Below are positions 1 through 64,000 of a stretch of 64,000 bases of DNA, in pieces. The stretch spans positions 448,001 to 512,000 of the forward strand of contig CAWFAD010000016.1 of assembly GCA_963813815.1 (NCBI GenBank), written 5' to 3'. A program made the position numbers and the translations under genes. Below the pieces are notes generated by a model. The model saw nothing but the letters and a program-made list of their open reading frames with translations. It was not told the origin of the DNA and did no database searches. Each line of letters opens with the position of its first letter. Positions within the stretch are counted from its first letter, which is position 1. The DNA comes from an uncultured bacterium (GTDB lineage: Bacteria; Krumholzibacteriota; Krumholzibacteriia; Krumholzibacteriales; Krumholzibacteriaceae).

Positions 1-1439
1 CCGCCCGTCACGGCCATGCGGTTGAGGAACTCGAGGTCGGGGCTCGACAGGTCGCGGATCACGCTCGTGATCATGCCGCCGACGGTGCTCCGGCCGCCGT
101 TCAGATCCTTCTTGGCGCTGGCGAGGAGGTAGTTGGTCCTGGGTTCGACGGCGACCCCGATTTGCTCGCCGCCCGGGAGCTCGACCGTCGCCGTCTCCTT
201 GTCGGTCACGGCCTCGAGGATGCCGATGGAGACTCCGCTCGAGGTCTTGCCCGCTATCTTGGCCGCGCCGAGGATCGTCGTAAACTGCGGCGCGTCATCG
301 TGGAGTCCGTCCGTGTCGATGAAGCGTTCGGAATCGAGCGCCGAGAACTGGGGCGAACGGCCGATCCGCCGGGAGTAGAAGAGCCGCTCCGCGTCGCTGT
401 CGCCGAACATGAGGCGGTATTGAAAAATATTGGCCCCTTCCATGAAGAATGGGCGCTTCTCCTCGAAGTACGATTCGTAGGCGGTGAGATTGAACTCGGA
501 CGGATCCTGCTCGACCTGTCCGAAGTCGGGGTTGATCGTCATGTCGAGCGTGATGTCGGTCGTGAGGCGATACTTGAGATCGGTTCCGAGGCGGCCGCTC
601 CAGCGCGGATCGTCCCGGAACGGATCGTCTCCGGCGTCGCCGTAACGGTCGACGCTCCCGACGGCATAGGGAAGAAGCTCGAACTTCGCCGGAGAGGGGA
701 TGCGCTCGAGACCCTCGAGCCGGCCGAAGAGCGACACGAACTGATTCGCGCTCCTCGGCACCGGGTACAGGAACGAGAGCTCGTCCATGCGGCATATCTG
801 GCGCGCCGCTTGAAATCCCCATCGGTGCGTTTCGCGGTTGTTCGCGAACCTGAGCTGGCTCCAGGGAACGGCGAATTCCGCCGACCATCCGTCGGCGTCG
901 ATGCGCGTGCCCACGTCCCAGACCGCGTCCCAGTTGCCGTCCTCCTCCGTATCGTTGAAATAGAAGATATCCACTTTCGTGCCCGCGGCGTTCACCCCGA
1001 AGAGAAACGCCGAGCGCTTGTCGTCGTAGCTGTCGAATCCGACGTAGAGCCAGTCGGAAGGCATGTCGTTGTCCCTGCGCGCGAGGTGCCCGACGATCGC
1101 CCCCGGGGTTCTGTCGTACGCTTTCATGCCGACGTAGATGCATGCGTCGTCATAGACGACCCGAACGGTCGTTCTCTCCGTCGCGGGACGGCCGTCATAG
1201 GGCTCGTGCTGGATGAACCCCTCGGCGGCCGGCGCCCGCTCCCAGTCTCTCTCGTCGAGGGCGCCGTCGACTCGTATGCCGCCGTTCACGGTTCGGACCG
1301 CCGTGACGGGGCTCATCGCGTTCCCCCTCGCGTCCGCTGCGGTCGAGTCCCGGGACGTCTCAGCCCGAAGAGCGCCGGCCGCGGAGGCGGCCGCGACGAG
1401 GAAAGCCGCGATGAGGGCGGCAGCTGCGGGGTTTCTCAT
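1..1439 (-). CDS. Secreted CBM9-like/DUF5916-type protein (3' end runs off the window)
   Basis: Translated by hand from the minus-strand ATG at 1439: signal peptide MRNPAAAALIAAFLVAA, then IRVDGALDERDW...FIQHEPYDGRPATERT...DSYDDKRSAFLFGVNAAG, typical of this family. AAAGGTG lies upstream. Confidence 0.8.
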   Translation of the reverse strand, partial: MRNPAAAALIAAFLVAAASAAGALRAETSRDSTAADARGNAMSPVTAVRTVNGGIRVDGALDERDWERAPAAEGFIQHEPYDGRPATERTTVRVVYDDACIYVGMKAYDRTPGAIVGHLARRDNDMPSDWLYVGFDSYDDKRSAFLFGVNAAGTKVDIFYFNDTEEDGNWDAVWDVGTRIDADGWSAEFAVPWSQLRFANNRETHRWGFQAARQICRMDELSFLYPVPRSANQFVSLFGRLEGLERIPSPAKFELLPYAVGSVDRYGDAGDDPFRDDPRWSGRLGTDLKYRLTTDITLDMTINPDFGQVEQDPSEFNLTAYESYFEEKRPFFMEGANIFQYRLMFGDSDAERLFYSRRIGRSPQFSALDSERFIDTDGLHDDAPQFTTILGAAKIAGKTSSGVSIGILEAVTDKETATVELPGGEQIGVAVEPRTNYLLASAKKDLNGGRSTVGGMITSVIRDLSSPDLEFLNRMAVTG

Positions 1440-1574
1440 GAATGCACCTTTCGGCTCGCTCGATTGTGGAGCCCGGCCAAGTCCCCTCCTTATTGTCTCT
1501 AACGGCGAAACGACTCTCCGGGTTGCAGAAAAATCGAGCTCCAAGCGAAATGACGAGGCGCGCCGGATATCGAG

Positions 1575-1604
1575 TTGCCCGGCGCGCCGGGGGCGGCGTA
1601 TAAT
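1575..1604 (+). promoter_or_regulatory. Putative sigma70 promoter for a leaderless transcript
   Basis: TTGCCC-N18-TATAAT, ending 7 nt before ATG 1612; no Shine-Dalgarno. Confidence 0.55.
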
Positions 1605-1611
1605 GCGCGCC

Positions 1612-3504
1612 ATGAAACGCAGGGTTCGTTGCGCCGCGCGGTATCTTTTTGCCGCCGCTCTCGTTGCGGCGGGAGCCGCCGCGGCGCGGGGGAGCGAATC
1701 CCCCTCGATCGATAGCGAGCAAACGGGCGAGCCGTGGTGGATGCGGCAGACCGCTCTCGAGCGGGACGGAGCAATGGGCTCTCTCGCCGGGCGGCCATGG
1801 TGGAGGCAGGCGCTCGCGCTCCGCGCCGGAGAGAGCTTCGTCGTCCCGGCGCCGGGCGAGGCGAGGGGGCGCATGCTGGTCCGCCGCGAGCGGCTTCCCG
1901 CATCCGGCGCTCATTCCGGGGATGCCATCGTCTGGATCATCGACGATGACGGCGACGGAAGCGTCGCCAGGGGGGGCGACCGCGACGAGGATTGCTACGT
2001 GGTCGATTACGGGTGCGACGGCTCGGTCGACCGCATGGTCGATTACATCGATAACGACGGCGACCGCGACATGGACGAGGTCGATATCCGCTACTTCACC
2101 GAAGGGCGTCTCAACTGGGCCTGGTTCGGCGAGGACGTCGACGACGACAACGCCGTCCGGAACATCGTCGACTACGAGTGCGGCGACGAGTTTCGCGGGG
2201 ACCCGTACGGCGACAATCTGTTGTACTTGAACAAGTACAACCCCGCGAAAGGCGAATGGACGCCCCTTTCCGAGTGTCCCTTCGCCTTCTACGACACGGA
2301 CGGCGACGGATTCAGCGAGACGGTCGTGCGCGTGAGCGTCGCGCCGCAGGGACGCGACTCGAACAAAGCCCCGGATTACGCGAACAGCTCGTTCCACCTT
2401 CCCTGGGACCCGTCCCTCGAGAACGCCGCCGTCGTCAACATCCGGTACAGCTTCGACGTCGATCGCGGCAGCTCCCGGACGACGCCGCTCCACTATGATT
2501 TCGGGTTCAACCTCGTCGGATCGGCGCCGTACCGTTTCCCCGGGATGGTTCGCGACAATCCGAAACGGCGCCCACCCCGGCGGACGATCGCGATTCCGTG
2601 GAAAGACGTGCGCGCCGTGGCGGACGGATGGCGCGCGGATGAGACGGGTTTTTCATGGAACGAGAACGTGGACGAGACGGTGGCGAACGGGGCCGCTCCG
2701 GAGGACGCGTACGATTATCGCTGGGAAGGCGTGTTCTGGATGTGGGAGCGGCGTTTCATGCCCAACACGGGCGGACCGTGCCAGAAGTGGAACATGCGTC
2801 GCGAATGGAGAGGCAAGCCTTCCGGCTCGCGCGAGCTCTACTGGAGCGGAGTCGATCAGCGGATCCACCTTCTGGGAGCCGAGGAGGGCTGGATCGAAAT
2901 CGGACATTTCGGAGGCATGGGAGCCGTCGGCGAGGTGCGGATGTACGACACCGACGGGAACGGCTTTTTCGATCGTTGGGAGGTGTACCTCGAGGACCGC
3001 GAGCAGCCGGTGCGGGTCACGACCGTCCGGGATGAGCGCGCGAGGCGCATCGACTCCGCCCCCGATCGATTGACCGCCTTCTATGTCGACGATGCGCTGC
3101 CGCGGGCGATCGCCGGACGCCGCAAGCTCATGAGGGCGATGGGCGCACGGCGGGCCTTTGCGATGCCGGAGGGGCTCGAGCGCGCCATGGAGGCGGGGCC
3201 GGCGGGCTATCGCCGGTACGCGATGGATGTCGCCTGCGAGCTCCAGTATCAGGATTTCCGGGCCTCGCTCCTGCGTCAGGCGAACGAGGTTTTGCGGAAG
3301 GAGCGCGACACGCCGCGCTTTCGCTTCATGGGCGATCTCCTCCGCCCCCGGAAATCGACGGCGAAAGGAATGGAGCGCGGCAAGGACAGTCAGGACGCCT
3401 GGAAGCTCATGCGGACGCTCGCCGATCTCGACGCGGCCTACGGCCGCGGCGATACGGAGCGCGCCTGCGCCGCCATCGGCGAGATCGATCGAATGTGGAG
3501 GTGA
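1612..3504 (+). CDS. Secreted hypothetical protein with multiple DxDxDG Ca-binding-like motifs
   Basis: Signal peptide MKRRVRCAARYLFAAALVAAGAAAA; motifs DDDGDG, DNDGD, DTDGDG, DTDGNG. Confidence 0.75.
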   Translation: MKRRVRCAARYLFAAALVAAGAAAARGSESPSIDSEQTGEPWWMRQTALERDGAMGSLAGRPWWRQALALRAGESFVVPAPGEARGRMLVRRERLPASGAHSGDAIVWIIDDDGDGSVARGGDRDEDCYVVDYGCDGSVDRMVDYIDNDGDRDMDEVDIRYFTEGRLNWAWFGEDVDDDNAVRNIVDYECGDEFRGDPYGDNLLYLNKYNPAKGEWTPLSECPFAFYDTDGDGFSETVVRVSVAPQGRDSNKAPDYANSSFHLPWDPSLENAAVVNIRYSFDVDRGSSRTTPLHYDFGFNLVGSAPYRFPGMVRDNPKRRPPRRTIAIPWKDVRAVADGWRADETGFSWNENVDETVANGAAPEDAYDYRWEGVFWMWERRFMPNTGGPCQKWNMRREWRGKPSGSRELYWSGVDQRIHLLGAEEGWIEIGHFGGMGAVGEVRMYDTDGNGFFDRWEVYLEDREQPVRVTTVRDERARRIDSAPDRLTAFYVDDALPRAIAGRRKLMRAMGARRAFAMPEGLERAMEAGPAGYRRYAMDVACELQYQDFRASLLRQANEVLRKERDTPRFRFMGDLLRPRKSTAKGMERGKDSQDAWKLMRTLADLDAAYGRGDTERACAAIGEIDRMWR

Positions 3505-4748
3505 CCGACATCAGGAAATGCATTCCAGTACTCGCGGCCTTCGGCCTCGCGCTCGCCGCGGGGGCTCCGCTCATCGGTTGCGGCGAGCGGGAAACGCCCC
3601 AGAGGGGCATCGCCGCGGGCGACAGCGCGGTCGCGGCCGGAGGGGCCGCGCGAAGCGGAATCGGGGATTCCCGCCGGCCGAGCGCGGCGCGCCGGGATAC
3701 GGTGTATTTCTTCATGTCGCGGCGCGGGCACGACGCGAATTCCGGCTCGCGGGAGCGGCCGGCGGCGACGCTCGAGCGCATACACGAGCTGGTCTCGCGA
3801 GCGTCGCCGGAAGCGGACGTGGTCGTCAAGATCCGAAGCGACGCGGGCGTCTACTACGATCAGTCCGTCGTCTGGACGTACTACCGCCCCGAATATTCGA
3901 TCACCATCGAGGCCGATCCGCCCGGGAAGAACGCGCGATTCGAGGCCGGAGAGACGCCCCCCACGAGGCCGTTCTTCGGGCTGAGCGCCATGCGCGGGGA
4001 GCCCACGAACATCACCCTGCGGGGCTTGACGGTCAGAAACTACATCAGCCGGGCGGTGCTGTTTCTGGGGGACCGGGAAACCCGCGGCAACTGGAACGGC
4101 CGAAACTCGATCGAGCGGTGCGTGTTCGAGAATATCGGCAACGCGCGGTCGCCGGCGCAACCGATCGTGTATTCGGCGGTCGGCGTGGTGAACTCGAGAA
4201 ACAACAGAATCGTCGGGTGCACTTTCGTCGACATCAAGAATCACACGCTCGCGAACTTCACGCAGGACGCGAGCGGCGCCGAGCGCGAGCTGCCGCCCGA
4301 GGTCATGGAGAGCGCGCTGAAGCTGCGCGCGATCGGCCCCGGCAGCAATCCCAATATCCCGATCGTCGGCGTTTATTTCGCGCATTACAGCGACTCGAAC
4401 GCCGTCGAAGGCTGCGAGTTCAAGCGCATCAAGGGGGATCCGATACGGATACGGGACGACTCGAACGGCAACGTGATCGCGAACAACCGGTTCGAGCTCG
4501 CGGGCTGGAACGCGATCGTCTCGACGTGGTATTGCGATTCGCCGCGGCAGAACTGCGTGAAGGAGTTCGGCTTCGAGAAGATATCGATGGGGAACGCCAT
4601 TCTGAACAACACGGTGTCGGGAAACTGGCGGGGAGGCATGCCGCGGATCTTCTTCGACATGCGCGCTCCGGAAGGCGTCTCGGGCCGCGAGCCGCCGAGC
4701 CCGCTCGTCATGAGAATCGAAGGCAACGTGCTCGACGTGTACCGGTGA
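3501..4748 (+). CDS. Secreted/lipoprotein with right-handed parallel beta-helix repeats
   Basis: GTGA overlap with the upstream stop; hydrophobic leader ending LIGC; GHDANSGSRERPAATL motif; repeats like NNRIVGCTF, NAVEGCEF, NVIANNRF. Confidence 0.75.
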   Translation: MTDIRKCIPVLAAFGLALAAGAPLIGCGERETPQRGIAAGDSAVAAGGAARSGIGDSRRPSAARRDTVYFFMSRRGHDANSGSRERPAATLERIHELVSRASPEADVVVKIRSDAGVYYDQSVVWTYYRPEYSITIEADPPGKNARFEAGETPPTRPFFGLSAMRGEPTNITLRGLTVRNYISRAVLFLGDRETRGNWNGRNSIERCVFENIGNARSPAQPIVYSAVGVVNSRNNRIVGCTFVDIKNHTLANFTQDASGAERELPPEVMESALKLRAIGPGSNPNIPIVGVYFAHYSDSNAVEGCEFKRIKGDPIRIRDDSNGNVIANNRFELAGWNAIVSTWYCDSPRQNCVKEFGFEKISMGNAILNNTVSGNWRGGMPRIFFDMRAPEGVSGREPPSPLVMRIEGNVLDVYR

Positions 4749-4845
4749 CGCCGCGGGGCCGGCCGTCTTGACACGCGATGCAGCGTGCTTCATGGTCACG
4801 TACGGGTCATATCGTCGGCTGAAAAACAAGGGGAGGTGACTGCTC

Positions 4846-5613
4846 ATGAAGAAGCTCTCGTTGTTCGGAATGCTGGTCCTGCTCGTCGCGGCATTCTGGA
4901 CGATCGCGTCCGTTCGCGACGCCGAGGCGCAAAAGCGCGGAGGCAAGAGCAGCGGCAAGGCCGCGAGTCAGAAGACGGCCGAACAGACGATGAAGAAGGC
5001 GGAGCAGAAAACGGGGGATGCGGCCGAAGAGAAGGGAAAGGCCGCGAAGAAGGCGTACCAGCCGAAAAAGCTCACGAGCGAGGAGATGAAGCAGTGGGAG
5101 GGCGGAACCCCGCCCGGCTGGTCGATGGGTACGAAGAAGGGTTGGGGCGAGGGCGCCACGCCTCCCGGAGAGATGAAAAAGGGCGGCGAGCCCGGCGGCC
5201 AGATGAAGCAGGCCGGCTCCGCGCAGCAGCAGGAGAAGCTCGATCAGGCGAAGGAGCGCATCCGCACCCGGATTCGCATGCACGATGGCAAGGGCGAGAC
5301 GAAGCGCATAGAGAGCCAGAACGAGTACGAGGGAAGCGCCGTCCGCTCGGTCGAGGGAGCCGCCCGCATGGGCGTTCCCGTCGAGCACGCGGAGGCGGCC
5401 GTTCAGAAGGGGATCGACCGGGGCATGACCGGCGAGGAAATCGAGAAGGTGACACGGGCCATGGCCTACGGAGCGGACAAGGGGACCGATTACAATAAGC
5501 TCGGCGCCTTCATGGACGGGAAGATGGCGGAGGGAGAGCGCGGGGACGAGCTGGCCAGGTCAATCTACCAGGAGATCGACGAGGGGGGCGCACGCAGCAG
5601 CAGGAGCCCGTGA
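4846..5613 (+). CDS. Secreted Lys/Gly-rich hypothetical protein (true C-terminus probably extends to 5672 across an indel)
   Basis: GGGGAGG RBS, signal peptide, PPGWSMGTKKGW motif; an out-of-frame tail QQQEPVKEQTQTKKEPWYKRLFSRG* follows a G6 run. Confidence 0.75.
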   Translation: MKKLSLFGMLVLLVAAFWTIASVRDAEAQKRGGKSSGKAASQKTAEQTMKKAEQKTGDAAEEKGKAAKKAYQPKKLTSEEMKQWEGGTPPGWSMGTKKGWGEGATPPGEMKKGGEPGGQMKQAGSAQQQEKLDQAKERIRTRIRMHDGKGETKRIESQNEYEGSAVRSVEGAARMGVPVEHAEAAVQKGIDRGMTGEEIEKVTRAMAYGADKGTDYNKLGAFMDGKMAEGERGDELARSIYQEIDEGGARSSRSP

Positions 5614-5717
5614 AAGAGCAGACGCAGACGAAGAAGGAACCCTGGTACAAGCGTCTCTTCAGTCGGGGCTAGGTATCGAGCGCAGCGCGCGCCGGCGGAT
5701 TCGGGATCTACGAAACG

Positions 5718-5748
5718 AAAGGCGCCTCCCCGAGGGGAGGCGCCTTTT
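5718..5748. terminator. Bidirectional intrinsic terminator
   Basis: aaaggcgcctcccc-gag-gggaggcgcctttt between convergent genes. Confidence 0.8.
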
Positions 5749-5755
5749 CATTATT

Positions 5756-7284
5756 TCAGCCGAGACTTCCGATTTCCCGTTCGACCTCGTCGAGGATTTC
5801 GCACGACCGGACGAGCTCCTTCATGCGCGTGTGATCGGGATAGAGCGGGCGATCGATGTCCAGAAACTCGACGTGCCGGCGGATCACCTCTTTGGCCTTC
5901 GTTGTACCGCGGCCGAACTTGAACTCGCGGAAATCGAGCGCCTGCGCCGCCGCCATGAACTCGATGCCGAGCACGCCGATAGGCGTTGTCGAGAATCTGG
6001 AAGTTCTTGATGGCCGTGTTCATGCCCATCGAGACGAAATCCTCCTGATCGGCCGCGGCCGGAATCGACTGGATCGAGGCCGGCATCGAGAGGATCCGCT
6101 GCTCGACGATCTGCATGTCCGCGGTGTACTGGCTCAGCATCATGCCCGGAGAACATGCCCGGCGCCCTTGGTCAGAAAGGCCGGGAGGCCGACGTTCAGG
6201 GCGGGATGATTGAGCCGGTTCATGCGCCGCTCGCTGAGGACGCTCACCATGCGTGATCGGCCGCGCTGATCATGTCCATCGGGAGCGACACCGGCGATCC
6301 CTGGAAGTTGGCTCCGGAGATCTGCAGGTTGCGCTCGGGGAAGAAGATCGGGTTGTCGCCGACGCCGTTGAGCTCGATTTCGACCTGCGAGCGGGCCCAG
6401 CGCACGGCGTCGTGCGCCGCGCCGATGACCTGCGGGGTCGAGCGCATCGAGTATGCGTCCTGCACCTTGGTCTTGGCCTTGCCGGCGAGGACGTCTCCGC
6501 CCTCGACGCATTTCAGAATGGCGTTCGCGGAGCGGATGGCGCCCGCGAAGCCCCGGACCTCGTGGAGGAGCGGCGTGTACGGTTTCATGTTCGCGATGAG
6601 CGCCTCGAGCGTCATCGCCGCGGCGATCTCGGCCTGCTTGAGCCAGCGGTTGGTGTCGTAGAGCATGAGGGCGCTCATCGACGTGAGGAGGTTCGAGCCG
6701 TTGATGGCCGCGAGTCCGTCGCGCGCCTCGAGCCCGGGAACGGGGATGCCGGCCCGCTTCATCGCCTCGGCCCCCGGAAGAAGCTCGCCCTCGTAGTAAG
6801 CCTGTCCTTCGCCGAGAAGCAGCAGCGCGATCTGCGACATCGGAGCGAGATCGCCGGACGCGCCGACGGAGCCCTTCTGACATACGAACGGCGTCACGCC
6901 CTTGTTGAGCATCAGGACGTACGTTTCGGCGATCACCGGGCGGTTGCCGGAGTTGCCCTTCGAGAGAACGTTGATGCGGGAGGTCATCGCGGCCCGGACG
7001 TACTCGATCGGGGCCGGGTCGCCGATGCCCGCGGCGTGGTTGTAGATGAGGTAGCTCTGGAAGTCCTTGACCTGGTCGTCGTTCAGGACGACCTCGGAGA
7101 ACTCGCCGATGCCGGTATTGACGCCGTACATGATCTCGTGGGCGACGATTTTCTTCTCGAGCATCGCGCGGCATGCCGTCATGCGCTCGATCGCCTCGCG
7201 GGCGATTTCGACCTTTTCGCCGTGCCGGGCGACCTGAACGAGCTTCTCGAGTGTGAGCGTTTTGCCGTCGAGGATGATGGCCAA
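5756..7284 (-). pseudogene. hutH: Histidine/aromatic amino acid ammonia-lyase, frameshifted in its 3' third (possibly sequencing error)
   Basis: MIO-forming GSVGASGDLAP, YGVNTGIG, QDAYSMRSTPQV, DNP, GANFQG and QEDFVSMG motifs spread over several frames; AAGGAGG RBS before TTG. Confidence 0.85.
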
Positions 7285-7418
7285 GGCGACCTCCTTGTAT
7301 CAGTTTATTTTACAATACGTTAAGTTTGAGCGCTTCTTGCGGGAGCGCGGGCTCAGGCACAATATTGATAATGAATTCGCGCCGATTTGTCCACCGAAAA
7401 CGCCCCTTTCGGCTCGGC

Positions 7419-8294
7419 TCAGAGCCCGCGCATCCACTCGTCGCGCAGGTATCGCTCCGGCTCGGCGAGAGCGCGGTCGATCTCGGCGAGGAGGCGGTCG
7501 CGGTCCCCCACGAGCGTGCCGGCGAGAGGGAGATAGTTCGATGCGTGGTTGCTCCGGAAGATGCAACCGTCCGCTTCGATCCCGGCGAGGAGCTCGCGCA
7601 GCTCCATCGCGTCGTCCACCGGGCCGTTGTACTCGAAATCCGGTCCCATCGCTTCCCGGAACTCCCCTTCGTAGGGACCGAGCATGAGCGTGAGGGCCGA
7701 GAGGAACCGCGGCCGGATGCGGTTCACGAGCCTCGCCGTTTCGCGGGCGTGGCGGAGGCTCCCCTTTTTGCCCGCGAGGCCGAGAATGACCGTGACGGAG
7801 AGCTTGAGCCCCGCCTCCTGCGCCCGCAGGCATCCCTCGGCCATCTCGTCGGGGGTGGCGTTCTTGTGAATCTTCTCGAGGAGCTCCGGGTCGCCCGTCT
7901 CGACGCCGTAGTAGATGATCTTGAGCCCCCGCTCGGCGATGAGGCGCATCTCGGGGACCGTTTTTCTCAGCAGATTCGGGGGCGAGGCGTAGGCCGAGAC
8001 GCGCTGCAGCTTCGGGAACGACGCAGAGAGGTAGTCGAGAATGCGGACGAGAAGGCGCGCCGGCAGCACGAAGGCGTCTCCGTCGGCGAGAAACACTCGC
8101 CGCGTTTCGGGGGCCATCGCGGCCGCCTCGTCGATATCGGCCCTCAGGCGATCCCACGGCCTCACCCGGAACGGCTTGTCGCGGTACATGTAGCAGAACG
8201 CGCAGGTGTTGTTCGAGCAGCCGATGGTCGCCTGGAGAATGAGCGAAGGGGCCTCGCTCGGGGGCCGGTAGACCGGTTCGATGTATTCGATCAT
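7419..8294 (-). CDS. Radical SAM protein
   Basis: VYRPPSEA, CSNNTCAFC (CxxxCxxC), FLADGD, FRSNHASNYL. Confidence 0.85.
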   Translation of the reverse strand: MIEYIEPVYRPPSEAPSLILQATIGCSNNTCAFCYMYRDKPFRVRPWDRLRADIDEAAAMAPETRRVFLADGDAFVLPARLLVRILDYLSASFPKLQRVSAYASPPNLLRKTVPEMRLIAERGLKIIYYGVETGDPELLEKIHKNATPDEMAEGCLRAQEAGLKLSVTVILGLAGKKGSLRHARETARLVNRIRPRFLSALTLMLGPYEGEFREAMGPDFEYNGPVDDAMELRELLAGIEADGCIFRSNHASNYLPLAGTLVGDRDRLLAEIDRALAEPERYLRDEWMRGL

Positions 8295-8513
8295 GAGCGC
8301 CTCTCCCGCCGCGCGCAGCGACGCGCCGGCGGTATGGTAGTGAAAGCGCGGGGGCATTTCAAGTTGAAAGCCGGCGGCGGATTGCGATAGAGTCCTCCCC
8401 GGCGAGCCCGCGCGCGAACGGCCGAGGGCGGCCGTTCGCGGAGCGGCGCCGCGCCCGCGCCGGTCGCGCGGCGGGCGGAGGCGTATCGATTCCTGCAGGA
8501 CGGGAGGATGTGT

Positions 8514-10811
8514 ATGGCGGCGAAGCGGAAAGTGCTGTGGATAACCCTCGCGATTCTCGTCTCGGTCTTCATCGCGGCGATCGTCGCGGTGCGTGTCGCG
8601 CTCGCGCCGGACAAGCTCAAGGCGATCGTGCTGCCGCGCGTCGAAAAGATGGTGGGCGCGGAGGTGGCGATCGGCGACATCAAAATCAATTTTCCGTTCG
8701 GCTTCGGCGTGGACGTCGCGGATCTCCGGTTCAACAAGACGCTTCCCGATACGACCGTCCTCGATTTCTCCTCCGAGACGGTGACGGTCCGCGCCTCGCT
8801 TCTCTCGCTCCTCAGGCGAAAGCCGGAGATCTCGTCCGCCTCGGTGCACGGCGGCTCCGTCGCGCTCGTGAACGTCAACAAGGCCCGCGAGACGCGGCTC
8901 CGCGGTCTCGAGGCGCTCGTCTCCGTGAAACCCTCGGGCGATCTCTTCGTCCTGCGAGCGAAGGCGCGCGCCGATTCGGTCTTGGTTTCGAGGCCGGGCA
9001 TGCCGCCGGCGATCCTGCTCGAATCGGTCGAGCTCGACGGCGAGTTCGAGACGGACCGCGGGCTCTCGAGGCTCGCGATCAAGGACGCGCGCCTTCTCTG
9101 GGCGGAGCTCGTTTCCGCGCGGATCGTGGGGGAGGTGACGGACGTCAAGACGGCGCCGCGTCTCGCCCTTTCGATCGAAGGGGACGAGAGGCCGATCGGC
9201 CCGGTGCTGGCGGCGATTCGAACGTTCCGGATGGACGAGCTCTCCCCGCCCGCGACGGCCGCGCCGAAGGCGGCGGGGCAGCAGCCTCCGCCCGAGATAA
9301 CCGGCGGCACGCTCCGGTTCACCGCCACAATCGAGGGGCTCGCGCGCGAGCCGCTCGGCATGAACATCGCCTTCGAGGCGAACCTCGACGACGCGTCGCT
9401 CCGCGCCGGGGATCTCGCCGCGATCGAAAAGATCGCCGCGCGGGTCAAGGGCGCGGGGAACGCCTTTGCGTGGAAGAGCCTCATGCCGAGCGCGGCGAGG
9501 CCTCTGACGCTCGAGCAGATCACGCTCTCGTGGCAGGCGATCGAGCTCGAGGGAACGATCGACGTCGAGGGCGGCGAGCTTCTCCTGCGCGCCGCGAGCG
9601 CGCCGCCGGATTCGGCGATCGGCGCGTCGGCCGCGGCCCCGCTCAGGATTTCCGCCCTCAAGGCGAAGGCGGAGATCTCGGGCACCGGCGTCAAGAGCGT
9701 GAGCGGGGAGTTTCGCATCGGAGCGAGCCCGTTCGCCTTCAGCGGCTCTCTCGCGAACGTTCTGCCGGCCGCCGCCGAGCTCGCCCTCGTCGCCCAGAAG
9801 CTGGCCTCCGGCGGGGACGGAAGGCCCGTCGCCGATCTCGGACCCTATCTCGACAACATGGTGAACGCGCCGGTCGTGCGGATCGAGGTGTCGGGACGCT
9901 CGTTCGACGCGCAGCCATACCAGCCTCACCGGGGAGCGAAAAAGGAAGCCGCGGGAGTCGCCTCCGCGGCGCCGAAGCCCGCGGACGGCGGGGCGGGAGC
10001 GGTTCTGCTCCTCAAGAACACCGTCTTTACGGCCAAGCTCGATTCGGTCGTCACCCGCGAGGCGATTCTCACCGCCGTCGAGGCGAAGGGGACGATCCGC
10101 GACGGGAGAATCCGCATCGATCCCGCCTCTTTCCGGTATGCCGGTGGAAAGGGCACGGCGACGGTCGCGGGCGACGTCCGGAAGAGGGGTCGCGTGGAGA
10201 GCTCGATCGATTTCGCGCTCGATGGCGTCGAGGCCGGCGAGGCGCTCGGCAGGCTCTTCTCGCTCGGATCGCTCGTTCGGGGCCGCTTCAGCTTCGACTC
10301 GAAGGGGAGCTTCGCGATGGGGGAGGGTCTCGATCCCCTTCTGTCGCTCACGGCCGCCGGCTCCGCGTTCTCGAACAAGGGATCGGTGAGCTTCGAGAAA
10401 TACCTCGGCTCCCTCTCGACGATTCAGAACTTCGACGCCGCGCCGCTCACGAACTTCGATTTCACGGAGTGGAAGGGGTTTTTCCACGTGCAGGACGGGC
10501 GTTTCGTCACGGACGACTGGAAGATCGCGTCAACGGCGGGGGCGTGGGCGATCAAGGGGTCGTTCGGGCTCGACGGGTCGCTCGACTACGTCGTGCACCT
10601 CTCGGTTCCGCCGGTCGTGCAGCAGCGCATGAAGAACATCGACGCCTACAAGAGCGCCCTCGACCTCATGCGCGACTCGGGCGGAAACCTCATTCTCGAT
10701 ATCCGCGTCACCGGCAACTCGAAGCATCCCTCCGCCATGCTCGACCTCACGAAGGCGAAGAGCAAGGCGCAGGACAAGGTCCTCGAAGGGTTCAAGAAGC
10801 TTCTTCGGTAG
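8514..10811 (+). CDS. AsmA-family protein
   Basis: N-terminal TM anchor followed by beta-rich repeats and an AsmA-like C-terminus (GSFGLDGSLDY...IRVTGNSKHP); GGAGG RBS. Confidence 0.75.
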   Translation: MAAKRKVLWITLAILVSVFIAAIVAVRVALAPDKLKAIVLPRVEKMVGAEVAIGDIKINFPFGFGVDVADLRFNKTLPDTTVLDFSSETVTVRASLLSLLRRKPEISSASVHGGSVALVNVNKARETRLRGLEALVSVKPSGDLFVLRAKARADSVLVSRPGMPPAILLESVELDGEFETDRGLSRLAIKDARLLWAELVSARIVGEVTDVKTAPRLALSIEGDERPIGPVLAAIRTFRMDELSPPATAAPKAAGQQPPPEITGGTLRFTATIEGLAREPLGMNIAFEANLDDASLRAGDLAAIEKIAARVKGAGNAFAWKSLMPSAARPLTLEQITLSWQAIELEGTIDVEGGELLLRAASAPPDSAIGASAAAPLRISALKAKAEISGTGVKSVSGEFRIGASPFAFSGSLANVLPAAAELALVAQKLASGGDGRPVADLGPYLDNMVNAPVVRIEVSGRSFDAQPYQPHRGAKKEAAGVASAAPKPADGGAGAVLLLKNTVFTAKLDSVVTREAILTAVEAKGTIRDGRIRIDPASFRYAGGKGTATVAGDVRKRGRVESSIDFALDGVEAGEALGRLFSLGSLVRGRFSFDSKGSFAMGEGLDPLLSLTAAGSAFSNKGSVSFEKYLGSLSTIQNFDAAPLTNFDFTEWKGFFHVQDGRFVTDDWKIASTAGAWAIKGSFGLDGSLDYVVHLSVPPVVQQRMKNIDAYKSALDLMRDSGGNLILDIRVTGNSKHPSAMLDLTKAKSKAQDKVLEGFKKLLR

Positions 10812-10814
10812 GGT

Positions 10815-10865
10815 AAAAAAAAGACCCCTCGGGATGCGCGGCCGCGCCGCGCGATCCCGAGGGGC
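10815..10865 (-). terminator. Intrinsic terminator for the 11722-10895 gene
   Basis: cccctcgggat...atcccgagggg hairpin with an A-run on the left (T-run on the minus strand). Confidence 0.6.
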
Positions 10866-10894
10866 AAACGATCAGCCGCTCAGGGCTGCGAGAG

Positions 10895-11722
10895 TCAGTA
10901 GTTGATCGCCGTTTCCCGTCCGTGGACCGGAATCAGGGGATACCCTTCGTCACAGGAAGTGATGCCAAGGGATCCGCCCGGGTTCGCCTCGAACTTGAAC
11001 GACAGATTCTGCAGATCCTCGAGCAGGAGGATGTCGAAGCTGGCGACCATGATCGGCGCGGGGCCGTACTGCGGACGGTTGAACGCGATCGCCATGCCGC
11101 TGAAGAGGTCGCCGAGCGTGATGGCGACGTAATCGGGCGTCGTCGCGCCGGTCACCGAGTACTCGGTGCCAGCTTCGAGATCGGCGCCGTCGACGTCCGC
11201 GATGCGCAGCTTGAACTCGCACGCCGTCGCGCAGGCCACTTCGCTCTCATCGAGCATGATGTACATGTAGCACGTGAGCCACGTCCACGACGCGGTCGTC
11301 GCGTCGCACACGGTCGCCTCGCCGTCGAAGTACACCGCGAGAGACGGATTCGACGGAACCGCGACCGAGAGCGAGAACTCGCGCTCGGCCGACTTCGGCG
11401 TCTCGGAGCTGTCCTCGACGCGCACGGAGAAGTCGTAGTCGCCGGTGTTCATGCACACGCCGATGAGTCTGCCGTCGCTCTGGAGCTCGAGGCCGTCGGG
11501 GAGGCTGCTGCCTTCCGCGAGCGACCAGGTATACGGAGCGGCGCCGCCCACGGCTTCCATCATGAGATTGTAGGGAGCGCACGTGTAACCGGTTGTGACC
11601 GCCGCGGTCAGGACGCCGAACTCCTCGGCGGCCGGCGGCGGGGTCGTGGTCGAATCCTCGGAACATGCGGAGAGCATGGAGAGGAGGAAAAGACCCGTAA
11701 ACAGAGCGAAAACCTTCCTCAT
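10895..11722 (-). CDS. Acidic lipoprotein with putative Ig (He_PIG) domain and a C-terminal beta-sandwich
   Basis: Lipobox LSAC; GGAAPYTWSLAEGSSLPDGLEL...GDYDFSVRVEDS. Confidence 0.75.
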   Translation of the reverse strand: MRKVFALFTGLFLLSMLSACSEDSTTTPPPAAEEFGVLTAAVTTGYTCAPYNLMMEAVGGAAPYTWSLAEGSSLPDGLELQSDGRLIGVCMNTGDYDFSVRVEDSSETPKSAEREFSLSVAVPSNPSLAVYFDGEATVCDATTASWTWLTCYMYIMLDESEVACATACEFKLRIADVDGADLEAGTEYSVTGATTPDYVAITLGDLFSGMAIAFNRPQYGPAPIMVASFDILLLEDLQNLSFKFEANPGGSLGITSCDEGYPLIPVHGRETAINY

Positions 11723-11782
11723 TGCGGAACCTCCTTCTTCTTCAGATACAAATCCTGCGGTCCCCTCGTGATTCGGTCTTTC

Positions 11783-11798
11783 AGCAATCTGTGTGCCA
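11783..11798 (-). promoter_or_regulatory. sigma54 -24/-12 promoter
   Basis: Minus strand reads TGGCAC-ACAGA-TTGCT, an exact consensus match about 60 nt upstream of ATG 11722. Confidence 0.7.
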
Positions 11799-12151
11799 TG
11801 AGGGCGCAGAACGGCCGCGCTGAACGTAACACCAAGAGTGACAACGTGTTGTGTTGTGGGTGGAAATGCGCGGCGAGGGCTCGTTATTGCCGCTCCATTC
11901 TCATTATGCCACGGCGCCCGGGCTTGCGTATCGCCGTCCCTTCTTCTGCCCGCCCGTTGCCGATAAGCGCCTCCGCGTTTGGCGGTTACGTCCCCGCGCT
12001 CCCGTCCGGTTTCCCTTGCGCGGTCCCGGTGAACATATTAGCATTCGCAACGAACGGCGCTTTCGCGCGCGGGGCGGAGAAAGGCCGGGCGGCGGATGCC
12101 CCCGGCGGCGCTCGCGCCCGCGCCGGAAGCGTTTATGATCGGAGGTTGGCG

Positions 12152-12703
12152 ATGGCCGGCTTGATAGCGCTCGTCGTATTGATTGTCCTCGTATTCGTCG
12201 CGATCGGCATCTTCAACGGGCTCGTCGTGCTGCGCAAGCGCTGCGAGGGCGCCTGGGCGCAGATCGACGTGCAGCTCAAGCGGCGGTACGATCTCATTCC
12301 GAATCTCGTCGAAACGGCGAAGGGGTATCTCAAGCACGAGCGGGAAGTGCTCGAGAACGTGACCAAGGCGCGCCAGCAGGCGATCGACGTTTCGGGGGTC
12401 AAGGCGCAGGCGCAGGCGGAGAACATGCTCACGGGGGCGTTGCGCTCCCTCTTCGCTGTGGCCGAGAGCTACCCGGACCTCAAGGCGAACCAGAACATGC
12501 TGGCGCTTCAGGAGGAGCTCTCCTCGACGGAGAACAAGATTTCCTTCTCGCGGCAGCACTTCAACGAGACGGTCCGCGAGTACAACACGCGCATCGAGAC
12601 CGTTCCCTCGAACATTTTTGCCTCGCTCTTCGGTTTCAAGCCGCGGGACTTCTTCGAGATCGAGATCGAGGCGGAGAAGCAGCCGCCGAAGGTGAGCTTC
12701 TAG
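12152..12703 (+). CDS. lemA: LemA family protein
   Basis: N-terminal TM; AWAQIDVQLKRRYDLIPNLVET, ESYPDLKANQN; GGAGG RBS. Confidence 0.95.
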   Translation: MAGLIALVVLIVLVFVAIGIFNGLVVLRKRCEGAWAQIDVQLKRRYDLIPNLVETAKGYLKHEREVLENVTKARQQAIDVSGVKAQAQAENMLTGALRSLFAVAESYPDLKANQNMLALQEELSSTENKISFSRQHFNETVREYNTRIETVPSNIFASLFGFKPRDFFEIEIEAEKQPPKVSF

Positions 12704-12753
12704 CGATTTCGCAGGGGGCGCGCGGCGTCGCGGCCCTCGCGGGGTGAGCCGGC

Positions 12754-13659
12754 ATGGCGTCGATGTACACCGACATAGCCGCGAACAAGCGGAACTCCTT
12801 TTTTCTCACGGTGGCCGTGACCGCGGTGCTCCTCGTGCTCGGGTACGCCCTCGGACGCTACTGGGGGACGGGATACGCCGGCGTGGGCATAGCCTTTTTC
12901 CTCGCCGTCGCCATGTCGCTCGGCGCCTACTTCGGCGGCGACAAGATGGTTCTCGCCGTGAGCCGCGCGAAACGAATCGAGAAACGCGACCACCCGCAGC
13001 TCTTCAACGTCATCGAGGAGCTCTCCGTCGCCGGCGGGCTCCCGATGCCGGCGATCTACGTCATCGACGACACGGCGCCGAACGCCTTCGCGACGGGGCG
13101 CGATCCGGCGCACGCCTCGGTCGCCATCACGACGGGGCTGCTTCAGAAGCTGAATCGCGACGAGCTTCAGGGCGTCATGGCGCACGAGCTCTCGCACGTC
13201 GGAAATCGCGATATTCTCTACGCGACGATGGTCGGCGTGCTCGTCGGCTCCATCGCCCTCATGAGCGATTTCTTTCTCAGGAGTTTCCTCTGGGGCGGGG
13301 GACGGCGGCGGCGGAGCGACAGCCGCGAGGGGGGATCGGGCGGCGCGATCCTGGTCGTCGTGGCGATCGCGCTCGCGGTCCTGGCTCCGATCTTCACGAA
13401 GCTTCTCCAACTCGCCATATCGAGGCAGCGCGAGTATCTCGCGGACGCCTCGGCGGCGAAGCTCACGCGCTACCCCGAAGGGCTCGCTCGGGCGCTCGAG
13501 AAGATCTCGGGAGACCGAGAGCCGCTCGAGGTGGCGAACCGGGCGACGCAGCACCTCTACATCGTGAACCCGATCAAGCCGCTCGGCAAGACCGCGAATC
13601 TCTTCAGCACGCACCCGCCCATCGAGGAGCGGGTGCGGAGACTCCGGGCGATGCGCTGA
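12754..13659 (+). CDS. htpX: HtpX-like M48 zinc metalloprotease
   Basis: PNAFATGR, HELSH, SRQREYLAD, FSTHPP; directly after lemA. Confidence 0.93.
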   Translation: MASMYTDIAANKRNSFFLTVAVTAVLLVLGYALGRYWGTGYAGVGIAFFLAVAMSLGAYFGGDKMVLAVSRAKRIEKRDHPQLFNVIEELSVAGGLPMPAIYVIDDTAPNAFATGRDPAHASVAITTGLLQKLNRDELQGVMAHELSHVGNRDILYATMVGVLVGSIALMSDFFLRSFLWGGGRRRRSDSREGGSGGAILVVVAIALAVLAPIFTKLLQLAISRQREYLADASAAKLTRYPEGLARALEKISGDREPLEVANRATQHLYIVNPIKPLGKTANLFSTHPPIEERVRRLRAMR

Positions 13660-13674
13660 GGCCGGAGGGCGGGA

Positions 13675-14640
13675 TCAGGTCGCGAGCATCTTCCCCCGAT
13701 CCATGATCTTCTTTCCGTCGAGCTCGACCGTCGGTTTTTTCACGATGCCGTCGAGGTGGACGGGGACGTTCACCGTGCCTCCCATCGACATGTTGTTGCC
13801 GAGGGCGATGTGGATCGTGCCCATGACCTTCTCGTCCTCGAGGATCGAGCCCGTGATCCGGGCGGCGTCGTTCGTGCCGATGCCGAACTCGGCGACGTTG
13901 AACGCGGCGCTGCCGAGAGGCTCGAGCTTCGCCCGGAGCGCTTTCGCGGCGGCGCCTCCCTCGATCGAGACGGCGTGTCCCTTCTCGACCCGTATCGTAA
14001 TCGGTTTCTTGCCCTCGAGATTGCCGATTCCCGCCATCGAGCCGTCGACGACGAAGACTCCCTCCGACGCTCCTTCGACCGGCATCAGGTAGGCCTCTCC
14101 GGAGGGAAGATTGCCGAAGCCGCCCGCCTCGTGGATGAGGCCGGTCGAGGCGATCGCCCTGATTCCCTGAACGGGAAGGGTGATGTCGGTTCCCGCCGGG
14201 CTCGTCACCCTGATGACGGAGGCCGCGGTGAGAAGCTCGGTCATGCGCTTCGTGCGCTCGGCGATCCGGTAGTAGTCGGCGCTGAGGCACCTGATCATCG
14301 AGTCGCGCCGGATGCCGGGCATCGTCGCGACGCGCGAGCCGGCCTTGCACGCCTCGCGGCGCGCCGCCGTGTGCGTGAGGGAGCGCGTCGTCGGCGCGAT
14401 GACGACCTTGCTCATCATCATGGCGTGCATGACGTTCGCCGGCGGCTCCTCGCCGTCGCGGCTGCGCACCTGCATCTCGACGAGAACCGGGTCGGCGCCG
14501 AGCTCGAGAGCCGCGTCCCGAAGCGCCGTGCCGATCGCGCGGAGCTTCGCGTCGGTTACGATGAGGAGCGATTCTTCCTTCGAGAGCTTGAGGCAGTCGC
14601 GGAGCGCGATCGTCGACGCCTTGAGCAGTGCCTTGTCCAT
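13675..14640 (-). CDS. Aminopeptidase (M29/AmpS-like)
   Basis: NLPSGE, NVAEFGIGTN, EDEKVMGTIHIALG, HLD. Confidence 0.85.
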   Translation of the reverse strand: MDKALLKASTIALRDCLKLSKEESLLIVTDAKLRAIGTALRDAALELGADPVLVEMQVRSRDGEEPPANVMHAMMMSKVVIAPTTRSLTHTAARREACKAGSRVATMPGIRRDSMIRCLSADYYRIAERTKRMTELLTAASVIRVTSPAGTDITLPVQGIRAIASTGLIHEAGGFGNLPSGEAYLMPVEGASEGVFVVDGSMAGIGNLEGKKPITIRVEKGHAVSIEGGAAAKALRAKLEPLGSAAFNVAEFGIGTNDAARITGSILEDEKVMGTIHIALGNNMSMGGTVNVPVHLDGIVKKPTVELDGKKIMDRGKMLAT

Positions 14641-14641
14641 T

Positions 14642-15694
14642 TCATCCTCCTTGGCCGGCCGAAATCTCCACCGGCGGCGGCGCCGTACAGAGCAGCATCT
14701 CGCCCGTCGACGGATGCGGGAAGTATACCATCCAGGCGTGCAGAAGGAAACGGCCGCGCTCCGGCCGCGGCGCGCCGTACTCCGTGTCCCCCGCGACGGG
14801 ATGTCCGATCGAGGCGAGGTGCGCCCTGATTTGATGCGTCCGGCCGGTCTCGATCGCGATCTGCAGAAGGGCCCGGCCTCCGCTCGTTTTCCGAATGACC
14901 GAGTAGTGCGTGCGGGCTGCCTTGCCCTCGGCCGAGGTCTCGGAGCGGGATCGTCTGCCCTTGCGCGTGGCGATCGGCGAGTCGATCGTGCCGTCCCGCT
15001 CGGCGGGCACCCCTTCGACGACGGCGAGGTAGATCTTTCGCACCTCTCCCCGGGCGAAAGAGCGCGAGAGCGCCCGCGCGGCGGACCGCGTCTTCGCGAC
15101 GACGAGCACGCCGCTCGTCTCGCGGTCGAGGCGGTGAACCGGAGTGTAGGGGAACGGGGGCTCGTCGAGCGTATCCGGCGCGCCGCTCCGGCGGGGAGCG
15201 CCGGCGCGCCGCTCGTTCGTTCGCGCGTTTCGCCGCCGGTGCTCCTCGAGCGAGTCGAGGAGGGAGCCCCGATCCTTGCGGTTCCCCGGCTGAACGAGGA
15301 CTCCGGCCGGTTTGTCTATGACGAGTATTTCCTCGTCCTCGTGGAGCACCCGTATCTCCCGGCCGACGGCCGGCGGAGGACGGAGGGGCGCCTCGGCTCC
15401 GGCGGCCGCCCGCCGGGGCTCGGAGGAAGGCTTCACCGCTCTCTTCGCGGGGTGGCGTCCGGTTCTTCCGGCGGGGGGGCGCCCCGCCGCGTCGCTCGAT
15501 TCCGCGAGGTCGATGGCGACGACGTCCCCGCTCTTGAGCCGCGCGTCGCCGCCCGCCCGCTCTCCGTTGAGGTAGATGAGCCCTTTGCGCAGCAGGATCT
15601 GGATGACGCCGAAGGGCGTGCCCGGAATGCGCGCGCGCACGAAGCGGTCGAGCCGCGATCCCTGCCACTCTTTCGCGACGTCGAGTCGTTTCAT
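14642..15694 (-). CDS. RluA/RluC-family pseudouridine synthase with S4 domain
   Basis: RLDRFVR S4 start, VIDKPAG, VHRLDRETSG, TGRTHQIRAH, LHA. Confidence 0.92.
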   Translation of the reverse strand: MKRLDVAKEWQGSRLDRFVRARIPGTPFGVIQILLRKGLIYLNGERAGGDARLKSGDVVAIDLAESSDAAGRPPAGRTGRHPAKRAVKPSSEPRRAAAGAEAPLRPPPAVGREIRVLHEDEEILVIDKPAGVLVQPGNRKDRGSLLDSLEEHRRRNARTNERRAGAPRRSGAPDTLDEPPFPYTPVHRLDRETSGVLVVAKTRSAARALSRSFARGEVRKIYLAVVEGVPAERDGTIDSPIATRKGRRSRSETSAEGKAARTHYSVIRKTSGGRALLQIAIETGRTHQIRAHLASIGHPVAGDTEYGAPRPERGRFLLHAWMVYFPHPSTGEMLLCTAPPPVEISAGQGG

Positions 15695-17196
15695 GGCGAC
15701 GGCGCTCCTCCGGGCGTCCCGCCTTCCCGCGGCGGGCGGTCGATCCTCTCGAGGCGCATGATTTTCGGCGACCGGCCCGAGTACGACAGGTAGAGGCACG
15801 GCGCGCGCTCCTCGGCCTCCTCCCGGCCGGCCACCGCGACGACGATCCGCCCGGGGCGCGCGAGCTCGAGCGCGTCGGCGAGATAGCCGAAGGCCATCGG
15901 CGGGTTCTCGATCGCGAGCGTTCGTACGTCGGGATGGCGGTCGCTCTCCTCGACGGCCGCCACGACGATCTCGCGATAGTACCTCGTGAACTCGTCCCAC
16001 TTGGCCTCGCTGCGGTAGTCGCGGACGACGTAGCCGGCCGCCAGCAGGAGAAAGATCGACGCGGCGAGGATCCGGCGCCAGCGGGGGCGTTCGGTCCAGA
16101 GCATCGAAAGGAGCAGGACGATCGCGAGGACCGTTCCCGCCGAGGACAGGTAATAGTACCGGCTCTGGCTGATCGACACGGTCGAAAAGAAGCGGTAGCG
16201 GAAAAAAGCGACCGGCGCGAGCGCGAGAAATCCCCATCCGACGGCGAGGTTCATGGCGAACGGTCGCCTCGCGGCGCGGCCCGCGAGAACGAGCAGCGCG
16301 GCGAGCGGAAGGGCGAGCGCCTCCGGCATGGCGATCGAGGCGGGCTCGGCGATGCGCGTCCCCGCGGGATGAAAGAGCGCGAAGAGGGGCCACGGGTAGA
16401 ATTGATAGAGAAATCCGCCGCCGGCGTTCCGGAGCGCGTGGGCGCCGGGTCCCCAGTTGTCCCTGAAGAATCCGCCCATGAAGGCGGAGCGCAGGACGAG
16501 GTAGAGCGCCGAGACCGCGGCGAGCGCCGCGAGGGCGCGACCGTCGATGCGCGGGCGGCCGCGCGCCGAACGCGCGAGCGAGTAGACGAGGGCGGCTATG
16601 AGCAGCCCCGCGATCGCCTCTTCTTTCGCCGCGAGCGCGAGGGCGTAGAGGGAGCACGCGCCGGCGATTCGGAGCGCCCCGGCTCGTTTCTCCGACAGCA
16701 GCGCGAGGAGAGCGGCGAGCAGGAAGGCGGTCGAGAGGAGCGTCGTCCGGGCGCTGATCCAGAGCACCGCCGCGGCGTGCACGCTCGTGACGGCGAAGAG
16801 CGCCGCCGCCGCGAACGCGAGGCGGGCGCTCGCGAGGAGCTTTTCGAGAAGGCGATAGTAGAGCATCGCGCAGAGCGCATGGAGGAGAACGTTGAATGCG
16901 TAATGGAGCGGAACGTTGCCCGGCGCGGCTTTCTCCATGAGCCAGAACGAGAGGTTCACTGCGGGGCGGAAGAAGTCGACGACGCGGTAGGAGAGGACGT
17001 TTCGCGGGGTCATCTCGAGCCGCGCCGCCCGAAGCCACGAGAGGTCGTCGTTGAAGAGCCAGTTGTCGAGCATGCCCCGGTACGGGAGGAGGCAGAGGAG
17101 GAGGAGCGCGACGTAGATCGTCCGCCGCGGAAGGAAGCCCCGCCCGGGGACGTCACAAGCGGCGTCGCCGCTTTTCGTTTCGGTCGTTTTCCACAT
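15691..17196 (-). CDS. Polytopic GT-C (PMT/ArnT-like) membrane glycosyltransferase
   Basis: FNDD after TM1, FFRP, HAAAVLWISAR, AKE, RYYYL; multiple TMs. Confidence 0.7.
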   Translation of the reverse strand: MWKTTETKSGDAACDVPGRGFLPRRTIYVALLLLCLLPYRGMLDNWLFNDDLSWLRAARLEMTPRNVLSYRVVDFFRPAVNLSFWLMEKAAPGNVPLHYAFNVLLHALCAMLYYRLLEKLLASARLAFAAAALFAVTSVHAAAVLWISARTTLLSTAFLLAALLALLSEKRAGALRIAGACSLYALALAAKEEAIAGLLIAALVYSLARSARGRPRIDGRALAALAAVSALYLVLRSAFMGGFFRDNWGPGAHALRNAGGGFLYQFYPWPLFALFHPAGTRIAEPASIAMPEALALPLAALLVLAGRAARRPFAMNLAVGWGFLALAPVAFFRYRFFSTVSISQSRYYYLSSAGTVLAIVLLLSMLWTERPRWRRILAASIFLLLAAGYVVRDYRSEAKWDEFTRYYREIVVAAVEESDRHPDVRTLAIENPPMAFGYLADALELARPGRIVVAVAGREEAEERAPCLYLSYSGRSPKIMRLERIDRPPREGGTPGGAPSP

Positions 17197-17369
17197 GGCT
17201 CGCCGGACTCCGCCGGGCGCCCCGGACTCCGCGCCCACTCTACAGGCCCCTTTTTCCGCGAAACAAGCGTTATTTATCGTTGAGCCGCGGACGCGAAACG
17301 GGTATGATGGCCCCGTAGCTCGTGCCGTCGCGCACTCGACCCCCATTTCAGCACAACTGGAGGAACATC

Positions 17370-18851
17370 GTGAGCGGGCTTTTCGGAGTTGTTTCCAGTA
17401 CCGATTGTTCCGACGCTCTCTTCTACGGGACCGACTATCATTCGCACCTCGGAACGCAGTTCGGCGGCGTGGCGGTGCACGGCGAAGGGTTCGTCCGGCA
17501 GATCCACAACATCGGCCAGAGCCAATTCAAGTCGAAGTTTCACGAGGATCGCGCGCGGCTTCGCGGATCGAAGGGGATCGGCGTCATCAGCGCGCTCGAC
17601 GAGCAGCCGATCTACATCCGCTCGCGATTCGGCCCGTTCTGCATCGTGACGGACGGTTTCATCGACAACTCGGGCTCTCTGGCGGACGATCTCCTCGCCA
17701 CGGGCGGTTCCTTCAGCGAGTTCGGCACGGGGGGCAACGTCAATCTCACCGAGCTCGTCGCGAAGCTCATCACGCGCGGATCGAGCATCGCCGACGGCAT
17801 CGACCACATGTTCGAGTCGATCGACGGATCGTGCTCGCTGCTCCTCCTGCACGAGAACGGCGTCTACGCGGCGCGCGACCGCCTCGGCTACTTCTCGCTC
17901 GCGATCGGCCGCCGCGACGACGCCTGGGCCGTCGCGACCGAGACGAGCGCCTTTCTCAATCTCGGATTCCGCGTCGAGAAATATCTCGCCCCCGGCGAGA
18001 TCGTGCTCCTCACCGAGCGCGGGCTCGTCGAGGTGCGGCGGGGCGCGGAGGAGAACCATACCTGCGCCTTTCTCTGGATCTATACCGGGTTTCCGACCTC
18101 GTGCTACGAGGGGATCAACGTGGAGGTCGTGCGGGAGCGCAGCGGCGCGGCGCTCGCGCGGCGCGACCGCGACATCGAGATCGATCTCGTTTCGGGGATC
18201 CCCGATTCCGGGATCGGGCACGCCGTCGGCTACGCGATCGAGTCGGGCAAGCCGTTCCGCCGCCCCCTCGTCAAGTACACGCCGGGTTACGGCCGGAGCT
18301 ACACGCCTCCCTCGCAGGAGACGCGCGACCTCGTCGCCAAGATGAAGCTCATCCCGAACCCGGAGATCATCCGGGGAAACCGGATCGTCGTCTGCGAGGA
18401 TTCGATCGTGCGCGGAACGCAGCTCAAGAACTACACCGTGCGGAAGCTCTGGGAGGGGGGCGCGCGCGAGGTCCACGCGCGGCCGGCCTGCCCGCCGCTG
18501 ATGTATCCGTGCCGGTTCAATCTCTCGACGCGGAGCCTGGACGAGCTCGCCGCGCGCCGCGCCATCCGCGCTCTCGAGGGACGCGACGTCGACGACGTGT
18601 CGGCGTACGTCGATCATCGCACGGACCGGTATCGAAAAATGGTCGATTGGATCGCCCGCGACCTCGAGGTGACGACGCTGCGTTACCAGACGCTCGAGGA
18701 CATGGTCGAGGCGATCGGCCTTCCGAAGGAACGGCTGTGCCTCTACTGCTGGACGGGCGCGTACCCGTCGCCCTGGAAGCGGTCAGAGGATCGCCGGGAC
18801 GAGGAGCCTTCGGCGTCGCGAAAAGGGGAACTGGCCGCGGCAGAAAGGTAG
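17370..18851 (+). CDS. purF: Amidophosphoribosyltransferase, variant lacking Cys1
   Basis: GIPDSG, EDSIVRGT PRPP loop, Fe-S cysteines (CAF, ACPP, CLYC); N-terminus MSGLFG...YHSHLG; GGAGG RBS before GTG. Confidence 0.9.
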   Translation: MSGLFGVVSSTDCSDALFYGTDYHSHLGTQFGGVAVHGEGFVRQIHNIGQSQFKSKFHEDRARLRGSKGIGVISALDEQPIYIRSRFGPFCIVTDGFIDNSGSLADDLLATGGSFSEFGTGGNVNLTELVAKLITRGSSIADGIDHMFESIDGSCSLLLLHENGVYAARDRLGYFSLAIGRRDDAWAVATETSAFLNLGFRVEKYLAPGEIVLLTERGLVEVRRGAEENHTCAFLWIYTGFPTSCYEGINVEVVRERSGAALARRDRDIEIDLVSGIPDSGIGHAVGYAIESGKPFRRPLVKYTPGYGRSYTPPSQETRDLVAKMKLIPNPEIIRGNRIVVCEDSIVRGTQLKNYTVRKLWEGGAREVHARPACPPLMYPCRFNLSTRSLDELAARRAIRALEGRDVDDVSAYVDHRTDRYRKMVDWIARDLEVTTLRYQTLEDMVEAIGLPKERLCLYCWTGAYPSPWKRSEDRRDEEPSASRKGELAAAER

Positions 18852-18855
18852 CGAG

Positions 18856-19356
18856 ATGGCGGTACGCGACATTCTCATGCTGGGCAACTCCCAGCTCTAC
18901 AAGGAATCGAAGAAAGTCGAGCGCGACGAGCTCGAGAAGCTCCTTCCGGTCTTCGAGGACCTGCAGGACACGCTGCTCGACTTCCGCGATACGTACGGCT
19001 GGGGTCGCGCCATCGCGGCGCCGCAGATCGGCGTTTTCAAGCGCGTCGTGTTCATGCACGTGAACCAGCCGATCGTGCTCATCAATCCCGTCGTCAAGCT
19101 CCGCACGCGCCGCAAGGTCGAAGTGTGGGACGACTGCATGAGCTTTCCCGACCTCATGGTCAAGGTGAAGCGCTACCGCCGCTGCAAGGTCGAGTACCGC
19201 GACACGAGCTGGCGGAGGCAGAGCATGTACCTCGAGGGCAAGCTCGCCGCGCTCCTGCAGCACGAGATCGACCATCTCAGGGGGATTCTCGCGACCCAGC
19301 GCGCGATCACGAACATGAGCTTCGCTCTCCGGAGCGAGAGGCCGGAGGGGAAGTAG
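18856..19356 (+). CDS. def: Peptide deformylase (variant motifs)
   Basis: GRAIAAPQIG, DDCMS, QHEIDHLRG. Confidence 0.88.
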   Translation: MAVRDILMLGNSQLYKESKKVERDELEKLLPVFEDLQDTLLDFRDTYGWGRAIAAPQIGVFKRVVFMHVNQPIVLINPVVKLRTRRKVEVWDDCMSFPDLMVKVKRYRRCKVEYRDTSWRRQSMYLEGKLAALLQHEIDHLRGILATQRAITNMSFALRSERPEGK

Positions 19357-19378
19357 ACCCGTCGGCCTCGAACGGCTG

Positions 19379-19415
19379 AAAGCGGCCGGCGCCTTCCGCG
19401 CGCCGGCCGCTTTTT
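19379..19415. terminator. Bidirectional intrinsic terminator
   Basis: aaagcggccggcgc...gcgccggccgcttttt between convergent genes. Confidence 0.75.
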
Positions 19416-20200
19416 CATGAGTGACCTTCCTCGTAGCGCTCGAGCGTTTCGACGAAGGCGGCGAGGGCGCGCTCGTCCCGCGCGACGAGGGTGACGTCGG
19501 TGAGGCTCCTCGCCGCATGGGCCGCGAGCGCCTCGACGATGGCGGCGGCCGAATCCTCGGCGGACACCTTTCCGCCCCCCGCGCCGAGAGCGGGGAGGGC
19601 GATCGATTCGGCGCCGAGCTCCTCGGCGAGGGCGAGCGCGGCCGCCGTGGCGGCGCGAATCAGCTCCGGCGTGCTCGCGGCGTCCGGCGCGCCGGCAACG
19701 GGGACGTGAATCACGTGGAGATTGGGAAGGGTTCCCGCCGTCGTCGCGACGGGCTTCTCGGTCGATATGGGCGAGCGGGAGACGGCCTCCTTCTCGATCG
19801 CGTCGCCGCCCGCAGCCTTGATCGCCGCGGCCACGCCGGCGGTCATGACGCCGCGTGGATCGGCGGGATTCACGATCGCGTCCGCGAAGAGCGCCGTGAT
19901 GTCGCCGAGACGCGCCTTGACGCAGAGCTCGCCCACGTCCGTGGTGAACTTGTTCTCGTCCATCGCGATCTCGGCGAGAACGACCTCGGGGCGGTTGCGG
20001 TAGCGTTTCACGACCTTCTCGCTCTGTCCCATGATGTAATGCAGGGATTTGAAGAGATCATCGATCGGGAGCTTCCCGTCCCGGTACGCGTGCAGCTTCT
20101 GCTCGAGCGGCCCGATGAGCTCGAGGACCTGGCGGCGCTTGAGGGTCTCTATGAACCTCGCGCGCCGCTCCTCGCGCGAATCCTGCGTGTTCCTCGCCAT
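19415..20200 (-). CDS. Macro (ADP-ribose-binding) domain protein with N-terminal helical extension
   Basis: GDIT...DAIVNPA...MTAGVAAAI...VIH...SIALPALGAG; GGAGGGAG RBS. Confidence 0.85.
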   Translation of the reverse strand: MARNTQDSREERRARFIETLKRRQVLELIGPLEQKLHAYRDGKLPIDDLFKSLHYIMGQSEKVVKRYRNRPEVVLAEIAMDENKFTTDVGELCVKARLGDITALFADAIVNPADPRGVMTAGVAAAIKAAGGDAIEKEAVSRSPISTEKPVATTAGTLPNLHVIHVPVAGAPDAASTPELIRAATAAALALAEELGAESIALPALGAGGGKVSAEDSAAAIVEALAAHAARSLTDVTLVARDERALAAFVETLERYEEGHS

Positions 20201-20348
20201 GACGTCTCCCTCCGCGATCGTTCGTTCGTCGGCACCGTAGTACCGCAATCTCTGGACATTGGCAAGAGCCCTTTTGTACAATAAAAGCCCCCCGCGGCTC
20301 GGGGGCTCTCGACGCCGCGGGGCCGATCCGATCGACGAAAGGAGATTC

Positions 20349-22451
20349 ATGAAATCGAATATGGAACGGGAACGCCGCGCGCGCGGACCGGGATGGCGCG
20401 CGTTCGCGCTCCTCGCCGGGGCGGCGTTCGCGTGTTCATCATTCGCGGCCGCGTTCGCCGGGCAGAAGCCTTTCACTCCGGAGACGCTCGCCTCGCTCAA
20501 GGCGGTCGGCGAGCCGCGGCTTTCCCCCGACGGCAGGTGGATCGTCTTTGCCGTGACCGTCACGGATTTCGAGAAGGACGGCCGCGACTCCGATATCTGG
20601 CTCATGAGCGCCGATGGAGGCGGGATGCGGCGCCTGACGACGAGCGACAAGGCGGATCAGAACCCCGAGTGGTCTCCGGACGGCGCCTCGCTGGCGTTTC
20701 TGTCGGGCAGGGACGGCTCGATGCAGATCCACGTCCTGCCGCTCGGCGGGGGGGAAGCGCGCAAGGTGACCGATTTCCCGGGCGGCGTCGGCGACATGAT
20801 CTGGACCCCGGACGGCGGGGGGTTCGTGTTCGCGGCCGACGTCTATCCGGATTGCCCCGATCTCGACTGCACCAGGAAACGGGACGAGGAGCGGGACCGG
20901 AGCAAGGTCTCGGCCAAGGTGCATGAAACGCTTCTGTACCGGCACTGGGACGCATACGAGGACGGAAAGGTCCAGCACCTCTTCCACGTTCCGGCGGAGG
21001 GCGGCACGCCGCGCGATCTCACGCCCGGTCTCCGTTTCGACGCGCTCACCTACTGGCTCGCTTCGGCGGGGCGCGATTTCGATCTCGCTCCCGACGGCGG
21101 GACGGTCTATTTCTCGGGCAAGCAGGACGCCGATCAGGCCGTCTCCTACAACGAGGACATTTGGGCCGCGTCGCTCGCGGGGGGCGGCGCGAGGAAGATC
21201 ACGACGAACCCGGCCGCCGACTCTCATCCGCGCGTTTCGCCCGACGGACGCAGGCTCGCCTGGCGGGCGACGAGGCGGCCCCGGTACGAATCGGACCGCT
21301 ACGAGCTCGTCGTGATGGATCTCCCCGCGGGCGAGCCGAGGAGCCTCACCGCCGGATACGACCGGAGCGTGGGCGCCTTCTTCTGGGCGCGCGACGGAAA
21401 GAGCATCTACTTCGAGGTCGAGGACAGGGGCGACGTCGATCTCTGCGCCGTGCCGGCGCGCGGCGGCGACGTCAAAAAAGTGATCGGCGCTCCGGCCGCG
21501 GGGAAGGGTTTCCACCGGGACGTCGAGGCGGGGCCGAAGGACGAGTTCTTTATCTACCGCCATCGCCCGATGGCGCACGCCTTCGAGATCTTCCGCTGCG
21601 ACCGCGCGGGCCGCGGCGTCAAGCAGCTCACCTTCGTCAACCGGGACGTGTACGAGGAGCATTTCGTCCCGCAGGCGTCCGAAGAGATCTGGTGGAAGGC
21701 GCCCGACGGCGCGGACGTTCAGGGCTGGCTCGTCAAGCCGATGGACTTCGATCCCTCGAAACGCTATCCGATGATGGTGCGCGTGCACGGCGGGCCGCAG
21801 CAGATGTGGGTGAACGGGTTCCGGGCCGAGTACGCGATCTTCGCCGGCGCCGGCTACGCCGTTTTCTTCTGCAACCCGCGTGGCTCGGGCGGCTACGGGC
21901 AGAAGTTCTGCGACGAGATTCAGGGGGACTGGGGCGGCAAGGTCGTCGACGATCTCAAGGCGGGGGTCCGGGCGGCGCTCGCCGCGTACCCATGGATCGA
22001 CGGCGCGAAGGTCGGCGCGTGGGGCGATTCCTACGGAGGCTTCTTCTGCAATTGGCTCGAGGGGCACAACGAGGACGGGATGTTCGCCGCGCTCGTTTCG
22101 CACGCGGGGGAGGCGGAGCAGTGGAGCGCGTACGGCTCGACCGAAGAGCTTTGGTTCCCCGAATGGGATCTCACGGGCGCGCCATGGGAGCGCCCGGAGC
22201 TCTACGACAAGCTCTCCCCCATCCGCTACGCGGCGAGCTTCGGCACGCCGATGCTCATTACGCACGGCGAGCTCGATTTTCGCGTCCCGATCACCGGCGG
22301 CGAGCAGATGTTCACCGCGCTCCAGCGCCGCGGCGTGCCGTCGAGGATGATCCGGTTCCCCGACGAGAATCATTGGATACAGAAGCCGCAGAACACGCGG
22401 TTTTGGTACGCGTCGATCGTGGAGTGGTTCGACGAGTGGCTGAAAAAGTGA
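20349..22451 (+). CDS. Secreted S9 (dipeptidyl/acylaminoacyl) peptidase
   Basis: Signal peptide, SPDG beta-propeller repeats, VHGGP, GDSYGG, DFRV, DENH. Confidence 0.92.
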   Translation: MKSNMERERRARGPGWRAFALLAGAAFACSSFAAAFAGQKPFTPETLASLKAVGEPRLSPDGRWIVFAVTVTDFEKDGRDSDIWLMSADGGGMRRLTTSDKADQNPEWSPDGASLAFLSGRDGSMQIHVLPLGGGEARKVTDFPGGVGDMIWTPDGGGFVFAADVYPDCPDLDCTRKRDEERDRSKVSAKVHETLLYRHWDAYEDGKVQHLFHVPAEGGTPRDLTPGLRFDALTYWLASAGRDFDLAPDGGTVYFSGKQDADQAVSYNEDIWAASLAGGGARKITTNPAADSHPRVSPDGRRLAWRATRRPRYESDRYELVVMDLPAGEPRSLTAGYDRSVGAFFWARDGKSIYFEVEDRGDVDLCAVPARGGDVKKVIGAPAAGKGFHRDVEAGPKDEFFIYRHRPMAHAFEIFRCDRAGRGVKQLTFVNRDVYEEHFVPQASEEIWWKAPDGADVQGWLVKPMDFDPSKRYPMMVRVHGGPQQMWVNGFRAEYAIFAGAGYAVFFCNPRGSGGYGQKFCDEIQGDWGGKVVDDLKAGVRAALAAYPWIDGAKVGAWGDSYGGFFCNWLEGHNEDGMFAALVSHAGEAEQWSAYGSTEELWFPEWDLTGAPWERPELYDKLSPIRYAASFGTPMLITHGELDFRVPITGGEQMFTALQRRGVPSRMIRFPDENHWIQKPQNTRFWYASIVEWFDEWLKK

Positions 22452-24265
22452 GCATACTGGGCATTTCGGCCTTTTACCACGACAGCGCCGCGGCGCTCGT
22501 CGTCGACGGCGAGATCGTCGCCGCGGCGCAGGAGGAGCGTTTCACGCGGAAGAAGCACGACTTCGATTTTCCGCGGCGGGCGGCGCGATACTGTCTCGCC
22601 GAGGCGGGAATCGCCGCCGCCGATCTCGACGCCGTGGTTTTCTACGACAAGCCGATCCTCAAGTTCGAACGCATTCTCGAGACGTATCTCGCGTACGCCC
22701 CGCGGGGGATTCGCTCCTTCTTCGCGTCGATGCCGCTCTGGCTCCGGGAGAAGCTCTTCGTCCCCTCGATCATCCGCAGGGAGCTCGGCTACGAGGGGGA
22801 CGTCCTCTTCACCGAGCATCACGAGGCGCACGCCGCCTCGGCGTTCTATCCGTCTCCCTTCCGCGAGGCCGCGATCGTGACCCTCGACGGCGTCGGCGAA
22901 TGGACGACGACGAGCTGGGGCGTGGGACGCGACAACCGCATCGAGCTTCACGAGGAGATCCGGTTCCCGCATTCGCTCGGGTTGCTCTACTCGGCGTTCA
23001 CCTACTTCACGGGTTTTAAGGTCAACTCGGGCGAATACAAGCTCATGGGGCTCGCGCCCTACGGGGAGCCGCGCTACGTCGACGTCATCCTGCGCGAGCT
23101 CATCGATCTGCGGGAAGACGGATCGTTCCGTCTCAACATGAAGTATTTCGATTACGCGGCCGGCCTCACCATGACGAACCGGCGCTTCGCGGAGCTCTTC
23201 GGCGGCCCGCCGCGGCGAAGCGAGGCGGAGATCACGCGGCGCGAGATGGACCTCGCGCGCTCGATCCAAGCGGTCGCCGAGGAGGTCATGCTGCGCATCG
23301 CCCGGCACGTGGCCCGGGAAACGGGCATGAAGCGTCTCTGCCTCGCGGGCGGTGTGGCCCTGAACTGCGTCGGCAACGGGCGCATCCTGCGCGAGGGACC
23401 CTTCGAGGACGTCTGGATACAGCCGGCGGCCGGAGACGCCGGGGGAGCGCTCGGCGCGGCGCTTCTCGTCTGGCACGAGCATTTCGGCGCGCCGCGCGCG
23501 GTCCGCGAAGGGCGCGACTCCCAGCGCGCCTCGTACCTCGGACCCGCTTTTTCGGAGAAGGAGATCGAGAGCTACCTCAAGGAGAACGGGCTCGGGTACG
23601 AGAGGCTACGCGACGGGGAGCTTTCCGACCGCGTCGCCTCGCTCTGCGAGGCGGGGGCGGTCGTCGGGTGGTTTCAGGGCAGGATGGAGTTCGGCCCCCG
23701 CGCCCTCGGAAGCCGCAGCATCATCGGCGACGCCCGATCGCCCGCGATGCAGAAGACCATGAATCTCAAGATCAAGTACCGCGAGTCGTTCAGGCCCTTC
23801 GCTCCGACGGTCCTCGAGGATCGCGTCTCGGAGTACTTCGAGCTCGACCGCGAGAGCCCGTACATGCTGCTGACCGCGCGGGTGCGGCGGGACAAATGCG
23901 TCGATTGCGGCCCCGAGGGGGAGCGGGCGGACGGTCTCGCGAAGCTCGACCTCGTGCGCTCGGAAATTCCCGCCGTCACGCACGTCGATTACTCGGCGCG
24001 CGTCCAGACCGTCAGACGGAGCGACAACCCGGCCTACTACGACATGATCGAGGCCTTCCGGCGGCGAACCGGCTGCGCGGTGATCATCAACACGTCGTTC
24101 AACGTGCGCGGCGAGCCGATCGTCTGCACGCCGCACGACGCCTACCGGTGCTTCATGCGGACGGAGATGGATTACCTCGTGATGGAAAACTTCCTGCTCG
24201 ACAAGACGCTGCAGCCGAAGCTCGACGAGGAGACGGACTGGAGAACGGAGTTCGCGCTCGATTGA
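22448..24265 (+). CDS. NodU/CmcH/SxtI-family carbamoyltransferase
   Basis: ILGISAFYHDSAA, EHHEAHAAS, GGVALNC, QPAAGDAG, EFGPRALG, NTSFN; GTGA overlap with upstream stop. Confidence 0.95.
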   Translation: MSILGISAFYHDSAAALVVDGEIVAAAQEERFTRKKHDFDFPRRAARYCLAEAGIAAADLDAVVFYDKPILKFERILETYLAYAPRGIRSFFASMPLWLREKLFVPSIIRRELGYEGDVLFTEHHEAHAASAFYPSPFREAAIVTLDGVGEWTTTSWGVGRDNRIELHEEIRFPHSLGLLYSAFTYFTGFKVNSGEYKLMGLAPYGEPRYVDVILRELIDLREDGSFRLNMKYFDYAAGLTMTNRRFAELFGGPPRRSEAEITRREMDLARSIQAVAEEVMLRIARHVARETGMKRLCLAGGVALNCVGNGRILREGPFEDVWIQPAAGDAGGALGAALLVWHEHFGAPRAVREGRDSQRASYLGPAFSEKEIESYLKENGLGYERLRDGELSDRVASLCEAGAVVGWFQGRMEFGPRALGSRSIIGDARSPAMQKTMNLKIKYRESFRPFAPTVLEDRVSEYFELDRESPYMLLTARVRRDKCVDCGPEGERADGLAKLDLVRSEIPAVTHVDYSARVQTVRRSDNPAYYDMIEAFRRRTGCAVIINTSFNVRGEPIVCTPHDAYRCFMRTEMDYLVMENFLLDKTLQPKLDEETDWRTEFALD

Positions 24266-24266
24266 T

Positions 24267-24665
24267 ATGACGAGAGAAGAAACGAAGAAAATTAGGGAGT
24301 TCGCCTTCGCCCTCGCGGTGCTGCTCGCGGTCGTGAGCCGCGTCCGCCTCTGGCGGGGGCACGATCCGCATACGGTATGGCTCCTCTGCGCCGGGGGGGT
24401 GCTCGCGTTCGCCGCGATATTCTTCCCCGCCGTTCTGCGTCCCCTCTATCGCGGCTGGATGGTGATCGCCCGCGGGCTGCTCTGGTTCAACACGCGGCTC
24501 CTGCTCTCGATCATCTTTTTCCTCGTCGTCACCCCTATCGCCTTGGGGTTCCGCATCGCCCGGCGCGATCCCCTCGAGAGGCGTTTCGGCCCCCGCGAAG
24601 CGAGCTACTGGAAGAGACGCCCGGCAGCCGTCGACGCCCGCGTCCGGTTCCGGCGGCAGTTCTGA
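24267..24665 (+). CDS. SxtJ-family membrane protein
   Basis: REFA, YRGWM, FFLVVTPI, RDPL, SYW, RRQF C-terminus; directly after the carbamoyltransferase. Confidence 0.85.
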   Translation: MTREETKKIREFAFALAVLLAVVSRVRLWRGHDPHTVWLLCAGGVLAFAAIFFPAVLRPLYRGWMVIARGLLWFNTRLLLSIIFFLVVTPIALGFRIARRDPLERRFGPREASYWKRRPAAVDARVRFRRQF

Positions 24666-24795
24666 CGGAGGGACCGCCGGCGCCCGGGCTCCCGGGAGGC
24701 GGGCGGTAGCCCTTGCGCGCGCCGCCGCGGCATGGTTTAATGCGCTGGGCGCGTTCCCCGCGAGTCGGGGAGCGGGGCGCCCGAAAGGATACGAG

Positions 24796-26160
24796 GTGGA
24801 CTTCAAGGCTCTGTTCGAACCGCGAACGATGGCGGTCGTGGGACTCTCGCTCACAAACGACGCGCACCCCGCGAATGTCATCTTTCACAAGAACTATCTG
24901 CGGTACCCGGTGAAGACCTACGGCGTCAATCCGCGCGGCGGGATGCACCGGGAAACGAGGATATTCCCTCGCATCGCCGATATCCCGGAGAGGATCGATC
25001 TCGCCGTGATCGCGGTGCGGGCCGAGCTCGTGCCCGCGGTCATGGAGGATTGCGTCAAGGCGGGGGTCGGGGGCGCGATTATCGTCTCCGGAGGCTTCGC
25101 CGAAACGGGCCGGCGGGACCTTCAGGATCGGCTCGCGGCGATCGCCCGGGAAGCGGACTTTCCGTTCATCGGGCCGAACTGCCTCGGTATCTTCTCGCAG
25201 CGCATCGACACCTTTTTCCTCCCGAGCGAGCGGCTCGTGCGGCCCGATCCCGGCAAGGTCGCGATCGTGAGCCAGAGCGGCGGCATCCTCGTCGATCAAA
25301 TGGTCAAGTTCGCCGGGCAGGGCATCGGGCTCTCCTCGGCCGTCGGGATAGGCAACAAGGCCATGATCGGCGAGATCGAACTGCTCGATTGGTTCGCGGC
25401 GGACGAGAAAACGAGCGTCATCGCGTTCTACATCGAGGGGTTCAACCGGGGAGAGGGGCGCGAGTTCGTGCTCAAGGCGAGCTCCTGCCCGAAGCCCGTC
25501 ATCGTGCTGAAATCGGGAAAAACGGCGGGCGGCACGCGCGCCGCCGTGAGCCACACCGCCTCGATCGCGGGAGACTACGCCGTGACCTCCTCGATCCTCG
25601 GCCAGTTCGGCATCGCCGAGGCGCGGAACGAGTTCGAACTCGTCTCGTTCTGCGAGTCGCTGAGCTGCTACCCGCAGTCGATTGGCAACAACCTCGGCAT
25701 CGTGACGGGAAGCGGCGGGCACGGAGTCGTGGCGGCCGACGCGTGCGTCGCGGCCGGCTTCAACGTGCCGCACGTGCCCGAGCCCGTGCAGGCGGCGGTC
25801 CGCGCCAAGCTTTCCCCGAGCATCCAGGCGATCGCCTCCCTCGGCAATCCGATCGATCTCACGGGAAGCGCGACGGACGACGATTTCGTGCGCGTGGCGG
25901 GCGAGCTGAGCGAGATGTCCGAGATCGATTGCGTGCTCCTGCTCCTGCTGCCCTATCTCCCCGAGGTCACCTCGGACGTCGGGGCGCGGCTCAGCCAGGT
26001 GTATCGCAGGAAGGGAAAGCCGCTCGTCGCCTACGTGCCGCACGTCGAGAAGTACCGCATGCTCATCGAGGGATTTCAGCTCAACCAGGTGCCGGTGTCG
26101 CACTCGATCGAGGGCGCGGTGCTCATGGCGGAAGCGATGCGCCGCCGCCGTCCGTGCTGA
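24796..26160 (+). CDS. ADP-forming acyl/acetate-CoA ligase alpha subunit
   Basis: CoA-binding N-terminus, GPNCLG, SQSGG, GIGNKA, phospho-His SHT, GNPIDLTG. Confidence 0.88.
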   Translation: MDFKALFEPRTMAVVGLSLTNDAHPANVIFHKNYLRYPVKTYGVNPRGGMHRETRIFPRIADIPERIDLAVIAVRAELVPAVMEDCVKAGVGGAIIVSGGFAETGRRDLQDRLAAIAREADFPFIGPNCLGIFSQRIDTFFLPSERLVRPDPGKVAIVSQSGGILVDQMVKFAGQGIGLSSAVGIGNKAMIGEIELLDWFAADEKTSVIAFYIEGFNRGEGREFVLKASSCPKPVIVLKSGKTAGGTRAAVSHTASIAGDYAVTSSILGQFGIAEARNEFELVSFCESLSCYPQSIGNNLGIVTGSGGHGVVAADACVAAGFNVPHVPEPVQAAVRAKLSPSIQAIASLGNPIDLTGSATDDDFVRVAGELSEMSEIDCVLLLLLPYLPEVTSDVGARLSQVYRRKGKPLVAYVPHVEKYRMLIEGFQLNQVPVSHSIEGAVLMAEAMRRRRPC

Positions 26161-26195
26161 GCGGCGGGGGAAACGAGTCGCGGAGGGAGAGTGCA

Positions 26196-26891
26196 GTGGA
26201 TACGGCGAAGATCCTGGAAATCATCGAAGACTCCCGCGAGAACGGCTGGGTGCTCGAACCCGACGCGAAGCGTATTCTCGCGATCGCGGGGCTGGACGTG
26301 CCGCGTTTCGTGTGGGCCGGCAACGTCGATCAGGCGGTCGCGGCCGCGGCCGGCATCGGCTATCCCGTCGTCGCCAAGGTCGTCTCGCCGCGGGTGATTC
26401 ACAAGACGGAGGCCGGCGGCGTCGTCACTGGGATTCGAAACGAGGACGAGCTCCGGGCCGCCTTCGCGGCCCTCAGCCGCATCGAAGGCTTTCAGGGAGC
26501 CGTCATCGACGAGACGCTCTCCGGCGTCGAGCTCATCGTCGGCGCCAAGAACGACGACCAGTTCGGCCCCGTGATCCTCGTCGGGATCGGCGGCATCGGG
26601 GTCGAGCTCTATCACGATACGGCGATCCGTATGGCGCCGCTCGCCGCGCGCGACGTCGACTCGATGCTCCGCTGCCTGCGGGCGCACCGCCTGCTCGAGG
26701 GCTTTCGCGGGAAGGAGCCGGTGAACCGGGAACTCGTCGAGAAGCTCCTGCTCGGTTTTTCGGATCTCGTGATGGCGATCGGTAACGAGGTCGAATCGAT
26801 CGATCTCAATCCGGTGATGTGTACGTCACGCCGCGTGGCCGCCGCGGACGCGCGGATCATGCTCACTCCTCGGCAAGGTCCTCAGCTATGA
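26196..26891 (+). CDS. ADP-forming acyl/acetate-CoA ligase beta (ATP-grasp) subunit
   Basis: GYPVVAKVVS..HKTEAGGV, ELIVG..DDQFGPVILVGIGG, DLNPV, DARI. Confidence 0.88.
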   Translation: MDTAKILEIIEDSRENGWVLEPDAKRILAIAGLDVPRFVWAGNVDQAVAAAAGIGYPVVAKVVSPRVIHKTEAGGVVTGIRNEDELRAAFAALSRIEGFQGAVIDETLSGVELIVGAKNDDQFGPVILVGIGGIGVELYHDTAIRMAPLAARDVDSMLRCLRAHRLLEGFRGKEPVNRELVEKLLLGFSDLVMAIGNEVESIDLNPVMCTSRRVAAADARIMLTPRQGPQL

Positions 26892-28224
26892 TCCTGTCCA
26901 TCTCGGCGGGAGTGATCCCGAGCACCTGCGACGCCGCTTCGCGCTGCTGGCCGAAGTGCGCGAGCGTGGCGCGAACGTGTTCGCGGACGACCGCGTCGAG
27001 CCGCCGCGGCATGAAGGCCGTCGAACCGCCGCGTTCGATCCGCTCCCGGATGTAAGCCGGCAACGATTCCGCCGTGATCGTATCTCCGTCGGCGTTCGCG
27101 ACCGCCCCCGCCACGATCGTGACGAGCTCCTGAACGTTGTCCGGGTAGCTGTACGTCGCGAGGAGCTCCAGACACTCCGGCGAGAACGAGTAGATGGTTT
27201 TGCCGGCCCGTTCCGCCTCTTCCTTGAGAAAGATCTCCGCGAGAAGCGGGATGTCCTTCGTTCTCTCTCGGAGCGGCGGAATGCGGATCGAGTTGATCAT
27301 GAGGTGGTAGAGGAGATCGCGGGAGAAGCGCCCGGCGTATTCGGGGCGGGTGAGGTCGTGCATGCTCGAGACGATCGTCCGGACGTTCGCCTTCCGGATG
27401 GCGGTCGAGTTCTCGCGGTAGTACTCGCCGGTCTGGAGGAGCCGCTTCAGCCGGACCTGCACGGGGAGCGTCAGCGCGTCGATGTGGTTGAGAAAGAGGG
27501 TGCCGTTGTCGGCGCGCTCGAGCAGCCCCGGCGATTCCTCGCGCGCGCCTCGCCAGTCGCGCGCCTGTCCGAAGAAGAAAGCGGGGAACTCGTCGGGGTC
27601 GCGGCTGTCGGCCTCGACGACGACGAAGGGGCCGTCGCGCCGCGGGCTCGCCGCGTGAATGGCGCGCGCGAGCATTTCCTTGCCGCTTCCGCTCTCCCCC
27701 CAGATGAAGATGCTCACGTCGGAGGCGGCGAGCCTCTCCGCCTGGTGGAACAGCCGGATCATGATGTCCTCCCGCGTCGGGAGGTAGGTGAACGCCGCTT
27801 CGTGCGCGAGATCCTGGCGCGTGAGATGGCTCGGAAGCCGGTCGATCGTCTCGTGGAGGGCGCGGGTTTCGATGGCGTTGCCGAGAACCTGGAGCAGATT
27901 CTCGTCGTCGACCGGCTTCGTGAGGTAATCGAAGGCGCCGAGCTTCATGGCGCGCACGGCGAGATCGACGTCGCTCACGCCGGTGAGGACGACGACGGGC
28001 GTCGTGTCGCCCTTGGCGCGCATCGAGCGCAGAATGTCCATGCCGCTCACGTTCGGCATGTCCATGTCGAGCATGACGACGTCGAACGTCTCGCGCGCGA
28101 GGGCCGCCGCGACCTCCCGGGAATCGTTCACGACGGTCGGTTCGAAGAGATCCGTCTGCACGAGAAAAACCATGAAGTAGTTGGTCACGGCCACGTCGTC
28201 GTCGACGATGAGGACCTTTCTCAT
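26863..28224 (-). CDS. NtrC-like response regulator with degenerate AAA+ domain
   Basis: Intact REC; Walker A GESGSGKE; GAFTGA, Walker B and sensor II motifs altered; short C-terminal HTH. Confidence 0.88.
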   Translation of the reverse strand: MRKVLIVDDDVAVTNYFMVFLVQTDLFEPTVVNDSREVAAALARETFDVVMLDMDMPNVSGMDILRSMRAKGDTTPVVVLTGVSDVDLAVRAMKLGAFDYLTKPVDDENLLQVLGNAIETRALHETIDRLPSHLTRQDLAHEAAFTYLPTREDIMIRLFHQAERLAASDVSIFIWGESGSGKEMLARAIHAASPRRDGPFVVVEADSRDPDEFPAFFFGQARDWRGAREESPGLLERADNGTLFLNHIDALTLPVQVRLKRLLQTGEYYRENSTAIRKANVRTIVSSMHDLTRPEYAGRFSRDLLYHLMINSIRIPPLRERTKDIPLLAEIFLKEEAERAGKTIYSFSPECLELLATYSYPDNVQELVTIVAGAVANADGDTITAESLPAYIRERIERGGSTAFMPRRLDAVVREHVRATLAHFGQQREAASQVLGITPAEMDRIIAEDLAEE

Positions 28225-30263
28225 GACGCTCCTTTCGCGGGAGGGGGCGCTCCCGCGCCTGACGGCGGCGCCGGTTTCGGTCCCGCCGGAGCCCCCGGCC
28301 GGGCGGCCGCCCTCGCCGGAAAGCGAACGGTGAAAGTCGTTCCGGCGCCCGGCTTGCTCTTGACCGATATCGCGCCTCCGTGCTCCTCGACGATGCGATA
28401 GACGATGGCGAGGCCGAGCCCCGTGCCGCCCTTCGCGCGCTTCGTGGTGAAGAACGGGTCGAATATCTGCTTGAGGGTTTTCTCGTTCATCCCGGCTCCG
28501 TTGTCCTCGACCTCGAACAGAACGCCTCCGTCCTCGGAGCTCGTCCGCACGGTGATGAGGCCGCGAACGTCGTCCCGCATGGCCTGCCCGGCGTTCACGA
28601 GGAGGTTCACGAGCACCTGCTCGATCTTCTGGGCGTTGCCGGCGAACGTGGGAAGGCCATCGGCGAGATCGAGCTTGATGTCGGCGTGCTTGTGGATCTC
28701 GTTGTGCACGAGCCGCGCGCCCGCTTCGATGAGGGTGTTCATGTCGATCGTGTCGACGAGAAGCCCCTCGTCCTTGCGGGCGAAGGTGCGGAGCCCCTCG
28801 ACGATCCCCTTGATCCGCGTCGAGCCGTGGTCCATGTCGTCGATGAGCGTCATGATGTGCTTGCGGAAGAAATCGTAGTTGAGCTTGGCCACCTTCAGGT
28901 CGGGATGCGCCTTTTGGTATTCGTCCATGACGGGGAGCATGTCCTCGAGCGCCTGCTTCAGTATCTTGACGTTGCCGCGGATGAACTGGTTCGGGTTGTT
29001 GATCTCGTGGCCGATGCCGCTCACGAGCTGCCCGAGCGAGGCGAGCTTGTCCGCCTGCTGGAGCTGCTGCTCGTACGTTTTCTCGAGGGTGACGTCGCGG
29101 TAGTACTCCATGATCCCCTCGACCTCGTGATCCTTGTTGTAGACGGGAAGCGCGTGGACCTCGAGGAACTTGTTGTCGAGCTTCATCGTGAGGGTGACGG
29201 GAGCCTTGTCGCGCATGATGCGGGCGAGGCGGCAGTCCTCGCACGGGCGCTCGCGGTTGAAGAAGCTCGCGTAGCAGAAATTCCCGGGCTGTATGTCCGC
29301 GCGGTTCGTCATGACGACCTTGTGGCGCGGATCGATGAGCACGACCTCGTCGGGAATCGCCTTGAACATCGTCTCGAGGGTCGCCCGCGACTCTTCCCAT
29401 CCTCCCTTGACGCGATCGAGGTACGAGTTGACGACCTGCAGCTTCTGTCTCTGCTCCTCGAGCTGCCGCGTGCGCTCGGCGATCTCGCGCTCGAGCTCCT
29501 CGAGGTGTTTCTTGAATCCAGCTTCCTCGCGCTGCTTGGAGATGAGGTTTTCCTTGAGCTCCTTGCGGTCGAGGGCGAGGTTGAGCATGCGGGCGATCTC
29601 GTCGAGCATGCGCTGCTCCTCGGGAAGGAGCTTGCGGTTCTCGTCGTGATATCCGACTCGGATCTCGCCCTTGTCCCGGTCGCCGATCACGAGGTGGACC
29701 GACAGGTAGTTGCTCGACGACGGTTTCTGCCCGTATTCGATCCCCTGATAGACGGAATACACGACTGCCTCGTCCGGATAGAGCATGCCGGGGGCGAGAT
29801 AGCGCGGAAGGTCGGTGAAGAACTCGCTGATCGAGTTCGACACCTCGATCCACTCCGCGACGTCGTACAGGCAGGTGAGCTCCTTGACGCGCTCGGCCTT
29901 TTCCCATTCCTGCGGGTTCCGCAGGGTGTTGAGCTTGTTTCCGAAGAAGATGTAGATGCCGCCCGAATCGGTCTTGCCGTATCCGGCCCGGAGCGGCAGG
30001 GGACGCACGTTTTCGCGCGCGGCCGCGAGAATGGCGATCGCGCGGTTGCCGACGCGCGCCTGCGCCATCGCCGAATGGAAGGTGGCGAGCGAATCGGCGG
30101 CGAGGATGTCGCCGAGCGTGCGGTCGCCGAACGAGGACTGTCCCCCGAAGCTGTCGCGGGAGAGTATCGGGCTCGCGTGGACGATGCGCTCGTTCTCGTC
30201 GGCGGCGAGCAGATAGTCGAAACTGCTCTCCATGAGGGAGTAGAGGTCGTCGATCCTGATCAT
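28221..30263 (-). CDS. Cytoplasmic PAS/GAF-like sensor histidine kinase
   Basis: H-box GIGHEINNP, N-box NLLVNA, DNGAG, FFTTK, GTGLGL; no TM segments. Confidence 0.92.
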   Translation of the reverse strand: MIRIDDLYSLMESSFDYLLAADENERIVHASPILSRDSFGGQSSFGDRTLGDILAADSLATFHSAMAQARVGNRAIAILAAARENVRPLPLRAGYGKTDSGGIYIFFGNKLNTLRNPQEWEKAERVKELTCLYDVAEWIEVSNSISEFFTDLPRYLAPGMLYPDEAVVYSVYQGIEYGQKPSSSNYLSVHLVIGDRDKGEIRVGYHDENRKLLPEEQRMLDEIARMLNLALDRKELKENLISKQREEAGFKKHLEELEREIAERTRQLEEQRQKLQVVNSYLDRVKGGWEESRATLETMFKAIPDEVVLIDPRHKVVMTNRADIQPGNFCYASFFNRERPCEDCRLARIMRDKAPVTLTMKLDNKFLEVHALPVYNKDHEVEGIMEYYRDVTLEKTYEQQLQQADKLASLGQLVSGIGHEINNPNQFIRGNVKILKQALEDMLPVMDEYQKAHPDLKVAKLNYDFFRKHIMTLIDDMDHGSTRIKGIVEGLRTFARKDEGLLVDTIDMNTLIEAGARLVHNEIHKHADIKLDLADGLPTFAGNAQKIEQVLVNLLVNAGQAMRDDVRGLITVRTSSEDGGVLFEVEDNGAGMNEKTLKQIFDPFFTTKRAKGGTGLGLAIVYRIVEEHGGAISVKSKPGAGTTFTVRFPARAAARPGAPAGPKPAPPSGAGAPPPAKGAS

Positions 30264-30288
30264 GCGGGCTCCTCTCCCCGGAGAGACG

Positions 30289-33200
30289 CTATCGTCTCAC
30301 GCGGAACCGTCCCGTTCCCACTTCCCTGATCTCGCGCTTGTACTTCCCGCCGTGCGTGAGCGGCGGCATGATCACGCCCGTCTCGACGACGGCGCCCGTC
30401 GGCACGAGGCGCACCTTCGCCGGGAAGACTCGCTCCTGCCCCGTGTTCCAGTAGAAGCGCGCGAGGTCGCCGAGCTTCTCTCTCACGAGCGCCTCGATCG
30501 AGGCCGTCGTGTCCTCCGGAATCGCGATTCCGAGCTCCGCGGCGAGCCCCGCGAGGACCTCGCGGCCGGATACCCCGGCGCCCGGCTCCATCGCGCGGGC
30601 GTACTCGACGAGCGAGCCTTCGAAGTTGCACCGCGTCCCGGCGGTCTCGAGGAAGGTCGATCCGGGGAGCACGACGTCGGCGTACTGCGTCGTCTCCGTG
30701 CTCGCCCAGTCCATCGCCGCGAGGAACTCGACGTTCCGGAACCATTCGCCGGTGGTTCCCCAGGCCATCGGATCTTCGCCGATGATGAGCGCCGCCTTGA
30801 TCTCGCCGGCGGCGAGCAGCCCCCGGAGCTCCTCGCGGCTTCTCGCGCCCGCGACGCCCGCGGGATGCGGCGCGCGTCCGGGGCCGAAGGCCGGATCGGC
30901 GCCCATGAGCTCGAGCGCGGCGCTGTTCGCGTGGAGCCGCGGCAGCAACAGGTCCGCCTCGACGCCGGCGGCGCGCAGCAGGATCGCGAGGTTCGCGAAC
31001 GTTTCCAGGTCGCCCGGGGCTTGATCCTGAACGCGGTCCGGGCTGTGAATGACGACGACCCGGCGGGCCTCCTTCACGAGGGCGGCGGCGGCGCGGATCT
31101 TTTCCGCGGCGACGCCCGTGAGGGCGGCGACGCGGTCGAGCGCGAAGTCGCGGCTCTTGAGAAATTCCTTCGCTCCGGCGATCTTTTTCACCGCGGCGCT
31201 CTTGATCCATCCCTCGTCGACGAGGATCTGGATCACGCCGTTCCACAGGATCGCGGCCCTCCCGCGCATCGGGTCGAGCGAGAGCGTCGAGAGGACCTCG
31301 TCGGTCGTGTCGAGGGTCGAGTTCGAGACGATGAGCTTCGCGCCGCTGCGCACCGATTCGATGACCCTCGCCGCGAGGATGAGGTGATCCGACTCGAGGG
31401 AGGTGTTGTTGCAGATGACGAGGTCGGCGTGGTCGATGGCGCTTCGGTCGGCGGTCGAGGCGGTGAACCCGAGCGATTCGTCGAGGACGCCCGCCTCGGT
31501 CCCCGTCCCGAGGATCGAGAGGGAGGCGACGTTGTTGGTGCCGAGGCCCTCGCGCGCGATGCGCGAGGCCAGGTACAGCTCCTCGTTCGTGAGCTCGGGC
31601 GAGGCGAACACGGCGACCTTTCCCGGGCCGTGGGCGGCGGCGACGCGTCGAAGTCCGTGGACGACGAGCTTCTGGGCCTCGCAGAGATCGCCGGTCTGGA
31701 TCTCGCTGCCGCGGCGGATCTCCGGGGCCGCGATCCGGCGGCGCTTGATGAAGAGCTCGTTGCCGAAGCGTCCGTAGCGGCAGAGGTAATCGCCGGGGAT
31801 GCCGGAGGGCGCGACGTACCAGCGGCCGGGACCGAAGCTCTTTACGGTCATCGAACACGCGAGCGAGCAGAGGGCGCAGTGCGTAGAGGCGTCCTCGGTC
31901 TCGAGGCAGGCGCGCCCCGGGAAGGGGTACTTGATCGTGAGCGCCCCCGTCGGGCACGAGTCGACGCAGTTGCCGCAGGAGACGCAGCTCGTCTCGACGA
32001 GCGGATCGTTGAGGGCGGGACGCATCTCGGTGCGGAATCCGCGGCCGACGAGGCCGAGCGCGGAGATGGGGAGCACGCGCGCGCACGTACGGATGCACCG
32101 CGAGCAGAGAATGCACTTGTTCGGATCGTAGACGATGTACGGATGCCGGTCGTCGACCTTGTGCTTGCGGACGAGCCCCTTGAAGCGGGACAGGTCGATG
32201 CCGTGTTCCTCCGCGTAGATGCGGAGGAGGCAGGTGTCGAAGCGCAGACAGCCGCACGAGAGACAGCGGTCGCATTCGTGGACGTTGTCCTCGAACTCGA
32301 AGCCCGTTGCGACTTCGGCGAAGCTGCCGCGGCGCGACTCGACGTCGATCTGGTGGATCTCGTGGCGGGGGCTTTCCTTGATATCGCCGAGCTCGGCCTT
32401 GCCGGGCTTGCTCCAGAGCTCCTTTTTTACGATGAACGGGCGCGCCGCGGGGGCGTTCCCTGCGAGGAACGCGTCGACGGCCCGGGCGGCCCGCTGGCCG
32501 TCCGCGATCGCGTCGATGACGACCGTCGGACCGTCGTCGGCGGCGTCGCCGCCGGCGAAGACGCCCTTTACGTTCGTCGAAAGCGTCTCGGGGTCGATGA
32601 CGAAGGTGTTCCATTTCGTGAGGGCCACCGCGCCTCCGCGAGCCGCCGTGAGGCCCGCGAGCTCGGTCGCCTGTCCGATCGCCGACACGGCCATATGGCA
32701 GGGAAGGTCGAACTCGGAGCCTTCGAGCGGGATCGGCCGCCTCCTTCCCGAGCTGTCGGGCTCGCCGAGCTTCATCCGCTGGCAGCGCAGCGCCTTGAGC
32801 TTTCCCGACTCGTTCTTGACGATGCCGACGGGAGCGGCGAGCTCCATGATCTCGATCCCCTCGTGGAGGCAGTCCTCGATCTCCATCCTGTCGGCGGGCA
32901 TCTCGTCCTTCGTTCTGCGGTAGAGAATGATGACCTTGTCCGCGCCGAGGCGCCACGAGGTGCGGGCCACGTCCATCGCGGTGTTGCCGCCGCCCACGAC
33001 GACGACGGTTCCCGAGAGGGGGGTCGGGCGGTCGGTCTGCTCGGGGAGAAACTCCGCGCCCTGAACGACGCCCTGCGTGTCGAACTCTCCTTCGACGCGC
33101 ATCGGATTGCCCGCCCACGCGCCCGGTCCGAGAAAGACCGCGTCGTGCGTTTTCATGAGCTCGTCGAGCGAGACGTTCTTCCCGACGCGGGTGTTGTATT

Positions 33201-33978
33201 TGATCTCGCCGCCGGCCCGGCAGATGTACTCCACCTCGCGGTCGAGCGCGTCGTCGGGAAGGCGATAGACGGGGATTCCGTAACGGAGCATGCCTCCCGA
33301 ACGCGGCATCGCCTCGTACATGAGGGGCTTGTGCCCCCGCCGCCCGAGGAACCACGCCGCGGTGAGCCCCGCCGGCCCGGCGCCGACGATCGCGACTCGT
33401 TTTCCCGTCGGCGGATCGCAGACGGGAGAGCCGTCGTACACGCCGGGCTGATCGGTCACGAAGCGTTTGATCGCGTTGATGCCGACCGCGGAGTCGACGT
33501 CGACGCGGCGGCAGACGACCTCGCATTTGCGGACGCACACGCGGCCGCAGATCGCCGGCAGCGGGTTCGTCTCGCGGATGAGATCGACGGCGCGGCGGTA
33601 GAGCCCCATCGCCGAGAGCGCTATGTACCCCTGCGCGTCGACGTGCGCGGGGCAACCCTCCATGCACGGCGAGACGCAATCGGCGTAATGATTCGATATG
33701 AGGAGCTCGAGGGCGGTGCGCCGCGAGCGCATGATGCGGTCGTTGCGCGTCGTCACCTCGATGCCCGGCGCGACCCGCGTCGCGCACGCCGGCACGAGGT
33801 TCGGGCGGCCCTTGATCTCGACCACGCAGAGGAAGCACGAGGCGTAGGGCTCGAGCTCGCTCGAATGGCAGAGCGTCGGGATGGCGTCGATCTCGCGCTC
33901 GCGAACGACCTCGAGGATCGTCTTGCCCGCCGCCGCCTCGACGTCCCGGCCGTTGATCTTCAGCTTCACGGTATCCAT
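30289..33978 (-). CDS. StnC-like large subunit: 2Fe-2S + GltD-like FAD/NADP(H) + 2x4Fe-4S + degenerate NuoG/molybdopterin-fold domain
   Basis: IPTLC..SCFLCVV..AC; CGRVC; GAGPAG; GGGNTAMD..YRR; CILCSRCIRTC, CVSCGNCVDSCP; CALCSLAC..LC; ADVVLP. Alternative GTG start at 33993. Confidence 0.85.
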   Translation of the reverse strand: MDTVKLKINGRDVEAAAGKTILEVVREREIDAIPTLCHSSELEPYASCFLCVVEIKGRPNLVPACATRVAPGIEVTTRNDRIMRSRRTALELLISNHYADCVSPCMEGCPAHVDAQGYIALSAMGLYRRAVDLIRETNPLPAICGRVCVRKCEVVCRRVDVDSAVGINAIKRFVTDQPGVYDGSPVCDPPTGKRVAIVGAGPAGLTAAWFLGRRGHKPLMYEAMPRSGGMLRYGIPVYRLPDDALDREVEYICRAGGEIKYNTRVGKNVSLDELMKTHDAVFLGPGAWAGNPMRVEGEFDTQGVVQGAEFLPEQTDRPTPLSGTVVVVGGGNTAMDVARTSWRLGADKVIILYRRTKDEMPADRMEIEDCLHEGIEIMELAAPVGIVKNESGKLKALRCQRMKLGEPDSSGRRRPIPLEGSEFDLPCHMAVSAIGQATELAGLTAARGGAVALTKWNTFVIDPETLSTNVKGVFAGGDAADDGPTVVIDAIADGQRAARAVDAFLAGNAPAARPFIVKKELWSKPGKAELGDIKESPRHEIHQIDVESRRGSFAEVATGFEFEDNVHECDRCLSCGCLRFDTCLLRIYAEEHGIDLSRFKGLVRKHKVDDRHPYIVYDPNKCILCSRCIRTCARVLPISALGLVGRGFRTEMRPALNDPLVETSCVSCGNCVDSCPTGALTIKYPFPGRACLETEDASTHCALCSLACSMTVKSFGPGRWYVAPSGIPGDYLCRYGRFGNELFIKRRRIAAPEIRRGSEIQTGDLCEAQKLVVHGLRRVAAAHGPGKVAVFASPELTNEELYLASRIAREGLGTNNVASLSILGTGTEAGVLDESLGFTASTADRSAIDHADLVICNNTSLESDHLILAARVIESVRSGAKLIVSNSTLDTTDEVLSTLSLDPMRGRAAILWNGVIQILVDEGWIKSAAVKKIAGAKEFLKSRDFALDRVAALTGVAAEKIRAAAALVKEARRVVVIHSPDRVQDQAPGDLETFANLAILLRAAGVEADLLLPRLHANSAALELMGADPAFGPGRAPHPAGVAGARSREELRGLLAAGEIKAALIIGEDPMAWGTTGEWFRNVEFLAAMDWASTETTQYADVVLPGSTFLETAGTRCNFEGSLVEYARAMEPGAGVSGREVLAGLAAELGIAIPEDTTASIEALVREKLGDLARFYWNTGQERVFPAKVRLVPTGAVVETGVIMPPLTHGGKYKREIREVGTGRFRVRR

Positions 33979-33989
33979 CCGCTGTTCCC

Positions 33990-35768
33990 TCACTTTTTAT
34001 AGATAGCGCCGAAGCTGCAGCTCGTGATGCATTTGCCGCACTTGGCGCACACCGACGTGTCGATGACGTGCACCTTTTTCCGCTCGCCCGAGATCGCGTT
34101 CACGGGACAATGCTTCGCGCAGACCGTGCACCCCGTGCACGTTTCGGGATCGATGGCGAAATCGACGAGCGCGAGACAGCTGGCCGCCGGGCATCGTTTG
34201 TGCGCGATGTGGGCCTCGTACTCGTCCGCGAAGTACTTGATCGTCGTGAGCACCGGGTTCGGCGCGGTTTGGCCGAGGCCGCAGAGGCTCGACTCCTTGA
34301 TCCGGGCGCCGAGCTCGAGGAGTTTCGGCACGTCCTCCGGCCGCCCCTCGCCCTGCGTGATCCGCGTGAGGATCTCGAGCATGCGCAGCGTGCCGATGCG
34401 GCAGAAGGTGCACTTTCCGCACGATTCGTTCTGCGTGAAGTCGAGGAAGAATCGCGCCATCTCGACCATGCACGTCTGGTCGTCCATGACGACGAGGCCG
34501 CCCGAGCCCATGATGGCGCCCGTGGCCGGGATCGACTCGAAATCGACGGAGGTCGCGCCGAGCGACGCCGGTATGCAGCCGCCCGAGGGGCCGCCCATCT
34601 GCACTGCCTTGAACGTCCGGTCCTCCTTGATGCCGCCGCCGATCTTGAAGACGAGGTCGTTGATCGGGATCCCCATCGGCACCTCGGCGAGACCGCCGTT
34701 CTTGACCTTCCCCGCGAGCGCGAACACCTTGGTGCCGCGGCTCTTTTCCGTTCCGTATCGCGCGTAGGCGGCGGCGCCGTTCACGATGATCCAGGGGACG
34801 TTCGCGTAGGTCTCGACGTTGTTGTTGTTCGTCGGCTTGGCCCAGAGCCCCTTCTCGGCGGGGAACGGCGGGCGTATGCGCGGCATCCCGCGCTTGCCCT
34901 CGATCGACTGGAAGAGCGCCGTTTCCTCGCCGCAAACGAAGGCACCGGCCCCCTGCTTGATCTTGACGTCGAAGTCGAAGCCCGATCCGAGAATGTTCTT
35001 TCCGAGGTAGCCCTTCGCGCGCGCCGCCTCGAGCGCGATCGTGAGGCGCTTGATCGCCATCGGGTACTCGGCGCGGCAGTAGATGTAGCCGGCGCAGGCG
35101 CCGATCGCCCGGCCGCAGACGAGCATTCCCTCGATGACGGAGTGCGGGTCGCCCTCGAGCACGGAACGGTCCATGAAGGCGCCCGGATCCCCCTCGTCGG
35201 CGTTGCAGACGACGTACTTGACGTCGCTCTTCTGGGAAGCGGCGAACGACCACTTGAGCCCCGTCGGGAACCCCGCGCCGCCGCGTCCGCGGAGCCCCGA
35301 GTCCTTGATCTCCTTGATGATGGCGTCGGGCTGCATCTCGAAGAGCGCCTTCCGGAGCGCCCGGTAGCCTCCGGCGGACTCGTATTCGTCGATCGACTCG
35401 GGATCGATGAGGCCGCAGTTGCGGAGCACGATCCGCACCTGCCCGCGCTGCGCGGGGGCCTCGGATCCCCCGATCTCCGCGTTCGGGCTCATGCGGAGCG
35501 CCACGTGCTCTTCGATGACGCGCCCGCCCTTGATATGCTCGGCGAATATCTCGTCCACGAGCTCCGGGGTGACCGCGCCGTACACGACGCGGCTGCCGTT
35601 CTCCCGGATCTCGACGAGCGGCTCGCGGTAGCACATGCCGATGCAGCCGGAGCTCTTGAGCTCGAAAGCGCCCGGGTTCGCGGAGAGCAGCTCGCCGAGC
35701 CTGTCGTAGGTCTTCTGCGATCCGGCCGACAGGCCGCAGGTGCTCATTCCCACTATGACTTGTTTCAT
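33990..35768 (-). CDS. nuoF: HydB/NuoF/StnB-like FMN NADH-binding subunit (not part of a complex I operon)
   Basis: GLRGRGGAGFPTG, NADEGDPGAFMDRS, GAFVCGEETAL, GGPSGGC, ESCGKCTFC, C-terminal 2x[4Fe-4S]. Confidence 0.93.
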   Translation of the reverse strand: MKQVIVGMSTCGLSAGSQKTYDRLGELLSANPGAFELKSSGCIGMCYREPLVEIRENGSRVVYGAVTPELVDEIFAEHIKGGRVIEEHVALRMSPNAEIGGSEAPAQRGQVRIVLRNCGLIDPESIDEYESAGGYRALRKALFEMQPDAIIKEIKDSGLRGRGGAGFPTGLKWSFAASQKSDVKYVVCNADEGDPGAFMDRSVLEGDPHSVIEGMLVCGRAIGACAGYIYCRAEYPMAIKRLTIALEAARAKGYLGKNILGSGFDFDVKIKQGAGAFVCGEETALFQSIEGKRGMPRIRPPFPAEKGLWAKPTNNNNVETYANVPWIIVNGAAAYARYGTEKSRGTKVFALAGKVKNGGLAEVPMGIPINDLVFKIGGGIKEDRTFKAVQMGGPSGGCIPASLGATSVDFESIPATGAIMGSGGLVVMDDQTCMVEMARFFLDFTQNESCGKCTFCRIGTLRMLEILTRITQGEGRPEDVPKLLELGARIKESSLCGLGQTAPNPVLTTIKYFADEYEAHIAHKRCPAASCLALVDFAIDPETCTGCTVCAKHCPVNAISGERKKVHVIDTSVCAKCGKCITSCSFGAIYKK

Positions 35769-35817
35769 CGATCGTCTCCGGAGTATGGGTGATGGATCTT
35801 TCCCCGCCGCGCGGGTT

Positions 35818-36333
35818 CTAGGCCTGGGCGCACGAGGCGTCCTTGCGGCGCGCCGTCTCCTCGCGTCTGCGGTAGTCGCGCAGCAGCTTGCGGGTCGACT
35901 GCGGCGTGAGCTTGCCGTGCGTGTCGTCGTTGATCATCATCACCGGAGCGAGCGAGCAGCAGCCGAGACAGGCGACGGTCTGGAGGGTGAAGAGGCCGTC
36001 CTCCGTCGTGCCGTTCACCTCGATGCCGAGCTCGTCCTCGATCGTGTCGATGATCGTTCGCGAGTTCTGCACGTGGCACGCCGTTCCGTCGCACGCCTTG
36101 ATGACGTATTTTCCCATCGGCTGGAGGCGGAACTGGCTGTAAAAGGTTATGACGCCGTACACCTCGGACTCCGGCACGCCGGTCACCTCCGAGATGTAGC
36201 TGATGGCGCGCCGCGGAATGTAGCCGAAGTGATCCTGCGCCGATTGCAGGAGCGGGATCAGCTCTCCGGGAGCTCCGTCGTAGCGCCACAGGCGATAGTT
36301 GAAATCCTCGTTTCGCGATGCCGTAGCGACCAC
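35818..36333 (-). CDS. nuoE: HydC/NuoE/StnA-like 2Fe-2S subunit
   Basis: VITFYSQF, CDGTACH, CLGCCSLAP. Confidence 0.92.
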   Translation of the reverse strand: MVATASRNEDFNYRLWRYDGAPGELIPLLQSAQDHFGYIPRRAISYISEVTGVPESEVYGVITFYSQFRLQPMGKYVIKACDGTACHVQNSRTIIDTIEDELGIEVNGTTEDGLFTLQTVACLGCCSLAPVMMINDDTHGKLTPQSTRKLLRDYRRREETARRKDASCAQA

Positions 36334-36382
36334 CCCCTGGTTTCGATCTGCGTTCTATCGTTCGAGGCGATTCGGGATGGAA

Positions 36383-37369
36383 TCAATCTTCGACGAGCTT
36401 GATCACGGTCGCTTCGCGCACGCGCAGCACGCCGTCGATCTGAGCGAGCTTTTCGACGATGCGCGGCATCTTGCCGACGGCGCCCTGCCCCGTCACCATG
36501 CCGACGAGCTTCGTGCCGTTCTCGATGACGTCGCAGAAGACGACCTCGTCGATGAAAAAGACGGTCGTGAAGATCTGCTGGATCGCGTTCTTGTCGATGT
36601 CGACGATGATGTAGCTCGTGGTTCCGGGCTGCTTGCTCGGCGAGGCGATCCCGTGGGCCTTGACCGCCTGCGAGTAGAGGCGGATGAACTCGTTTACGTC
36701 GCGGTCGAGCTTCGGGCGCTCGACGGCCGAGGACGAGGCGATCTGGACGCCGTCCATGGCGGCGATCCGATCCTTGAGCCTCGCGATCTCATCCGCCGAG
36801 CTGGCCTGGGCGAGGATGATGATGTCGAAATCGCCGCGGACCGCTTCGCACCGCTGCACGCCGGGGAGCTGGAAGAGCTGCTTGAAGATGTCCATGCTGC
36901 GCATCGGATCGGTGATGCGGACGGTGATGTACGTGCTCACCGATTCGCGCATCTCGGGCTCGGCCGCTGCGACCGCCTTCGGCGCCTTGGTCGAACCGGG
37001 GGAGAGCTCCTCGAGCGCCTTCACGAGGTCAAGGATCTCGAACGGCTTGTCGAGGTATCCGGTGTTGAGCTCGGAGAGAGCCGTGAGCTTGAGGGCCTCG
37101 TCGCCGAATCCGGTGATGACGAGCACGGGAAGATCGGGGTACTGCATCTTGATGACCTTGAGAATCTTGAGGCCGTCGATGTCGGGCATGAAAATGTCGG
37201 TCACGAGATAGTCGTAAGAGCCGCCCTTCGCGCGGGCGTCTTCGAGCTCGTGGATCGCGGAGATGCCGTCGGGGCAAGCCACCGCGCTGAAACCTTCCTG
37301 AGTGAGTCCGATCGTGAGATTCCGCCGGATTTCGGCCTCGTCGTCGATGATGAGTACGCGCCCTTTCAA
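36383..37369 (-). CDS. Response-regulator receiver fused to two Lrp/AsnC-type (RAM) ligand-binding domains
   Basis: IIDDE..TDIFMP..DKPF; then YITVRI..LPGVQRCEAVRGDFDIII..IAAMDGV and YIIVDI..LAQIDGV; AGGAGG RBS before TTG. Confidence 0.8.
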   Translation of the reverse strand: MKGRVLIIDDEAEIRRNLTIGLTQEGFSAVACPDGISAIHELEDARAKGGSYDYLVTDIFMPDIDGLKILKVIKMQYPDLPVLVITGFGDEALKLTALSELNTGYLDKPFEILDLVKALEELSPGSTKAPKAVAAAEPEMRESVSTYITVRITDPMRSMDIFKQLFQLPGVQRCEAVRGDFDIIILAQASSADEIARLKDRIAAMDGVQIASSSAVERPKLDRDVNEFIRLYSQAVKAHGIASPSKQPGTTSYIIVDIDKNAIQQIFTTVFFIDEVVFCDVIENGTKLVGMVTGQGAVGKMPRIVEKLAQIDGVLRVREATVIKLVED

Positions 37370-37458
37370 CGGAGTCCTCCTGTTGGATTTTGAGAGGTTA
37401 CCTGATGGAAAACGCCTCTCCGGGGAGGCCGTTACAACCGATAGATGTTATGCGATTT

Positions 37459-37487
37459 AGGATAGTCGGTAAACCGTATTTTGTCAA
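37459..37487 (-). promoter_or_regulatory. sigma70 promoter of the REC-RAM/stn/HK/RR operon
   Basis: Minus strand TTGACA-N17-TATCCT; near-palindrome CGGT-AA-ACCG in the spacer. Confidence 0.65.
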
Positions 37488-37679
37488 ATTATTTCGCCCA
37501 TTCTCATCTCGCCGGAGCCGCTCCCAATCGGCGATAAACTGAGCCTCATTCACGGGCGCTGGTTCGGGATTTGCATCCGGCTCTTTTTCGATGGACATGA
37601 GGCCGCGGAGGCCTTACCTTATCTCTTTGTTTCATCGAGGGTTCGCCGATTTCGGGAGAGCCGAAGGAGGATCCGCCGG

Positions 37680-38945
37680 ATGGGCAGCACGAAGATAGCG
37701 ATCATCGGACTCGGATACGTGGGGCTTCCGCTCGCGGTCGAGTTCGGCAAGCAGTACGACACCGTGGGGTTCGACGTCAACGCGCGAAGGGTCGCGGAAC
37801 TGAAACGCGGCGAGGATCGAACGCTCGAAACGAGCTCCGGCGACGTCAAGGCTGCGAAGCGCCTCCTCGTGACGACCGAGATCGAGGATATCCGCCCCTG
37901 CAACGTTTACATCGTCACCGTGCCGACCCCCATCGACGATCACAAACGCCCCGATCTCACCCCCGTCGAGCGCGCCACGGAAACGGTCGGAAAGGTGCTC
38001 AAGAAGGGGGACATCGTCGTCTACGAGTCGACCGTCTATCCGGGCTGCACGGAGGAGTTCTGCGTGCCGATTCTCGAGCGGCTCTCGGGGCTCGCTTTCA
38101 ACGGGGATTTTTTCTGCGGGTACTCTCCCGAGCGGATCAATCCCGGCGACAAGCAGCACACCGTGACGAAGATCAAGAAGATCACGAGCGGCTCGACGCC
38201 GGAGGTCGCCCGCAAGGTCGACGAGCTCTACCGCTCGATCATCACCGCCGGCACGCATCCGGCTTCCTCGATCAAGGTCGCCGAGGCCGCGAAGGTGATC
38301 GAAAACTCGCAGCGGGACATCAACATCGCCTTCGTGAACGAGCTCGCGCTCATCTTCGACCGCCTCGGCATCGACACGCTCGAGGTGCTCGAAGCGGCGG
38401 GCTCGAAGTGGAACTTTCTGCCTTTCCGGCCGGGCCTCGTCGGCGGCCACTGCATTGGAGTCGATCCGTATTACCTCACGCACAAGGCGCAGGAGATAGG
38501 GTACCACCCCGAGGTCATCCTCGCCGGGCGGCGCATCAACGACAACATGGGGATCTTCATCGCGGGCAAGATCGTCAAGCTCATGATCCACAAGGGGCAC
38601 CGGGTGCAGGGCGCCCGCGTGCTCATTCTCGGCGTCACCTTCAAGGAAAACTGTCCCGACATCCGCAACTCGCGCGTGGTCGACATCGTGCGCGAGCTCG
38701 CTGATTTCGGATGCAAGGTGGACGTGTACGATCCGTGGGCCGAGAGCGCGGAGGTCGCCGAGGAGTACGGGTTCCCGACCGTCGACCGGAGCGCGGTCTC
38801 CGCGGGAGGCTACGACGCGGTCGTCCTCGCCGTCGCCCACGAGAAGTTCCGCGAGCTCGATATCCTCTCCCTCAAGGGCGAACGGGGAGTCGTCTTCGAC
38901 GTGAAGGCCTTCCTCGACAAAAAAGTGGTGGACGGACGGCTCTGA
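37680..38945 (+). CDS. UDP-N-acetylhexosamine 6-dehydrogenase (TviB/WbpO-like)
   Basis: GLGYVGLP, ESTVYPG, SPERINPGD, GGHCIGVDP, FKENCPDIRNS. Confidence 0.92.
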   Translation: MGSTKIAIIGLGYVGLPLAVEFGKQYDTVGFDVNARRVAELKRGEDRTLETSSGDVKAAKRLLVTTEIEDIRPCNVYIVTVPTPIDDHKRPDLTPVERATETVGKVLKKGDIVVYESTVYPGCTEEFCVPILERLSGLAFNGDFFCGYSPERINPGDKQHTVTKIKKITSGSTPEVARKVDELYRSIITAGTHPASSIKVAEAAKVIENSQRDINIAFVNELALIFDRLGIDTLEVLEAAGSKWNFLPFRPGLVGGHCIGVDPYYLTHKAQEIGYHPEVILAGRRINDNMGIFIAGKIVKLMIHKGHRVQGARVLILGVTFKENCPDIRNSRVVDIVRELADFGCKVDVYDPWAESAEVAEEYGFPTVDRSAVSAGGYDAVVLAVAHEKFRELDILSLKGERGVVFDVKAFLDKKVVDGRL

Positions 38946-39062
38946 GCGCCCTTCTCGAAAAAATCCCAGCGGCGGAGCGATTCCGCGCCTGCGACGCCCC
39001 CTCGCCCGGCCGCGGGACCGCATCCCATTCGGCGACCCTCCGCTAAAACTCGCAGTTAACCC

Positions 39063-39111
39063 TTGACACGGCTGTATATACCGTCTATACAGTGTATAGA
39101 CAATATGTACA
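39063..39111 (+). promoter_or_regulatory. Promoter with tandem YtrA-type operator boxes
   Basis: TTGACA at 39063; TGTATA-N7-TATACA (39073-39091) and TGTATA-N7-TGTACA (39093-39111) overlapping the -10 region and ATG. Confidence 0.75.
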
Positions 39112-39515
39112 GTTGGAAGGATAAGATCCCGCATATCGCCCTTTCCAAGGCGAATCCGGACCCGATGTACAAGCAGGTCATGGATCAAATAAGGGACGCT
39201 ATTACAACGGGTTTGCTCGTGCCTGAGACGAGGCTACCCTCGATCAGGGAGCTGGCCGGGGAGCTCGGAACGAGCCCCATTACGGTGAGGCGGGCATACG
39301 GCGATCTCGAGTCGGCAGGGTTCATCGTCACTCGCGCGGGGCTCGGGTCGTATGTCGCTGGGCTCGATCGCGAAAGGCTCCGCGAGGCCAAGGCGAGGGA
39401 GATCCGGGACGAGCTCGACCGGATCGTCAGGACGGCGGAGGTCTTCGGCATTCCGCGGGAAGAGATACGGAGCATGATCAACGAGACGAAGGAGGGCATC
39501 GATGATTCAGTTTGA
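39105..39515 (+). CDS. GntR-family (YtrA subfamily) regulator
   Basis: PMYKQV..RLPSIRELA..TVRRAY.DLE..GLGSYV, short C-terminal helices. Confidence 0.92.
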   Translation: MYSWKDKIPHIALSKANPDPMYKQVMDQIRDAITTGLLVPETRLPSIRELAGELGTSPITVRRAYGDLESAGFIVTRAGLGSYVAGLDRERLREAKAREIRDELDRIVRTAEVFGIPREEIRSMINETKEGIDDSV

Positions 39516-40161
39516 CGATCGGAAAGAGCGCGAGCAGCGCGCGTCGCTCTGCGGCGCTGACGGACTCATCGACACGGGGATCGGCGTGGGGCTCGTTCTG
39601 CTCGGCTTCGCCACGATGCTCGGTCTCGGGGGGATCGCCGGCGTCTATCTCGCCATGCTCTTTCCCATCGTGAACGCCTCGAAGCGGATCGTCACGATGC
39701 CTCGGATGCACCACCTCGATTTCCATCCCGACCCGGAGACCGGGCGCCGGATCGGCCGCGTCAAGGCGGTGGCGTCGGTTTCGATGGGGATACTCATCGC
39801 GCTCGGCGTGCTCGCCCTTTTCACGACCCGGATGATTCCGATTCCGATCTCGAAGTGGCTTCGCGCGAACGCGATCATCGTCTTCGGCCTTCTTCTCGCG
39901 GCGCTCTTCGTGATCCTCGCCTGGGGCCTGGCGACGAAACGCTTTCGCGCCTACGCCGTCGTCACGACGGCGGCGCTCGTATTCGCCCACTGGTTCAGCT
40001 TGAGCCCGGCATGGTTCTTCATCCTGCTCGGCGCGGGAGTCGGCGGATGCGGCGCGGCCGTGCTCTCGCGATTCGTCCGGGACTACCCCCGGATGAACGG
40101 CCGCGATCATTTCGGGAATGCCAAACGCTACCGGTTCGCCTCAGGGAGGATCGAGGACTGA
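39502..40161 (+). CDS. Membrane protein (about 6 TM)
   Basis: Hydrophobic segments, DGL..IG and VTMPR motifs; GGAGGG RBS; overlaps the GntR stop. Confidence 0.7.
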   Translation: MIQFDDRKEREQRASLCGADGLIDTGIGVGLVLLGFATMLGLGGIAGVYLAMLFPIVNASKRIVTMPRMHHLDFHPDPETGRRIGRVKAVASVSMGILIALGVLALFTTRMIPIPISKWLRANAIIVFGLLLAALFVILAWGLATKRFRAYAVVTTAALVFAHWFSLSPAWFFILLGAGVGGCGAAVLSRFVRDYPRMNGRDHFGNAKRYRFASGRIED

Positions 40162-40233
40162 AGCGTTTCGCGCCGTTGCAATCATGCGGGGCTTCGTGTA
40201 TGCTCCGTCCGTCATGAGTCGTGGGGAGACGGC

Positions 40234-40401
40234 ATGAGCATTCGTTCGCGCTTCGAGCTGCTTCGCGAGCTGTGGGCGTTTCTCAGGGAGCGCAAGAAGT
40301 GGTGGCTCATGCCCATCATCGTCCTGCTCGTGCTGCTCGGCGTCCTCATCATTCTCTCGGAGAGCTCCGCCATCGCGCCCTTCATCTACACGATCTTCTA
40401 A
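40234..40401 (+). CDS. SxtK/DUF5989 small membrane protein (55 aa, absent from the ORF track)
   Basis: MSIRSRFELLRELWAFLRERKKWWLMPIIVLLVLLGVLIILSESSAIAPFIYTIF*; GGGGAG RBS; TTGCAA-N17-TATGCT upstream (40176-40204). Confidence 0.9.
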   Translation: MSIRSRFELLRELWAFLRERKKWWLMPIIVLLVLLGVLIILSESSAIAPFIYTIF

Positions 40402-40407
40402 CCGGGG

Positions 40408-41937
40408 TCAGGGTTCGAGTCCCGGTCCGATCCGCGACAGCCCCCGTTTCGCCCCTTCGCTGCGATCGTCCTGCGCCAGCGCCTCGAGGTACGCCGCTCC
40501 GGCGCGCAGCGTGTCGCCGCGCGAGAGATACGCGTCGCCGGCCCGAACGAGGTTCGCGGAGAGCCCCTGCGGCGTGTCGCGTGCGACGGTGAAGTTCGTG
40601 AAGATGACGAGCGCTCCGAGGGCGGCGGCGAGGAGCGCGAGCTCGGCGAGGGAGCGCCGCCTCGCGAGCGAGGCGAGACCCGTGACCGCGGCCGCCGCGA
40701 AGGGTATGAGAAAGGGGATCGCCGGAAGACGGTATCGAGCGGTGACGTAAAACGCGACGGCGGTCGCGAGATAGGCGAGCGCGCCGCCGTAGAGGAGCCA
40801 CAGGCCGCGGGCGCGGTCGCGCGAGAGAAACATGCCGAGGAGCGCGAGCGGTGCGACGATTCCGAAGGTCAGAAGCGGCAGCCGCAGAACTCCCGGGAAA
40901 CGCCGGTGAAAGTAAAAGCTCTCGACGTTCGCCCGCTCGTGGCGGTTCCAGAAGAAGAGAAACTTCTGCCACGCGAGCGCCGACCACTTCGCGGGGTGAT
41001 CCCGTCCCCAGCGAAGTCCCGCGGCAAACCAGAAACGCGACACGCCGGACTCGCCGAGCGCGCGCCCCGAATCGTCGCGGGCGATCTCCGTCATGAGCCT
41101 CCATTGCTCCTCCGGCGAGCGGCCGAGCGATTTCCCGCGATAGGACGGCGGCGCGTAGTAGCCGTTCGCGCCGGCGTTGTTGCCGATGTAGAAATTGATG
41201 CCGCCCCCCGTCGTGAGGGGGATGAATTCCCCCGCGCGGAGATAGTTGCGGATGACCAGGGGGGCGAGGGCGAGCGAAACTCCCATGACGATCGGGAGCG
41301 CGCCGCGGGCCAGTCGCGGTCGTCCCGCCCCGCCGAGGCGGACGTGGAGCAGGACGAAGGGGAGAAGCAGCAGCGTCGGCGGGTTCGCCGCGATCGCGGC
41401 GCCGAGGACGATCCCGCCGGCGAGCATCGCCGCCGGCCCCGGCCGCCGGGGGAGGACGAAGGCGGCGACGGCGAGCGTGTTCAGAAAAACGATGAGCGTC
41501 GCCGGCAGGATGAGCCCCTCGAAGAAGATGAGCGGCGCGTAGAGCGCGGCGATAGCGCCCGCGACGAGCGCCGCGGCGGTGGACGAGAAGAGGCGCCGCG
41601 TCACGAGCGCGATGAGAACGACCGAAGCCGTTCCGAGCGCCGCCTGTAGCGCTCTCGCGGCCGCGGGGACGGGGCCGAAGATCCGATAGAGGGCGGAAAG
41701 GAGCCACGGGTAAACGGGGGACTGCATGAGGGTCGTCGGCCCCGCGTCGCCGCCGAAGGCGAGAGCCCGGGCCCAGGCGTCGTACGTCGCCGAGTCGAGC
41801 TGGAGGGAGGAGGCGAGAGGATTGAGCCGCTCCGTGAAAAAGAGATGGAGAAGACGGATCGCGAGGGCGGACGCCGCGACGATGCCGGCGGCGAAGAGCC
41901 ACCTCGCGTTTCGATCGATGCGAGCGCGCCGGGTCAT
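40408..41937 (-). CDS. GT-C (GT39/ArnT-like) glycosyltransferase with C-terminal TPR-like tail
   Basis: DSATYDAWA, PVYP, GGINFYIGNN, ARYRLP; multiple TMs. Confidence 0.8.
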   Translation of the reverse strand: MTRRARIDRNARWLFAAGIVAASALAIRLLHLFFTERLNPLASSLQLDSATYDAWARALAFGGDAGPTTLMQSPVYPWLLSALYRIFGPVPAAARALQAALGTASVVLIALVTRRLFSSTAAALVAGAIAALYAPLIFFEGLILPATLIVFLNTLAVAAFVLPRRPGPAAMLAGGIVLGAAIAANPPTLLLLPFVLLHVRLGGAGRPRLARGALPIVMGVSLALAPLVIRNYLRAGEFIPLTTGGGINFYIGNNAGANGYYAPPSYRGKSLGRSPEEQWRLMTEIARDDSGRALGESGVSRFWFAAGLRWGRDHPAKWSALAWQKFLFFWNRHERANVESFYFHRRFPGVLRLPLLTFGIVAPLALLGMFLSRDRARGLWLLYGGALAYLATAVAFYVTARYRLPAIPFLIPFAAAAVTGLASLARRRSLAELALLAAALGALVIFTNFTVARDTPQGLSANLVRAGDAYLSRGDTLRAGAAYLEALAQDDRSEGAKRGLSRIGPGLEP

Positions 41938-41989
41938 GCGCCCCGAGTGTAGAACGTCCCGGCGCGGCGCGTCAATCCGAAGCCGCGGC

Positions 41990-42736
41990 TCATTCCTCCG
42001 CCGGTTCGCCGATCGTAAAGTCGTAGTTGACCGTGAGGGAGCCGCAGACAAAGTCTTCGTACTGGGAATCGAGCGGCACCTGCCCGATGACGGCCGGCGT
42101 AACGGTGAACCGGCCGGCGGTGAAATCGATGCCCGCGACGAACCCGAGCACGGTCAATGAAGACTCGTATTCGTACTGGCCGAAATTGTAACCGGCGCAG
42201 AGTCCCACCGACGCGCCGAGCCAATCGTTGACGGAGAGGGACGTCGAAGCCCCCGCCTCGAGATAGGCGCCCTTCGCCAGAACGTCGTCGTAGTACAGGG
42301 TCAGATAGGGCTCCATCTCCATGTCGGCCGAAAGCCCGAGGAAGAACTCCTCGGAATCGTTATCCGGCTCGTCGACCGTGTGCAGGATGTACGTTATGAG
42401 TCCGAGGTTGAAGAAGATGGATTCCGACCACGGCAGGCAATTCTCGTAGGTCAGGGTGAGATCGGTCTCGCAGAGCCCGCGTTTCGTTCTCTCCTCGGCG
42501 GTGACGTCGTCCACCTCGACGTATTCCTGGTGGCTGAACCAGGCGTCGAAAGTGAAACCGCCTATGGAAACGCCGCCCCCCGGCTGTATCGCGTACGTAT
42601 CCGAGAGGAGCTGGCCGCGCCAGAGGTACTTGCCGACCACGGCGCCGTAAACGTTTCCCGTGACCTCGGCATGGAGCGCCGGCGTCGAGAACGCGAGCAG
42701 GAGCAGAGCGACGATAATGATACTGATATTTTTCAT
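41990..42736 (-). CDS. Outer-membrane beta-barrel (TorF/TIGR02001-like putative porin)
   Basis: Signal peptide; KYLWRG..IQPG, ETDLTLTY; alternating aromatic strands. Confidence 0.7.
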   Translation of the reverse strand: MKNISIIIVALLLLAFSTPALHAEVTGNVYGAVVGKYLWRGQLLSDTYAIQPGGGVSIGGFTFDAWFSHQEYVEVDDVTAEERTKRGLCETDLTLTYENCLPWSESIFFNLGLITYILHTVDEPDNDSEEFFLGLSADMEMEPYLTLYYDDVLAKGAYLEAGASTSLSVNDWLGASVGLCAGYNFGQYEYESSLTVLGFVAGIDFTAGRFTVTPAVIGQVPLDSQYEDFVCGSLTVNYDFTIGEPAEE

Positions 42737-42771
42737 TCGATTTCCCTCCAGGTACGATTCGGGTACGCAAT

Positions 42772-42787
42772 CGCAAGAAATGAGCCA
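42772..42787 (-). promoter_or_regulatory. Putative sigma54 promoter
   Basis: Minus strand TGGCTC-ATTTC-TTGCG (GG-N10-GC), 35 nt upstream of the porin ATG. Confidence 0.55.
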
Positions 42788-42904
42788 GAGTTCCTCCCCG
42801 GGCCCGCCGGTGAAAAGAGTTTCTTGACAAAATTCCGGAGTTCTTCTGAAATGAGCGCCGAATGCCGGTGACCGGGCCCTCTGGACTCCAAAAGGGAAGG
42901 GAAA

Positions 42905-43720
42905 ATGGCCAAGATATTTCATAGCCTCGAAAGCAAGCTGACCCTGAGCTTTCTCTCCCTCATCGTCGTGATATCGGCGCTCACGTTCATTATCACATAC
43001 AACGAAACGAAAAAAGCCCTCAAGGCGATGATACAGAGCCAGATCACCTCCGTGGCGGCGGTCACCGCGACTCAGATCGACGGAGACGCCTTCGCCGGGA
43101 TAGACGCGGGCGAGGAGGAGAGCCCGGATTTCCTGCGTATCAGGGACATGCTGTACGAGGTGGAAAAGGCGGATCCGGATATCAGGTATGCGTACACCTA
43201 CCGGAAGCACGACGACAATCGGGTCGAGTTCGTCGTCGACGGCGAGTACGGAATCTCGGACGACGCGGCGGCGGCCGGCGAGGTCTACGACGAAACGACG
43301 CCCGCCATGATGGATGGGCTCCACAAGCCCGCCGCCGATCCTGATTTCTCGACCGACAAATGGGGCACCTTTCTCTCGGGCTTCGCGCCGATCTTGAACT
43401 CGAAGAAGGAATGCGTGGGCGCGGTCGGCATCGACATGCTGAGCACCAAGGTCCTCAAGAAGCAGCGGTACATCAGCAACACGGTTTTCGCGGTGTTCGG
43501 CATCGCGATCCTGACCGCGGGAATTCTGATAGCGGCTTTTTCCTTGACCATCATACGGGACATAAAGAGGCTCAACGTCGCGGCCGAACAGATCAGCAAG
43601 GGCAAGCTCGACGTTCGCATCGACGTCGTGAGAAAAGACGAAATCGGCGAGCTCGCCAATTCCTTTTCCCGCATGGTGTCGGCGATCAAGATCTTGGTGG
43701 CGGACCAGGACGGAAAATAA
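42905..43720 (+). CDS. TM-Cache-like-TM-HAMP sensor with no output domain
   Basis: Two TMs, TDKWGTFLSGFAPI sensor motif, HAMP RKDEIGELANSFSRM, stop shortly after. Confidence 0.8.
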   Translation: MAKIFHSLESKLTLSFLSLIVVISALTFIITYNETKKALKAMIQSQITSVAAVTATQIDGDAFAGIDAGEEESPDFLRIRDMLYEVEKADPDIRYAYTYRKHDDNRVEFVVDGEYGISDDAAAAGEVYDETTPAMMDGLHKPAADPDFSTDKWGTFLSGFAPILNSKKECVGAVGIDMLSTKVLKKQRYISNTVFAVFGIAILTAGILIAAFSLTIIRDIKRLNVAAEQISKGKLDVRIDVVRKDEIGELANSFSRMVSAIKILVADQDGK

Positions 43721-43730
43721 GGGGATCGCG

Positions 43731-44006
43731 ATGAACGCTCTGTCCGAAAGAATCTTGGAGATAGCGACGGATTATCTCGGCGTCGGGGCCAAGAGATTTC
43801 TCGACCGGCAGGCCGCGCACCTGAAATTCTCGAGTTTTGAAATGCTGGACGAGGAGCACTTGGAGAAATTCGTCTGGTGGGTGGACGTCTCCGCGAAGCT
43901 CCTGCTCGATCGGCAACGGGCCGCCGAGTTTGCGCGGAAAATGGCCGACGTGAGCAGCCGCGCGAAGGCTCCCCTTTCCTCGAACGGCGAACACATTTCG
44001 AAATAA
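43731..44006 (+). CDS. Small helical hypothetical protein
   Basis: AGGGGA RBS, 10 nt after the HAMP gene; DYLGVGAKRFLDRQ. Confidence 0.7.
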   Translation: MNALSERILEIATDYLGVGAKRFLDRQAAHLKFSSFEMLDEEHLEKFVWWVDVSAKLLLDRQRAAEFARKMADVSSRAKAPLSSNGEHISK

Positions 44007-44034
44007 TGTCGGGTGTGCCGGGAGGGGAGCGGTT

Positions 44035-45414
44035 TCAGCGCTTTTCCCCGGGTCCCCGCGTCTCGATCGTGAAGAGATCCGCCTGCCGGGCGTCGAGCAA
44101 TCGCTTCCCCGCGCCCTCGACGCCGGTCGTCCGTATGAGGCTGTCGACGAGCGCGGGCACGCCGGGGAGAACGCGCACGACGGCGACGCTTCCGCTCTTC
44201 GCGGTGAATACTCCCCATGCCGGGCCGTCCGTCCCGAACACCTCGATGTTGCGTTTCCCGAGCGTGCACCCCGTGCCGAGCTGCACGCCGTCGATGAGGC
44301 AGGAGCGCGGCGGCTCGAGGAACGAGTGTATCTCGGCCGAGACGTCGAAGTGCCCCGCGCATCCCGCCGCTTCGAGGGCGGCGCGTCCCATCCGGTATCC
44401 CAGCACGACATATGGGCCGAGGTGGCCGTGAAAGCTCGCGAGAAGCTTCGCAACGGGGATGTCGCCCGGCGCGGTTTCGTCCTGCGGGCGGGGTGGATGC
44501 TCCCACGCTCCGGCGAGAACCTCGGCCGCGGCGCGGAGGTCGTCGAAGTGCGCGACGCGGACGTTTCCCCGCGCGGCCGGCTCGAGCGAGATGGCGTCGC
44601 CCGCGAGCTCGAGGAGAAACGTCTCCTCGCCGGCCGGGGCGATCGACGGCCTTAGCATGCGAGCCGCCGCCATCTCGTCGCAGAGAAAGGCGTGCGGCCC
44701 CCCGCCGTGCGAGGAGAGCGTGTTTCTCGCGAAGCGCGCCGCCGGGGTTTCGCGGCGAAGGGCGCGGAGAACGGGATCCGCGGGCGCGCCTTCGGCGGGA
44801 AGGCCGACGAGCACGATCTCCCGCGCGCTCTCGAAAACCGTCTTTGCTCCGGCACGATCGGCGGTCAGGTTCCATGACGACACCTCTCCGCTTTTCACTC
44901 TCGCCGGAAGGAACACCGTCGAAATTCCGCTCGCCGCCTCCTCGTGCTCGCGAAAGAGCGCGGCGACGCTCCCGAGCGGGCCGAGGGCGAGATAGTCGAC
45001 GTCTCCCCCTCGCTCGAGGAGCGCCGCGAGGCTGTCGAGAGGAAGGATGCGCGGCGCGCGATCGGCGCTCCCTCTCATGGCGAATCCGCCGAGAGAGTTC
45101 GCCGTCTCGCGCCAGGGGGGCGCCTCTCCGAGCCGGGCGCCCTCGAAGACGGGAATGCCCCCGGCCCCCGCGGCCTCGAGCAGACCGAGGAGATTTTCGA
45201 TGCCGCGCTCGCTCGAGGCGGAGCCTTCCGTCACGACGACGGCCTCGATGTCGAGCGCGTCGCCGGCGAGCAACGCAAAGAGGGCCCGCGCGTCGTCGAT
45301 TCCCATGTCGGTGTCGATGACGACTCGCGCCGCTCCGTGCGCTTCCGCGGCGGCCGGAAGGAAATGAATCGCGAGCACGAGAGAAACTATCGTTGCGGCG
45401 CATGCGGAACGCAT
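44035..45414 (-). CDS. Secreted nucleoside-hydrolase-like domain fused to FmdE domain
   Basis: VIDTDMGIDD, LGPL, WN; C-terminal FHGHLGPYVVLGYRMG..CLIDGVQLGTGCTLGKRN. Confidence 0.8.
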   Translation of the reverse strand: MRSACAATIVSLVLAIHFLPAAAEAHGAARVVIDTDMGIDDARALFALLAGDALDIEAVVVTEGSASSERGIENLLGLLEAAGAGGIPVFEGARLGEAPPWRETANSLGGFAMRGSADRAPRILPLDSLAALLERGGDVDYLALGPLGSVAALFREHEEAASGISTVFLPARVKSGEVSSWNLTADRAGAKTVFESAREIVLVGLPAEGAPADPVLRALRRETPAARFARNTLSSHGGGPHAFLCDEMAAARMLRPSIAPAGEETFLLELAGDAISLEPAARGNVRVAHFDDLRAAAEVLAGAWEHPPRPQDETAPGDIPVAKLLASFHGHLGPYVVLGYRMGRAALEAAGCAGHFDVSAEIHSFLEPPRSCLIDGVQLGTGCTLGKRNIEVFGTDGPAWGVFTAKSGSVAVVRVLPGVPALVDSLIRTTGVEGAGKRLLDARQADLFTIETRGPGEKR

Positions 45415-45717
45415 CAATGCCTCCCCTTCGCAGGTCGAGAGCGGCAATCGGACCGTGGCCGTCCCGCGGGGCGAATCGGAGCGCCCGCCGCGGGCGGGGG
45501 CCCACTATAGCGCCGCATTCGCCGGGTGGCCAGCGCAAAATCGGACTGGGACGGCCGCGGGCGGATGCGCCGTCCGCGGCCGGGGCCGGGCCCGCGACCC
45601 GCTCGCCGCTTGACTTCCGCGGCGCGCGTCCCTACCATCGATTCCGCGTCGAGGCGTTCGGCGATTCGCCGCGCGGTTTTCAAAAGGGTTGCGGCCTGTC
45701 AATACGGGGGTGCCGGG

Positions 45718-46629
45718 ATGTCCGTCATCGAAAAAGTGATCTTCACGACCGATTTTTCCGAGACAGCCAATCACGCGCTTCCCTACGCGATCAAGATGGC
45801 GAAGATCTTCGACGCCGAGCTCATCATGCTGCACGCCGTCACGCTCTACGAGCACGATCCGAACGACCCCGGCCATCGTTTTCCGTCGCTCGGCGACTAC
45901 TGCGAGGAGCTCAGGAAATCCGCCGACCGGAACCTGCAGGTTTGCTTCGAGCGAGCCGGGGACGCGGGCGTGCGCATCCGGAAAACGGTCGTGCAGGGGG
46001 TGACGCCGCACGCGGGGATCATCGATTTCACGAAGGAGCAGGGAACGCGAGCCATGATCGTCATGTCGACCCATGGACGGAGCGGACTCTCCCACGTGCT
46101 CCTCGGAAGCGTCGCCGAGAACGTCATCCGGTACGCCCCGTGCCCGGTTCTCGTGGTCAAGGAGCCCGAGCACGAGTTCATCGATCCCAAAACGGGGGAG
46201 GTGCGCGTCCGAAGGTTGCTCTTTCCGGTCGATTTCTCGAAGGATTCGCTGAAGCCCCTCGATCTCGTGCGGTTCATCGCCGGGGTGCATCAGGCCGAGG
46301 TGGTTCTCTTTCACGCGATCGACGTCGACATTCCCCCGATCTACTACACGGCCGGCATCGAGTCGGCGCTGCAACTCGATCCCGAGCTCCACGGGCGGAT
46401 GGAGCAAAAGATGCGGGATCTCGTCGGCGACGGCCTCGCGGGGCTCCGCGTCCGCTACGAGGTCGCCGATGGCCGCGCGGTGAAGCTCATCAAGGATTTC
46501 GCCGTGCGCGAACAGATCGATCTCATCGTGATGGCCTCGTCGGGGTCGCACCGGATCGGCGATCTGCTCTTCGGGAGCACCGCCGCGCGCGTCATTCAGA
46601 AGGCGGTGTGTCCGGTGCTCGTCGTGTAA
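45718..46629 (+). CDS. Tandem universal stress protein
   Basis: TDFS..IVMSTHGRSGLSHVLLGSVAENV..PCPVLVV; second copy PVDFS..FGSTAARV..VCPVLVV. Confidence 0.92.
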   Translation: MSVIEKVIFTTDFSETANHALPYAIKMAKIFDAELIMLHAVTLYEHDPNDPGHRFPSLGDYCEELRKSADRNLQVCFERAGDAGVRIRKTVVQGVTPHAGIIDFTKEQGTRAMIVMSTHGRSGLSHVLLGSVAENVIRYAPCPVLVVKEPEHEFIDPKTGEVRVRRLLFPVDFSKDSLKPLDLVRFIAGVHQAEVVLFHAIDVDIPPIYYTAGIESALQLDPELHGRMEQKMRDLVGDGLAGLRVRYEVADGRAVKLIKDFAVREQIDLIVMASSGSHRIGDLLFGSTAARVIQKAVCPVLVV

Positions 46630-47356
46630 GGACGGCCCCCTCTCGTTCCCGCGGATATATTTTCCGGAACGCGGCGTACGCGGCTCCCGCGAGCGCCGCG
46701 CCGAGGGCCGCTCCGGCGAGCACGTCGGAGGGCCAGTGGACGCCGATGTAAATCCGCGAGTAACCGACCACCGCCGCGATGAGGACGAGCGGCACGAGAA
46801 GCCGCCGGTAGGCGAGGCCGAGGAAGAGCATCGACGCCGTGATGTTCGCCGCGTGGCTCGAGGGGAACGAGAAGCTCGACTTGTAGCTTCGCGCGACCTC
46901 GGCGGGCGTCGTCATCCACCCCTCCGGTCCGTACCAGAGGTGAACGCCGCCGAGCACCTCGCAGGGACGCATCCGCTCGACGAGCGGTTTTACGACGCTG
47001 CTCGCGATCTGATCCGAAGCGGCGATGAGCGGAATGAGCAGGAGCGCCGTCCGACGCCCCTTTGCCCCGCCGAAGAGCGCGAGCGCCCCCCACGCGATCA
47101 GGATCGCCACGCGCCATCGGTCGAGATCGGTCACGAGCGGCATCGCGGCGTCGAAGACGGGGTTCGCGGCGCGGCCGTTGAGCAACCGGAAGGCGCGTAC
47201 GTCGAGCGAGCCCTCGCCGGGGGTGGGACGCGCGGCGGCCGAATCGGCGACGGCCGCGATTGGCGCGCCCGATGGATCCGGGGCGGCGGGAGCGGCGCTC
47301 GCCGCCGCGAGGAGAACCGCGGCGAGCGCCGCGGCGCATATGCGTGCGAGTCCCAT
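46592..47356 (-). CDS. PAP2-family phosphatase
   Basis: KPLVERMRP, FPSSH, SRIYIGVHWPSD. Confidence 0.9.
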   Translation of the reverse strand: MGLARICAAALAAVLLAAASAAPAAPDPSGAPIAAVADSAAARPTPGEGSLDVRAFRLLNGRAANPVFDAAMPLVTDLDRWRVAILIAWGALALFGGAKGRRTALLLIPLIAASDQIASSVVKPLVERMRPCEVLGGVHLWYGPEGWMTTPAEVARSYKSSFSFPSSHAANITASMLFLGLAYRRLLVPLVLIAAVVGYSRIYIGVHWPSDVLAGAALGAALAGAAYAAFRKIYPREREGAVLTRRAPDTPPSE

Positions 47357-47465
47357 GACGATTTCATTGTAGCAGCGCTCGGTCCGTCCGGACAAGGCGA
47401 ATGCGCGAAGCCCGGTTCGGGGCATTCCGTATTGAGTTGCTTTCTCAATTTCAAATGAATGCGGA

Positions 47466-47494
47466 TTGACAAGAATTACGCTCTCTGGTAAAAT
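47466..47494 (+). promoter_or_regulatory. Consensus sigma70 promoter
   Basis: TTGACA-N17-TAAAAT with extended TGn. Confidence 0.75.
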
Positions 47495-47610
47495 TATGCG
47501 CTGTAAGGGGAAGGGGAACTCGGGTGCAAGAGGGTTCGCGCCCCTTGCGCCCGGCAGCAGTTGCTCTCGTCCAACTCTCTCTGTCTCTCTCTCTCTGAGG
47601 AGGTGCATCA

Positions 47611-48597
47611 GTGGGCAAAGCATCTATTTCCATTCTGGTTTCCATGCTGCTGGCCGCAGCGCTCTTCTCCGGTTGCTCGGAGAATCCCGGTAGTGTAGCC
47701 GACACCGGTTCCACGGCCGAGGAAACGATACTCACTGCAAAACCCTCGATTTACGTCAACTGCCTCTCGATGCCGGTGGTGTTCGCGGAAGGACACGGGC
47801 TCACCGGCGAGGACGCAGCGCACTTGACGGGGCTCCGGGGCACTCCCGGCGTCGAGTACTTCGTCGCACCGTATGACGCGACTCTCATCGACGGCTATCC
47901 TGTGTACCGGAACCCATCGATCAACGAATGGTGTGCCGACTGGGCCGACGGCACGACCTGGGGCGAAGTGGGTGTCAGGCTCGACTGGGCGGACAACATG
48001 ACCCGCCAGACCTGGACCTCCAAGTCGAAGGTTCGCGTCGAGGTCGTTCTGTTCGCCGACAACATCGATCCGGTGGCGCATCCGCTGACCGGCTACAACA
48101 TGTACTCGCTCGGGGGCCTGAAGCTCGAAGAGGTGTTCGTGACGAACACCACGAAATATCAGGCCACGACCGCCACGGTGTACTCGAACGTGGCTCGCTT
48201 GAAGATCGAGAAGCTGGACGCGCAGGGTGGCACGCCGACGCTGGTCATCTATGACAGCCCGTGCTACGAGGCGTATTTCGTCGACGGTCCGGTGGATGCC
48301 TATTCGGCCGAGATCAACATGGGCGGCAAGTGCATCTACGGTTTCAACTGGAATGTCGGCGATGTGCCCCTCACCGACAGGAGCGGTTGGTACCGGCTCA
48401 CGTTCAGCTTCGACCCCGAGGCGAACTATACGGACTACGACGGCGTCGTTCAGTCCTATCTGCGCAACACGAAGATCGCGAACCTCGATCCGGCGGACCT
48501 GCTGGGCTACAACGACCCCGAAGTCGTGATCTATGAGCCCACGCTCACGGTCGACGGATACGCGAGCGTTCTCGATATCTTCATAAAGGCGCGGTAA
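47611..48597 (+). CDS. Lipoprotein of unknown function
   Basis: Lipobox FSGC; GAGGAGG RBS before GTG; acidic, aromatic beta-rich body. Confidence 0.8.
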   Translation: MGKASISILVSMLLAAALFSGCSENPGSVADTGSTAEETILTAKPSIYVNCLSMPVVFAEGHGLTGEDAAHLTGLRGTPGVEYFVAPYDATLIDGYPVYRNPSINEWCADWADGTTWGEVGVRLDWADNMTRQTWTSKSKVRVEVVLFADNIDPVAHPLTGYNMYSLGGLKLEEVFVTNTTKYQATTATVYSNVARLKIEKLDAQGGTPTLVIYDSPCYEAYFVDGPVDAYSAEINMGGKCIYGFNWNVGDVPLTDRSGWYRLTFSFDPEANYTDYDGVVQSYLRNTKIANLDPADLLGYNDPEVVIYEPTLTVDGYASVLDIFIKAR

Positions 48598-48670
48598 GGC
48601 GGCGACCGGCTAGGAGATGAGCCAGGGTACCCCACCCCTACTCCCCTCCCTGGCGCATCGAATAGTTCAG

Positions 48671-48705
48671 AAAACGGCGACCCCCTTCGGGGTCGCCGTT
48701 TTTTT
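48671..48705. terminator. Intrinsic (likely bidirectional) terminator
   Basis: aaaacggcgacccc-cttc-ggggtcgccgttttttt. Confidence 0.85.
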
Positions 48706-48738
48706 GTCCCGCCGGGATCCCGCCGGAGCGACGGGGGC

Positions 48739-49437
48739 TCATTGAACGAGAGCCCCGTTCCATTCGACGAGCCGCCCCGAGATCCAGAATCCGCCGATGA
48801 TGCTCACGAGGGACGCTCCCCGCGGACGGAACGGAAGCTCGACGAGCCGGAGCGGCTCCGCGGGCTCGAGGTGTATCCGCTCGAGAAAGTCGCTGTTGCT
48901 CTGGAGCGGCTCCGCGAGGGTCGCGAAAAAGATGAAGTCCATGAGGGCCGCCGCCTCCTCGGCCCGGAGCGCGCAGAGCACCGGCCGTCCGGCGCCGTCG
49001 GAGCGCTCGATCGAGAAGGCCGGCTGCGCCCGCGTGAGGAGACGCCCGACCTTGAGATAAGCGTAGGTGTTGAGCGATTTGAAGGCCGGAATGAATATCC
49101 GGAGCATTCCGACGCTCTCGAGCCTTTCCATGACGTTCCTGATCTCGGTCGGCGAGGGCAAACGCTCCGCGCCCGCGGTCTCGTCGATGCGGCGTTTGAG
49201 CGCCGGTCCGTCGACCTCCGCGATCCAAAACGGGAGCCAAACGCGGCCGTCTCCCGCGGCCGGGCCGTCTTCGGGAGCGATCGCGCGGTGCACGGTCACC
49301 GGCTCGAGCGCTTCGGCGCCGAGCACCCAATAGCGAAGGCACGACGGACACTGGAACGTCACGAGCTGCCCCATGACGGGAAGCTCGTTCCCGCAATGAC
49401 CGCACCTCAAAGGCCTGATGCTGAGATCTTCCGGCAT
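48739..49437 (-). CDS. Double zinc-ribbon protein (YdjG-like)
   Basis: CGHCG..CPSC, WLPFW; last gene of the SPFH operon. Confidence 0.7.
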   Translation of the reverse strand: MPEDLSIRPLRCGHCGNELPVMGQLVTFQCPSCLRYWVLGAEALEPVTVHRAIAPEDGPAAGDGRVWLPFWIAEVDGPALKRRIDETAGAERLPSPTEIRNVMERLESVGMLRIFIPAFKSLNTYAYLKVGRLLTRAQPAFSIERSDGAGRPVLCALRAEEAAALMDFIFFATLAEPLQSNSDFLERIHLEPAEPLRLVELPFRPRGASLVSIIGGFWISGRLVEWNGALVQ

Positions 49438-49438
49438 G

Positions 49439-50491
49439 TCAATCCTCACCTCCGAGGAACATGTTCGCGCGATGGGCCATCCATTCATGCGGCGGTAGGA
49501 ATCCACGCTCCTGAAACGCGTCGATGGCGTACAGGGCGACGAGCGGAGCCGCGACGAGCGGGGGCCACAGGGCGGCGAGAGCGGCGAGCGCCGCCGGTCC
49601 GAAGAAGAGGCGCTTCGCGTTCACGCGCCGCCGCGGGGGAACCTCGCCCCGCACGACGAGGCCGTTTCCGGCGTCGACCGTGACGGTATAGATGCGCTCC
49701 GCGTGGCGGTAGCGCAGGAGATACACGGGGTAGTAGTAGAGCGAGAGGCTGCTGTCGAAGAGCTGAAAGCGGCTCGCGCGCACCGTCGTCCCCGCTGCCG
49801 TCGCGAAGTGCGCGAGAAAGCTCAGGGCGTCGCGCCGCGCGGAGCGCTCGCTCCGCGTGGGGAGGGCGACCGTGTGCTCGCGGCGCCGCCCGGCGTCGAG
49901 CACGTCCCACTCGAGAAAATCGGTTCGGAACGAGATTCCCTGAAGCCCGAGGCTGGGGAGCACGCACGCCGGCGCGCTCCAGTCGATCCGTTTGAAGAGA
50001 AGCCGCGAGTAGGGAGTTCGTTCCTCGCGCATCGTCGTGCGCGTCTCGGTCGAGCGCGGATCGGCAGAGGCGATCTCGACCCGCACGAGCTTCGTGCGCT
50101 CGCCCGAGAGCCAGCCCATGACCCGGCCGCGAAGTCGCCAGAAAGGCACGTGCACGAGCCGCTGATCGACGATCGCGGTCTCGCGGGCGGAGATTCGGCC
50201 GCTCGATTCATCCGCGATCCACCGGATCGCCGCGAGCCGGGCCTTGCCCGGCGTGGTCGACGGTTTGAGAATGAAGCTCCGTAGACCGCGCGGCGCGGCG
50301 ATGAGGAGCGCCGACGAGCAGTAGCCGCAGCGGATGCTCCGTTCCCCTTCGTTGATGCGGAGCGCTCCGCCGCATGAGGGGCAGGTCGCCCCGAAGGCGA
50401 GCCCGCGATCGGCCGCTCTTCGGCCCCGCGAGGGGATCTCGCGCTCCGCTGACGCGCGTTCATCCATGGCGCTCGAATGCACGGCCGTCAT
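49439..50491 (-). CDS. Zinc-ribbon protein with C-terminal TMs (YdjG-like)
   Basis: CPSCGG..CGYC, HVPFW, YYPVY, VDAGNG; ATGA overlap with upstream stop. Confidence 0.7.
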   Translation of the reverse strand: MTAVHSSAMDERASAEREIPSRGRRAADRGLAFGATCPSCGGALRINEGERSIRCGYCSSALLIAAPRGLRSFILKPSTTPGKARLAAIRWIADESSGRISARETAIVDQRLVHVPFWRLRGRVMGWLSGERTKLVRVEIASADPRSTETRTTMREERTPYSRLLFKRIDWSAPACVLPSLGLQGISFRTDFLEWDVLDAGRRREHTVALPTRSERSARRDALSFLAHFATAAGTTVRASRFQLFDSSLSLYYYPVYLLRYRHAERIYTVTVDAGNGLVVRGEVPPRRRVNAKRLFFGPAALAALAALWPPLVAAPLVALYAIDAFQERGFLPPHEWMAHRANMFLGGED

Positions 50492-51180
50492 CCCTTCGCC
50501 CGCTCCCGGAGCGTAAAGACGAGATACCCGGCCGACGCGGCCGCGGCCACAGCGGCGAGTCGGCCGAAAAAACCAGGCGTGACCTTCGCGAGCGTGAAAT
50601 ACACGGCGAAGAGAGCGGCGATCGAAAGTCCCAGTCCGAGGCTCGGCCTGCGCCTGCGCTCGGGGGGCAGATCCTCCGCGACGACCTGCCAGCTCTCGCC
50701 GACGACCGCCGCCCGGCCCCGCCAGCCGCCGGCCTCGTACTCGAGGGAATACACGGGAAGGTAAACGATCCGCGGCGCTCTCGGATCGACGCTGTCGGCG
50801 TCGACCACCGGTTCCGGCTGCTCGCTCTCGCTCAGGAACCCGTAGCTCCCGGCGGGAGGGTACGGCGCCTGATCGGCCGCCGTCCACGCGCCGGCCGCCG
50901 GAACGAGGGAGATCCCGCCGTCGTCATCCTCCGCCATGGAAAAGGGAATGAACGAGAAATCCGTCGCCAGGCGCGTCGCGCGCCGGCGCTCTTTCCGGGC
51001 GAGGTGCGATCGCAGCGATGCCTCGGCCGCCGCGTCGTCGCGCGCGTGCGAAAGGATGAGACGCTCGACTTCCCTGGGTTTGTCGAGGGCGAGGGATGCT
51101 CCGCAGAAGGAGCAAATGAGCATCGTTTGCCCCGGCTCGAACCGGTTCTCCCCGCCGCAGAGGCTGCATTGAACGAACAT
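50488..51180 (-). CDS. Zinc-ribbon protein with two C-terminal TMs
   Basis: CSLCGG..CSFCG, FIPF, YLPVY. Confidence 0.7.
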   Translation of the reverse strand: MFVQCSLCGGENRFEPGQTMLICSFCGASLALDKPREVERLILSHARDDAAAEASLRSHLARKERRRATRLATDFSFIPFSMAEDDDGGISLVPAAGAWTAADQAPYPPAGSYGFLSESEQPEPVVDADSVDPRAPRIVYLPVYSLEYEAGGWRGRAAVVGESWQVVAEDLPPERRRRPSLGLGLSIAALFAVYFTLAKVTPGFFGRLAAVAAAASAGYLVFTLRERAKG

Positions 51181-51222
51181 GGGAACCCGCCTGTGTTCCG
51201 CCGCCGCCGCGGCGCCCGCGCG

Positions 51223-52281
51223 CTACGCCTTGCCGCCTTCGAGGTTCTTGCCGCAGCCCATGCAGAACTTCGCGCCCGCCGGAACCTCGGTCTTGCAGCC
51301 GGGGCATTGGATCGAGCGCGCGACCGGCGCGCCGCAGGAGGCGCAGAAGCGCGCATCGGCCGCTATCTCCGCGCGGCATTTCGGGCAGAGGACCGCGTCT
51401 TTGACGGCGGACGCTCCGCCCTTCATTCCTTGGGCGATCATGCCTGGGATCATGAACCCGAGGCCGGCGCCCAGGCCGATTCCCATCCCGCCGGCCGCAG
51501 CGCCGCCCGCGCCGCCGTCTCCGCCGGAAGTCGCGGCGTCGCCCATGGCCTTCGCCGCCTTGAACTTGAAGAAGCTGTCGAGATCGCCCACCGCGGCGAG
51601 GCCGCTCCGCTCGTCGATCATCTTCTGCACTTCGGGGGGCGGGGTGATGGCGCTGAGGTAGAAGTCGGCGAGCTCCATGCCGTATTTGCGAAAGTCGCCG
51701 ACGAGGCGCTCCTTGATCTCGACCGCGAGCTCGTCGTACTGGCGCGGCAGATCGAAGATGGTGTCGAGCTTCTCGCCGAAGAGGTCGTTGATCCGGGCGA
51801 CGATCACGTCACGGAGATAGTCGCCGATCATCCCGCTCGTGTAGAAGCCCTGCGTGCCGACGACCGCGTTGATGAAGAGCGCGGGCTCGGCGATCTTGAA
51901 GGTGTAGACGCCGAAGGCTCGGAGCCGCACGAGGCCGAGCTTCGAGTCGGTGAAGGCCACCGGATCCTTCGTGCCCCATTTCTGGTTGATGAAGCTCTTC
52001 ATGTTGACGAAGAAGACCTCGGCGCGGAACGGGCTCTTGAATCCCCATGGGAGCGAGATGATCTTCGTGAGGATCGGCAGGTTCTTCGAGGTGAGGGTAT
52101 GTCGTCCGGGTCCGAAGATGTCGAGCCCCTTGCCGTCCTTGAAAAAGACCGCCATCTGGTTGTCCCGGACGATGAGCTGCGCGCCGATCTTGATCTCGGC
52201 GGACCCTTCCGGTGGAATGCGGTGAACGATCTCGTCGCCTCCGAGATCGAACCATTCCAGGATTTCCATGAACTGAGACAT
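51223..52281 (-). CDS. SPFH (band 7) protein with C-terminal double zinc ribbons (YdjI-like)
   Basis: [48 protein letters not shown]. Confidence 0.9.
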
Positions 52282-52356
52282 ACCGGCCTCCCCTTCGCAT
52301 AGATAGAGTTTGTTCGTTGCGGGCGTCGTGCCCGGCCGCCCGATTGAGGACGAATG

Positions 52357-52372
52357 AGCAAAGGTAATGCCA
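52357..52372 (-). promoter_or_regulatory. sigma54 promoter of the SPFH operon
   Basis: Minus strand TGGCAT-TACCT-TTGCT, 75 nt upstream of ATG 52281. Confidence 0.65.
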
Positions 52373-52534
52373 AATCGGCGGTTAGCGCCATTTTGGAGGT
52401 CCGGCTGGCGCCGGCGGCCGGCCGGCCGCCGATATCCCATTTTCAAAAAAGGAGATATGACCTATACTGCAACCCGGGGTGGAGCGGTCCGGGGGAGGGT
52501 CGAGCGTGGAGTCCTGGCACGAAAGGAGTCGGTC

Positions 52535-52918
52535 GTGGCTCTCTTTGCTGCTTTCGGCATCGGTATCATCTTTCTTTTCATCTTCATGGTGATCCTCGGC
52601 GGGCTCTTTATGTGGCTCGCCGCCAAGATCTCCCGCATCGAGGACTCGAGCTTCGGCCGGGCGCTCGTCGCGGCGATCGGGGCGAGCTTCGTCGCGGTTC
52701 TCGCCGCGTTTCTCTTCAACCTGCTGCCCGTCTTCGGCAACATGTTCGGCTTCATCGTCGGGCTCATCCTGTCGATTCTCGTCATCAAGGCCGCCTTCCG
52801 CACCTCCTTCGGGAAGGCGCTCCTCGTCTGGGTTTTCAATCTCGTCGCGACGCTCATCGCCCTGGGGCTCGCGGCCGTTCTCACGGCGAGCTCGTTTCTC
52901 ATCGGACGCTCCATCTAG
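52535..52918 (+). CDS. Small 4-TM membrane protein
   Basis: AAAGGAG RBS before GTG; internally duplicated SFG(R/K)AL helix pairs. Confidence 0.75.
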   Translation: MALFAAFGIGIIFLFIFMVILGGLFMWLAAKISRIEDSSFGRALVAAIGASFVAVLAAFLFNLLPVFGNMFGFIVGLILSILVIKAAFRTSFGKALLVWVFNLVATLIALGLAAVLTASSFLIGRSI

Positions 52919-52974
52919 CTCCGCGGCGGCTGCGCGCGAGTCGCCGCGGCGAGACGGGAGGCGGAATCGTCGCC

Positions 52975-54177
52975 ATGAAAGAACGCGGTGTTCCGATCGT
53001 GATGTATCACGGCGTCGGCCCCGATCGGGAGGGGTGGCCGTGGAACTACCTGTTCACGCCCTCTGACGTTTTCGAGCGCCAGATGCGGGCCCTCCGGGAT
53101 GAGGGATGGACGACGGTCACCCTCGCCGAGCTTCACGCGCACATGGCCTCGGGCGCGCCGCTTCCGCCGAAGCCGGTCGTGCTCACCTTCGACGACGGCT
53201 ACGCGGACAACTGGGTCTACGCGTACCCGCTGCTCAAGAAATACGGTCATCGGGCGGCGATCTGGATGAGCACCGATTTCGTCGATCCGCGCGGCGTGCC
53301 GCGTCCCACGATCGAGGACGTCTGGGCAGGGCGCCTTCGCGAAGCGGAGATCGATCCGCGCGGCTATCTCTCGTGGGCCGAGATGCGCCGCATGGCGGAG
53401 AGCGGCCACGTCGAGATACAGAGCCACGCGATGACGCACACGTGGTATCCGGTCGCGGAGGATATCGTCGACTTCCACCGTCCGGCGGGGGTGGACGATT
53501 ACGAGCCGCCGCTCTGGCTCGGCTGGAACATGTTCCCGGGACGGAAGCACGAGAGCATGCACCTGAAGCTCTCCGATCTCGTGCCGCTCGGCACGCCGGT
53601 CTACCGGCACGAGAAATCCCTCGCGGCGCGCCGCTATTTCGAGGACGAACGTCTGACGGAGAGGCTTCGCGCCCACGTCGCCTCCTCGGGCGACACGGCG
53701 TTTTTCGAGGAGCCCGGGTGGCGCGAGGAGCTCATGGAGATCGTGCGCGAGCACGGAGTGGGCGGCGGCCGGCTCGAGACGGAGAGGGAGTACGCCTTCC
53801 GCGTTCGCCGGGAGCTCGTCGAGTCGCGCAGGATGATCGAGGAGGCGCTCGGCGCGAAGGTGGAGTTCTTTTGCTGGCCGGGAGGCGGCCGGAGACCCGA
53901 AACGCTCCGCATGGCCGAGGAGGCGGGGTATCTCGCGACGACCACGCACTTCGAGGACCGCTCGCGGCGGAACGTCCGGGGACAGAACCCGCGCGAGCTC
54001 TCCCGCATCGGTTCGGGATCGCCGTGGACGTGGCGGGGAATCGCCATCAAACGCACCGGCCCCGGCTTCTTCATCGCCAACCTCGAGACCTTCGCCGGCG
54101 GCGAAAAATCGATTTGGCGCCTTCGCGCCCATAAACTACAATATCTCCTCCGGCACTTCGTTTCGGGCGCGCGCTGA
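52975..54177 (+). CDS. CE4 (IcaB-like) polysaccharide deacetylase with large insertion
   Basis: IVMYH, LTFDDGY, LSW, QSHAMTH, FCWPGG. Confidence 0.88.
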   Translation: MKERGVPIVMYHGVGPDREGWPWNYLFTPSDVFERQMRALRDEGWTTVTLAELHAHMASGAPLPPKPVVLTFDDGYADNWVYAYPLLKKYGHRAAIWMSTDFVDPRGVPRPTIEDVWAGRLREAEIDPRGYLSWAEMRRMAESGHVEIQSHAMTHTWYPVAEDIVDFHRPAGVDDYEPPLWLGWNMFPGRKHESMHLKLSDLVPLGTPVYRHEKSLAARRYFEDERLTERLRAHVASSGDTAFFEEPGWREELMEIVREHGVGGGRLETEREYAFRVRRELVESRRMIEEALGAKVEFFCWPGGGRRPETLRMAEEAGYLATTTHFEDRSRRNVRGQNPRELSRIGSGSPWTWRGIAIKRTGPGFFIANLETFAGGEKSIWRLRAHKLQYLLRHFVSGAR

Positions 54178-54195
54178 CGAGCGCGAGGGGGAAGC

Positions 54196-55917
54196 ATGTT
54201 TCCGCCGCTGCCACCGGCGCTCATACGGAACGTCATTTATCCGGTCTACCGGGGGCTCCGGCGCGACCGGCTGCTCTCCGTCCTCGAGGAGCTCGAGCGG
54301 AACCAGTGGCTCTCCGCGCGGGAGATCGAGGACCTCCAGTGGAGCCGGCTCGCCGCGCTCATCCGCGGGATTGCCGCGTACGTGCCGTTCTACGAGGACC
54401 TGCTGAAACAGATCTCGCTCGCGCCCGAGGACCTGCAGAGCCCCGAGGATTTCCGGAGGATCCCGTTCCTCACGAAGGAGATCATCCGGAGCGCCGGGGC
54501 CCGGATGACGTCGAAGGATCCGATTCGGCGCGGCTTCCCGTCGAGCACGGGAGGGTCGACGGGGGAACCGCTCTTCTTTTACGGCGACGTTTCGACGGGC
54601 CCGCTCCGCAGGGCGAACGGGATGCGCGGGTTCCGATGGGCGGGGATCGACATCGGCGACCGGCAGGCGGTGCTCTGGGGCACCCACCTCGGCTCGGGGC
54701 GGCGCGAGCGGGCCGCGCAGGCGGCGCGGAACTATTTCAGCAACACGCTCTACCTGTCGACCTTCGACATGTCCGACGCGTCGATGGAGCGGTACGCGGC
54801 GAGGCTTCGCGCCTTCCGGCCGCAGCTCTTCACCGGATACCCCTCGGCGCTCGCGCTCTTCGCCGCCTTTCTCCGCTCCCGGCGGGCACAGGATATCCGG
54901 CCGCGCGCGGTCATCGCGAGCGGCGAGGAGCTCTACGAAAGCCAGCGCGAGCTCATCGAGGCCGTGTTCGGCTGCCGGGTCTTCGACCGGTACGGGAGCC
55001 GCGAGTTCGCCGGGGTGGCGCACGAATGCGAGGAGCACCGCGGACTCCACGTCATGAGCGATCTCTTTTACGTCGAGGTCGTCACCGAGAGCGGCCGCCC
55101 GGCGAGCGAGGGCGAGATCGGCGAGATCGTCGTCACGGACCTCTTCAACACGTACATGCCCTTCGTCCGCTACCGGACCGGCGACCTCGCCGTGACGACG
55201 GGGCGGACGTGCCCGTGCGGACGCGGGCTGCCGCTCCTCGAGCGGATCGAGGGACGGAGCTTCGACGCCATCGTCACGGCCGACGGCAGGCATATCGGCG
55301 GCTTTTTCTGGACGTGGCTCTCGCGCGCGGTGCCGGGCATCCGGCGCTTCCAGGTCGAGCAGCGCGAGCGGAGCGGCGTCATCTTCCGCTTCGTGCCGGG
55401 CCCCGAGTGGCGCGACGAATACGAGCGCTCGCTCGAGAAGAAAATCAGGGAGAACTGCGGCGACGGGTTCGGCGTTTCCTTCGAGCGCGTCGGAGAGATT
55501 CCCCTCACGCCGTCGGGCAAGTCGAAGTTCATCATTTCGAACGTCGGCGAGCGGCTCGTCGTGAAGTCGAAGATCCATCGCGCGACGATCACGGCCGAGG
55601 AGCCCGACGGACCCGACTGCATCGTGATCGACGAGGAGATCATGGAGCTCGCCAACATCTCCCGGAACGAGAAGGTGCTCATCGTCGATATGACGAACGG
55701 CGAACGCGTCGACGCCTTCGCCGTGCCGGGCGCGCGGGGCGGGGGAGCGGTGACGGTCTGCGGCGCCGCGGCGAAGCTCGTTCACACGGGGGACACCGTC
55801 GGCATCATGGCGTTCACCTGGTCCGAAGGCCCGACGGGGCGGTTCGCCAACATTCTCGTCGACGAGCGGAACCGGTTCGCCCGGTACCTCACCGAGAACG
55901 CCGGAGATACGGTCTAG
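54196..55917 (+). CDS. PaaK/CapK-like adenylate-forming ligase fused to a C-terminal PanD-like domain
   Basis: STGGSTGEP, RYGSREF, RYRTGD, EGR, TPSGK; then KSKIHRATIT..IDEEIMELANI..NGER..GAAAKLVHTGD. Confidence 0.9.
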   Translation: MFPPLPPALIRNVIYPVYRGLRRDRLLSVLEELERNQWLSAREIEDLQWSRLAALIRGIAAYVPFYEDLLKQISLAPEDLQSPEDFRRIPFLTKEIIRSAGARMTSKDPIRRGFPSSTGGSTGEPLFFYGDVSTGPLRRANGMRGFRWAGIDIGDRQAVLWGTHLGSGRRERAAQAARNYFSNTLYLSTFDMSDASMERYAARLRAFRPQLFTGYPSALALFAAFLRSRRAQDIRPRAVIASGEELYESQRELIEAVFGCRVFDRYGSREFAGVAHECEEHRGLHVMSDLFYVEVVTESGRPASEGEIGEIVVTDLFNTYMPFVRYRTGDLAVTTGRTCPCGRGLPLLERIEGRSFDAIVTADGRHIGGFFWTWLSRAVPGIRRFQVEQRERSGVIFRFVPGPEWRDEYERSLEKKIRENCGDGFGVSFERVGEIPLTPSGKSKFIISNVGERLVVKSKIHRATITAEEPDGPDCIVIDEEIMELANISRNEKVLIVDMTNGERVDAFAVPGARGGGAVTVCGAAAKLVHTGDTVGIMAFTWSEGPTGRFANILVDERNRFARYLTENAGDTV

Positions 55918-55979
55918 GGTACTTTCCGGCGGCGCCCGTTTGTACTATATTTCCCCCCGGCGCCGGGGCGTGGAGCGTT

Positions 55980-56339
55980 ATGAAACGGTTGCTGCTCAAA
56001 TCGATGATCCTCAAGGCCACGGTGACGCAGGCCGACGTGCATTACGTCGGCAGCATCACGATCGACCAGGATCTCATCGAGAAGGCGAATCTCTGCGAGC
56101 ACGAGAACGTTCTCGTCGCCGACCGTTCGAACGGCCGCCGTCTCGAGACGTACGTCATCGTCGGGGAGCGGGGGAGCGGCGTCATCGCGATGAACGGCGC
56201 GGCCGCGCATCTCATCAACGAGGGGGACGTCGTCGACATCATGGCGTTCAGCTGGTCGAACGGGGAAGTGCATCCCCTCTTCATCGAGGTGGACCGGGCG
56301 AACCGTTTCGCGGGTTATCACGACGGGGACGTTTCGTGA
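55980..56339 (+). CDS. panD: Aspartate 1-decarboxylase-like proenzyme (variant lacking K9/H11)
   Basis: YVGSITID cleavage site, NGRRLETY, NGAAAHL; GGAG RBS. Confidence 0.88.
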   Translation: MKRLLLKSMILKATVTQADVHYVGSITIDQDLIEKANLCEHENVLVADRSNGRRLETYVIVGERGSGVIAMNGAAAHLINEGDVVDIMAFSWSNGEVHPLFIEVDRANRFAGYHDGDVS

Positions 56340-56379
56340 GGCGCCCCGCCGCGCGCCGCGGCCCGGCCGGAAAGGGAAC

Positions 56380-57501
56380 ATGTTCTCCATGAACCTGCGG
56401 TTGTTTCGCCTCATGTCGATCCCGGTCGAGATCAACCTGAGCTGGCTCTTCGTGCTCGCGCTCATGACGTGGACCTTCGCGACCGGCTTCTACGCGGACG
56501 CGCTTCCCGACGGCAGCAGGCTCGAGCTCTGGGGGCTCGGTTTCATCACGGCGATTCTGGTGTTTGTCTCGATCCTGCTCCACGAGTTCAGCCATTCGAT
56601 CGTCGCCTCCCGCAACGGTCTTCCGATACGCAAGATCACGCTCTTTCTCTTCGGCGGCGTCGCCCAGATGGAGCGCGACGTCGATAACCCGACGGTCGAG
56701 CTCAAGATGGCGGCGGCCGGCCCGGCGATGTCGGTCGTGCTGGCGGCTCTGTTCTTCGCGCTCTCGAGGATCTTCTCGCAACACCGTCTCGTGTACGTCC
56801 TCATGAACAATCTCGCCTACGTCAATCTCCTCGTGCTCGGATTCAACATGGTGCCGGGTTTTCCGCTCGACGGCGGCAGGATACTCCGCGCCGCGATCTG
56901 GCGCGCGACGGGAAACGTGCAGAAGGCGACGCGCATCGCGAGCCGGATCGGCGGCGCGTTCGCGATCGTGCTCATCGTCTACGGCGTGATCAATCTCTTC
57001 GGCGGCGTCATTATCGGCGGACTCTGGCTCATCTTCATCGGTTTTTTCCTGCGCCAGGCGGCGCAATCGGGATATCTGCTCGTGACCTTCAAGCAAACGC
57101 TCGGGCACCTGCGGGTCTCCGACGTCATGCGCTCGCCGGTCGTGACGGTGGACGCCTCGGAGAGTCTGCGTCGCCTCGTCGACGACTACGTTCTCCGGTA
57201 CCACTACGCGTCGTTTCCGGTGATCGAGGGAGGACGGCTCGCGGGCATGGTCTCGCTCAAGGACGTCAAGCGGGTCGACATGTCGGCGTGGGGCGAGGCG
57301 AGCGCGGGGGAGATCGCGGATCGCGGGATCGTGCCGTACGCGCTCAGCCCGGAGCAGCCGGCCGAGGCGCTCGTCGGCCTCATGATGAAAAAAGGATACG
57401 GCCGGCTGCCGGTCGTGGACGGCGAGGGCAGGGTGGTCGGGATCGTATCGAGGCGCGACCTGATGGAAACGATCAAGATGATGGCGTATCTCGAGGAGTA
57501 G
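56380..57501 (+). CDS. Site-2 protease (M50) with tandem CBS domains
   Basis: HEFSH, AGP, FNMVPGFPLDGG, CBS pair. Confidence 0.92.
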   Translation: MFSMNLRLFRLMSIPVEINLSWLFVLALMTWTFATGFYADALPDGSRLELWGLGFITAILVFVSILLHEFSHSIVASRNGLPIRKITLFLFGGVAQMERDVDNPTVELKMAAAGPAMSVVLAALFFALSRIFSQHRLVYVLMNNLAYVNLLVLGFNMVPGFPLDGGRILRAAIWRATGNVQKATRIASRIGGAFAIVLIVYGVINLFGGVIIGGLWLIFIGFFLRQAAQSGYLLVTFKQTLGHLRVSDVMRSPVVTVDASESLRRLVDDYVLRYHYASFPVIEGGRLAGMVSLKDVKRVDMSAWGEASAGEIADRGIVPYALSPEQPAEALVGLMMKKGYGRLPVVDGEGRVVGIVSRRDLMETIKMMAYLEE

Positions 57502-57502
57502 C

Positions 57503-57703
57503 TCAGGCCTCCTTTTCTTCCTCCATATCCTCGAAGTCCTCGAACTCGTCGGTCTCGGCGGGCTCTTCGATCTCGTCCTCGAGGATCGAGTTGTATGCTC
57601 CGTACTTCTTTACTTTCTTGTCGCTGTCGTCCTGAAGCTTGCGTTTGGGATCCGGTTCCGGACGATGGTTCCGCTTCTTCTTCGGCATGGGCCTGCGCTT
57701 CAA
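57503..57703 (-). CDS. Small protein with basic N-terminus and acidic C-terminus
   Basis: AAAGGAG RBS; extended -10 TGcTATACT upstream; alternative ATG start at 57688. Confidence 0.55.
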   Translation of the reverse strand: MKRRPMPKKKRNHRPEPDPKRKLQDDSDKKVKKYGAYNSILEDEIEEPAETDEFEDFEDMEEEKEA

Positions 57704-57955
57704 AGTAAGGTCGCTCCTTTCCAGATGAAGCCGTTATGCCTTCGCTACCGATTGAAACCGCCTGCCATAAGTATAGCAAAAACGATTTCCATTTTCACCA
57801 GTCTGCAAAAACCGTGACAATTCGGCGGGGGAGACGGTTCGGGGGAGCTGCGAAGGAGGAGGGCCGCTCGGGGGCGGCCCTCCAACCTCTTGATTCATAG
57901 TCGATTCCGCGCTTCGCGGAGCGTTCCGGAAAAGGCCGGCCGCGCGGCGCGGCGC

Positions 57956-58729
57956 TCATTGCGCCGGCGGGCGGTTTTCCTCGAATACGGCGTCTTCGAT
58001 CGCTTCGTCGAACGCCACCGTGCTCCAGACGAACTCCTCCGCCTTGCGTCCCTCGGCGTACACCGTGACGTGAAAGGGGACGAGGCGGCCGCCGACGGCG
58101 CGGTAATCCTCGAGGAGATACACCCGGTTCGCCTTGCGCTCGACGCGGCGCGCGGGAACGTAGGTCCGCTCGTTCACGTCCCAGAGGATGGTGTCTCCCT
58201 CATGGACGCACCCGGCGCGCAGGAGCCCGGTCCCCGAAAGAAGCGAATCGCCGGGAACCACGGGGACCGTGAAGAACGTGTCGCAGGAGGCGAGGTAGTA
58301 CGCGACGCCGTCGACGCGATCCAGGAGATTCTTCAAGTTCGCCGCGACGTTCGCGCTTCGCCCGGCGTTGAGGTTGACCACGTACCACGCGTCCCCGCCG
58401 TTGCCGTAGTACATGCGGTAGAACGGGTGATCGTACGCGCTGTTGTCCTGATCGATCTTGACCTTGTCGGGCTTCTTGACGGCGCGCGCGTAATCGGCCT
58501 TGAGGGTTCCCCACCCGGGCGTGTCCCAGGCGATGTGGAGCCCTTTCTCGACGCGGGTCGTCCAGCTCCTGTCCTCGCCGAGCGCTTTCGACGTCCTTTC
58601 GAGCATGGACCTGGCGTCGTCCTCCGCGGCCCCCGGCGCGGAAAAGGCGCCGAGCAGCAGAAGCGAGGCGGCGAGGACGGCGGCGGGCCGCATTCGTTCA
58701 TGGATCGCGTTCATCGCATCATCCTCCAT
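57956..58729 (-). CDS. Secreted LolA-like/outer-membrane sorting-type hypothetical protein
   Basis: Signal peptide; KKPDKVKID, DYRAVGGRLVPF, AIEDAVF motifs; start uncertain. Confidence 0.6.
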   Translation of the reverse strand: MEDDAMNAIHERMRPAAVLAASLLLLGAFSAPGAAEDDARSMLERTSKALGEDRSWTTRVEKGLHIAWDTPGWGTLKADYARAVKKPDKVKIDQDNSAYDHPFYRMYYGNGGDAWYVVNLNAGRSANVAANLKNLLDRVDGVAYYLASCDTFFTVPVVPGDSLLSGTGLLRAGCVHEGDTILWDVNERTYVPARRVERKANRVYLLEDYRAVGGRLVPFHVTVYAEGRKAEEFVWSTVAFDEAIEDAVFEENRPPAQ

Positions 58730-58732
58730 CCG

Positions 58733-59971
58733 TCAGACCGTGAGCTCGCGGTGCGCCTCGACGAGCTTCGAGCGGATCGCGAGACCGTGCGGGCACGTCC
58801 CGTCGCAGGGCGCGGCGCAGCGGGCGCAGAGGGCGGCGCTGCGATCGGCCGGGAGCTTGCGGTAGAGCGAAATCGCCCGTTTCTCTTCGCCGTAGCTGTG
58901 GAAGTAGAGACGGTAGCGCAAAATCTCCGCGATCGGCACCTCCCGGGGACACACCGCGAGGCAGCTCGAGCATCCCGGACGGCAATAGTCGCGGTCGAGG
59001 AGCATGCCGTATCCCTCGAGCGCCTTTCGCTCCTCGGGGGTGAGCTCCGGCGCGCCCGAGGCCGCGACGTATTCGTCGACCTGCTCGATGCTCCGCATGG
59101 TGAGACAGACGGTGTCGAGATCCTCGTGAGCGAGCATCCATTTGATGACCGCCTGGCGGACGGTGGCGCCGTTCTTGGCGAAGGGTTGGTAGTCTATCTT
59201 TCGCGCCGCCGACAGGCTCTTCATCGCGACGACCGCCACGCCCTTTTTCTTGGCCCTCGCGAGGACGGGCTCGAGCCCCTTCGTCATGAAGTTCATGCCG
59301 GGCATGATCATGTCGATCGAGGTGTTGTCGACGAGCCATGCGAAATCCTCGACCATGCGCGGACCGTGCGAGCTCGCGCCCCAGCCGCGGATCTTTCCCG
59401 CCTGCTTCGCCTTTTCGAGCGCGGCGAGGACGTTCTGGTTCTCGATCTTTTTCGGGTCGGAGAGCTTCGGATCTTCCCCGACCGAATGGACGAGCATGCA
59501 GTCGATGTAATCGGTGTTGAGCCGCGCGAGGCTCTCGTCGATGCCCGTCATGACCTCGTCGGCGGTCGTGGAGGCCGTGACGAGCTCGGGGAGGAGCTTC
59601 GAGGTGACGAAGAGCTTGTCGCGCTTCGCGGGAAAGATCTTCCCGACGACGACCTCCATGTCGTAGTACTGCCGGGCCGTGTCGACGTAGTTGATGCCCC
59701 GTTCCATCGCGTATTCGAGGAGCGAGGGCTCCTGCATCCCGGCGTTTCCGAAGGAAACGTCCGAGACCTTCCAGCCAGTGCGCCCGAGGGCGCGGTACTC
59801 CTTGATCGCCGGCTTCGCCGCCGGCCCCGAAGCGGGATCCGACTGCGGGACGCCCGGAATCCCGGCGCGGAGGTTCTTCGCCGCGGCCAGCCCGAGGCCG
59901 GCCCCGGCGATCGAGGCGATGCTCCGCCCGATGAAGGAGCGTCGCGAGATAGGGCTCTTCGTGTCGCTCAT
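58733..59971 (-). CDS. Tat-signal aldo/keto reductase with C-terminal 4Fe-4S
   Basis: SRRSFIG; YRALGRTG, GINYVDTA, GASSH, AMK; CRPGCSSCLAVCP, CARCAAPCDGTCP. Confidence 0.88.
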   Translation of the reverse strand: MSDTKSPISRRSFIGRSIASIAGAGLGLAAAKNLRAGIPGVPQSDPASGPAAKPAIKEYRALGRTGWKVSDVSFGNAGMQEPSLLEYAMERGINYVDTARQYYDMEVVVGKIFPAKRDKLFVTSKLLPELVTASTTADEVMTGIDESLARLNTDYIDCMLVHSVGEDPKLSDPKKIENQNVLAALEKAKQAGKIRGWGASSHGPRMVEDFAWLVDNTSIDMIMPGMNFMTKGLEPVLARAKKKGVAVVAMKSLSAARKIDYQPFAKNGATVRQAVIKWMLAHEDLDTVCLTMRSIEQVDEYVAASGAPELTPEERKALEGYGMLLDRDYCRPGCSSCLAVCPREVPIAEILRYRLYFHSYGEEKRAISLYRKLPADRSAALCARCAAPCDGTCPHGLAIRSKLVEAHRELTV

Positions 59972-60001
59972 GTGCACCTTCCTTTGGGTTTCGTGCCGCG
60001 C

Positions 60002-62092
60002 CTATTCCGCGTCGAGCTCGAGTCCGTAGCGGTCGCTGATATCGATCGGCGGCATCGGGCCGTCGAGCGGTTTCGCGTCGCGCACGTACCAGTCGAACCA
60101 GTCGAGCTGCCGGTAGAGGACGTCCGCGCGCCCGGGCTGCTTCGCGTTGCCGTGTCCTTCGCCCGGGTATTGGACGAGCCTCACCGCCGGATGATCGTTC
60201 ATCTTGAGAAGGCGGTAGAACTCGATGCTCTGCCCCGGATGGACGCGCGGATCGGCGGAGCCGCCGACGATGAGCACGGCCGTTTCGCTCTGACGCGCCC
60301 AGTAGATGGGGCTCCGCTCGAGGCTCTGCCGCCACATTTCCTCGAGCGGCTTGCCGGAGTGGACGTACAGCTCCTCGTAGGGGATGTCGGTCGTGAGACG
60401 TTTGCTCGTGAGATCGCTGATGCCGACGAACATACAGACCGCACGCACCTTCTTCGTGTAGTAGGACGCGAACCAGGCCGCCGCGTATCCGCCGTAGGAG
60501 CCGCCGGTGAGCCCGACGCGCGCGGGATCGACGACGCCGAGCGAGACGAGGTGATCGATCCCGTCCGCGATGTCGTCGAACTCCTTTCCCGCCGCATCGT
60601 TATACCCCGCGAGCGCGAAATCGAGCCCGTATCCGGTGCTCGCGCGGTAGTTCGGCAGGAGCACGGCGTACCCCGCGCCGGCGAACACCTGCGCGGGGGT
60701 GCCGTAGGAGCTCACCCATCCGTTCGAGTAATGCGACTCGGGTCCGCCGTGGACGATCACGATGAGGGGATAGCGCGTGCCGGTCTCGAAGCCGGCGGGA
60801 TGGATGAGGATTCCCTCGATCTCGAGCCCGTCGCGCGCCTTCCAGCGGATGACCTCCTGCGCGCCGAAATCGCGTTCGGCGAACGCGGCGTTCACGGCGG
60901 TGAGCCGCTTCGGCTGCTTCGCCTTGCCGTCCCAGACGTAGACCTCGCCCGGGCTCCGCGGCGTGGATCCCGTGAAGGCGAACCGCTTGAAATCCTTCGT
61001 GAAGCTCGGCGCGTCGAATATCACGCCCGCGGTCCTCGCGTCGAGGATGACGGAGCGCTTTCCGCCCTTCGCGGCGACGAGGCCGAGCGTCGGGTAGGCG
61101 CCCTCTCCGGCCCGGTACACGACGGTGTTCCCGTCCTTCCAGCCGACCCATTCGACGTGCCCGCGGAAGCCCGGCTCCGTGAGGTTGCTCGTCTTTCCGG
61201 TCTTCGCGTCGACGACGAAGACCTGGCTCTCGGCGTGGTCGCGAAGCTCCTTCGCGGCGTTGTAGACGATCATCGAACCGTCCGGGCTCCACGCGAAGCC
61301 GCCGAGCTTGCCGGGATTCGTCGAGAGCTGTTTCATATCCTTCGTCGCGGCGTCGATGAGCCAGATCTTCTGGAACATGTATTCGTGATCGACGAGGTTC
61401 TTCGGCGAGATGCCCGCCGCTATCGTCGCGCCGTCGGGGCTCCACTCGAAATTCCACACGGAGCACCCCTCGGTGAGGGCCCGCGCCTCGCCCGCTCCGC
61501 CGCCCTCGACGAGGTCGAGCACGTAGAGGTTTCGATTCTTGAGGCTCTCCTCGAAGTAGGTGAAGCCGTAGCCCTTCTCGTCGAGCGCCTTCTCGCGCTT
61601 CGTGTCCGGGTCGGCCGCGACGTACGCGACGCGGCGACCCGCGGGATGCCAGCGGAAGGACGAGACCCCCGACTCGGCCGAGGTCGCCTGCCGCGCCTCG
61701 CCGCCGCCGAGCGGTATGATCCACACCTGCGTTTTCGCCTTCTCGCCCCGTGCCATGAGAAAAGCGATGCTCGATCCGTCGGGGCTCCACTGTGGAGCGC
61801 CCGCGTTGACCTTGCCGGTGACGAAGGGGCGTACCTCGCCCGTCCCGAACGACGCGACGTAGAGCTCGCTGTAGGCGCGCCCCGCCTCCTCCTCCGCCGC
61901 CCGGGGGACGGAGACCGTGTAGGCGATCCATTCGCCCGAAGGGCTCATGGCGGCGGACGCCGGCCGCTTGCCATGGAGGACGTCGTCGGGCGAGACCTTC
62001 GCGCCGGCCGCCTGCGCGGCCGGGCGGGCGAGGAGCAGGAACGTCACGACGAGAGAGAGGACAGGGATGATGCGGCGCTCTGTATTCTGCAT
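60002..62092 (-). CDS. Secreted S9 peptidase
   Basis: Signal peptide, WSPDG repeats, VHGGP, GGSYGG, DPRV, GEGH. Confidence 0.92.
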   Translation of the reverse strand: MQNTERRIIPVLSLVVTFLLLARPAAQAAGAKVSPDDVLHGKRPASAAMSPSGEWIAYTVSVPRAAEEEAGRAYSELYVASFGTGEVRPFVTGKVNAGAPQWSPDGSSIAFLMARGEKAKTQVWIIPLGGGEARQATSAESGVSSFRWHPAGRRVAYVAADPDTKREKALDEKGYGFTYFEESLKNRNLYVLDLVEGGGAGEARALTEGCSVWNFEWSPDGATIAAGISPKNLVDHEYMFQKIWLIDAATKDMKQLSTNPGKLGGFAWSPDGSMIVYNAAKELRDHAESQVFVVDAKTGKTSNLTEPGFRGHVEWVGWKDGNTVVYRAGEGAYPTLGLVAAKGGKRSVILDARTAGVIFDAPSFTKDFKRFAFTGSTPRSPGEVYVWDGKAKQPKRLTAVNAAFAERDFGAQEVIRWKARDGLEIEGILIHPAGFETGTRYPLIVIVHGGPESHYSNGWVSSYGTPAQVFAGAGYAVLLPNYRASTGYGLDFALAGYNDAAGKEFDDIADGIDHLVSLGVVDPARVGLTGGSYGGYAAAWFASYYTKKVRAVCMFVGISDLTSKRLTTDIPYEELYVHSGKPLEEMWRQSLERSPIYWARQSETAVLIVGGSADPRVHPGQSIEFYRLLKMNDHPAVRLVQYPGEGHGNAKQPGRADVLYRQLDWFDWYVRDAKPLDGPMPPIDISDRYGLELDAE

Positions 62093-62123
62093 GCTCATTC
62101 CTCCTGCACGCATGGGACCGGGA

Positions 62124-63596
62124 TCATGCCGCCTGGCCCGACGGCAGCTCGAGCCCGTACTTCTGGCGCTTGTCCGCGCCCCTCAGGAGCAGGGCGAGGA
62201 AAATCGATATGACGCCGAGCACGACGAGCATGAGAATCGGGATCGTGTAGTTGTAGGAAGCGATCTCGCCCGCGGCGCGCATTTCCTCGATTCTCGTCGA
62301 GACCTGCTCGAGAGGCAGCCCCTGGCCGATGAGCTGCTCGCGCGCCGCCTGCGCCTCCGCGATCACCTTCGGGTTCACCACGTCGAGCACCTTGCCGATT
62401 CCCCAGTAAAAGACCGAGAGGCCGTAGTTCTGAATCGTGAACATCGTTGCGTAGGCGGTTCCGAGCTTGTTCTCGGAAACGATCTTCGCGACCGACGGCC
62501 ACATGGCGGCCGGCACGAGCGAGAACGCGACGCCGAGCGCGAAGAGCCCGGTGTAACCGAGGATGACGCTGTCGAGGAGCGAGAGCGTGATGTGCGCGTA
62601 GATGAGAAGGATCGAGCCGAGGATCATGATCGAGGCGGCCCTGCCCTTCTTGTCGACGAGACGGCCGAAGATCGGCGTGAAGAACATCGTTCCGAGCGGA
62701 ATGAGGCCGCTGACCTTGGGTCCGTTGTGGAAGAAGGCGGTGACCTTTTCCCAGAAGGTCATCCCCCCGAGGTCCGGCATTTCGAAGGTGAACCCGAACT
62801 TGTTCACGAGGAGATCGGGCGCGTACTGCAGGAAAGGAAAGACGGCGGAGTAAAAGGCGACGCAGAGCAGCGAGATGTATATGAACGAGTGATCGGTGAG
62901 GAGCCTGCCGAGGTCGCTGAACTTGAACTTCTCCTCGTCGCACGGGGTGCCCTCCGCGGTCATCTCCCGGTCGAGCCTGACGTCGAAGATGAGGTAGACG
63001 AGGAAGAGGATCGTGCCGAAGAGGACGAGCGACGCCGCGGTGATCATGGCGACGCTGATGCTGTTCGAGGACCAGTCGAGGCCGAAGGAGATGGCGAGGT
63101 AGCTCCCGAGCCTCGCCACGAGCAGGTTGAGCCCCATGGCGAAGGCGAGCTCGTGCCCCTTGAACCATTTGACGATCGTTCTGCTCACGAGCACGCACGT
63201 CGTCTCGAGCCCCACCCCGAAAAGAATCCGGCCGATGATCATCGAGGTCATCATCGCCTTCGTCGACGAGCCGAAGAAGCCCTTGCTACCGAGGGCGACG
63301 ATGAAGGCGCCGATCGTGGCGATGAGGGCGAGCGCCATGCCGGTTTTCCGGATGCCCCAGCGGTCGAGCGCCATGCCGCCGAGGATGATCATGAGGGCGA
63401 GATTCGCCCACGTGGTCGAGCTCACGAGGAGCCCGTACTGAGAGCTCGTGAGGCCGAGCTGGCTCTCGAAGAGCCCCTTGAGCGGGCTCAGCACGTCCTG
63501 GAACCAGTACGTCCCGAACATGAGGACGCTGATCATGAAGAGAACGCTGAATCGGAGCGCAGCGGAATCCCTAAGCAGCCGTTTCGCCTGTTCCAT
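62124..63596 (-). CDS. MFS transporter (MFSD1-like)
   Basis: GMALDRWGIR, GRILFGVG, KWFKGHELAFAMG, GRLVDKKG; about 12 TM. Confidence 0.9.
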   Translation of the reverse strand: MEQAKRLLRDSAALRFSVLFMISVLMFGTYWFQDVLSPLKGLFESQLGLTSSQYGLLVSSTTWANLALMIILGGMALDRWGIRKTGMALALIATIGAFIVALGSKGFFGSSTKAMMTSMIIGRILFGVGLETTCVLVSRTIVKWFKGHELAFAMGLNLLVARLGSYLAISFGLDWSSNSISVAMITAASLVLFGTILFLVYLIFDVRLDREMTAEGTPCDEEKFKFSDLGRLLTDHSFIYISLLCVAFYSAVFPFLQYAPDLLVNKFGFTFEMPDLGGMTFWEKVTAFFHNGPKVSGLIPLGTMFFTPIFGRLVDKKGRAASIMILGSILLIYAHITLSLLDSVILGYTGLFALGVAFSLVPAAMWPSVAKIVSENKLGTAYATMFTIQNYGLSVFYWGIGKVLDVVNPKVIAEAQAAREQLIGQGLPLEQVSTRIEEMRAAGEIASYNYTIPILMLVVLGVISIFLALLLRGADKRQKYGLELPSGQAA

Positions 63597-63814
63597 GTGT
63601 CCTCCCCTTGAACGACATCGGCACACCGGGGCCGCCCGCGGACGGCCCTCGCCCGCGGCGCCGCGGCCGCCGGTGCGGCGTCCGCGCGCGGGCAGCGCCG
63701 ACTATACCAGAGTCGGGCCGTTTTGATAAGCTTTGACTGCCGGGCGCGCCGCGATGTAGAGTGGTGCGCCGGTACGTGATCCCGAGCCGGACCCTTCGAA
63801 AAGGAGCGTCTGCG

Positions 63815-64000
63815 ATGGCCGATGAATCGAGAAAGCTACATCCCGGCGCGTTCCGGGAGCTCGAGCCCGGTGAAACCTACGAGCCGATCGTGCCCGCGTC
63901 CGTTTCGACCTTCGAGGTGACGGCCCGCGCCGTCTCGATCGGGCTCATCATGGCGGTCATCTTCTCGCTCGCCTCGGCGTATCTCGCGCTCAAGGCGGGG
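63815..64000 (+). CDS. OPT-family oligopeptide transporter (5' fragment)
   Basis: MADESRKLHPGAFRELEPGETYEPIVP..EVTARAVSIG..FSLASAYLALKAG; AAGGAG RBS. Confidence 0.8.
   Translation, partial: MADESRKLHPGAFRELEPGETYEPIVPASVSTFEVTARAVSIGLIMAVIFSLASAYLALKAG

Follow-up and report, generated by a model that had tools for sequence, protein, structure and literature searches.

The stretch of DNA analysed here, called the window below, is 64,000 nucleotides long and comes from an uncultured bacterium of the Krumholzibacteria. Four genes lie on its + strand at the positions originally predicted, and they encode a membrane protein, a CE4 deacetylase, a fusion of an adenylating ligase with a PanD-like domain, and a free PanD. 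The ligase::PanD-like fusion occupies 54196-55917 (573 aa) and starts exactly 18 nt past the CE4 stop, so both the co-directional set and the 18-nt spacing between deacetylase and ligase were borne out by the gene positions. The features are as follows.

52535..52918, + strand: small membrane protein, 127 aa, about four transmembrane segments (hydrophobic stretches, weak Yip1 match)
52975..54177, + strand: CE4 (NodB-type) deacetylase, predicted cytoplasmic, 400 aa (PF01522, E 6.6e-22)
54196..55254, + strand: fusion residues 1-353, large N-terminal domain of a PaaK/CapK-like ANL ligase (match to PDB 4r1l, motifs)
55255..55557, + strand: fusion residues 354-454, hinge, small ANL C-terminal subdomain, A10 loop and flexible linker (alignment to 2y4o)
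55558..55896, + strand: fusion residues 455-567, PanD-like domain (PF02261, E 5.4e-24)
55939..55952, + strand: TTTGTACTATATTT, within the 62-nt gap between the fusion gene and panD (sequence kept in three close relatives)
55980..56339, + strand: free PanD, 119 aa (PF02261, E 7.6e-37; TIGR00223, 115.9 bits)

The first gene has a GTG start with AAGGAG 6 nt before it. Its product shows three hydrophobic stretches, the middle of which could hold two helices, and its Yip1 match is weak (25.2 bits, below the cut-off of 28.6). The family of this protein, F26, was found in only 3 of 21 loci with the fusion and in 4 of 9 loci of another set; it is a variable neighbour outside the conserved core. The short element in front of panD also stands upstream of panD in loci L003, L004 and L006 and does not in loci L007, L008 and L011. 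It may be a candidate promoter of panD itself, or a control site.

The deacetylase matches PF01522 with 78.2 bits (cut-off 23.1) in two stretches, the catalytic domain being split by an insertion. Its motifs are TFDDG at residue 71 and HAMTH at residue 151, and D73, D74, H151 and H155, the Asp-Asp and His-x3-His residues that we take to be the metal ligands, are invariant in all 16 relatives. No hydrophobic segment was found in the protein, hence it has neither a signal peptide nor a membrane anchor. Both features named in the original prediction, intact metal motifs and no obvious signal peptide, were thus recovered. The protein resembles the N-domain of PgaB and scores far under the equivalog cut-offs. 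Assignment as PgaB, the poly-beta-1,6-GlcNAc deacetylase (TIGR03938), was rejected, with 101 bits against 321.9, a match to the N-terminal 140 of 621 positions only, and no signal peptide.

The ligase part was matched by the PaaK structures 4r1l (E 4.7e-32) and 2y4o (E 8.9e-21, spanning residues 36-447). Among the NCBIfam models the DVU_1553 family AMP-dependent CoA ligase (NF045666) fits best, over the N-terminal domain only, and the equivalog cut-off of that family is not reached (162.3 bits vs 300), nor are those of PaaK (TIGR02155, 103.2 vs 646.3 bits; NF041878, 113.7 vs 700). These scores point to a relation with PaaK by homology only. The core motifs of the ANL superfamily are all present, namely the P-loop (S/T)GG(S/T)TG, YGxxE, YRTGD, the GR hinge and the A10 lysine. 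Across 42 fusions, T118-G120-S121-T122-G123-E124, Y266-G267-E270, R325-Y326-T328-G329-D330, the hinge G353-R354 and the A10-loop G441-K442 are invariant or at least 90% conserved, in agreement with the earlier statement that every core adenylation motif is there. In the predicted model the pLDDT of the N-terminal domain is mostly 85-95 and falls below 50 at residues 354-357 and 437-454, and the PanD-like domain (about 90) appears as a confident separate fold on a flexible tether. Judged by its motifs the ligase looks catalytically intact. Most of the C-terminal subdomain is gone from 9 of 87 fusion clusters, two of which have also lost the A10 lysine, so the ligase chemistry may not be essential everywhere.

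Are the two PanD-like parts normal PanDs? The free one exceeds the curated equivalog cut-off (TIGR00223, 115.9 bits vs 106) and that of PF02261 (126.2 bits vs 25). The fused one is recognised by PF02261 at residues 454-560 of the protein (84.7 bits vs a domain cut-off of 25), and it stays below TIGR00223 (76.5 bits vs 106). As a reference, the pattern K9 H11 Y22 G24 S25 R54 T57 Y58 N72 I86 is found in 30 of 30 single-copy canonical PanDs of sister families, and exactly so in 109 of the best 149 library PanD representatives. Aligned residue by residue to 2c45, the fused domain in the window keeps Lys9, His11 and Arg54, while Gly24-Ser25 is replaced by Asp-Cys, Thr57 by Ala, Tyr58 by Phe and Asn72 by Cys. 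The same alignment for the free PanD shows Tyr22, Gly24-Ser25, Arg54, Thr57, Tyr58 and Asn72 kept, Lys9 changed to Met, His11 to Leu, and Asp at 86.

These substitutions are shared by the relatives. Among the fused domains of 86 fusion clusters, K9, H11 and R54 each occur in 86, D24 in 85 and F58 in 82; residue 25 is Cys in 67, Gly in 14 and Ser in 5, and Asn72 is found in none. At 21 loci the fused domain again has K9, H11 and R54 (21/21) and D24, with Cys or Ser at position 25 (18 and 3), Phe in 19 and never Tyr at 58, never Asn at 72, and Ser, Gly or Ile at 86 (8, 7 and 6). The free partners all have M9, D86 and L, M or V at 11 (20/20 each), and all of Y22, G24, S25, R54, T57, Y58 and N72 are likewise kept in 20/20; the residue pattern recurs in 7 of 7 of a second set. 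K9/H11 was seen in none of the 20 free PanDs examined from the window's order. Free, fused and canonical PanDs each form one well-supported group. It may be added that a simple split-site model does not require the Arg54 that the free PanD retains in 20/20.

The locus had been read as 'PanD + PanD', that is, two active units making beta-alanine or an analogue outside pantothenate synthesis in a genome without panB and panC. Both regions do exceed the PF02261 cut-off, and the genome gives no PF02569 or PF02548 match. However, the fused domain has Asp-Cys, Phe58 and Cys72 and only 76.5 of the 106 bits asked by TIGR00223, and the other 14 genomes of the genus that were sampled all carry panC, this genome being 90.8% complete. 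With Gly24-Ser25 turned into Asp-Cys and both Tyr58 and Asn72 lost, the fused domain, as far as its residues tell, cannot process itself or make beta-alanine by itself. Missing the Gly-Ser cleavage site, it is not the normal PanD it was taken for; the two-unit version is already contradicted at the level of sequence and appears very improbable.

The residue losses of the two proteins, as aligned, complement each other and are not redundant. In published PanD structures two adjacent subunits share the active site at their interface, where Arg54* comes from the neighbour (PMC6969166), and Lys9* and Arg54* of the other subunit are described as facing Pyr25, Thr57 and Tyr58 (PMC3314653). The H11A PanD chain 1pt1_A is deposited as a single uncleaved chain of 143 aa. 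From the complementary losses and the between-subunit site we therefore infer a heteromeric, split-site aspartate 1-decarboxylase assembled on the ligase, which we regard as probable. Two genes, those of the ligase::PanD-like fusion and of the free PanD, make up the conserved core. In the proposed scenario the free PanD would contribute Gly24-Ser25, which cleaves itself to yield the later pyruvoyl group, together with Thr57, Asn72 and Tyr58 as proton donor, and the fused domain would give Lys9, His11 and Arg54 from the side of the neighbouring subunit. A complete active site would exist only where free PanD docks on the fused domain, the same probably being true of free-PanD maturation, and beta-alanine would be produced on the ligase itself. 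Taken as a whole, a heteromer tethered to an active ligase is a proposal for which we see the chances as even.

Could the fusion have arisen in assembly? The original prediction would have been undermined by a fusion unique to this assembly, and instead it is seen in 86 protein clusters drawn from several sources; it is no assembly artefact. Full-length fusions were found only in the window's own order of Krumholzibacteria. The free PanD lies directly 3' of it in 19 of 21 loci and is not adjacent in the other 2. At least two PF02261 matches are found in 43 of 50 other genomes of the order, and both forms together in 43 of the 46 that have any such match. The ligase::PanD architecture is real and conserved, and no description of it was found as far as the literature was searched. 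Automatic annotation labels these proteins 'aspartate 1-decarboxylase' or 'phenylacetate-CoA ligase', and neither name suits them.

The same data bear on the possibility that there is no coupling at all, the fused domain being a degenerate passenger or serving just for oligomerisation, the free PanD working alone as a homotetramer with an altered site (Met9/Leu11), and the complementarity a coincidence. The two loci where the genes lie apart would fit, and so would genome G032 (94% complete, 160 contigs), which counts against the heteromer: its free M9/L11 PanD comes right behind a GT4 gene, and the whole assembly turned up no fused domain. Against the heteromer also counts a second fusion copy of genome G038, which lies within an EPS cluster and has no neighbouring PanD. 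But a decaying domain would not hold exactly Lys9, His11 and Arg54 in 86 of 86 clusters with the others lost, the substitutions are fixed and not scattered (D24 85/86, M9 20/20, D86 20/20), and the two forms occur together in 43 of those 46 genomes. We consider the absence of coupling improbable.

What would a ligase do with a decarboxylase on its tail? In the split-site scenario it most likely uses the beta-alanine, because all its adenylation motifs are kept; it would adenylate the compound or take it as the amine acceptor. The most likely target would be an amino sugar freed of its N-acetyl group, or a uronic acid, in a glycan precursor, because the ligase descends from ligases paired with a cytoplasmic CE4 in polysaccharide clusters. 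Its nearest unfused paralogs (39-43% identity) sit in such clusters, and in 4 of 6 of their loci a CE4 belonging to the same subfamily as the window's (39-42% identity) is the next gene or no more than two genes away; ligase and CE4 subfamily are an older gene pair within polysaccharide clusters. Several relatives have genes for GT4, pyruvyl transferase, export and a priming transferase around the fusion. Of the 21 fusion loci, 9 have the CE4 immediately upstream and 8 to 9 lack it, among them all four of family f2, around which neither CE4 nor GT genes were found (4/4). Thus the idea of glycan tailoring stands as regards the link of ligase, CE4 and glycan synthesis, by way of the paralog loci, and does less well at the fusion loci, only 9 of 21 of which have the CE4 alongside. 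The glycan target is the least certain step of the proposal, and we hold it as a possibility that falls short of likely.

A stricter form of the proposal is an obligate split PanD, in which neither paralog would work alone. The free zymogen would mature and decarboxylate aspartate only when docked on a glycan-tailoring ligase, and the beta-alanine made on site would be joined directly to a CE4-deacetylated sugar, giving an N-beta-alanyl amino sugar, or to a uronic acid. Newly fixed residues would then also meet at a second, non-catalytic interface, where Asp24-Cys25 of the fused domain would lie opposite Met9, Leu11, Asp86 and Arg54 of the free PanD. This interface may be a remodelled pocket in which beta-alanine is held or from which it is handed on. 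This form is tentative and somewhat unlikely.

Position 86 leads to another reading of the same heteromer. It is Ile in 30/30 canonical PanDs, Asp in 20/20 free ones and S8/G7/I6 in the fused ones, so a rebuilt pocket could take another acidic amino acid (glutamate, cysteate/cysteine sulfinate), the ligase installing GABA or a taurine-like amine. However, the residues that hold aspartate in the published description (PMC3314653), Arg54, Thr57, Tyr58 and Lys9, are kept on the appropriate subunit, and the genomes have panC and no other PanD. Such a change of chemistry seems quite improbable.

There is a further question of concern, whether the pair serves pantothenate synthesis. The lack of panB (PF02548) and panC (PF02569) in the window, noted at the outset, was confirmed and extends to the whole 90.8%-complete genome. 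The role outside pantothenate synthesis drawn from it fails, since panC occurs in 196 of 201 sampled genomes of the phylum and the pair is the order's only PanD. As all 41 sampled genomes of the window's family have panC, as do 14 of 14 others of the genus, and this genome is incomplete, the absence here is probably an assembly gap. The fused/free pair gives the only PF02261 matches in genomes of the order, and, being the only PanD in genomes that have panC, it would probably feed pantothenate as well.

One explanation goes further and makes the pair nothing more than the aspartate decarboxylase by which the order supplies pantothenate and CoA synthesis. On this view the fused domain would be 'prozyme'-like, activating or gating the free PanD, and the ligase a sensor or regulator (e.g. 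of ATP, CoA or acyl-CoA) with no use of beta-alanine, much as PanZ/PanM links PanD to acetyl-CoA in enterobacteria. The panC counts just given (41/41 and 196/201) agree with it, as do the lack of any other PF02261 match in the order, the family-f2 loci that carry fusion and PanD without glycan genes alongside, the short fusions without most of the ligase C-terminal subdomain, and the reported requirement of E. coli PanD for PanZ (PMC3975893). A mere sensor, however, would not need adenylation motifs that include the A10 lysine and are at least 90% conserved in 42 fusions, and the ligase lineage is embedded with CE4 in glycan clusters. What is more, the sister families f5, f6 and f8 have panC and no PanD (0/7, 0/87 and 0/9), so PanD is not required for pantothenate in this phylum. 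This housekeeping role is rather unlikely.

PanD is the textbook homo-oligomeric, self-processing pyruvoyl enzyme and a drug target. If the split-site decarboxylase is true, it would be a clean bacterial example of a homomer turned obligate heteromer, with an interface active site divided between paralogs. The paralog joined to an adenylating ligase would show a metabolite made at the point of use. There would also be a first lead to the function of the uncharacterised pair of CapK/PaaK-like ligase and cytoplasmic CE4, which is widespread in polysaccharide clusters. A beta-alanine-bearing glycan would be predicted in an uncultured phylum.

How does the locus compare with known systems? Bacterial PanD, a pyruvoyl-dependent homotetramer (PDB 2c45, 1aw8), shares the fold family PF02261 with both PanD-like parts, and the free copy retains its Gly24-Ser25, Thr57, Tyr58, Asn72 and Arg54. 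Known PanDs, however, are homo-oligomers with all active-site residues on every subunit, whereas here these are divided between two paralogs, one of them fused to a ligase. In the NodB/NodA logic, CE4 de-N-acetylation is followed by N-acylation of the freed amine, and ArnD is a CE4 of the cytoplasmic face. Similarly, a cytoplasmic CE4 gene adjoins an acyl-activating enzyme gene here, but the putative acylating partner is an ANL ligase and not a NodA-type acyltransferase. PaaK/CapK-like ligases, including the amide- or ester-forming NatL2/AjiA1 and DdaG, share with it homology over the N- and C-terminal ANL domains, the motifs, and an occurrence within polysaccharide clusters; one EPS cluster is listed with CapK among its genes (PMC3684757). 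Unlike them, the fusion scores far below every equivalog cut-off and bears a PanD-like domain, which is not known from any described member. PanZ, unlike the fused domain, is a GNAT-fold protein and no PanD paralog, and it is not known to contribute catalytic residues. What PanZ/PanM, the acetyl-CoA-dependent activator of E. coli PanD, has in common with the present proposal is that PanD maturation needs a second protein (PMC3975893). The trypanosomatid prozyme systems come close in another way: in AdoMetDC/prozyme and in the deoxyhypusine synthase heterotetramer a dead paralog activates the enzyme (PMC5201418, PMC3663545), the duplicated enzyme is described as inactive or far less active unless it pairs with a dead or impaired paralog, and AdoMetDC is pyruvoyl-dependent too. 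Those systems are eukaryotic and unfused, and they work by allosteric relief or shared sites, whereas in the heteromer proposed here each paralog would lack a different half of the interface site, with the 'dead' one fused to the ligase.

Gene calls from a codon-model caller, a list of open reading frames and inspection of the sequence itself give four co-directional genes, with a G+C content of about 65-67% in a window that ranges over 59-70% (2-kb windows):

52535-52918, + strand: membrane protein, 127 aa; GTG start after AAGGAG; three hydrophobic stretches, the middle one of two-helix length
52975-54177, + strand: CE4 deacetylase, 400 aa; PF01522 at E 6.6e-22; no hydrophobic segments
54196-55917, + strand: ligase::PanD-like fusion, 573 aa; starts 18 nt 3' of the CE4 stop
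55980-56339, + strand: free PanD, 119 aa

The window (C16:448001-512000) comes from a genome of 2.53 Mb in 16 contigs, estimated to be 90.8% complete. The 573-aa protein is a complete PaaK/CapK-like adenylate-forming ligase followed by a PF02261 domain, and its sequence relation to solved PaaK and PanD structures is unambiguous: it matches PDB entry 4r1l with E 4.7e-32, its alignment to 2y4o spans residues 36-447, and PF02261 lies at residues 454-560 with E 5.4e-24. In an AlphaFold2 model built from 42 homologues (mean pLDDT 83, pTM 0.64), the N-terminal domain is modelled with confidence and the C-terminal subdomain with less; residues 437-454 form a disordered tether, beyond which the PanD-like domain stands as a separate unit, again confident, with pLDDT of about 90. 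The four genes described in the original prediction, including the fusion, are thus borne out by the gene calls, the domain and PDB matches, and the model.

Is the fusion confined to this assembly? A homologue search with the last 134 residues of the fusion as query and proteins of 315-1003 aa as targets gave 86 clusters at 90% identity, every one with E <= 7.5e-36 and PF02261, and 52 of them exactly 573 aa long. They are labelled as coming from Candidatus Krumholzibacteria/Krumholzibacteriota, Latescibacterota or 'UBP1'. The possibility that the fusion was unique to this assembly can be set aside, as it recurs in many independent assemblies. Among the matches listed for 201 sampled genomes of the phylum, those extending through the PanD-like part are found only in the window's own order, where a match of any kind is present in 39/41 genomes of the window's family (f1), 8/8 of f2 and 1/1 of f3. 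In the other families (f4-f9) the matches listed end at about residue 446-473 with 31-43% identity, and are therefore unfused ligases. Only three of 1.84 billion representative proteins reach E 1e-30 or better against the fused PanD-like domain, and the fused-type matches among these representatives are all fusions or fragments of fusions. A shorter form of the fusion, 498-524 aa, makes up 9 of 87 clusters (P0015, P0018, P0030, P0046, P0049, P0050, P0056, P0083 and P0087; also locus L090 in genome G134). It is without some 60-100 residues, which are most of the ligase C-terminal subdomain and correspond to residues from about 360/368 to 421/453 of the window's protein; the Ser-Gly-Lys A10 motif before the PanD-like domain is kept in most short fusions and gone in P0050 and P0087.

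The gene neighbourhood was compared in 21 loci, that is, the window and 20 regions from genomes with a full-length match, picked so as to cover 13 genera in families f1, f2 and f3. The membrane protein was dropped as a component of the system, its family being found in just 3/21 loci. No terminator-like site was found between the genes. The 62-nt gap between the fusion and panD holds TTTGTACTATATTT at 55939-55952; this motif also stands 5' of panD in three other loci (L003, L004, L006), is absent from more distant loci, and could act as promoter or control element of the free gene. On the minus strand adjoining the cluster (48742-52281), three proteins of 211, 350 and 230 aa without Pfam match (F11-F13) are present in 10/21 loci; after them comes, in 11/21, an SPFH/Band-7 protein (F09) whose C-terminus carries a double zinc ribbon, and the order of this block is kept across the family. 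PanD is followed in 16/21 loci by an M50 protease of the site-2 type that has two CBS domains (56380-57501), which is likely plain synteny.

How do the two PanD copies differ? In alignment with PanD of M. tuberculosis (2c45), the window's fused domain has the sequence KSKIHRA...PDGPDC...RVDAFA...VCGAAA: Lys9, His11 and Arg54 are present, while Gly-Pro-Asp-Cys stands for Tyr22-Val-Gly24-Ser25, Ala-Phe for Thr57-Tyr58 and Cys for Asn72. The free PanD reads KSMILKA...HYVGS...RLETYV...MNGAAA, in which Met9 and Leu11 replace Lys9 and His11 and the pyruvoyl side is wholly intact. The same division is found throughout the comparison set.

Residues at PanD positions (numbering by alignment to 2c45)
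Single-copy PanDs of sister families f4, f7 and f9 (n = 30): K9, H11, Y22, G24, S25, R54, T57, Y58, N72 and I86, all 30/30; none lost
Free partners (n = 20), kept: Y22, G24, S25, R54, T57, Y58 and N72, all 20/20
Free partners (n = 20), changed: M9 (20); position 11 L17/M2/V1; D86 (20)
Fused domains (n = 21), kept: K9, H11 and R54, all 21/21
Fused domains (n = 21), changed: D24 (21); position 25 C18/S3; position 58 F19/V1/T1; position 72 C15/G4/S1/A1; Tyr22 in none

Across the 86 fusion clusters, K9, H11 and R54 are each found in 86/86, D24 in 85/86, F58 in 82/86 and Asn72 in none (0/86); position 25 holds C67/G14/S5 and position 57 T77/S5/A4. Seven free partners of an earlier locus set likewise have M9 and L/M11, although they come partly from the same genomes as the later loci and are not independent. 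The losses in one PanD copy are thus complementary to those in the other. Since three purely active-site residues are kept in 86/86 clusters, the fused domain does not look like a decaying passenger. On a maximum-likelihood tree, unrooted and built from few columns, a single branch sets apart each of the canonical, free and fused groups (supports 100/98, 99/93 and 100/99, respectively), and the stem is longest for the fused group. Position 86 (about 56235-56237 in the window) is Ile in 30/30 canonical proteins, Asp in 20/20 free partners and Ser, Gly or Ile in the fused domains, and the fixed change might alter the pocket or the interface. Four stand-alone PanD-like library representatives might be further split or degenerate PanD systems: P0110 (113 aa; Gln11, Gln22, Gly24-Cys25, Asp86), P0164 (146 aa; Asp24-Cys25, His54), P0094 (148 aa; N-terminus of the fused type, Gly24-Ser25 retained) and P0093 (125 aa; Met9, His11 retained).

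Why would two damaged copies be kept? According to PMC3314653, substrate analogues in PanD touch Lys9*, Pyr25, Arg54*, Thr57 and Tyr58 (the star marks a residue of the other subunit), the alpha-carboxylate is paired by Lys9* and the proton donor is Tyr58; according to PMC3975893, self-activation depends on Thr57. Because Lys9* and Arg54* come from the other subunit, the free PanD can be said to keep its 'own-subunit' residues and to have lost the 'neighbour' residues Lys9 and His11, and the fused domain the reverse. PDB chain 1pt1_A, which we take to be the unprocessed H11A mutant, has Ala at position 11 and is deposited as a single 143-residue chain through Gly24-Ser25, unlike the processed PanD entries, which are deposited with separate alpha chains. 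Complete active sites would then form only where the cleavage loop of the free PanD meets the Lys9/His11/Arg54 face of the fused domain, and maturation of the free zymogen would probably likewise be confined to that contact. We consider it rather likely that the two proteins make up a heteromeric aspartate decarboxylase with split sites, assembled on the ligase. The co-occurrence of the two genes is consistent with this: in 19/21 loci the gene that immediately follows the fusion is the free PanD, and 43/50 other genomes of the window's order have at least two PF02261 matches. In G126, one of three single-match genomes, the fusion is truncated by a contig end; in G146, also with a single match, the match is of the fused type and stops some 200 bases short of where the fetched contig stretch ends.

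Several observations count against the heteromer. Genome G032 of the family (94% complete, 160 contigs) has a GT4 gene, a free M9/L11 PanD and then the M50/CBS protease at L100 (G032:C31:3000-11000); the fusion and CE4 are missing between GT4 and PanD, a query with the PanD-like domain finds no fused domain in the whole assembly, and the whole fusion as query finds none either (best E 1e-24). Its free M9/L11 PanD without a fused partner speaks against the heteromer, and so, in the aligned sequences, does Arg54, which is kept in 20/20 free PanDs and is not accounted for by a strictly one-sided role. Also to be counted against it are the short fusions (9/87) and two rearranged loci. In G038 (L078, G038:C148) a second fusion copy, with no adjoining PanD, lies in a full EPS cluster of Bac_transf, Poly_export, GT4s, FrhB-like, pyruvyl transferase and CE4 genes; in G157 (L089, G157:C7) the fusion and PanD are kept apart by an inserted glycan cluster of 11 genes (GT4s, GT2, epimerase, FemAB/GNAT-like, CE4-like, nucleotidyltransferase). 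If the heteromer does form, a presumed ring would have a second interface in which the fused Asp24-Cys25 faces Met9, Leu11, Asp86 and Arg54 of the free subunit, with newly fixed residues, and we may speculate that this interface gained a binding function.

What would the beta-alanine be used for? The original prediction took the absence of panB and panC as a sign of a role outside pantothenate synthesis. Indeed PF02569 and PF02548 (panC, panB) have no match in this genome, but panC is present in 14/14 other genomes of the genus, 41/41 of the family and 196/201 sampled genomes of the phylum, so the argument fails and was dropped; the missing panC here is most simply an assembly gap. Genomes of the window's order have no PF02261 match other than the fused/free pair, which therefore very likely feeds pantothenate as well. 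Families f5, f6 and f8 have panC in 7/7, 85/87 and 9/9 genomes and PF02261 in 0/7, 0/87 and 0/9; thus beta-alanine is also obtained in some other way in the phylum, for which PanD is dispensable. The majority of the sampled phylum must use such a non-PanD route.

There is a further question, what the ligase does in this arrangement. The main rival to a biosynthetic role is that the ligase part merely regulates a housekeeping decarboxylase. In 42 fusions every adenylation motif is either invariant or conserved at 90% or more, and the ligase is therefore under selection as an enzyme. Two identities were rejected, PaaK itself (103-114 bits, where the cut-offs are 646-700) and membership of the DVU_1553 family (162 bits against 300). 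The nearest unfused paralogs are 39-43% identical; in 5/6 loci examined they lie among GT4, flippase, PGA_cap and AsnB-like genes, and in 4/6 (L094, L095, L098, L099; not L096, L097) a CE4 39-42% identical to that of the window over 317-389 residues is adjacent or at most two genes away. The ligase and the cytoplasmic CE4 are thus an older two-gene module of polysaccharide clusters. Around the fusion this association varies. D73, D74, H151 and H155 of CE4 are invariant (16/16), and the expected conservation of CE4 beside the fusion holds in part: it is directly upstream in 9/21 loci and elsewhere in the locus in three more, but is absent from the fetched region in eight, and L089 has just a CE4-like protein that is weak and of another kind. 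In 10/21 loci a GT4 gene immediately precedes the fusion or CE4, FrhB-like and pyruvyl-transferase genes are added in two, and Bac_transf and Poly_export in one; in the four loci of family f2 the pair is not flanked by glycan genes. The window's own CE4 has no glycosyltransferase as a neighbour; 11-14 kb upstream are genes for a UDP-glucose/GDP-mannose dehydrogenase (37680-38942) and for a PMT_2-like transferase (40411-41937). In a biosynthetic role, the ligase would take the beta-alanine made beside it and attach it to a glycan precursor, either at an amine freed by CE4, for which the NodB/NodA-like logic is a model, or at the carboxylate of a uronic acid. That the ligase hands on locally made beta-alanine in this way is a tentative proposal, which we hold to be the less probable outcome.

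Taken together, the enzyme families are known ones, but their arrangement is new and conserved, and one active site is unusually divided. The public annotations 'aspartate 1-decarboxylase' and 'phenylacetate-CoA ligase' are misleading for these proteins. None of the open-access papers searched was found to describe PanD as a heteromer, a pair of PanD paralogs or the fusion of a ligase to PanD, in agreement with the earlier view that the fusion is not a described architecture. The closest known logic is that of trypanosomatid AdoMetDC, also a pyruvoyl-dependent enzyme, which is activated by a dead paralog, the 'prozyme'. A second example of similar logic is the heterotetramer of deoxyhypusine synthase, in which an impaired and a dead paralog are combined.

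Follow-up and report, generated by a model that had tools for sequence, protein, structure and literature searches.

PanD, the L-aspartate alpha-decarboxylase, is known from textbooks as a homotetramer, is targeted by a drug (pyrazinoic acid) and is used in industry. In its active site, Arg54 meets the side-chain carboxylate of the substrate and Ile86 lines the pocket. Canonical PanD, as known from E. coli, M. tuberculosis, H. pylori and T. thermophilus, is one gene product with four equal sites at the subunit interfaces. Excerpts of PMC3314653 mark Lys9 and Arg54 as contributed by a different subunit from the one that carries Pyr25, Thr57 and Tyr58, and Arg54 is likewise written as an other-subunit residue in excerpts of PMC6969166. 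Strands 2-14 and 82-94 have been termed the 'adjacent subunit side' of the pocket (PMC11808261). Lys9 forms an ion pair with the alpha-carboxylate of the substrate, and K9, H11 and I86 are among the strictly conserved residues of aspartate decarboxylases (ADCs; PMC3314653, in excerpt). T57 and N72 support self-cleavage (PMC3975893, in excerpt), and Y58 is the proton donor according to excerpts of both papers (PMC3975893, PMC3314653).

Related enzymes depend on a second protein in several ways. In E. coli and its relatives, PanZ (PanM) binds CoA species and both binds and controls the PanD ring (PMC4410942 and PMC3473359, in excerpt). PanZ has a GNAT fold; it leaves the PanD homotetramer intact, binds on its outside and contributes no residues to the active site. 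In Trypanosoma brucei, the pyruvoyl-dependent decarboxylase AdoMetDC requires a dead paralogue, prozyme, for activity (excerpts of PMC5201418). Prozyme acts allosterically by relieving autoinhibition and supplies no missing site residues; the system is eukaryotic, has another fold and is unfused. The trypanosomatid deoxyhypusine synthase DHSc-DHSp joins an impaired and a dead paralogue in a 2:2 heterotetramer that is ~3000-fold more active, in an enzyme family whose sites lie at monomer interfaces (both from excerpts of PMC3663545).

Here we describe a locus in the window (the whole 64,000-nucleotide stretch of DNA analysed) where, unlike in canonical PanD, the halves of the site appear to be divided between two gene products, of which one also carries a ligase of 450 aa. 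The fusion is called FU and the stand-alone copy SA. The features of the locus are:

52975..54177, + strand: polysaccharide deacetylase gene (Pfam PF01522, 78.2 bits; start codon uncertain)
54196..55917, + strand: ligase-PanD fusion gene (FU), 573 aa, PaaK-like ligase with a C-terminal PanD-like domain
54196..55545, + strand: ligase part of FU, residues 1-450, PaaK-like (ANL superfamily) adenylate-forming
55546..55917, + strand: PanD-like domain of FU, residues 451-573 plus stop (coding 55546..55914)
55980..56339, + strand: stand-alone panD (SA), 119 aa
56380..57501, + strand: M50 (site-2-protease-like) metalloprotease gene with two CBS domains (Pfam PF02163, PF00571)

The pair shares the fold, the PF02261 family and a gapless numbering with canonical PanD. 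PF02261 scores 126.2 bits on SA and 84.7 bits on the FU domain (Pfam cut-off 25). On TIGR00223, SA lies above the cut-off and so at the panD equivalog level (115.9 vs 106 bits), and the FU domain, at 76.5 bits, lies below it. We aligned both copies with solved PanDs by phmmer against the PDB. SA is gapless on residues 1-93 of M. tuberculosis PanD (2c45; E 1.4e-29), the PanD-like part of FU is gapless on residues 3-98 of the same entry, and the E. coli PanD entries align likewise with each copy, which bears out the gapless alignment given in a preliminary description of this DNA. Because the alignments are gapless, PanD numbering equals the SA residue number and the FU residue number minus 450, and we use it throughout. 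In the AlphaFold model of FU, pLDDT is ~91 across the PanD-like domain and falls below 50 in linker residues 451-453.

SA in the window keeps Y22, G24-S25 (56049-56054), R54, T57, Y58 and N72, and M9 (56004-56006), L11 and D86 (56235-56237) replace K9, H11 and I86. Among 121 SA homologues, Y22, G24, S25, R54, T57, Y58, N72 and D86 are each found in 121/121. Position 9 is M in 117, V in 3 and I in 1; position 11 is L in 89, M in 23, I in 3, V in 3, F in 2 and Q in 1. Lys9 and His11 each occur in 0/121. From these residues, SA is predicted to carry an intact self-cleavage/pyruvoyl site (G24-S25, T57, N72) together with Y58, the same set as in canonical PanD.

The fused domain presents the opposite picture. 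In the window it keeps K9 (55570-55572), H11 (55576-55578), R12 and R54, and has G22, D24-C25 (55615-55620), A57, F58, C72 and G86. Its homologue set holds 110 proteins, 10 of the 120 listed matches having been dropped as fragments outside 540-660 aa. K9, H11 and R54 are each present in 110/110. Position 24 is D in 107 and E in 3, position 25 is C in 83, G in 20 and S in 7, position 58 is F in 100 and never Y, and position 72 is C in 42, S in 38, G in 14 and T in 13, never N. At position 57, T is found in 100 of the 110, so the A57 of the window is a trait of close kin; position 86 is I in 56, S in 28, G (as in the window) in 25 and T in 1. With D24-C25, the FU domain is predicted to be unable to form a pyruvoyl group, and it retains what appear to be the residues that PanD donates to the site of the neighbouring subunit (K9, H11, R54).

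Read directly from the sequence, every substitution listed for the two copies in the preliminary description is present. Among the losses it gave for the fused copy, D24, F58 and the absence of N72 hold across the family, but T57A and I86G are confined to close kin of the window, and the suggestion that I86G reshapes the substrate pocket finds no support at family level.

The idea of a mixed oligomer would have been refuted had homologous loci lacked the complementary pattern. Instead, loci from related genomes carry it in 28/28 SA copies and 22/22 readable FU copies. In sister families with a single, canonical PanD, that protein retains K9, H11 and I86 (L003, L004 and 19 more rows). Because the pattern repeats in these loci and in the 121 and 110 database homologues, the reciprocal losses are not due to chance; the loss of opposite halves of the site is, on the sequences, a family trait. 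The strictly conserved K9 and H11 of PanD are thus absent from SA (0/121) and present in FU (110/110). Since K9 and H11 are only in FU and the cis residues only in SA, neither copy alone has the full PanD feature list and only the pair does.

We think it fairly probable, from sequence and model, that SA and FU are the subunits of one A2B2 pyruvoyl-dependent L-aspartate alpha-decarboxylase with two composite and two dead sites. In a PanD ring of four, each site would join a cis face (pyruvoyl-25, T57, Y58, N72 and Y22) to the trans face of the neighbour (K9, H11, R54 and residue 86). SA would supply the cis half only and FU the trans half only, in an alternating SA-FU-SA-FU ring with two kinds of interface. 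The two interfaces of SA cis with FU trans would be complete, with an essentially canonical residue set for aspartate, and would supply the panB/panC pathway with beta-alanine. The two of FU cis with SA trans would be dead and were probably converted into a contact specific to the heteromer, in which the uncleaved FU loop with its near-invariant D24 would pack against M9, L11, R54 and D86 of SA. No more than two of the four interfaces would then be able to work, compared with four in canonical PanD. Because I86 is present in 56/110 fused copies, the composite site would be fully canonical in half of the family. We infer the hetero-oligomer, its stoichiometry, its substrate and the dead-site 'lock'.

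The assignment of residues to subunits given in the preliminary description stands in part. K9 and R54 do come from the neighbour, and S25, T57 and Y58 lie opposite them (Lys9* and Arg54* are marked as other-subunit relative to Pyr25, Thr57 and Tyr58 in excerpts of PMC3314653; excerpts of PMC6969166 agree on R54). The placement of H11 and I86 is indirect, through the strands assigned in PMC11808261 and through FU residues 461 and 535-536 at the interface of our complex model.

This model covered the 2+2 arrangement of two SA and two FU domains. It gave an alternating ring with an ipSAE of 0.89, against 0.00 for the best of 3 controls, a score that may stem from likeness to solved PanD homotetramers; a model with such likeness does not count as evidence that the ring assembles. 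The ipSAE mark was reached by 116/157 solved complexes and 2/215 mismatched pairs in a calibration from which our job differed (own alignments, copies). Across the three model runs at least 94% of the contacts recur, with a partner pLDDT of at least 90. At the cis face, SA 41-43, 58 and 77 contact FU 4-6, 52 and 90; at the trans face, SA 4-6, 47-48, 88 and 90 contact residues 24, 42-43, 58 and 74 of the other FU copy. Interface residues include H11 (461), 51-58 and 85-86 (535-536) of FU and 9, 11, 19-25, 54, 58, 72-75 and 85-86 of SA. FU K9 (residue 459) is absent from the touching residues listed for the 2+2 model. The earlier idea of a mixed oligomer is supported in part. It came through each computational check: the subunit placement of K9 and R54, the reciprocity at homologous loci and the 2+2 model.

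If SA were instead an autonomous homotetrameric decarboxylase with an altered pocket (M9, L11, D86), then the FU domain would be a non-catalytic oligomerisation or carboxylate-binding (K9, H11, R54) module of the ligase that does not mix with SA. SA does lie above the panD equivalog cut-off and keeps every cis residue needed for self-cleavage and Schiff-base chemistry (PMC3975893, in excerpt, on T57 and N72). Its R54, invariant although placed in a 'dead' site, could mean that SA-SA sites bind substrate, and a hydrophobic pocket with an Asp (M9, L11, D86) would in principle be a workable decarboxylase design. Genome context adds to this. One genome with SA (G063, 94% complete) yielded no fusion, either beside its SA or when searched with the complete fusion protein. 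In G006, G017, G009 and G014 the two genes sit on separate contigs or have 15 kb between them. The linkage seen elsewhere speaks for the A2B2 pair: in 25 of the 29 genomes that carry both, the genes share a contig and a strand and are no more than 1.3 kb from each other. However, autonomy leaves the exact reciprocity of the losses unexplained. K9 is strictly conserved in ADCs and pairs with the substrate alpha-carboxylate (PMC3314653, in excerpt), an Asp at position 86 next to R54 would presumably vie with the carboxylate of the substrate, and the 2+2 model, which may echo solved tetramers, puts SA and FU in one ring. We consider an autonomous SA unlikely.

How would an A2B2 pair compare with the systems described above? 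PanZ leaves an intact homotetramer and sits outside it, whereas FU is proposed to be a PanD paralogue inside the ring. The ligase part of FU belongs to a CoA-ligase family and so recalls the CoA binding of PanZ; CoA sensing by the ligase is pure conjecture. Relative to prozyme, which supplies no residues, the pair would complete a site. DHSc-DHSp is, by analogy, the closest counterpart of the SA/FU logic, although its fold is unrelated, its chemistry is NAD-dependent, it is unfused and belongs to a eukaryotic parasite, and it has been shown experimentally whereas we infer SA/FU. The sequence prerequisite of such paralogue-completed hetero-oligomers, a reciprocal and conserved loss of complementary halves, is present in the pair. 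In the literature searched, on ligase fusions of PanD and on its paralogues or homologues, we found no PanD pair of this kind; as far as these searches go, the proposed split-site mixed ring is a design not yet described for PanD.

The ligase part of FU matches phenylacetate-CoA ligase structures by sequence (4r1l, E 2.2e-32; also PaaK1/2, 2y27 and 2y4o), and the AlphaFold model of FU (mean pLDDT 86) matches the fold of 4r1l/2y4o (E about 2e-28, TM by target 0.66). The P-loop [SN]TGGSTGEP (117-125), the YG[ST]xE motif (266-270) and the hinge GRxFD (353-357) are conserved across the 110 homologues, and the Lys of G441-K442 is found in 105/110. We take the P-loop, the hinge Gly-Arg-x-x-Asp and the C-terminal Lys to be catalytic motifs of the ANL superfamily. 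By sequence and model, FU residues 1-450 show the ANL feature set of fold, P-loop, hinge and C-terminal Lys, and have fold and motifs in common with PaaK-family ligases (PaaK1/2, BT_0428, HCL, NatL2, AjiA1). The solved PaaK-family relatives, unlike FU, have no PanD-like domain. Among named equivalogs (PaaK, F390 synthetase, the DVU_1553 family and others), every NCBIfam match of the ligase is under its cut-off; the best is NF045666, DVU_1553 family AMP-dependent CoA ligase, at 162.3 bits against a cut-off of 300. Pfam PF00501 scores 24 against 29.9.

Because FU would enter the ring as a dimer or pair of ligases, decarboxylation would be physically tied to a predicted PaaK-like adenylating enzyme. 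The ligase might use nascent beta-alanine, which would be either the acid that it adenylates or the amine acceptor. Alternatively, an ATP/CoA-driven domain movement might gate the decarboxylase site, a guess prompted by the position of K9 and H11, some 9-11 residues beyond the ligase's mobile C-terminal subdomain. A stricter form of the A2B2 proposal, in which the oligomer is obligate, the half-site donor is hard-wired to that subdomain and the ATP/CoA cycle gates beta-alanine synthesis or captures nascent beta-alanine, seems doubtful to us.

If the A2B2 proposal is true, it shows complementary losses turning a homomeric ring with shared sites into an obligate heteromer, a route so far documented experimentally mainly in trypanosomatid polyamine enzymes. 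The automatic annotations 'aspartate 1-decarboxylase' and 'phenylacetate-CoA ligase' would then mislead for a whole order of Krumholzibacteria, and coupling of beta-alanine supply to ATP-dependent ligation would offer a possible new control point or a beta-alanine-derived product. If the obligate form is true, the pair would be, for this enzyme class, the first example from bacteria of pseudoenzyme paralogues that complement each other's active site, and a natural homomeric ring ratcheted to an obligate heteromer by reciprocal degeneration. With gating, it would be an internal counterpart to the feedback by CoA that acts through PanZ.

In one order of Krumholzibacteria, PanD is represented by the pair alone, and sister families carry a single canonical PanD or lack the gene. 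PF02261 matches occur in 43/44 genomes of the order that are at least 80% complete, and 39 of those 43 have both kinds. We found no PF02261 match beyond the pair in the window's genome and no third, canonical PanD in pair-bearing genomes of the order. Candidates for an extra PanD in G027 and G029 were rejected (17 bits, below cut-off, in 657-aa frames). The genes panB and panC are present and adjacent in 40/40 relatives, including every genome with the pair, and therefore beta-alanine is needed. Given these adjacent genes, the ligase as a non-orthologous replacement of PanC was rejected. Neither panB nor panC was found in the window's own genome (G000, 90.8% complete), where a gap in the assembly is the probable cause. 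PanD is lacking in the sister families f4, f5 and f8, which do have panB/panC; there is therefore another source of beta-alanine among these phylum members, and the pair does not have to serve pantothenate.

This last point would suit a specialised, non-pantothenate pathway, where the decarboxylase, whether a mixed ring or not, takes a different amino acid as substrate, or supplies the ligase with an amine or acid, for polysaccharide decoration or a small conjugate. The conserved catalytic motifs of the ligase agree with such a role, as does some of the neighbourhood. The nearest unfused ligase homologues among the matches listed (L033, Planctomycetaceae; L034, Verrucomicrobia) lie beside polysaccharide-type genes (Wzy_C, group-1 glycosyltransferase, PGA_cap and heparinase-like), but at 32-35% identity their surroundings may be a poor guide to the fusion. 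In the window, the end of the deacetylase gene lies 19 bases ahead of the fusion gene. We located the neighbour genes of relatives by tblastn of the window's proteins and found the deacetylase directly upstream of the fusion in 3/9 loci that hold a fusion (L114, L118, L119); it is elsewhere in L113 and was not seen in f2/f3 loci. A conserved functional link between fusion and deacetylase was discarded, the linkage being absent beyond part of family f1. A specialised pathway also has to account for an order with no other PanD to feed panC, and for a composite site that carries the full canonical set (K9, H11, R54, T57, Y58 and N72), with I86 in 56/110, which argues for aspartate as the substrate. 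We regard it as quite improbable and retain the A2B2 aspartate decarboxylase as our reading.

The fusion itself may be restricted to one lineage. In the protein database, 21/21 matches of a search for longer proteins belong to the Krumholzibacteria-type family, and a contig scan gave, among the matches listed, one further Krumholzibacteriia fusion (L035) and unfused ligases. These searches weakly suggest that the fusion is restricted to the Krumholzibacteria-type family. The M50 gene follows SA in 7/8 pair-bearing loci, and also in G009, where the fusion is 15 kb off.

In a tree of 69 rows, SA (SH-aLRT 97) and FU (99) each fall on one side of a branch. An origin of SA and FU by duplication inside the order was not adopted, as the branching order of SA, FU and canonical PanDs has a support of only 50. 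A MAF[ST]W[ST] motif and a loop shorter by 3-4 residues are common to SA and FU and absent from 19/20 canonical rows, a hint that the two copies may be sisters.

The window encodes two PanD-like sequences in co-directional genes, which the ORF reading of the window places 62 bases apart. The first gene encodes FU, a fusion of a PaaK-like ligase and a PanD-like domain, and the second encodes SA, a stand-alone PanD.

54196..55917, plus strand: FU, 573 aa; residues 1-450 are a PaaK-like adenylate-forming ligase
55546..55914, plus strand: PanD-like domain of FU, residues 451-573 (PF02261, 84.7 bits)
55980..56339, plus strand: SA, a 119-aa PanD (PF02261, 126.2 bits)

Both proteins exceed the Pfam cut-off of 25 bits for PF02261. 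M. tuberculosis and E. coli PanD align without gaps to both SA and FU (phmmer against the PDB), so PanD numbering can be read directly in each (residue minus 450 in FU). SA has M9, L11, Y22, G24-S25, R54, T57, Y58, N72 and D86, and FU has K9, H11, R12, G22, D24-C25, R54, A57, F58, C72 and G86. A preliminary description had proposed that the two copies reciprocally lost catalytic residues and might form an obligate heteromer; direct reading of the aligned sequences confirmed every residue that it listed. A 677-aa open frame (54306..56339, plus strand) crosses the FU gene in a different frame and terminates as SA. We rejected this frame as a high-G+C artefact, and the homologues begin at ATG 55980 (MKRLLLKS).

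Published work gives the strictly conserved residues of ADCs as K9, H11, Y22, G24, S25, R54, T57, Y58, G73-A75, I86 and N112, places Lys9* and Arg54* on a different subunit than Pyr25, Thr57 and Tyr58, and describes the substrate alpha-carboxylate as ion-paired by Lys9* (PMC3314653). A second paper likewise puts the active site between two adjacent subunits and uses the Arg54* notation (PMC6969166), and a third ties Ser25 activation to T57 and N72 of the same chain (PMC3975893). The adjacent-subunit side of the pocket is formed by strands 2-14, 82-94, 41-48 and 52-59, according to PMC11808261, and the first two of these strands cover H11 and residue 86. The assignment of residues to the neighboring subunit in the preliminary description is thus supported directly for K9 and R54 (PMC3314653, PMC6969166) and indirectly for H11 and I86 (PMC11808261). 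We refer to the pyruvoyl-25 side (Y22, T57, Y58, N72) as the cis face and to K9, H11, R54 and residue 86 as the trans face.

We excised both genes from related genomes, yielding 28 stand-alone copies and 23 fused rows. Every one of the 28 stand-alone copies carries M9 and D86 together with L or M at position 11, and all keep Y22, G24, S25, R54, T57, Y58 and N72. Of the fused copies, 22 have their first strand inside the fetched locus, and each of these has K9 and H11; D24 occurs in 23 of 23 fused rows, and Y58 and N72 in none. Two single PanDs from sister families, L003 and L004, which appear in the same table, have the canonical K9, H11 and I86. In a large protein database, we kept 110 full-length fused homologues, leaving out, as fragments, 10 of the 120 matches listed. 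K9, H11 and R54 are each found in 110/110, D24 in 107, F58 in 100 and T57 in 100; position 25 is C83/G20/S7, position 72 is C42/S38/G14/T13 and position 86 is I56/S28/G25/T1. The 121 SA homologues invariably have Y22, G24, S25, R54, T57, Y58, N72 and D86, with M117/V3/I1 at position 9 and a hydrophobic residue or Q, never H, at position 11. These data indicate that the reciprocal pattern, which had been predicted to recur at homologous loci, is a conserved family trait. Given the frequencies of T57 and I86 among fused homologues, the window's T57A and I86G are local rather than family features. Judged from sequence, FU members with I86, half of the fused family, would give a fully canonical composite site.

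In a four-membered ring, every subunit would pair its cis face with one neighbor and its trans face with the second. If SA and FU alternate around such a ring (SA-FU-SA-FU), two of the four sites would be complete (SA cis, FU trans) and the remaining two dead (FU cis, SA trans). All sites of an SA4 ring would be missing K9 and H11, and all those of an FU4 ring would be missing the pyruvoyl group, Y58 and N72. The complex that we modeled contained two copies each of SA and of the PanD-like domain of FU, with a separate alignment for each protein. Three runs gave ipSAE values of 0.89, 0.88 and 0.89 (best of 3 controls, 0.00), a score that concerns the mixed ring alone, gives no ranking against SA4 or FU4, and may mirror mere likeness because PanD homotetramers have already been solved. 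The ipSAE mark is met by 116/157 solved complexes and 2/215 mismatched pairs, counts that are only roughly valid for this job type. At least 94% of contacts were common to the runs, and partner pLDDT was at least 90. Each SA copy contacts both FU copies, through its cis face (SA 41-43, 56, 58, 77 with FU 4-6, 45, 52, 90) and its trans face (SA 4-6, 45, 47-48, 52, 88, 90 with FU 24, 42-43, 56, 58, 74, 77); as modeled, these contact pairs are those of an alternating ring. Interface residues include H11, 51-58 (R54 among them) and 85-86 of FU, and 9, 11, 19-25, 51-56, 58, 72-75 and 85-86 of SA. FU D24 contacts SA residue 47, and K9 of FU is absent from the listed interface residues.

SA and FU are the sole two PF02261 matches in the window's genome (2.53 Mb, 90.8% complete), and the sources of their homologues are named Candidatus Krumholzibacteria or Krumholzibacteriota. 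We scanned 181 genomes of the phylum, each at least 80% complete. The pair is confined to families f1-f3 of one order, in which 43 of 44 genomes have a PF02261 match and 39 of those 43 have both kinds. Families f6, f7 and f9 have one canonical PanD each (140-172 bits), and none of the 93 genomes of f4, f5 and f8 had a match. Contig ends cut the loci in two of the four single-match genomes of the order (G002, G030), and unknown bases lie within the fused domain in a third (G004). The fourth, G063 (94% complete), carries the M9, L11, D86 variant of SA on contig C31 (L132 2754-3092, minus strand), and no ligase-PanD fusion was found beside it or, with whole FU as the query, elsewhere in the assembly. 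G063 is the one exception to co-occurrence. This genome would suit an autonomous SA with a re-designed pocket, the PanD-like domain of FU being a non-catalytic module, as would the invariant R54 of SA and its passing of the panD equivalog cut-off. We consider this explanation rather unlikely, as it does not account for the exact retention of K9, H11 and R54 throughout the fused homologues or the exact loss of K9 and H11 throughout those of SA. Our preferred reading, in which SA and FU would share split sites, has good support from sequence, phyletic pattern and a model.

Among the 29 genomes with both genes in a 41-genome sample, 25 have them on the same strand at most 1.3 kb apart; they are 15 kb apart in G009 and on separate contigs in G006, G017 and G014. 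G068 has two ligase-PanD fusion genes (L133 998-2716; L134 1104-3248), one adjoining SA and the other on another contig with no SA partner nearby. An M50/CBS protease gene follows FU-SA in 7/8 fetched pair-bearing loci. An SPFH/Band-7 protein with a double zinc ribbon, then two zinc-ribbon-like ORFs (window 50488..52446, minus strand, and 49439..50887), form a block syntenic with the panD pair throughout f1-f3.

We did not find panB or panC in the window's genome at its 90.8% completeness. The two genes are adjacent in 40/40 relatives searched, and their absence here is probably an assembly gap, not a true loss. Their presence in all of these relatives indicates that the lineage makes pantothenate and needs beta-alanine; f1-f3 have no PanD other than the SA/FU pair to provide it. 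Separately, panB and panC occur in 5/5 genomes searched from the PanD-less families f4, f5 and f8 (G034, G035, G038, G039, G040), so another beta-alanine route is required there.

FU residues 1-450 match phenylacetate-CoA ligase structures in sequence (4r1l, E 2.2e-32) and in fold (4r1l/2y4o, E about 1e-28, TM by target 0.66; Foldseek, model mean pLDDT 86). No NCBIfam equivalog cut-off was reached, the best being the DVU_1553 family (162 vs 300). The P-loop, YG[ST]xE, GRxFD hinge and G441-K442 are conserved in the 110 homologues; we take these to be the catalytic motifs of the ANL superfamily, and the ligase is probably an active enzyme. The PanD-like domain begins about 10 residues past K442, which places K9 and H11 directly behind the ligase's mobile C-terminal subdomain. 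We can only guess that the ligase consumes nascent beta-alanine or, as a second candidate, links ATP/CoA state to the decarboxylase. Its nearest unfused relatives among the matches listed are 32-35% identical and lie in polysaccharide gene clusters with Wzy_C, GT1, PGA_cap, heparinase II/III-like, sulfatase and methyltransferase genes.

L033 7953-9407: unfused PaaK-like ligase, Planctomycetaceae
L034 7956-9407: unfused PaaK-like ligase, Verrucomicrobia

This setting, together with a neighboring upstream polysaccharide deacetylase gene (a linkage restricted to part of f1), might suggest a specialized pathway with no relation to pantothenate. Such a pathway seems improbable, since the composite site has the canonical make-up for aspartate and the order is without any other PanD.

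The proposed SA/FU pair differs from canonical PanD, a homotetramer, and from the PanD-PanZ complex, in which an external GNAT regulator is added to PanD. AdoMetDC-prozyme is a pyruvoyl enzyme allosterically activated by a dead paralogue (PMC5201418), and the trypanosomatid DHS heterotetramer is the closest in logic to the proposed pair (PMC3663545). We found no description of a split-site PanD or a ligase-PanD fusion in the literature outside paywalls.

In a 69-row PanD tree, one branch separates SA from all other rows (SH-aLRT 97) and another does so for FU (99), and the branching order of SA, FU and canonical PanDs has a support of only 50. Common to SA and FU are a loop shortened by 3-4 residues and, at 88-93, a MAF[ST]W[ST] motif; 19/20 canonical rows have neither. 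These shared features are consistent with duplication and subsequent reciprocal loss, without proving it. The exceptional row, L110, is an odd single PanD from an uncultured bacterium (contig CAJBME010000105.1, match 297-578). It has K9, H11, Y22, G24-S25, T57 and Y58, yet R72, H83 and T86. Its branch in the tree is long, and it carries the 'AFTWS' motif and short loop otherwise restricted to the SA and FU families.
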